A stretch of DNA of 32,061 bases from Chiloscyllium plagiosum. Its lineage: Eukaryota. The stretch covers positions 10,225,326 to 10,257,386 of the forward strand of contig NC_057753.1 of the NCBI RefSeq assembly GCF_004010195.1, written 5' to 3'. Shown in pieces: positions 1 through 32,061 of the stretch (the first letter of the stretch is position 1; every line of letters begins with the position of its first letter). The notes under the pieces were generated by a model. That model ran no database searches. It had not been told where the DNA came from and was given only the letters and a program-made list of their open reading frames with translations. The translations under genes and the position numbers were made by a program.

Positions 1-1045
1 CTTAATTCTATTTGCCAAAGCTATCTCATGTCCCCGTTTTGCCCTCCTGATTTCTCTCTTAAGTATACTCCTACTGCCTTTATACTCTTCTAAGGATTCA
101 CTCGATCTATCCTGTCTGTACCTGACATATGCTTCCTTCTTTTTCTTAACCAAACCCTCAATTTCTTTAGTCATCCAGCATTCCCTATAGCTACCAGCCT
201 TCCCTTTCACCCTGACAGGAATATACTTTCTCTGGATTCTTGCTATCTCATTTCTGAAGGCTTCCCATTTTCCAGCCGTCCCTTTACCTGCGAACATCTG
301 CCTCCAATCAGTTTTTGAAAGTTCTTGCCTAATACCGTCAAAATTGGCCTTTCTCCAATTTAGAATTCAACTTTCAGATCTGATCTATCCTTTTCCATCA
401 CTATTTTAAAACGAATAGAATTATGGTCGCTGGCCCCAAAGTGCTCCCCCACTGACACCTCAGTCACCTGCCTTGCCTTATTTCCCAAGAGTAGGTTAAG
501 TTTCACCTTCTCCAGTAGGTACATCCACATAATGAATCAGAAAATTGTCTTGTACACACTTAAGAAATTCCTCTCCATCTAAACCAGTAACACTATGGCA
601 GTCCCTGTCGATGTTTGGAAAGTTAAAATCCCCTCCCATATTATTCTTACAGATAGCTGAGATCTCCTTACAAGTTTGTTTCTCAATTTCCCTCTGACTA
701 TTGGGGGGTCTATAATACAATCCCAATAAGGTGATCATCCCTTTCTTATTTCTCAGTTTCACCCAAATAACTTCCCTCGATCTATTTCCAGGAATATCCT
801 CCCTTAGCACAGCTGTAATGCTATCCCTTATCAAAAATGCCACTCCCCCTCCTCTTTTGCCTCACTTTCTTTTCCTTCCTGTAGCACTTGTATCCTGGAG
901 CATTCAGCTGCCGGTCCTGCCCATCCCTGAGCCACGTTTCCGTAATTGCTATGATATCTCAGTCCCATGTTCCTAACCATGCCCTGAGTTCATCTGCCTT
1001 CCCTGTTAGGCCCCTTACATTGAAATAAATGCAGTTTAATTTATT
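1..1045 (-). pseudogene. CR1 ORF2 apurinic-like endonuclease domain (disrupted)
   Basis: Manual translation gives LNCIYFNVRGL..KADEL...D*DIIAITETWL. ORF 496..843 has LGLYYRPPNS and MGGDFNFPNID. Stops and frameshifts are present. Confidence 0.88.
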
Positions 1046-1229
1046 AGTCCTGCTTTGTCCCTGCCTGCCTTGACTGTTTGACTCACATCTGTTCTCAGCT
1101 GTACCCGTTTCAGATCGATCTCTTTCCTCACTATCTCCCTGGGTCCCACCCCCATCCCACCTTACTAGTTTAAATCCTCCCGAGCAGTTCTAGCAAATTT
1201 CCATGCCAGTATATTAGTCCTCTTCCAAT

Positions 1230-1795
1230 TTAGGTGCAATCCATCCTTCTTGTACAGTCACTTCTACCCCAAAAGAGATTCCAATGATCCAAAAATGTGA
1301 ATCCTTCTCCCATATACCAGCTCCTCAGCCGTGCATTCATCTGCTGCATCCTCCTAATCCTGCCCTCACTAGCTCGTAGCACTGGGAGTAATCCAGATAT
1401 TACTACCCTTGAGGTCCTCCTTTTTAAATTTCTACCTAACTCTCTGTAATCTCCCTTCAGAGTCTCAACCTTTTCCCTTCCTATATCGTTGGTTCCAATG
1501 TGGACAATGACCTCTTGCTGGCCCCTCTCCCCCATGAGAACATTCTGCACCCTCTCTGAGACATCCTTGATCCTGGCACCAGGGAAACAACACACCATTC
1601 TGCTTTTTCTCTGCTGGCCACAGAAACATCTGTCTGTACCTCTGACTTCAGAATCCCCTAACACAATTGATCTCTTGGAAGCCGACATAATCCGCGTTGC
1701 ATTAGAGCCAGTCTCAATACCAGAAACTTGGCTGTTCGTGCTACGTTCCCCTGAGAATCCATCACCCCCTACATTTTCCAAAACAGCATTCCTGT
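1230..1795 (-). pseudogene. CR1 ORF1, SGNH/GDSL esterase domain (partial)
   Basis: ORF 1230..1871 contains IVLGDSEVRG...CCFPGARIKDV...VIVHIGTNDIG...VVISGLLP (GDS and GTND blocks). The N-terminal ~25 aa run into unrelated flank. Confidence 0.88.
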
Positions 1796-1854
1796 CTTGG
1801 TCTTGGCACTCGAGCCTGGCAACCTCCCCGGGATGTTTCTGAAACCTCTTTCTG

Positions 1855-1955
1855 TTCTGAAGAAGGATCACCAGACCTGAAATGTTTTCTCAGATTTCTC
1901 TCGACACGAGCTGCCAAACCTGCTCAGCTTTTCCAGTCGTTTCTGTTTCTGTTCC
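1855..1955 (+). mobile_element. Degenerate Penelope-like element terminal fragment
   Basis: CTGAAGAAGGATCACCAGACCTGAAATGTT...CTGCCAAACCTGCTCAGCTTTTCCAG resembles the PLE termini seen elsewhere in the window. Confidence 0.55.
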
Positions 1956-1959
1956 TTCA

Positions 1960-2160
1960 GCCGCCGGCACCATTCCTCTCCCACACTCAGTAACATTGCC
2001 TCTGTCCCGCTGCGGGACCTGCACTGCACATGTGCCAGCTCACAAGGAGCGATGTCCTGGTGTCTGACGTCATTGCAGATGAGGGGGCGCGGATGGGAGG
2101 ACCTTCAAACAATCGCTGACGATGGGGGCGGGGCGATCGTTTTGCCGGCCCCCAGCCTCC
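1960..2160. promoter_or_regulatory. CpG-rich promoter-like patch
   Basis: Perfect CRE TGACGTCA (2065-2072), GC box GGGGCGGGGC (2125-2134), NRF1-like TGCACATGTGC, locally high CpG content. Confidence 0.4.
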
Positions 2161-2384
2161 TGAAAGGTGTCTTTAAAAATGTTTCAACGTAATTTTTAAA
2201 AAACTTTTCAGCCTGTTGAGAAATGTTATTCTAGACCTCTAGAAGGAGAAAACATGAGGTAACTCTCAAACATAAACAAAGGAATACTAAAAAAAAACTT
2301 AATAAAAATAGGTAAGGTAACTTACAAAAAAAACCTCGCACTAAATATCAAAAAGGATCGAAAAAGGTTCTGTTGTTTATGCTA

Positions 2385-2990
2385 ATTGGGACATAGTCGC
2401 TAAGCTAAGTGTGGTACGTTGGAAGATGAAAACTGAGAGTTCATGGGGGAACACTGAAGTGGCAGAGATGATCTGAGTTTTTACGTTGGCGGACAACAGA
2501 ACTATTCCTATTGGAATTGGCAAGTCAGAGGCTATAGAAAGGATAGAACTGAAACAATCACCATCGATAGGGAAAAGGTACACAGCAAACTATTAGGATT
2601 GAGGACAGACAAGTCCACTGGGCCCGATGGCCTACATCCTCGGGTCCTGAAGGAAGTGGCAGTGGAGGTGATGGATTAATTAGTTACAATATTCCAAAAA
2701 TCTCCAAACATGCGAAAGGTTAATTGAGTTTATTTAAGACTGAGATATATATGTTCTTGATTGTCAAGGGGATCAAAGGTTACAAGGAGAAAGCTGGAGA
2801 ATGGAGTTGAGAAACTTATCAGCCATAAGTGAATGGTGGAGCAGACTCGATGGGCTGAGTGGCCTAATTACTGCTCCTGTGTCGGATGATCTCATGGTTC
2901 CATTGGATTGGAAAAATGCTAATGTAACACCTGTATTGAAAATGGGAGGGAGGCCATATGTTGGAAATTGCAGTCCAGTTCGTTTAATAT
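2385..2990 (+). mobile_element. CR1 ORF2 fragment interrupted by a CR1 3' end (~2725-2895)
   Basis: KLLGLRTDKSTGPDGLHPRVLKEVA...IFQKS resumes after the nested piece as VPLDWKNANVTPVLKMG...GNCSPV. Confidence 0.8.
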
Positions 2991-2995
2991 TTGTT

Positions 2996-3478
2996 ATAGA
3001 GTCATAGAGATATGCAGCACGGAAACAGACCCTTCGGTCCAACTTGTCCACGCCGAGCAGATATCCTAACCTAATCTCGACCCTTTTGCCAACACTTGAC
3101 ACATATCCCTCTAAACCCTTCTTATTCATCTATCCATCCAGATGCCCTTGAAATGCTGTAATTTTACCAGCCTCCACCACTTTCTCTGGCAGCTCATTCC
3201 ATACAAGCACACTCTCTGCATGAAAAAGTTGCCCCTTAGGTCCCTTTGATATCTTTCCCCTGTCACCCTAAACCTATGCCCTTTAGGTCTGGACTCTCTC
3301 ACCCATTGAAAAGACCTTGTCTGTTCATCCTAGCCATGCCCCTCATTGTTTTATAAATCTCCAAAAGGTCAACCCTCACCCTCTGAAGCTCCAGGGAAAA
3401 CAGCCCCTGCCTATTAAGCCTCTCCCAAATCCTCCAGCTCTGAAAACATCAATGTAAATCTTTTCTGAACCCTTTCAC
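2996..3478 (-). mobile_element. CR1 3' end
   Basis: The CR1 3' terminus (ATAGAGTCATAGAG..GGAAACAGACCCTTCGGTCCAAC) and ORF2 C-terminal sequence recur many times in the window. Confidence 0.82.
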
Positions 3479-3663
3479 AGGTTATGGGAAGAAGGCAGGA
3501 AAATGGGGGTGATGAGCAATCTTGATCGAATGGCAGAGCAGACTTGATGGGCTGAATGACCTAATTTTGCACCTCTCTTTGTGAACCTTTGAACTATGGA
3601 GCAGGCAGGACTTGAACCCGATCCAGGGTTAGGGTCACTACCTCTGTGCTACAAGCCATCCGT

Positions 3664-3668
3664 AAAAA
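3664..3668 (-). terminator. Pol III T5 terminator of the tRNA gene
   Basis: TTTTT on the minus strand, 10 nt downstream of the tRNA 3' end. Confidence 0.6.
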
Positions 3669-3677
3669 TATCAAATC

Positions 3678-3749
3678 CTCCCCGTCAGGGAATTGCACCT
3701 CGGTCTCCCGAGTCACAGGTGGGGATACTAACCACTATACTACTGAGGA
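3678..3749 (-). tRNA. tRNA-Asp-derived gene or pseudogene with anticodon mutated to GTG
   Basis: Reverse complement TCCTCAGTAGTATAGTGGTTAGTATCCCCACCTGTGACTCGGGAGACCGAGGTGCAATTCCCTGACGGGGAG (72 nt) aligns without gaps to vertebrate tRNA-Asp(GTC). It has stem mismatches and a TGC in place of TTC in the T-loop. Confidence 0.88.
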
Positions 3750-3989
3750 TGCTGGACAGTTGCAAGAAGCTGGCAATAGGGGTGGAGAATGGGTGGGTGT
3801 TTCAGGAACTATTATCGACATGAAAGTGTGAATGGCCTCCTTATGTACTGTAACATTCTAAAACATTCTAAACCAGTCAATGATCTGACCTGTGCCACGC
3901 AAGCACAATCCCTCTGGGAAGTTACCAGAGGTATGCAGGGGCTGTAGGAAGATATCCAATTCCCTGTTTGACCTGGAATGTAATGCCCT

Positions 3990-4058
3990 CATGCACACCA
4001 GGGAGCGGTGATCCACGTCTCCAATGTGGGAAAGGATTCACTGAGTCATTCAAACCCA
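3990..4058 (+). pseudogene. Single degenerate C2H2 zinc-finger remnant
   Basis: ATGCACACCAGGGAGCGG (MHTRER), then after a frameshift CAATGTGGGAAAGGATTCACTGAGTCA (QCGKGFTES). Confidence 0.55.
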
Positions 4059-4404
4059 AATACATCATTGACTTCCTACTGGATAGAAAGGATTAAACTT
4101 CTCAGCAACAACCGCTTTAAAAAAAATGTTCCAAATTTGTAGTCATAGTGAGAATCACAGTTTTCCAAACTGTGGGCCAGTACTAGTGATGTTGAGAGAC
4201 CACGTTTTGAATACATGACTGTCCAGGTAACAATGGTTGCTGTGGGGCTCACAGTGATGACTGAAGGATGCTCAGTTGTTTCTGTTGTTGATGGGATTGA
4301 CCTCATGGACTGCTCTCTGAAGCCGGATTTAAAAGAAGTTTTGAAATTCATGAGGAAAACCACACCCAGAAAAGTCAGTGAAAAACTCTTCACCATGGTA
4401 AAAG

Positions 4405-4680
4405 CATTGAGAATAAGAACACAAATTTCAAATCCATTACAAGAAAGAAAATGTGATGTGAGAAAAAAATTTCACACAGTGAGTAAATAGATCTGGAAGA
4501 CATTGCATGGAGAAGTGGTTGAAGCAGGTTCAGTTAAGGGCATTGGATAATTATTTGATGACAAGCAATGTACCAGTTTCCAAGGAAACGTCAGGAAAAT
4601 GGCACAAGGTCAGAAAGCTCATTTAGAGAACTGCATGGACACAATAGGCTGAATGGCCTGTTTCTGTGCTTTAGTAATTC
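4405..4680 (+). mobile_element. Old CR1 3' end fragment
   Basis: AGAAAAAAATTTCACACAGTGAGT...GTGGTTGAAGCAGGTTC...GGCTGAATGGCCTGTTTCTGTGC. Confidence 0.65.
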
Positions 4681-4829
4681 AGTGGTTCATAATTGCTCAT
4701 CGGATCTCAGTCAGTTATGAACATCAGGCTAACATCTGCTATTTTGTACGGTCAGTCAGGGAGGATTCGTCAGATCGATGTTGTATAATGATTCATGATT
4801 GGGGAACTGCAGGGATTGGGACTAGGACC

Positions 4830-5075
4830 CCAGGTATTCACAATATATGTCAATGATTTAGATGAGAAAACTAATTGGAATATGTCACAAATTGCAGATG
4901 ACACAAAGCTGGGTGGAAGGGTGAGCTGTGAGGAGGATGCAATGTTATTTGGACAGGCTGAGTGAGTGGGTAAATGTATGGCAGGTGCAGGTTAGTGTGG
5001 ATAAGTGTGACGTTATCCACTTTGGTAGTAAAAATAGAAAAGCAGATTATTTGAATAACTGTAACCTGGGAGATG
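4830..5075 (+). mobile_element. CR1 reverse transcriptase fragment
   Basis: FTIYVNDLDE...SQIADDTKLGGRVSCEED (variant of the FADD catalytic motif). Confidence 0.8.
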
Positions 5076-5586
5076 GGAATGTTCACCAAGAACTAATCCA
5101 AGATTGAGGACGGGAAAATGTGTGTCTAAGAGCTGCTCCTTTTCGGAGGTATTTTCAGTGTTGGAGGCGATTTGTTTGAATTCCAGGAGCAGCAATTACT
5201 GTTTTATATGCTGTTGCATTGTTTTGGAACTTCGGAGTAAAAAAATCAAGTCAACAGTACTTTTGAAAGGGAGAAAGACAGCCGTAGGCAGCGAGCACAT
5301 GGTCTGAAAGAGAGAGAGAGAAACCTACACTGCTAGCTGACACAGCAGTGAATCTATGTAGTTACTGCCTTTGCTGTTTGAAATCATGTATCTCTGGACA
5401 TTGGAGTGCGTCTAGGAAAAATTAACAAACAGCAAAATTCACAACTGGTCTTGGTGGGATCTGTGTGGGAGAACTCACAGCACAGGGACAGATAAGTGCA
5501 TAGTTTTTAATGTGTAACCTTGCTGTAAGTCTGCGGTAGTGAATAGAGTGGATTCTTTCCCAATTATATGTTTTGAGATTTTAGAA

Positions 5587-5880
5587 GCTCACCCGCGGGT
5601 CCACAACAGGGAGCGGCCAATCACCTGCTCTCAGTGTGGGAAGGGCATTACCCGCTCCTCCCACCTGTGGAGGCCATTGCAGGGTGATTGAAGGAACGAC
5701 AGCTGAGTGCCATTATCGACTGGACTATCAACCCAGTTCTGGGGACTCCTCGGGACTCCTGGGTTCGAATCACACTGTGGCAGACGGCAGAATTGGAATT
5801 CAGTCAGAAATCTGGAGTTCAGAATCGAATGATAAAACTATTTTCTGGGGAAGAAATACCCCATCAGATTCACTCATGTT
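5587..5880 (+). pseudogene. 3' fragment of a C2H2 zinc-finger gene (last finger, stop at 5689-5691, 3' UTR)
   Basis: [34 protein letters not shown]. The 3' UTR is clearly paralogous to 19005-19200 on the minus strand. Confidence 0.82.
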
Positions 5881-5930
5881 AGAGTCTGTCTGTATCCCAA
5901 TCTTGAGTCAGACGGGTTCTATTTCCATTG

Positions 5931-6288
5931 TAGAATTTATAACATATTATGTGGATAGACTGCCTGAATATTTGTGCGTTTTTTGAGCAAAATAGAATGT
6001 ACTTGCAAATAAAATCCTACAATTGCAAATTCACACCATAGACTGATATATGTGTGTGTGTGCATGAGAGAGTGTGTGTTTCCGTATATGCATACTTGGT
6101 AAAGTGTGTGAGTATAAACCTGTGAGAGGCTGTGGGCATATGTCTGAGAGCAAGCATGAGTGTGTGAGTATGTACGAGTGTGTGAGAGAGAGTGTATAAT
6201 GTCATCTGTAGTGTAACATGAACCCAATGTCCCAGTTGAGGCCACCCTCATGAGGTTCCAAATTTGGCTATCAGCCTCTGCTCAGCCC
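5931..6288 (-). mobile_element. Penelope-like element 3' fragment with (TG)n-rich UTR
   Basis: Minus strand gives AEQRLIAKFG..GGLNWDIGFMLHYR, homologous to 30340-30700. Confidence 0.75.
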
Positions 6289-6344
6289 TAGAAACGTTTT
6301 AAGCAGTTACACAACACACATTGGAGAGAGCAGGGTGGGGCTTG

Positions 6345-6890
6345 TCTCTTGATTTCTAGAAGGTGGGAGGCTCTGGATGCTGTGATCCAGGGCAAACACA
6401 GGCTGGAGGACCTTCGGCTCAGAAAGATGCAGCTGGAAGCCGGGCTGCAGACACGTTGGGGGAAAAGGGGAAAGTTAACTGGACATTTTATTCTGGGAGA
6501 TGGTCATTCCTCTCCAGACAGAGCCTTTTGACTGGGTCAGTGAACAGGGTCAGGAGCATGTCATCACAGATCAGACAGATAAAGGGGATCGGAGAGAGGT
6601 CTACATGAGCGAGGAGCTAACTGACTGCGTGGTGGAAATAAGAACAATGTTGGGGAGAGACAGTGGTGGTCAGGGACAGAATAATGACAGGGATTGTTAC
6701 TGTTCTCTGCAGTTGGCAGCAGAAGACCAGATTGCATCAGTGTCTGCCTGGCGCCAGGATTTGGGAACCAGTGTGCTCAGGGCTGCAGAAACAGGAAAAG
6801 GGAAGTTGCAGTGGGTATGGTCCAACAATGTCAGGAGGAGAGAGCCTCTGCAGAGGGCTCATGAGAAGTTAGAAGCTACAAAGACACAGC
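6345..6890 (+). mobile_element. Highly degenerate CR1 ORF1 (coiled coil plus esterase)
   Basis: LEDLRLRKMQLEA, then GRDS..., CLPGAR..., spread over several frames. Confidence 0.55.
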
Positions 6891-6904
6891 AGAACTTCAA
6901 AGCT

Positions 6905-7230
6905 CTGGTTGGAATGGTGGCTCAGTGGTTAGCACCACTGCTCACAGTGCCAGGGACTTGGGTTCAATTCCACTCTCATGCGGCTCTCTGTGTGGATTTT
7001 GGCATGTTCTCACCCTTGTGTCTGCGTGGGTGAACTCTGGGTGCTACAGTTTCCTCCCACATTCTAACCATCTGAAGTTTAGGGTGGATCGGCCATGCTG
7101 AAGTATCCAGGGATGTGCAACCTAGGGTGGGTTTACTGTGGGGAACTGCAGGGAAAGTGGGTGGGATGCTGTTTGGAAGATCAGTCTTAAATTTATGGGC
7201 TGAATAGCCCGTAGGGATTATATGAATCTA
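6905..7230 (+). mobile_element. Old tRNA-derived V-SINE (HE1-like)
   Basis: A box TGGCTCAGTGG, B box GGTTCAATTCC, V-domain TGTCTGCGTGGG...GGTGCTACAGTTTCCTCCCAC, CR1-like tail. Confidence 0.78.
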
Positions 7231-7339
7231 CTGTCTTAGCCACGTGTCTATTGAGAAATGATTGCCCCCAAGTCTGCTGTGGATGGAGTGGGTTCCAGTT
7301 TATGGGACACTGACACCATTCCTGGGTAAGGTGGGATTT

Positions 7340-7579
7340 GTGCTGTCACTCCCCCACCCAGGTCCCCCTCCATTCTCTCTCTCTCCTCACTGTCTGCACT
7401 CACCAATCTCTCTGCCCAGCCATTCCCTCTCCCCCTCATTTTCTGCCTCCCATTCTCTGGCCCCAAGTCTTTCTCTTCCCCTCCACCCTCTGTCCCCTGT
7501 CCATTTTTTCTCTCTCTCTCCCTCTACCCTCTGCTCCCCTATCCATTCTCTTTCTCTCTCGTTCCCCCCACCCTCTGTC
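7340..7579 (+). repeat. CT-rich low-complexity sequence abutting a gap
   Basis: Polypyrimidine tract. A similar tract lies at 13242-13400. Confidence 0.75.
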
Positions 7580-8155
7580 NNNNNNNNNNNNNNNNNNNNN
7601 NNNNNNNNNNNNNNNNNNNNNNNNNNNNNNNNNNNNNNNNNNNNNNNNNNNNNNNNNNNNNNNNNNNNNNNNNNNNNNNNNNNNNNNNNNNNNNNNNNNN
7701 NNNNNNNNNNNNNNNNNNNNNNNNNNNNNNNNNNNNNNNNNNNNNNNNNNNNNNNNNNNNNNNNNNNNNNNNNNNNNNNNNNNNNNNNNNNNNNNNNNNN
7801 NNNNNNNNNNNNNNNNNNNNNNNNNNNNNNNNNNNNNNNNNNNNNNNNNNNNNNNNNNNNNNNNNNNNNNNNNNNNNNNNNNNNNNNNNNNNNNNNNNNN
7901 NNNNNNNNNNNNNNNNNNNNNNNNNNNNNNNNNNNNNNNNNNNNNNNNNNNNNNNNNNNNNNNNNNNNNNNNNNNNNNNNNNNNNNNNNNNNNNNNNNNN
8001 NNNNNNNNNNNNNNNNNNNNNNNNNNNNNNNNNNNNNNNNNNNNNNNNNNNNNNNNNNNNNNNNNNNNNNNNNNNNNNNNNNNNNNNNNNNNNNNNNNNN
8101 NNNNNNNNNNNNNNNNNNNNNNNNNNNNNNNNNNNNNNNNNNNNNNNNNNNNNNN
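7580..8155. other. Assembly gap
   Basis: Run of N. Confidence 1.
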
Positions 8156-8652
8156 CGAGCCGACTTGAGGGCAGAACGTGGGTGGAGAAAGAGAATAGAT
8201 GGGGAACAGGGATGGAGAGCAGAGGATGTGGGGAGAGAGAAAATGCATGGGGAGGCAGAGGATGGGAAGAGGGACTGGACAGTGTGTAGAGGATGGGTGA
8301 CAGAGAGAGAGGATGGAGGGCCGTGGGTGGTGGGGGAATGGGCAGGGAGTGCGGTTGGAGGCGGGTGTTAAGGCCAGGGACCACTGTGGTGGTGTGGGAA
8401 TGGACAGGGGTGCTGTGGGGATGTGTGTGTCTTGGAGGGAGGGGCTGATGGTGAAAGCAGCCCAGCCACTCCCAGCATCCCCTTCTCTACACACGCTCAG
8501 TGCAGATTTTTGAGTCTGGGTGGGATGCTGTTCGGAGGATCAGTATGGACTCGATGGGCCGAATGGCCTGCTCCCACACTGTAGGGATGCTATGCTTACT
8601 AGAGCTGTCAAACCAGCAACATCTAATTGGTGAAGTAAAAGACCAGGAGCCA
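8156..8652 (+). repeat. Left arm of a ~500 bp inverted repeat (partner 12650-13191)
   Basis: Reverse-complement match. 8156-8282 is identical to 13065-13191; the remainder is diverged. Includes an HE1/CR1 tail at ~8515-8590. Confidence 0.92.
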
Positions 8653-9329
8653 ATGTTTAAGCAGTTTTCCATTTACTCACTTGATTTGCCCTTTCAACAT
8701 CCCTTGAATTTAAGGTGTTCCATTGTAGTGTTTAATTATGATCCAAGAAATGCAGCATCCAGTCTCATCTGAGTGCAGAACCAACTCAACTGACTGAACA
8801 AGCGTAACAACTCTTCTGTCTACTCTTTAGATGTGACATCCTCTCCCTCTCTCTCTGTTGACCCAACAGGATTACCAGGGCTGGAAGTACCACTCTCGGA
8901 ATACGATTGCTGATCTACAGTTTGCTTAACATAAGGATTTAAAAGCTGCTAACCTGATCTCGCACAAAGCACAAAAACAGAGGATAAATTTCACTTGGAA
9001 TAGATCACAAAATAACAACATGTACCAGTCCTACAACTCTGTGTTAGGGGGAGGGGAAATACAGTGTTTTACTCTCAGACATTGGAGGGGAGGACAAAGT
9101 TTCAGCCAGTGTGAAGTTAAAATTAAACTTTTTTTTTGTATTAAGAAAACTCAGCCTGCATTGACTTGTGGGGAATAAAAAAATGGAGGAAAGGGAGCTT
9201 GGAAAGTTTCCTCCCTCCCCCCCCCCCCCCCCCCACCGCCCCATCTCGCCGCCCCCCTCCAACCGACACACACACACACACACACACAATTCCCACTGCT
9301 CAGCCGCAGAAGTGCTACCCCTTCTGTCC

Positions 9330-10128
9330 AGGAGTAAAATCTGGAAAGATGATGGTGTTGATAGTGAGGAGGATGGTCTCCGGCTACACTCTGATATCGA
9401 TCAAAAGGGGTAAAAGGGGCAGAGCGATGGAATTTATCTCCAAGCATTCTGGGAAATGTAATAAGGAAAGGAAATAAGCAATAAATAGTAGGTTCCTACA
9501 GAGTGCTGAGGAACAAAGGGACCTTGCTGTCCAGAGATTCCCGAAGGCATCAGTACAGATAAAATGAAGGGTGGTGAGGAAGGCATAGATTTGTACTGTT
9601 TCACACACAGGGTGGTGCGTGTGTGGAATGAGCTGCTAGAGGAAGTGGTGGAGGCTGGTACATTTACAACATTTAAAAATCATCTGGATGGGTACACGAA
9701 CGGGTTTAGAGGGATATGGGCCACATGCTGGCAAATGGGATAGATTAATTTATGATATCTGGTCAGCATGGATGATTAGATTAGATTACTTTACAGTGTG
9801 GAAACAGGCCCTTCGGCCCAACAAGTCCACACCGACCCGCCGAAGTGCAAACCACCCATACCCCTACATTTACCCCTTACCTAACACTACAGGCCAATTC
9901 ACCTGACCTGCACATCTTTGGACTGTGGAAGGAAACCAGAGCACCCGGAGGAAACCCACGCAGACACTGGGAGAACGTGCAAACTCCACACAGTCAGTCG
10001 CCTGAGGCGGGAATTGAACCGGGGTCTCTGGCGCTGTGAGGCAGCAGTGCTAACCACTGTGCCACCGTGCCGCCCAAATGATGAGTTGGACTGAAGTGTC
10101 TAGTTTCTGTGCTGTACAACTCTATGAC
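9330..10128 (+). mobile_element. CR1 RT/3' fragments with a nested SINE
   Basis: GVDSEEDGLRLHSDIDQ, plus a CR1 3' end that resumes after the SINE (GATGAGTTGGACTGAAG). Confidence 0.72.
9775..10075 (-). mobile_element. HE1-type V-SINE, young, near full length
   Basis: Head GGGCGGCACGGTGGCACAGTGGTTAGCACTGCTGCCTCACAGCGCCAGAGACCCCGGTTCAATTCC, V-domain, (TCTAA)n tail. Confidence 0.92.
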
Positions 10129-10353
10129 CACCCACTTCATTTTGAAATCTTTCACTACCCTTTACAACACCCTGTTAGGGTTCAGAGAGTTCCAGGTACT
10201 GACACCTCCTTCCTCACGTTCCTGTGTATTTTAAATCAATAATACCGGTTGTATGTTACTGGGTTAATACTTTATTAACAGGCAGACACATACAATATGA
10301 TCAGAATTTCTATTCGGCACAGACAGTGATGATTTGTTTCAACTTCATTTACA

Positions 10354-10688
10354 GTGTATCAGAAAGGAGAGGATCTGCAAATCAGAAATCTCAGAAGAAA
10401 TTCCATAACAAGAACTGACAGGGTCACTCAACATCATTGCGGGTTTGAATCTGGAGGGAGAAATCCATTCTACCTGTTTCAAAAGGTACTGGACATCAGT
10501 GTGACCAGAAAAGCATTCAGACAGGAACACGCCAGTGAACTGAGCTTTACCTGATTACACTAACTGTGAGAGAGTGTGTCCCAGTGAGTTGACTATGGGA
10601 AGGAGCTTAACCTGATTACACAGACTGTGAGAGAGTGTGTCCTAGTGATTGACTATGGGAAGGAGCTTTAACCGGTTCCACAGACTAA
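10354..10688 (+). pseudogene. Decayed 5' part of a zinc-finger terminal exon with a ~62 bp tandem repeat
   Basis: Acceptor TTTACAG, then blocks homologous to the ZF exon leader at 19550-19720 and 21900-22080 (GACAG.GTCACTCAA, CATCAGTG.GAC). The repeat unit resembles decayed QCxDCGKSFNxLH codons. Confidence 0.5.
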
Positions 10689-10691
10689 GAG

Positions 10692-11120
10692 ATTGGGGCT
10701 GGGGCTTTTTTTTAACCCTGGAGAGTCAGAGCCAGAGGGGTGACCTGAGGGAGGTTTGTAAAATCATGATGGGAATGGGTAGAGTGAATAGCCTAGGTCT
10801 TTTTCCCCAGGGTGGGGGAGTCAAAAACTAGAAGGCATAGGTTTCAGGTGAGAAGGGAAAGATTTAAAAGGGACCTAAGGGATAACTTTTCATGCAGACG
10901 GTGGCGCATATATGCAATGAGCTGCCAGATGAAGTAGTGGAGGTGGGGAGAATTCCAACATTTAAAAGATGCCTGGATGAATAATTCAGGTTTAGAGGGA
11001 TATAGGGCAAATGCTGGAACTTGGGACCAGGTCAGATTGGGACATCTGACCAGGATGGATCAGTTGAACCGAAGGGTCTGTTTACGTGCAGTGTGACCCA
11101 ATAGTCTATACCTCTATGAC
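10692..11120 (+). mobile_element. CR1 3' end
   Basis: GAGGGGTGACCTGAGGGAGGTTTGTAAAATCATG...CCGAAGGGTCTGTTT...CTCTATGAC. Confidence 0.82.
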
Positions 11121-11589
11121 CGAAACCAGACCTTTTTACTAATACTTGTCCTGTTGGATTTTTTTTTAGTGCACCCAGTTTCAGGAGATTTGTGGTGGGT
11201 AAAAGTGGCACATGTCCCTGATCCTGGGAATTCTGGAAAATATAAAGGGGCTGTAAAAAGTACTTTAACTTTGGGAACACTGGGTCTTGTGGAAGCTGTG
11301 CATTTGTCAAATATTTTCAGAGAAATTCTCTCCAACTGGCAGGACTACAGTTTTCCCACGGAGTGTTACATTTTAAGAATGTTAAGAATGTTACCTTCTG
11401 TAAAACATTTTACTGAGAAATGAAGAAGAATTCAACTTGCTAACGTGAAACAAATGTTGGAGAGAAAGGAAACTGCCAAGATCAAAAAGGTTGATCAAAG
11501 TCAACATTTATCAGACTGTTTTTAGAACAGAGAAATTTTCACTGGAGATACCCATAAGAGTGTCAATTAGTTTTGAAATATTGTTTGTG

Positions 11590-12610
11590 TGTCTTAATTG
11601 TTAAGTCATACCTAGCACATGGAAAGATGGCAATGGTCGTTGGAGTTCAGTCATCTCAGCTCCAGGACATCTCTGCAGGAGTTCATAGGGTAGTGTCCGA
11701 GGCCCAACCATCTTCATCAATGACCTTCCTCCATCACAAGTTCAGAAGTGTAGGTGTTCGCCACTAATTGCACAATGTTCAGCACGATTCACATATCCTC
11801 ACAAACTGAACAGTTCAGTTTGAAATGCGACAAAGTCTTAACCATTTCAATGGGCTGATGAGGAGCAAGTAACATGTATGCTACACAAAATGCCAAGCAG
11901 TGACTCATCTGCAAAAGAGATAATCTGACCATCAACCTGTGATATCAACAATGTTACTGTCACTAAATAGCCCACAATCAACATCCTTGGGGTTTATGAT
12001 TGAGCAGAAACTCAACTTGACGAACACAGTGATGAACAAGAGCAGGTCAGAAGCCAGGAATACTGTACTGAGTAACTCACCTCCTGACTCCCCAAAACGT
12101 GTTCCATCTTCTACAAGGCACAAGTCAGCAGTGTAATGGAATACTCTTCCATCAGCTTGGATGGGTGCAGCCTCAACAGCATTCCTTTTTCCATCCCGGA
12201 CAAAGTAGCCTGCTTGATTGGCACCATCTTCACATACATCCACTCCCTCTGCTCCACTGTTCAGAAGCAGTCGTGCGTACTATTTACAAGACGCATTGCA
12301 GAAATTCACCAAAGATACTGAGAAAAAACCTTCCAAACCAACAACCACTTACATCTAGAAGGACCAGGATAACAGATACTTGGGAACACAACCTCTTGCA
12401 AGTACCCCTCCAAGCCACTCACCATCTTGACTTGGAAATATATTACTGTTCCTTCAGTGTTGCTGGGTCTAATCCTGGAATTCCCTCCCTAAGGACATTG
12501 TGGGATATCGTACAGCATGTTGACTGCAATGGTTCAAAAAGGCAGCTCACCACCACCTTCTCAAGGGGAACTAAATGCTGGCCAGCAAGCGACACCATGT
12601 ATCATGTGTA
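11590..12610 (+). mobile_element. Degenerate LINE (CR1/L2-group) RT C-terminal region and 3' UTR
   Basis: SYLAHGKMAMVVGVQSSQLQDISAGV...NDLPS...YKAQV..VMEYSS..W, across frames. Confidence 0.72.
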
Positions 12611-12649
12611 ACTTTTAATAAATTATCGAAAAAGAGTGTTGCAATCTGG

Positions 12650-13191
12650 ATCCCGATCTTTTACTTCACCAATTAGGAGTTGCTGTTTGACAGCTCACAT
12701 AATTATAGAATCCCTACAGTGTGGGAGCAGGCCATTTGTCCCATCAAATCCACATTGACCCTCCAAACAGCATCCCTTCCAGACTCACAAAAATGTGCAC
12801 TGCATGTGTGCAGAGAAGGGGATGCTGGGAGTGAGTGGGATGCTTTCACCACCGCCCCCTCCCTCCAAGACCCAAACATCCCCACAGTGCCTCTGTCCAT
12901 TCCCCACGACCACAGTGGCCCCTGGCCTTAACACCCACCTCCCACCGTGTCCCCTGACTATTCCCCCCTGCCACCCACAGCGCTCCCTGTCCATTCCCCA
13001 TCCTTTCTCTCTTGCTCTCTCTCACTCTCTCGTTCTCTCTCTCTGACCCCCATCCTCTGCACCCCTGTCCAGTCCCTCTTCCCATCCTCTGCCTCCCCAT
13101 GCATTTTCTCTCTCCCCACATCCTCTGCTCTCCATCCCTGTTCCCCATCTATTCTCTTTCTCCACCCACGTTCTGCCCTCAAGTCGGCTCG
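12650..13191 (-). repeat. Right arm of the inverted repeat (partner 8156-8652)
   Basis: Reverse complement of 8156-8652, with an expanded CT tract. Confidence 0.92.
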
Positions 13192-13241
13192 NNNNNNNNN
13201 NNNNNNNNNNNNNNNNNNNNNNNNNNNNNNNNNNNNNNNNN
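13192..13241. other. Assembly gap
   Basis: Run of N. Confidence 1.
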
Positions 13242-13704
13242 TGCTGCCCTGCATGGCTTTCTCTCCCCCTCTGTCCCCCCAGTCTTTCTCTAACTCACCC
13301 TCTGCACCCTGTCCATTTTCTGCTTCTCGACACACCACCTTCTGCCCCACATCCATTCTCTCTCCTTTCTCCCCATCACCCTCACTTCCTTTCTCATGCC
13401 TCGAACCTTCTTTGATCACTGTATCAAGCTCTTCTCAGAAGAGAGAGAGAATGGATGGTGTTGACTCAGCTGGGAGTCGGGAGGGGTGACAAATAGCTGA
13501 TCTTTAAAATTGAGAATAGCTAAAATGATATATTCAGCAACATCATTGAAGTCTGAAAGCACGTTCAATTTTTAAGAGCTGCTGAAATCTTCCTGAATCT
13601 TGCACTGAAATGTGCGCAGTTAGGCCACAGCTCAGGACAGGCTATTTGGGGTGAATAGTCTCTTCGTAGTCTCATGAAATTGGTTCTGACTCTGTTGAAA
13701 TAAT

Positions 13705-14000
13705 GTCATAGATTTGTAGAGCACAGAAACAAACCCATCGGTCCATGCCAACTAGCTATCCTAAGTTAATCTAGTGACCCATTTGCCAGCATTTGGCCCA
13801 TATCGCTCTGAATCCTTCCTATTCATATCTCTATCCAGATGTATTTTAAATATTCTAATTGTACCAGCCTCCACCACTTCCTCTGACAGACCATTCTTTA
13901 CACATACCACCCTCTGTGCGAAACCATGGCCTCTTAGGACCCTCAGAAATCTTGTCCTTCTCACCCTAAACCTGTGCCCTTCAGTTCTGGACTCCACTAT
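13705..14000 (-). mobile_element. CR1 3' end
   Basis: ORF 13761..14012 reads ESRTEGHRFRVR...FAQRVV..NGLSEEVVEAG. Confidence 0.82.
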
Positions 14001-14029
14001 CGCCCCCCACATTCATCCGCCAATAGGGG

Positions 14030-14470
14030 AAAAGACACACGGGTTGAGCAGCCAGACAAAATGCAATAAAATGTCGAGCCACAGGGAAAAAAAAACTTGT
14101 GGCTCTACCCTTTTTTTTCCTCCTATTGGCATTTGGACACTAAATATCTGTCAGTAACACGACCATTCTATGTACGTTTGCAGGTGCCAGCAACGCAGTG
14201 CGCATGTCTGCCGGTGTCAGCAAAACACTGGGCATGCTCACCGCTACCCACACAAAAAAACGGAATGATACCTTCTTTTGACGAACCAATAGAGAGCCCT
14301 GGAGGACCGGAAGGAGATCGGTCCTCCTGCCAATCAGAGCCACCCCATTGACTGAATGCGGCGGTCTGACCAGGAGCTTCTGAAGCCGCGACTCCTGCAC
14401 CTCTCTCTCTGAATGAAGATTGTACTTCACCCAGACCGTAAATTCCTTCCTCTGTCTAAGATCTGTGAGT
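14030..14470 (+). promoter_or_regulatory. Putative Pol II promoter and non-coding first exon of the ZF cassette
   Basis: CCAAT at 14286 and 14330, ETS CCGGAAG at 14307, NRF1-like TGCGCATG, CpG enrichment, donor CT|GTGAGT at 14465. Paralogs at 24940-25312 (donor 25307) and 23105-23325 (partial). Confidence 0.55.
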
Positions 14471-14554
14471 ATGGCACTGTATTTTCTCGCCCCCCCCCAC
14501 TTTCCATTTCTTTTTCATTCTGGGGTTCAATTGTTGACTTGCAGAAACTGAGAG

Positions 14555-14720
14555 CTTAAAAATGTGTTGCTGGAAAAGCGCAGCAGGTCAGACAGCAGCA
14601 AGAAGGCTTATGCCCGAAACGTCGATTCTCCTGCTCCTTTGATGCTGCCTGACCTGCTGCGCTTTTTCAGCAACACAGTTTTAAGCTCTGATCTCCAGCA
14701 TCTGCAGTCCTCACTTTCTC
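14555..14720 (+). mobile_element. Palindromic mini Penelope-like insertion with a 17 bp TSD
   Basis: Inverted PLE termini. CTTGCAGAAACTGAGAG occurs at 14538-14554 and 14721-14737. The empty site is present in the paralog at ~25376-25393. Confidence 0.85.
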
Positions 14721-14804
14721 CTTGCAGAAACTGAGAGGAAAGGGAGTGAATCCGGGAGTGGACAGACTCTGGAAACATTGGTCCAGGTCTGTGTCGCAAT
14801 GGGC

Positions 14805-15325
14805 AAAATAGACAGGCAGGAGGCTGGAAGAACACTTCAAGCCAGGCAGCATCAGGAGGAGGAGAAGTCGACGTTTCGGTTTCTTCATGACGGGGGTGTG
14901 GGTTTGGGGAGAGATGCAGATAAAGGGTGTGTTGGGGGCAGGGTGGTGAAGTGGGATTAGGTGAAGACAGCTAGAGGGTACAACCTGGTTGTCAGTGGGA
15001 GGAATGAATCTGGTTGGTGGCAGGGAGGAGGGCGGGGCTGGGAATGGAGTCAGGGGAAGGGAGATTTTGTTTTGAAATTGGAGCACTCAATGTTGAGTCC
15101 TCCGGGCTGTAGGCTGTCCAGGTGGAAGATGAAGAACTTACAGTTTAGTTCATTGTGGCAATGGAGGAGACCTATGATGGTCATGTCAGAAAGGGAGTGA
15201 AAAGGGGAATTAAATTGGATGGTGACTGGGAGGTCTGTTTGGCCTCTGTGGACTCAGCTGCGATGCTCAGTGAACCGTTCCCTAAGTTTATGTTCTGTCT
15301 CCCTGATGTGGAGAAGACCACAATT
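14805..15325 (-). mobile_element. Penelope-like element 3' part with GIY-YIG endonuclease remnant
   Basis: CGLLHIRETEHKLRERFTEH...DLPVTIQFNSPFHSLSDMTIIGLLHC...LQPGGLNIECSNFK. Absent from the paralog at ~25450. Confidence 0.82.
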
Positions 15326-15439
15326 TGCAAGCAGGTGGCAAATGCAGTACCACAATGTGAAGTTATAGCTTTTGCTGTGAAAAAAAAGCAGGAGGTGTAT
15401 TGCTTAATTTTGTTTAATTGTTTGATATATTGGGATGTG

Positions 15440-15551
15440 GAGATGCTGGAGATCAGAGTCAAAAGTGTGGTACTGGAAAAGCACAGCATGTCAGGCAGCA
15501 TCCAAGGAGCAGGAGAGTTGATGTTTCGGGCACAAGTCTTTCATCAGGAAT
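15440..15551 (-). mobile_element. PLE terminal fragment with degenerate hammerhead
   Basis: Minus strand: ATTCCTGATGAAAGACTTGTGCCCGAAACATC. Positionally equivalent to 25530-25665. Confidence 0.7.
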
Positions 15552-15716
15552 GATGTGTGGATGTACAAAGAGGCCTCAACGTCCTTTGAAACCAGTCAAT
15601 ACCAGTTGTCAGACGGGTGCAGCAAGCAATCAGCAAGGCAAGTGGTACCTTAGCAAGGCAAGTGGTATCTTAGCAAGAGAAATTGAATTCAGAAGTGGGG
15701 ATGTCTTCCTGCAGTT

Positions 15717-16041
15717 ATTAGATTAGATTTTGAATTAGATTACTTACAGTGTGGAAACAGGCCCTTCGGGCCAACAAGTCCACACCGACCCGCCGAAGCG
15801 CAACTCACCTATACCCCTACATTTACCCCTTACCTAACACTACGGGCAATTTAGCATGGCCAATTCACCTGACCTGCACATCTTTGGACTGTGGGAGGAA
15901 ACCGGAGCACCCGGAGGAAACCCACGCAGACACTGGGAGAACGTGCAAACTCCACACAGTCAGTCGCCTGAGTCGGGAATTGAACCCGGGTCTCTGGCGC
16001 TGTGAGGCAGCAGTGCTAACCACTGTGCCACCCTGCCGCCC
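15717..16041 (-). mobile_element. HE1-type V-SINE, young, full length
   Basis: Nearly identical to 9775-10075. Absent at the paralogous site (~25808). Confidence 0.92.
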
Positions 16042-16154
16042 ACAATGGGGACATTGAATATATTCAAGGCTGACTTCATCTGATTTTTTAACAACAAAGA
16101 AGTGGATGTTTATGGGGAAAGGCAAGAAAATGGTTTTAAGATTGGTACAGAACA

Positions 16155-17870
16155 GTTATAGAGTCATACAGCACAGAAACAGACCCTTCAGTCCATCTAG
16201 TCCATGCTGAACTAGTCACAAACTAAACTAGTCCCACTTGCCAGTGTTTGGCCCATATCCCTCCGAACCGTTCCGATATATATACTTACCCAAATGTCTT
16301 TTAAATGTTGTTACTGTACCTGCATCCACCACTTCCTCTGGACCTTCATTCCACACACAAACCACTGTGTAAACAAAAAAAAGTACCCCTCATGCCTTTT
16401 TAAAATCTTTCTCCTCTCACCTTCAAATTTGCAGTCATCTCATCTATGCCACGCATGATTTTATAAACCTCTGTAAAATCACCTCTCAACAGATGCTCCA
16501 GTGAAAACTTCCCAGCCTATCCACCTCGACATTGGTAGATTCATGTTGAGTCATGATCTTTTGAATACTGGTGCAGGCTTGAAAGGCCAGTATTCAAAAG
16601 ATCTGACTCTTGCTCCCAAATCACTCAGTCTGTGTCCAGGACAGAAAGAGACCAAAAGACATAGGAGCAGAAGTTAGGCCATTCAGCCTATCGGGTCTGC
16701 TCTGCCATTCAATCATGGCTAATAGGTTTCTCAACCCCATTCTCCAACTGTCCCCGTCACCCTCAATCTCCTTGATACCCTAGAACCTATCTATCTCAGT
16801 CTTAAATATGCTCAGTGACCTGTCCTCCTCAGCCTTCTGTGGCAGTGAATTCTATATATTCACCACTCTCTGGCTGAAGAAGTTTCTCCTTATCTCTGTT
16901 CTGAAAGGTCTTCCCTTTACTTTAAGGCTGTGCCTACTGGTTCTCGTCTCTCCAACTAATGGAAACATCTTCCCAATATTCACTCTGTCCAGGCTGGTCA
17001 GGATTCTTTATGTTTCAATTAGAACCCCCTGAGTGTGGCCCTGTTAATCAGCATGAACCAGACCCTTCAGGATTAGGTTCAGCAAAGTGAGAATGGAGGA
17101 AGAGTGTGTGGGACAGAGATGTTCAGCTTCAAAGGAATGAGAGAGGAAAGAGAGTTCACTATAAATTAGAATTGATCTGATGGGCCAAGGAGTGGCAGAT
17201 GGTGTTTAATTTAGAGAAGTGTGTGGTTTGCAGTTTGGTCAAGCAATCCAGGCAGGACTGACACAGTTAAGGGGAGTGTTGCAGAACAAAGAGCCCTTGG
17301 AGTGCAGGTTCATAGTTCCTTGAATGTGGAGTCTCAGGTAGACAGAGCAGTGAAGAAGGCTTTTAGTATGCTTTCCTTTATTGGCCAGAGTATTGAGTAT
17401 AGGAGTTGGGAGGTCATCTAGTTGCGACTGTACAGGACATTGGTTAGGCCACATTTGGAAGACTGCGTTCACTTCTGGTCTCTCTGTTACAGCAAAGATA
17501 TAGTGAAACTTTGACTGGGATTGGAAAAGATTAATAAGGCTGTTGCCAGAGTTGGAGGGCTTGAGCTATAGGAAGAGGCTGAATAGGCTGGGGATATTTT
17601 CCCTGGAGCAACGGAGGCTGAGGGGTGACCTTATAGACGTTCATAAGGGGCATGGATAGGGTGAATACCCAAGGTCTTTACCCCAAGGTCGGGGAGTCCA
17701 AAACTAGAAGGCATAAGTTTGAGGTGAGAGGGGAATTTTAAAGGCATCTGGATGGGTACATGAATGTGGACCACATGCAGGCAAATTGGACTAGATTAAT
17801 TTAGGATATTTGTTTGGCACAGACGAGTTGGATTGAAGGGTCTGTTTCCGTGTTGCGTGACTTTAATTGC
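16155..17870. mobile_element. Cluster of CR1 fragments in both orientations
   Basis: CR1 3' ends on the minus strand (16155-16525, 16655-17030) and an RT C-terminus on the plus strand (17175-17870: EQRALGVQVHSSL...LYRTLVRPHLE). Confidence 0.78.
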
Positions 17871-19180
17871 TGGCTGTGAAAGCAAAAGGGTCGTTGTGAA
17901 GACTGGACTTTCAGAGCTGCTTTCAAGGATGTTTTGCCCTGACTGGGAGTAGAAAAGTTTGACTGAAGTGTGTCGGTGTTAATGCCTTGATGTCTCATTT
18001 TGTTCCCACCATTCTGGGGATGCTAACCATTTAATGTCTGGTTGTTCATCATGAAGCTGAATTGCAGGTTCACCCTGAATTGACAAACTTTTTTTTTCTC
18101 GCTTTCCAAAATCAGACCTGCTCACGCTCAGCAGGAGCCGAATGTTGTGAAAGATATTAACTTTCAGGTGGAGTTACCCAAAATTCAGAGAGGTGTCAGT
18201 CTTAACTTTTTTGCTTTTCTGCTCCTGTAAGATCCTGAATCAGCACCTTCAGGAGAATTAGTTAGAGCGGAGGAAGAACAGAACGAGAGAGAGAGAGTGG
18301 AATGGTGCTTTCAATTTTGTGGAATAACAAAAGAAACAAATATTTTGCAGATAGTAGAATTGCTTGTTCTGAATTTCTACCCTATACTGTTAGTGATGAT
18401 TTTTGTAATCTCTTTTTGCAGAGTATCTGAAGACACAAGTTTCAAAATCAACAGATGAAGGCTTTATGCCCAAAATGTCGATTTTCCTGCTCCTCAGATG
18501 CTGCCTGACCTGCTCTGCTTTGCCAGCACCACTCTAATCTCCAGCATCTGCAGTTCTCACTTTCACCTGTAAGAAATGGGCAGTTTTAAAACAAAAACCT
18601 GTTGCAGTTCAAAGCTCTCAATGAGAGTCTGTGCTCGGCGGGAAGTTCAGGTAATCTTTATTGCGACCCAACTTTGTTACAGCTTCAGAAGCTCCCAGCA
18701 GAAAGGTGGAGAAAAAGTAGCAATTTTTAAAAAACAGCTCGAGGTCAAAGTGCACACAGCCCCTCCAACCCCTCGCTTTCTTCATTATTGGTCACCACCG
18801 AGTTGTCCTTTGTAATTGGATCCTTGGTACAGCCTTAACAGCCTCACTCAGCGATTTCAACCTGTATCCAAGTAAGGTGCATGGGCAGTATAGGGTCAAC
18901 CACACTGCTGTGGGTCTGGAGTTACGTGTAGGCCAGACCCTGGGATGGCTGAGTGAATTCTCTCCTACAACGACAGTTTCCTTCCCTGAAACGAACTGAG
19001 TGAATCAGATGGGGGTTTTCTTCCACCCCCACCCCACCGAAAATAGTTTCATCGTTAGATTCTGAACACCAGATTTCGGACCAAATCCAATTCCACCATC
19101 AGTCGTGGTGGGAATGGACCCCGGGATCCCCGGAACTGGGTTGATAGTCCAGTCGATAATGGCATTCGGTTGTCGTTCCT

Positions 19181-19479
19181 TCAATCCCCCTGCAATGGCA
19201 CATGAACACGCTGGTGGCTCCGCAGGTAGGTGGAGCAGGTGAAGGCCTTCCCGCACTCAGGGCAGCTGAAGGGCCTTTTTCCCCCGTGTGGACCCGCCGG
19301 TGAGTCGGCAGGTTGGAGGAATTGCTGAAGCCCTTCCCGCAGACAGGGCAAAGGAATGGCCTCTCCCCGGTGTGACTGCGCCGATGAGTCTCCAGCGCAG
19401 ACGGGAAACTGAAGCCTTTCCCGCAGTTGCCACACTTCCATGGTTTCCCTACTGTGCAGGATTCCTCTGGATTCTCCAT
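19181..19479 (-). pseudogene. Short C2H2 zinc-finger gene (3 fingers) with one frameshift at 19276-19285
   Basis: Kozak [73 protein letters not shown][fs][31 protein letters not shown]. Candidate acceptor TTTTTACAG| at 19859; candidate AATAAA at 18657-18662. Confidence 0.9.
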
Positions 19480-19989
19480 GGCCGAAGCTTCAGCCACACA
19501 CAAACACATGTGGAGCCTCTCCCCACCATGTAATCCTCTTTCCAGGCTCCACACTCAGTGCACTGCAACGGTAGAGTTTCTCATCCAGTCCCACTGATGC
19601 CGAAAATGTACTGAAAAGGAATCAAAAAGCTTTGCTCCTTTTCACAGAATCATAGTTGAAAACCGATGGATTGAGTGACTGTCAGCCATTGACGTCAAAG
19701 TGAGGACTGCAGGCGCTGGAGAGTCAGAGTCGAAAAGTAGAGCGCTGGAAAAGCACAGCAGGTCAGGCAGCATCCGAGGAGCAGAAGAAACGACATTTTA
19801 GGCATAAGCCCTTCATCTGTTGATTTTTGAAACTCCTGTCTTCAGATCTTCAAATACTCTGTAAAAAGAGATTATAAACTTGAAAGGGTTAGAAAAGATT
19901 TACAAGGATGTTGCCAGGGTTGGAGGATTTGAGCTATAAGAAGAGGCTGAATAGGCTGGAGCAACAGAAGCTGAGGGGTGACCTTAGGA

Positions 19990-20382
19990 GATGAGCCAAG
20001 TGCTGACAAATGGGACTAGATTAATTTAGGATATCTGGTTTGCATGGACGGGTTGGACTGAAGGGTCTGTTTCCATGCTGTACATCTGTGACTAAATAAT
20101 AAAAAGTATACTTTGAGAAATAACAAACTATATCCATGTTAACAAAGCTTAGTACACCACATGCTTTACTAACTATTCTCAGCAGGTCCTGTCCCTTCAG
20201 TGACTGAGGAACATATACATGCTGGTGCATAGTCTCCTTCACTAGCGTTTACATACTAGCCTCAGCAATTGCACAAGTAACAGCGAGAGTATAAAAAAAC
20301 AAGGATTTTTTAAGAGAGAAGGTAAAAAGCAAAAGCAGATGGAAAGTCGGTGTAAAATGTCACTATGACAGGACAGGCCCCA
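19990..20382 (-). repeat. Inverted copy of the sequence following the QSOX-like exon (22505-22920)
   Basis: ORFs 20021..20242(-) and 22664..22873(+) are near-identical, and the nucleotide match extends over the unique region. Confidence 0.88.
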
Positions 20383-20587
20383 GAACGCCCCTGGTGCTCA
20401 CCTTCCACCCTACCAACCTTCGCATAAACCAAATCATCCACCGACATTTCCGCCACCTCCAAAAAGACCCCACCACCAGGGATATATTTTCTTCCCCACC
20501 CCTTTCCGCCTTCCGCAAAGACCGTTCCCTCCGTGACTACCTGGTCAGGTCCACGCCCCCCTACAACCCACCCTCCCATCCTGGCAC

Positions 20588-21003
20588 NNNNNNNNNNNNN
20601 NNNNNNNNNNNNNNNNNNNNNNNNNNNNNNNNNNNNNNNNNNNNNNNNNNNNNNNNNNNNNNNNNNNNNNNNNNNNNNNNNNNNNNNNNNNNNNNNNNNN
20701 NNNNNNNNNNNNNNNNNNNNNNNNNNNNNNNNNNNNNNNNNNNNNNNNNNNNNNNNNNNNNNNNNNNNNNNNNNNNNNNNNNNNNNNNNNNNNNNNNNNN
20801 NNNNNNNNNNNNNNNNNNNNNNNNNNNNNNNNNNNNNNNNNNNNNNNNNNNNNNNNNNNNNNNNNNNNNNNNNNNNNNNNNNNNNNNNNNNNNNNNNNNN
20901 NNNNNNNNNNNNNNNNNNNNNNNNNNNNNNNNNNNNNNNNNNNNNNNNNNNNNNNNNNNNNNNNNNNNNNNNNNNNNNNNNNNNNNNNNNNNNNNNNNNN
21001 NNN
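20588..21003. other. Assembly gap
   Basis: Run of N. Confidence 1.
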
Positions 21004-21025
21004 ACGCTCCAGGCTCTCTGCCTTT

Positions 21026-21060
21026 ATTCCTGATGAAGGGCGTTTGCCCGAAACGTCGAT
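21026..21060 (+). ncRNA. Minimal type I hammerhead ribozyme motif (PLE-associated)
   Basis: TC-CTGATGA-A-GGGC GTTT GCCC-GAAA-C-GTC|GA: intact core, palindromic ACGT stem III, short stem I. Confidence 0.68.
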
Positions 21061-21159
21061 TTCGCTGCTCCTTGGATGCTGCCTGAACTGCTGTGCTCTT
21101 CCAGCACCACTAATCCAGAATCTGGTTTCCAGCATCTGCAGTCATTGTTTTTACTTCTA

Positions 21160-22135
21160 ATTTAGGATATCTGTTCAGCTTGGACAAGTTGGGCCAAAGG
21201 GTCTGTTTGTGTGCTGTATGACTCTAGTCATCTTCGGTGGAAGCAGAAGTGTGGTTGTGAAGACTGGACTTTCAGAGCAGCTTTCAAGAATGCTTTGCCC
21301 TTACTGGGCATAGAAGTGTTTGACTGAAATGTGTCGGTGTTAATACCTTGATGTCTCATTTTGCTCCCCTCTTACTGGGGACGTTAACCATTTCATGTCT
21401 GGTTGTTTCTCAAGAAGCTGCATTGCAGGTTCATCTTGAATTGCATGCTGTTTTTGCTTCCTAAAATCAGACCTGCTCACTCTCAGCAGGATCCCAGTGT
21501 TGTGAAAGATATTAACTTTCAGGTGGAGTTATCCAAAATTCAGACAGATGTCGGTCTTGATGTGTTTGCTTTTCTGCTCCTGTAAGACTCTGAATCAGCA
21601 CTTTCAGGAGAATGAGAGTGGAATGAAAACAGAGGAGGAGAGAGAGTGGGATGGTGCTTTCAATTTTGTGGAATAACAAAAGGAAAGAATGTTCTGTAGA
21701 AAGTAGAATTGCTTGTTCCGAATTTCCACGCTGAACTGTCAGTGATGACTTTTGTAATCTCTTTTTGCAGCATATTTGAAGATCTGAAGAGATGAAGGCC
21801 TTATGCCCAAAACATTGACTCTCCTGCTCCTCGGATGCTGCCTGACCCGCTGTGCTTTTCCAGCGCCGCACGTTTTGACACTGACGCTCCAGCCTCTGCA
21901 GTCCTGATTTTGACGCCCATGTCTGACAGTCACTCAATCCATCGGGATCGCAACAACTTTTAACTATGATTCTGTGAGAAGGAGCAAAGCTTTTTGGTTC
22001 CTGTTTGAGTACATTTTCAGTATCAGTGGGACTGGATGAGAGAGCCTACTGTTGCAGCTCACTGAGTGTGGAGCCTGAAACAGCTTACGGCCTGGAAAGA
22101 GGAATTCACAGTAGGGCGTGATGGTGAGGCTCCAC
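21160..22135 (+). repeat. Partial copy of the ZF cassette (intron end, acceptor at 21770, terminal-exon leader) lacking the ZF CDS
   Basis: Matches 17800-18570 (+) and 19510-19875 (-). Homology ends at GAGGCTCCAC (22135), 30 nt before where the ZF ATG would be. Confidence 0.85.
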
Positions 22136-22220
22136 CTGCCAAGCCCTATCCCCGAGCTGATGTCACACGGGGGTGAAGTCGCTCGAGTGAGGAAGCGGCG
22201 GGAGGGCGGCTGTTAGGAAA

Positions 22221-22470
22221 ATGGCACCGTGAGGCCGGGCAGACACCCGTCACTGGGCACCGCCGCCTTCCTGGTGCAGCTGCTGTGTCACGGCCACACC
22301 GGCCGGCTGTACAGCAGGCAGGAGCCGGTGAGCATTCTGGAGGCGGATGGGGTTAAGGGCCTGCTTGGGGACTCGTCGGCCGCCTGGGTGGTGGAGTTCT
22401 ACTGATCGTGGGGCGGCCCCTGTGTCAACTATGGGGCCACCTGGAAGGTACTGGGCCCGGGAGGTGAAAG
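22221..22470 (+). pseudogene. QSOX2: Unprocessed pseudo-exon 1 of a quiescin sulfhydryl oxidase (QSOX2-like)
   Basis: LGTAAFLVQLLCHGHTGRLYSRQEPVSILEADGVKGLLGDSSAAWVVEFY*SWGGPCVNYGATWKVL..EVK matches the QSOX signal peptide and Trx1 start (recalled QSOX2: RLY...[28 protein letters not shown]). It ends in a phase-1 donor AAG|GTGAGG at 22471. Stops at 22230 and 22403, frameshifts, CGHC changed to GGPC. Confidence 0.85.
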
Positions 22471-22811
22471 GTGAGGCAGGTTGTGGGACGGAGGGGAAGG
22501 AATGTGTGGCCTGTCTTGTCAAAGTGTTATTTTACACAGACTTTCCATCTGCTTTTACTGGGGTTTGTGCTTTTCACCCTCACTCTGTTTTCAAAAAAAA
22601 TCATTGTGTTTTTTTACTCTTGCTGTTATTTGTGCAACTACTTAGACTAGTGTGTAAATACCAGTGAAGGAGATTATACACCAGCATGTATGTGTTCCTT
22701 GGTCACTGAAGGGCCAGGATCTGCTGAGAATGGTTAGCAAACCATGTGGTGTACTAATTATTGTTAACATGGATATAGTTTGTTATTTGTCAAAGTATAC
22801 TTTTTACTATT

Positions 22812-23100
22812 TAGAGTCACAGATGTACAGCATGGAAACAGACCCTTGGGTCCAATCCGTCTATGCCAACTAGATATCCTAAATTAATCTGGTCCATTTG
22901 TCAGCACTTGGCTCATCTCCCTCTAAACCCTTCTATTCATATACCCATCCAGATGCCTTTTAAATGCTGTAATTGTACCACTTCCTCTGGCAGCTCATTC
23001 CAGACACTCACCCCACCTCACCACGGCCCTTGGGTACCATTTATATCTTTCTGCTCTCACCCTAAACCAATGCCCTCTAGTTCTGAACTTCACCCCTGTA
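22812..23100 (-). mobile_element. CR1 3' end
   Basis: Standard CR1 3' terminus. Confidence 0.78.
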
Positions 23101-23744
23101 CTGCAGAAAAGACAAAGTTGAGCAGCCAGACATAATGCAAAAGCAATAAAATGTCGAGCCACATGGCAAAAAAATATTGTGGCTCTACCCTTTTTTCACT
23201 CCTATTGGCATTTGGACACTTAAGATCTGTTAAAAACACCAGCAGCACCACAGAGCATATTGTGTCTGCTTCTCAGTGCGGACAAGCAGCGCACATGTTT
23301 GCTGATGTCATCAAAACACTGCGCTGTTGGCAGAAAAGGCGACATCGCTTATCTCTGTTCTAAAAGGTCTTCCCTTTACTCTTCAAGCTGTGCCCTCTGG
23401 TCCTAATCTCCCCTACCAATGGAAACTTCTTCCCACCGTCATTGCACTGTGGGGATGAAGTCCTACCCTAACCAGACATTTCTGATGGTGGGTGAGACTA
23501 GGCCTTAATGTTAGGGAATGTAGCTTTTGGACTGAGATGAGGAGGAACTGCTTTTCCCAGAGAGCAGTGAATCTATGGAATTCTCTGCCCAAGGAGGCAG
23601 TAGAGGCAGCTTCATTACGTATATTCAAGACACAGTCGGATGGGTTTTTGCCTGGTAGGGGAATTAAGGGATTACTTGTGACAAGGCAGGGGGGAGGAGC
23701 TGAGACGATGGATAGATCAGCCATGATCTTATTGAATGATGGAG

Positions 23745-23945
23745 CATAGAACATAGACCATAGAACAATACAGCACAGAACAGGCCCTTCGGCCCACGAT
23801 GTTGTGCCGAACTTCTAACCTAGATTAAGTACCCATCCATGTACCTATACAAATGCCGCTTAAAGGTCGCCGATCTGGATCTGACTGCATTTCCTGCAGA
23901 CGAAGTCGGCAGGAGTATCGGTGGTCACCCCTACCTCAAACATCA
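23745..23945 (-). mobile_element. CR1 ORF1 N-terminal zinc-knuckle piece fused to a CR1 3' terminus
   Basis: Minus strand MFEVGVTTDTPADFVCRKCSQIQI (23872-23943), directly followed by a 3' end like that at 31345-31400. Confidence 0.6.
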
Positions 23946-24469
23946 GGCTCACTTGTAGCAACTGGGGTGAATCCAGAGAGGGGCAAGAGAAAGGGTTGGG
24001 GGGAAATCTGTTCACTTGTAGCAACTGTTGTGAATCCAGGGAGGGAGCAGACTTTGCAAACTCAGGTGTGTGTCTTAATTACCCGAGTGAGGGGAGGTGG
24101 AAGGACAGGGTGGGACTGTTTTCCCCATCGTGCCAGAGTCTGACGGGTGACGTAAACTTTTATAAAATCACGAGGGGCATGGATAGGGTAAATAGACATG
24201 GTGTTTTCCTTTGGAAGGGGGAGTCCAGATTAGAGGCTTAGCGTTGAGAATGTGGTGCTAGAAAAGCACAGCAAGTCAGGAAGCTTCGAGGAGCAGGAAA
24301 ACCAATGTTTAGGGCAAAATCCCTTCATCTGCAAAGTGTGTGTGTGTGTGTGTGTGTGGTGCATGCTTGGTAAAGTGTGATTGTGATGGAGTATGAGCCT
24401 GTGAGAGGGTGAGTGTGTTGGGGGGGGGGGTATATGTGTGTGTCTGAGAGAGGTATGGATAAAAGCGAG

Positions 24470-24910
24470 GAGTTGCATTTTGCTAAAATAAAGAAGGGCA
24501 AGATTTGTACAGGTAATGGTAAGGCCCTGGGTTGTGTTGTGGAACAGAGACCTGGGGGTATTCAGGTTCATTGTTCTTGAAAATTACATCACTGGTAGAC
24601 GGGGTAGTGAAGAAGGTGTTAAGCACACTTGCTTTCATTGTTCACACTGTTGAGTATAGGAGTTGAGACATCAAGTTGAGGTTGTACAGGATGTTGATGA
24701 GGCCACTTTTAGAGTACTGAGTACAGTTCTGGTCACCCTGTAATAGGAAGAATACTAGGAGAGAGGATTCAATAAAGATTTACCAGGACGTTGCCACAGG
24801 AGGGTTTGAGTTATAGGGAGAGACTGGAACCTTTTTCATGGGAGCAGAGGGGGTTGAGGGATTATTGAGATTATCATATTGAGATTTGAAAAATCATGAG
24901 GGGTGAGGGT
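24470..24910 (+). mobile_element. CR1 RT C-terminal fragment
   Basis: VVEQRDLG...LYRMLMRPLLEY*VQFWSP. Confidence 0.78.
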
Positions 24911-25629
24911 AAGGAGAATAGCGAGGAGCATGCACGGTTATGTTGAGCCACAGCAGGGGTGAAACAAAATTGTGGCTCTACCCTTTTTTTTTTTCTCCTA
25001 TTGGCATTTGGATGGTTGAATCTGTCAGAAACACCAGCATTTCTACAGAGCCTACTGTCACCAAGCACTGCGAATGTTCGCTGGTGTCAGCAAAAAACCA
25101 TGCATGCTTTTATCTATCCGTAAAAATAGTGCATGAATTTCTTTTGATGTACCAATGAGGATCACTGGAGGACCGGAAGGAGACCCCACTATTGTCTGAA
25201 TGTGGAAGTTGGACCATATGCTTCTGAAGCTGCTGCTGCTCTTGTCTGTCTGAATGAAGCTTAAGATTCACCCAAGACTGTAACTTCCTTTTTCTGTCCA
25301 ACATCTGTGAGTACAGCACCCTCTTTTCTCACTCCTTTTTCTATTTTTTTTTCCATGCTGGGATTCAATTGTTGACTTGCAGCAACTGAAAGGAAAGAGA
25401 ATGAATCCAGAAAGGGGCAGACTCTAGAAAAGCTGGTGCAGGTCTATGTCTCAAACACATGGCAAATGGGGTATCAGTGTGAAGCTATAGCCTTTGCTGT
25501 GAAAAGAAAAGCAGAGAGGAGGTGTACTGCAAAGTGGAGAAAGTGAGGACTGAAAATGCTGGAGATCAGAGTCGAAAAGTGTGGTGCTGGAAAAGCACTG
25601 CAGGTCAGGCAGCATCTGAGGAGCAGGAG

Positions 25630-25665
25630 AGTTGACGTTTCGGGCACGAGCCCTTCATCAGGAAT
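25630..25665 (-). ncRNA. Minimal hammerhead core in a PLE terminus
   Basis: ATTC-CTGATGA-A-GGGC TCGT GCCC-GAAA-C-GTC|AA: core intact, stem I weakened. Confidence 0.5.
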
Positions 25666-27207
25666 GATGTGTGAATGTACAAAGGGACCTCAGCATCCTC
25701 CTACACCAGTCACTGCCAGTTGTCAGACAGGTGCAGCAAGCAATCAGCAAGGCAAGTGGTATATTAGCAAGAGGAATTGAGTTCAGAAGTGGGGATGTCT
25801 TCCTGCAGGTGAATATATTCAAGGCTGAGTTCATCTGATTTTTGAAGAACAGAGAAGTGGATGGTTATTGGGGAAGGCAAGAAAATAGTTTTAAGACCAT
25901 TATAGGCAAGTTAGTCATACAGCACAGAAACAGACCCTTTAGTCCAACTAGTCCATGCTGATTATATTCACAAACTAAACTAGTCCCACCTAGTTTGGCC
26001 CAAATCTCTACGAACCTTTCCTATTCAAGTACTTATCCAAACATCTTTTAAACATTGTTACTGTATCTGCATCTACCACTTCCCCTGGACATTCATTCCA
26101 CACACAAGCCACTCTGCGAAAAAGGTGCTCCTCGTGTCTTTAAAATCGTTCTACTCTCACTTTAAAAGTTTGCTGCTTCATCTAGAAATGACACCTGCCA
26201 TTCACCTCATCTATATCCCTCATAATTTTTTAACCCTCTCTAAGGTCACCTCTCAACCTCCAATGCTCCAGTTAAAAAAGTCCCAGCCTCTGCACCTAGA
26301 TGTAGGGAGATCCATATCCATTTGTGATCTGTTCAATGCTGGTGCAGGCTTGAAAGTCAAAATGGCTGACTCCTGCTCCCAATTCTCACTCTGTGTCCAG
26401 GACAACAAGAAACCATAAGACATAGGAGCAGAAAGTAGGCCATTCAGCCCAATAGGTCTGCTCTTACCATTCAATCGTGGCTGATAAATTTCTGAGCCCC
26501 ATTCTCTTGCTTTCTCCCCCTAACCCTCGATCCCCTTGATATTCAAGAAGCTAGCCATCACAGTCTTAAATATCCTCAGTGACCTGGCCTGCGTAGCCTT
26601 CTGTCCCAGTGAATTCCATAGATTCACCACCCTCCTTATCTCCATTCTAAAAGGTCTTCCCTTTATTCCAAAGCTGTGGGCCTGTTAATCAGCATGAACC
26701 AGACCCTTCAGGGTGATGTGCAGCAGGGATTAGGTTCAGCAAAGTGAGAATGGAGGGAGTGTGTGTGGGATGGATATTTTCACCTTCTAGGGGATAAGAG
26801 GAAAGAGAGTTCACTGTAAATTAGAATTGATTGGATGGGCTGATGGGCCAAGGAGTGGCAGATGGAGTTGAATTTGGCGAAATGTGAGATGTTGCATTTT
26901 GGTCAAGAAATGCAGGTAGGACTTACAAAGGGGGAATGTTGCCGAAGAAAGAGACCTTGGAGTGCAGGTTCATAGTTTCCTTGAAAGTGGAGTCGCAGGT
27001 AGACAGGATAGTGAAGATGATGCTTTCCTCTATTGGTCAGAGCACTGAGTGAAGGAGTTGGGAGGTCATGTTGCGGCTGCACAGGACCTTGGTTCGGCTA
27101 CTTTTGGAATATTGTATGTAATTCTGGTCTCCATCCTATGGAAGGATGCTGTGAAACTTGAAAGTGTTTGGAAAAGGTTTATAAGGCTGGTGCTAGAGTT
27201 GGCGGGT

Positions 27208-28129
27208 TTGAGCGAGAGGGAGAGGGTGAATAGGCTGGGGCTGTTTTCCCTGTAGTGTCAGAGGCTGAGGGGTGACATTATAGAAGTTTATAAGGGTCAT
27301 GCAGAGGGGAGAATAGCCTAGATGTTTTCCTCAGGTAGGGGATTCCAAAACTAGAGGGCAGAGGTTTGCGCTGAGGACAAAGATTTAAAAGGGACCTGAG
27401 GGGCCACTTTTTCACACAGAGTGCTGCACGAATGGAACGAGCTGACAGAGGAAGTGGTGGAGACTGGTACAATTACAAAATTTAAGTAACATCTGGCTGG
27501 ATACATGAATAGGAAGGGTTTTGAGGAATACGGGCCACATGCTGGCAAATGGGAATAGATTAATTTCGGATATATGGTTGGCACGGACAAGTTGGGCCAT
27601 AGGGTCTGTTTCCATGGTGTAGGACTCTAATTGTCTTCGGTGAAAGCAGAAATGTGGTTGTGAAGACTTGAGCGAGAGGGAGAGGCTGAATAGGCTGGGG
27701 CTGTTTTCCCTGTAGTGTCGGAGGCTGAGGGGTGACATTATAGAAGTTTATAAGGGTCATGCAGAGGGGAGAATAGCCTAGATCTTTTCCTCAGGTAGGG
27801 GATTCCAAAACTAGAGGGCAGAGGTTTGAGCTGAGGACAAAGATTTAAAAGGGACCTGAGGGGCCACTTTTTCACACAGAGTGCTGCACAAATGGAACGA
27901 GCTGACAGAGGAAGTGGTGGAGACTGGTACAATTACAAAATTTAAGTAGCATCTGGATGGATACATGAATAGGAAGGGTTTTGAGGAATACGGGCCACAT
28001 GCTGGCAAATGGGAATAGATTAATTTCGGACATGTGTGGTTGGCATGGACAAGTTGGGCCATAGGGTCTGTTTCCATGGTATAGGACTCTAATTGTCTTC
28101 GGTGAAAGCAGAATGTGGTTGTGAAGACT
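27208..28129 (+). repeat. Recent tandem duplication, 2 x ~460 bp
   Basis: 27208-27667 and 27668-28129 are near-identical (CR1 3' end plus unique flank). Confidence 0.95.
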
Positions 28130-28500
28130 GGACTTCTAGAGCAGCTTTCAAAGATGTTTTGCCCTTACTGGGACCGGAACAAGTTACAATGAAATCTTTC
28201 ATTATGAGACAGCAAGCAACAAAGTGAGTACATCCGGGATTTTGATGGAAAGTGGGAATTCGTTGCACTGTGGGGATGAAGCCCTACTCTATCCAGTCAT
28301 TTCTAGGCCTCAAGCTTAGGGGGAGTTGGTTTAGGACAGAGATGAGGAGAAGGAAGTGAGAACTGCTGCTTTTACCAGAGAGTAGTGTATCTGCAGAATT
28401 CTCTGCCCAAGGAAACAGGCTCCAGTATGCCCCGGTCCTAATTCTTCGGCTTGACGTACCTGTGAATGTAAACTTTGAAGTGTTTTGGTTAACTGATGCA

Positions 28501-28766
28501 AATATTTCCCATTTGTCCAATACTATAGTAGCAGCTGCTTCAGTCATTGAGATGGTTTTGATTCATCTACTAAATATACCTACTCTTATTAGACAATATT
28601 CATAACAATGTACGCGAGGTGATTCTATAAAAGAATATTTCCCATTTGTCCAATACTATAGTGGCAGCTGCTTCAGTCATTGGGATGGTTTTGATTCATC
28701 TACTAAATACACCTACTCTTATTAGACAATATTCATAACAATGTACGCGAGGTGATTCTATAAAAG
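28501..28766 (+). repeat. Tandem duplication, 2 x 133 bp
   Basis: 28501-28633 and 28634-28766 differ at about 3 positions. Confidence 0.95.
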
Positions 28767-29197
28767 CAAGTTGTAGATAAGTAAAAAGGCTGACCAGGCA
28801 AGGAGGTGGTTAACAAACACAGGGCATCCTCTTAGAGTATGCATCTTGTTTGTTAACAAATTAAGCACGATTCATATTTTTTCCTAGCTGCTTTCCGAAA
28901 ATCTGTGTGCCACCATGTTTGTAAGTGTGTACAATAATGTACATAATCAACTGAAATAGGCAGCAGCAAAGAATGAACACAGTCTAGCAGGGGGTCACCC
29001 ACATCTTGGTTTGAGTATCGAGGGAGTACCAATGCGGTCATTGTTTGTGCACTTCAGCAGGGGCTTCCCCTGTGACTTCAGTACCATACCCAGGTAAATG
29101 TACATTTAAACCAGACTTCTAAGTGTTAACCTTTCTGCAAACTTCTGTCAGTGTGTCTCTCTGTAACATTCTCCAACTTTCTTCATATCTCAGTTTG

Positions 29198-29405
29198 GAG
29201 AAAGTGAGGGCTGCAGATGCTGGAGATCAGAGCTGAAAAATGTGTTGTTGGAAAAGCGCAGCAGGTCAGGCAGCATCAAAGGAGCAGGAGAATCGACGTT
29301 TTGGGCATAAGCCTGAAGAAGGGCTTATGCCCGAAACATCGATTCTCCTGCTCCTTTGATGCTGGCTGACCTGCTGTGCTTTTCCAGCAACACATTTTTC
29401 AGCTG
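29198..29405. mobile_element. Palindromic mini Penelope-like insertion with a 15 bp TSD
   Basis: Head-to-head PLE termini. TCATATCTCAGTTTG occurs at 29183-29197 and 29406-29420. Confidence 0.88.
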
Positions 29406-29900
29406 TCATATCTCAGTTTGTCAGCTTTTGTTTATTCCTTCCTTCCAAGGTAATGAAGCACACACTTTCCAGAACAGCCAAAGTTAGTGAGTTGAGCCTC
29501 ATAAATCCTGGCTGTGACACATAGCTGCTTATGTAAGTTGTGAGTGTCTCTGCATTAGCCCACAACCCAGGGGAAATACAACAGAGTCTTTTATAGTTGC
29601 CCAATGTGTCCTGTATGCCAAATTCATCCAAGTCTGGATATCCTGAAGCGAGCAATTATACTTCGGATTTCTACTACCCAATTAAAAGTAATGCTGGGCA
29701 TTCGATCAGATCGGGGGATGTTTTTCAAATAAATAATTAAATATTCCCTACAGTGTGGAAACATGCCCTTTGGCTCAACAAGTCCACACCGACCCTTCGA
29801 CGAGCAACCCACCCAGACCCATTCCCCGACATTCACCCCTGACTAATGCACCTAACACTATGGGGCGATTTAGCATGGCCAATTCACCTGACCTGCATAT

Positions 29901-31085
29901 GGAGATGCCGGTGTTGGACTGGGGTGTACAAAGTTAAAAATCACACAATGCCAGGTTATAGTCCAACAGGTTTAATTAGAAGCACACTAGCTTTCGGAGC
30001 AACGCTCCATCAGGTGATAGTGGAGGGCTCAATCCTAACACAGAATTTATAACAAAAATTTACAATGTGATGTAACTGAAATTATACATTCAAAAATTGA
30101 TTGTCTGTTAAGCCTTTCATCTGTTAGAATACAGTGATAGTTTCACTTCTTTCATGTGTAAATCACAAAACCTTTTTTAAAAAGTTGCATTCTCGGGTTA
30201 GCTGTTAACAATGGTGATAGCGAGACAATATGTTGAAGGAGTTGGCCCCCTGTGTTCTGTCTATGCCATGATGTTTAGATTGATTCTAATCTAAAAAGTG
30301 AGATAATGGAAATTTACATAAATTCATGCAGTTTTTGAGCTCAGAGTTCTACATGAATGTATGCAGTTTTTGAGCAAAGTACAATGTAACTCTGCAAGTA
30401 CAAATTCATCACACAAAATATGTGTGCATGTGGGTCTTTGTCTGTCTGTGTGTGTGTGTATTTGTTTGTTTGGGTTGGCGGTTGTGAGTGTGAGAAAGTG
30501 TATGTGTTTGTAGTGAGTGCAGAGTGTTGTGTGTGAGATGTGTGTATGTGTGTGATGTAATGGTGATCACCTGTACTGTGACATGAACCCAAGGTCCCGG
30601 TTGGGGCCCTCCCTATGGGTACCGAACTTAGCTATCGGCCTCTGCTCAGCCACTTTTCTCTGCTGCCTGTCCCGCATTCCACCTTGGAGGATGGTCACAT
30701 ACACACGGACACACATAAACACAGATGTGCACACAGACACCCATAGACACACTCCCCCACACTCACATGCACCCCCTCACAGACTTAAGACACTCTGCAC
30801 ACACATACACTTTCTCACACTCACAACCCCCAACCCAAAAGGTTTTGTGATTTACACATGAAAGAAGTGAAACTTTCACTGTATTCTAACAGATGAAAGG
30901 CTTAACAGACAATCAATTTTTCAATGTATAATTTCAGTTACATCACACTGCAAACTTTTGCTATAAAGTCTGTGTTAGGATCGAGCCCCCCGCTATCACC
31001 TGATGAAGGAGCGTCGCTCCGAAAGCTAGTGTGTTTCCAATTAAACCTGTTGGACTACAACCTGGTGTTGTGTGATTTTTAACTT
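29901..31085 (-). mobile_element. Penelope-like element with inverted terminal duplication
   Basis: GIY-YIG C-terminus ILQGGMRDRQQRKVAEQRPIAKFGTHREGPNRDLGFMSQY (30570-30700). 29927-30176 is the reverse complement of 30837-31088. Confidence 0.85.
30997..31031 (+). ncRNA. Minimal type I hammerhead ribozyme, intact core
   Basis: CAC-CTGATGA-A-GGAGC GTC GCTCC-GAAA-GC-TA|GTG: stem I CAC/GTG, 5 bp stem II, palindromic AGCT stem III. Confidence 0.75.
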
Positions 31086-31344
31086 TGCACATCTTTGGAC
31101 TGTGGGAGGAAATCGGAGCACCCGGATGAAACCCACGCAGACACGGGGAGAATTGCAAACTCCACACAGACAGTCACCCGAGGCGGGAATTGAACCCAAA
31201 TCACTCCAAAGGTTACTGCTTCCAAAGAAGCTTGTTGGACTACAACCTGGAGTTGTGTGATTTTAAACTTTGTCCAGGTTAAAGTGGATTTCCTATGCTA
31301 AATTACCCATAGTGCCCAGGGATGTGCAGATGAGGGTGGATTAG

Positions 31345-32061
31345 TACATAGAACAGTACAGCACAGAACAGGCCCTTCAGCCCACGATGTTGTGCCGACC
31401 ACTGATCCTCATGTATGCACCCTCAAATTTCTGTGACCATATGTATGTCGAGGAGTCTCTTAAATTCCCCAATGACCCTGCCTCCACAACTGCTGCTGGC
31501 AACGCCTTCCATGTTCTCACAACTCTGTGTAAAGAACCCGCCTCTGACATCCCCGCTATATTTTCCTCCAACCAGCTTAAAACTATGACCTCTCGTGTTA
31601 GTCATTTCTGCCCTGGGAAATAGTCTCTGGATATCGACCCTATCTATGCCTTGTATACTTCAATTAGGTCCCCTCTTCTCCTTTTCTCCAATGAAATAAG
31701 TCCGAGCTCAGTCAACCTCTCCTTATAAGATAAGCCCTCCAGTCCAGGCAGCATCCTGGTAAACCTCCTCTGAACCCGGTCCAAAGCATCCACATCTTTC
31801 TTATAATAGGGCCACCAGAACTGGATGCAGTATTCCAAGTGTGGTCTAACCAAAGTTTTATAGAGCTGCAACAAGATCTCACAGCTCTTAAACTCAATAC
31901 CCCTGTTAATGAAAGCCAAAACACCATATGCTTTCTTAACAACCCTGTCCACTTGGGTGGCCATTTTAAGGGATCTATGTACCTGCACCCCAAGATCCCT
32001 CTGTTCCTCCACACTACCAAGAATCCTATCCTTAATCCTGTACTCAGCTTTCAAATTTGAC
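31345..32061 (-). mobile_element. Young CR1 LINE, RT C-terminus and 3' end
   Basis: ORF 31644..32054 EQRDLGVQVHRSLK...LYKTLVRPHLEYCIQFW...RRGDLIEVYK, then TRGHSFKL...RVVRTW. Confidence 0.92.

Follow-up and report, generated by a model that had tools for sequence, protein, structure and literature searches.

A multi-copy exon derived from QSOX2 in bamboo sharks, probably recruited as the non-coding first exon of a zinc-finger unit

The genome of the bamboo shark Chiloscyllium plagiosum harbors, beside broken pieces of zinc-finger exons, a short GC-rich segment resembling the first exon of a QSOX sulfhydryl oxidase gene. The question raised by this locus is how the 5' end of such a gene came to lie there, and whether it still has a role. 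The segment was analyzed within a window of 32,061 nucleotides (i.e., the whole stretch of DNA under study), whose features are reported in Table 1.

Protein searches retrieved QSOX sequences as the best matches, and not another thioredoxin-family protein. The best PDB match of the exon is QSOX1 (E 6e-12), the next family being at 1e-5 and PDI-type matches much weaker; shark QSOX2 models match it at E 1e-20 to 1e-24. Over 49 positions, the exon is 78-80% identical to the QSOX2 of bamboo sharks and 46-47% identical to QSOX1 of bat and toad, the only QSOX1 comparators, neither of them from a shark. The preliminary description of this DNA, which had proposed a copy of QSOX2 rather than QSOX1 exon 1 ending at a splice donor, is thus confirmed, the QSOX homology being far above chance. 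The start that it had placed at 22136 has to be moved, since the homology with the family described below begins at about 22119; the exon end at 22470 and the donor at 22471 hold.

The coding capacity of the exon is lost. The mature QSOX-like frame extends from 22238 to 22456, offset by one base from the ATG at 22221, and the terminal codons (EVK) are read in a third frame starting at 22458, which makes two frameshifts in total; the motif WCGHC has become WGGPC. Each of the lesions listed in the preliminary description (TGA at 22230, TGA at 22403, two frameshifts, and CGHC changed to GGPC) was found in the sequence, and the window copy has neither an intact CxxC thioredoxin site nor a continuous ORF to the Erv domain. 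It is the only copy of the QSOX2-derived exon in the window, where no further QSOX exon was seen. The donor and the intron behind it are retained and unspliced, no exon 2 is joined to it, and neither poly-A nor terminal repeats were seen around it; this is the structure of an unprocessed duplicate and agrees with the earlier proposal of a copy made at the DNA level, not a retrocopy. As a separate observation, the former start codon lies within AAAATGGC (22218-22226), which, with the letter of the reads at 22226, we take to be a YY1-type motif; motifs of this type often overlap the start codons of housekeeping genes. In the window copy, the motif has been lost through CpG decay.

Table 1. Features of the QSOX2-derived exon and of the zinc-finger units in the window (positions are those of the window).
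Position	Strand	Feature	Basis
5588..5876	+	Leftover 3' part of another zinc-finger exon (72% to 19304-18997)	
18422..18566	+	Start of the same acceptor exon as at 19858, truncated, ending the 14071-17967 intron copy	
18997..19858	-	Zinc-finger exon, acceptor 19858; best junction match for P0024 and P0012	
21158..21770	+	Intron ahead of the acceptor in an upstream zinc-finger unit (82% to 17797-18530)	
21771..22118	+	Zinc-finger exon reduced to its 5' stump, adjoining the QSOX2-derived exon without a gap	
22119..22470	+	Exon derived from QSOX2 exon 1, probable leader; 5'-truncated member of a bamboo-shark multi-copy family	Protein homology, family alignment, tree
22221..22232	+	Former QSOX2 start codon, shut after 3 codons by TGA 22230	
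22403..22420	+	TGA 22403 (Trp in the family), then inactivated redox motif WGGPC common to the family	
22471..22476	+	Retained splice donor AAG/GTGAGG, exon end 22470; RNA depth falls past the donor	
22505..22920	+	First part of the intron; 417-nt match (84% identity) to 20382-19987, immediately before the minus-strand zinc-finger exon	
24940..28193	+	Remaining unit intron; five collinear blocks shared with 14071-17967 (70-79%); ends at 28193 before any zinc-finger exon	
26401..26425	+	Cassette-exon acceptor matching the P0001 tail (paralogue 16640)	
26734..26889	+	Cassette exon matching the P0010 tail (paralogue 17077)	

The window exon has its closest protein matches not in QSOX2 itself but in short NCBI models labeled "sulfhydryl oxidase 1/2-like" (88-90%). 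These belong to a family of 23 model proteins from three bamboo-shark genomes, distributed over at least 12 loci, a count obtained by reading accessions, contigs, and sequence differences. The family comprises three distinct exon versions in C. plagiosum, on contigs of 15 and 73 Mb, at least five loci on four scaffolds in H. ocellatum, and at least four versions, on a 76 Mb contig, in C. punctatum; QSOX2 is located on other contigs (48, 67, and 62 Mb). Over the same 49 positions, the window exon shares 88-98% identity with nine of ten family representatives, and 73% with a frameshifted one. A Ser-to-Trp change, the WGGPC motif, and the terminal frameshift are common to the family. In a phylogenetic tree built on 62 columns, from which chicken QSOX2 and two frameshifted models were omitted, the window exon and eight models form one clade (100/99) inside the carpet-shark QSOX2 sequences (94/97), these bootstrap values being rough. 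The placement of the family beside C. plagiosum QSOX2 in the same tree was not used, the branches concerned being only 0.015. The family is therefore a single, multi-copy clade that originated from QSOX2 exon 1.

The family keeps a signal-peptide leucine that the QSOX2 proteins of all three bamboo sharks have lost; therefore, the capture should predate the split of the two genera. The families of carpet sharks diverged before the K-Pg boundary, according to PMC8529718; a date for the split between Chiloscyllium and Hemiscyllium was not found in the literature. No member from outside Hemiscylliidae occurs among the eight matches of 8000 scored candidates, or among the top matches in the 1.84 billion representatives mentioned below, these searches covering protein models, not DNA, and a metagenome scan for related DNA gave 0 confirmed loci among 599 pattern matches. 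A further observation concerns the two residues before the mature start, which are TA in the C. punctatum copies as in C. punctatum QSOX2, and TG in the C. plagiosum copies as in C. plagiosum QSOX2; this may be either a coincidence or the result of gene conversion with the parent gene.

The sequence downstream of the donor reveals to what the exon is attached. The counterpart of the intron start at 20382-19987 runs through a CR1 fragment into acceptor 19858 of the minus-strand zinc-finger exon, and the 14071-17967 intron copy runs on to the same zinc-finger acceptor, at 18422 (the names CR1 and, below, Penelope are our presumptive assignments from the translations of the repeats). Because the shared intron blocks lead to these two acceptors, the order of the unit can be read from the sequence as QSOX2-derived exon, a repeat-rich intron of about 6 kb, and a zinc-finger exon with a predicted ATG of its own. 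A match between 13705-14233 and 22816-23324 (69.5%) was not counted as unit homology, being mostly repeat. The zinc-finger exon type occurs three times in the window, where all the zinc-finger pieces are broken; in the minus-strand exon, the ORF 19479-19102, with its ATG at 19479, encodes two C2H2 fingers, and a third is out of frame. The zinc-finger setting given in the preliminary description is thus correct, but not the term "cluster": there is one frameshifted exon with three fingers, plus fragments. No intact zinc-finger ORF was seen downstream of the QSOX2-derived exon within the window.

The window copy is itself a decaying wreck of such a unit. A zinc-finger exon stump stands in place of the 5' part of its exon, so that the region corresponding to the upstream part of the family models is missing, and after the break of its intron at 28193 no zinc-finger exon follows within the window. 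The fusion point (22110-22135) adjoins a 10-nt word of both parents, also found at 19507-19522, with an offset of about 10 nt; the fusion may have been a microhomology-guided deletion. Other rearrangements are visible in the window. The segments 18997-20388 and 21158-22920 represent two zinc-finger units lying back to back on opposite strands, with a Penelope-like fragment and an N gap (20589-21003) between them, as the outcome of either a local inversion or an assembly join. Recent tandem duplications (98% identical; 27208-27507 with 27668-27967, and 28501-28633 with 28634-28766) are present where the unit intron breaks off. An inverted repeat of 177 nt (8106-8282 and 13065-13241), 100% identical and with each arm beside an N gap, is possibly an assembly artefact.

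Of the 23 family models, 22 part from one another exactly at the donor. Sixteen of these 22 tails were scored against the junction peptides of all 4426 AG sites in the window; the six others are three with only 1-2 residues and three nearly identical to the P0002 tail. For P0024 of C. punctatum, the best junction, with a score of 49 of 62 against 23 for the next, is formed at the zinc-finger acceptor 19858, and the same acceptor is the best, less clearly, for P0012 of C. plagiosum (35, next 30); these are 2 of the 16 scored tails. The tail of P0010, which its accession assigns to the P0012 locus as a further isoform, matches the plus-strand sites 26734/17077 (37/36 vs. 25), and that of P0001 the plus-strand sites 26401/16640 (35/31 vs. 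19); both matches sit inside the unit intron, in the correct orientation. The tails of P0011 and P0014 match 14256-14330/25140-25196 by tblastn only, those of P0002, P0018, and P0009 match minus-strand repeats, an antisense CR1-type tail was found in five models, and 7 of the 16 tails either are short or have no match. An acceptor at 21772 for the tails of P0013, P0025, and P0027 was discarded: the AG ends at 21770, and these short tails are non-diagnostic. No joint at donor 22470 is present among the 15 joints listed out of 623, nor among the 24 loose ends listed. Altogether, the splicing evidence consists of NCBI gene models, which suggest that splicing onto the zinc-finger acceptor may be real and common. 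Continued into the zinc-finger exon, the QSOX frame would meet a stop after no more than about 15 codons, roughly 330 nt ahead of the zinc-finger ATG; no in-frame QSOX-zinc-finger fusion protein was found among 7 matches of 47 candidates, which is weak evidence.

Members of the family are transcribed. Reads were recruited at 82% likeness from a raw RNA run (X21) and from two runs that are only guessed to be RNA (X17 and X10), whose organisms may differ from that of the window. The X21 depth over the exon is 23.2 and 22.3 on the expected sense strand and 4.8 and 2.0 on the other, decreasing past the donor to 3.2 and then 0.5. From exon to intron, the depth is 624, 326, 1.6, and 0 in X17, and 25221, 7244, 67, and 0.8 in X10, so that the fall just past the donor ranges from about 7- to over 100-fold. 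The X17 exon signal comes from one 133-nt contig with two differences and, therefore, derives from the family, not from QSOX2. The read analysis, carried out on a window copy that lacks the upstream part, reported no cluster of transcription starts.

A fourth run (X1), whose library type is not on record, has a depth of about 11-22 thousand, nearly equal over the zinc-finger intron and exon, which gives it a DNA-like look. Over the exon core, the depth is 28-39 thousand, and about 1,000 just past the donor; along the exon, it goes from about 2,900 at 22226 to 14,000 at 22275 and 34,000 at 22405, with about 1,000 at 22484. In an otherwise DNA-like run, this is an about 12-fold rise over 22256-22470 and an about 30-fold drop at the donor, a pattern that could reflect copies in the hundreds, processed copies, or enrichment of the library. 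A copy number derived from this depth (about 1000-fold that of one near-identical intron contig, 33.7) was rejected because the library type is not on record.

The preliminary description had also stressed the surviving CpGs, from which it suggested either a recent copy or an unmethylated housekeeping promoter that may be reused. The CpGs are there: the exon has a GC content of 0.66 and 23 CpG in 352 nt, with an o/e of 0.62 vs. a window mean of 0.31, and is the most CpG-rich of 2960 sliding 352-nt windows; a zinc-finger exon near 19101 is almost as rich (20 CpG, o/e 0.63). CpG islands are commonly defined by a GC content over 0.5 and an o/e over 0.6 along more than 200 nt. The exon barely clears these thresholds, yet it shows an excess of CpG decay, unlike an unmethylated island. 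In comparison with model P0012, 7 of 13 clean differences visible at the amino acid level are CpG-decay transitions (four edge or duplicate rows were dropped, and one of the seven has a non-CpG alternative). Likewise, four of the six best-supported differences listed between reads and window destroy CpGs in the latter (p about 0.006). In minus-mate reads, the family letter is found at 22211 (19/19), 22226 (20/20), 22232 (20/20), 22370 (15/15), 22405 (31/32), and 22275 (22/27), and the TGA at 22230 has C in 20/20; the reads may stem from a species other than that of the window, and the near absence of the window's own letters is no proof of silence. This pattern reads as a germline methylation signature, the opposite of what had been suggested for the window copy, and the family form should therefore be richer in CpG. 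The idea of a reused promoter suits the family, which is transcribed and whose models are spliced; it does not suit the window copy, with its CpG decay, its replaced 5' part, and reads carrying the family letters.

On the whole, it is probable that the 5' end of QSOX2 was recruited once as the first exon of a zinc-finger unit, was amplified together with it, and works as a non-coding leader. According to this scenario, a segment including the CpG-rich 5' region, coding exon 1, and the donor would have been copied as DNA in the ancestor of Hemiscylliidae, becoming the first exon of a C2H2 zinc-finger unit with cassette exons in the repeats of its intron. The QSOX reading frame would have been inactivated once, before the unit was amplified by segmental duplication. 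The family would then be spliced from the old donor, the exon acting as a promoter-bearing, essentially non-coding leader, and the leftover QSOX frame would represent at most an upstream ORF reaching only a few codons beyond the exon junction. The promoter of the family would presumably be the one inherited from QSOX2, and intact zinc-finger proteins might be produced from transcripts carrying the leader. A bolder version, in which QSOX2 promoter and first exon are the standard control cassette of a bamboo-shark zinc-finger subfamily, with hundreds of uniform copies and the QSOX frame as a translation-tuning upstream ORF, is put forward only as a doubtful extension.

Among the other explanations, the one that survives best, even though we regard it as rather unlikely, is that the exon is a transcribed passenger of duplicated blocks, giving rise to chimeric transcribed pseudogenes whose mostly non-productive RNAs are joined to any downstream acceptor. 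Most annotated isoforms do end in repeat-derived or short exons, including the five with the antisense CR1-type tail, and the zinc-finger pieces of the window are broken. Protein databases, on the other hand, show the leader exon only where no better ORF exists; therefore, leaders of intact zinc-finger genes would be invisible to protein searches. Moreover, the intron behind the donor belongs to the zinc-finger unit, and the exon core is about 98% alike (the two differences in 133 nt) vs. 84% for the neighboring intron copies, which argues against a mere passenger.

It is improbable that the exon core is a mobile or retroposed element, with hundreds of copies made apart from the zinc-finger units. 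The climb of the X1 depth across the exon and its fall at the donor are what 5'-truncated processed copies would give; yet the summed depth of contigs does not measure copy number, enrichment of RNA or chromatin would look alike in a library of unrecorded type, and the window copy has its donor and intron and is devoid of terminal repeats and poly-A. Even less credible is the reading implied by the NCBI annotation, i.e., a family of small proteins of 85-190 residues consisting of a signal peptide and half a thioredoxin domain, or of a longer frame from an upstream ATG. The 23 models have open frames, and the 25 residues that precede the donor hardly vary among the three species. However, the models were selected for being open, their C-termini are unrelated, both changes in the redox motif abolish its function, and a search of 1.84 billion representatives gave the upstream extension no relative outside its own family; the start codon and the signal-peptide frame vary among the copies, which speaks against a conserved protein. 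Finally, a recent, single duplication of QSOX2 exon 1 landing in a zinc-finger cluster, the first option of the preliminary description, agrees with the one copy in the window and its CpG o/e of 0.62 and can be practically discarded, given that the exon is closer to the family than to QSOX2 (88-98% vs. 78-80%), that models from two genera and three species carry the same lesions, and that the family retains the leucine missing from three bamboo-shark QSOX2 proteins.

The recruitment of a QSOX2-derived leader, if true, has several implications. The window copy is a pointer to the family, which is more interesting than the locus itself. A lineage other than primates would provide an example of promoter recruitment with subsequent family expansion, in which one duplication rewired many genes for zinc-finger transcription factors at once. 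In addition, over 20 bamboo-shark NCBI models named "sulfhydryl oxidase 1/2-like" would be leader exons, not enzymes; otherwise, they would mimic an expansion of QSOX. A different annotation issue concerns QSOX2 itself: in the NCBI models P0003, P0178, and P0185, from Chiloscyllium, Scyliorhinus, and Amblyraja, LIM-homeobox (Lhx3) domains are fused to the N-terminal half of QSOX2, and several complete QSOX2 proteins carry the name of an Lhx3 isoform, which may be due either to recurrent read-through or to an annotation merge in elasmobranchs.

The family is apparently undescribed: no account of it was found in the open-licence literature, whose supplements may list such families, and the main text of the whale shark genome paper makes no mention of QSOX. 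The comparison with known systems starts from vertebrate QSOX2 (shark orthologues P0003-P0007), with which the window exon shares the exon 1 sequence, the start motif, and the donor position, and from which it differs in having no further QSOX exon in the window and in its destroyed redox motif and frame. As in recruited first exons, a segment of an unrelated gene is found in several members of a duplicated family, at 12 or more loci in three genomes. Chimeric pseudogenes are likewise transcribed from the promoter and first exon of their 5' parent (putatively so in sharks) and spliced to an unrelated 3' partner (PMC13122177), but they are recent, hominoid, and few, whereas the shark family is amplified and present in two genera. 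The LRRC37 family gained BPTF- and DND1-derived promoters by segmental duplication, with a broadened expression (PMC3371713); the putative foreign promoter of the shark family would have been gained in the same way, with the difference that in LRRC37 RACE and reporter assays were applied to a few genes, while in sharks the evidence is the sequence of at least 12 loci, possibly far more. The NBPF family, with its EVI5-derived promoter (PMC3429928), appears to be a parallel case, since the promoter region of an unrelated gene was recruited by duplication and is carried by many members of an expanding family; NBPF consists of primate DUF1220 genes, whereas the shark units encode C2H2 zinc fingers, have captured a whole coding exon with its start codon and donor, and have a putative promoter.
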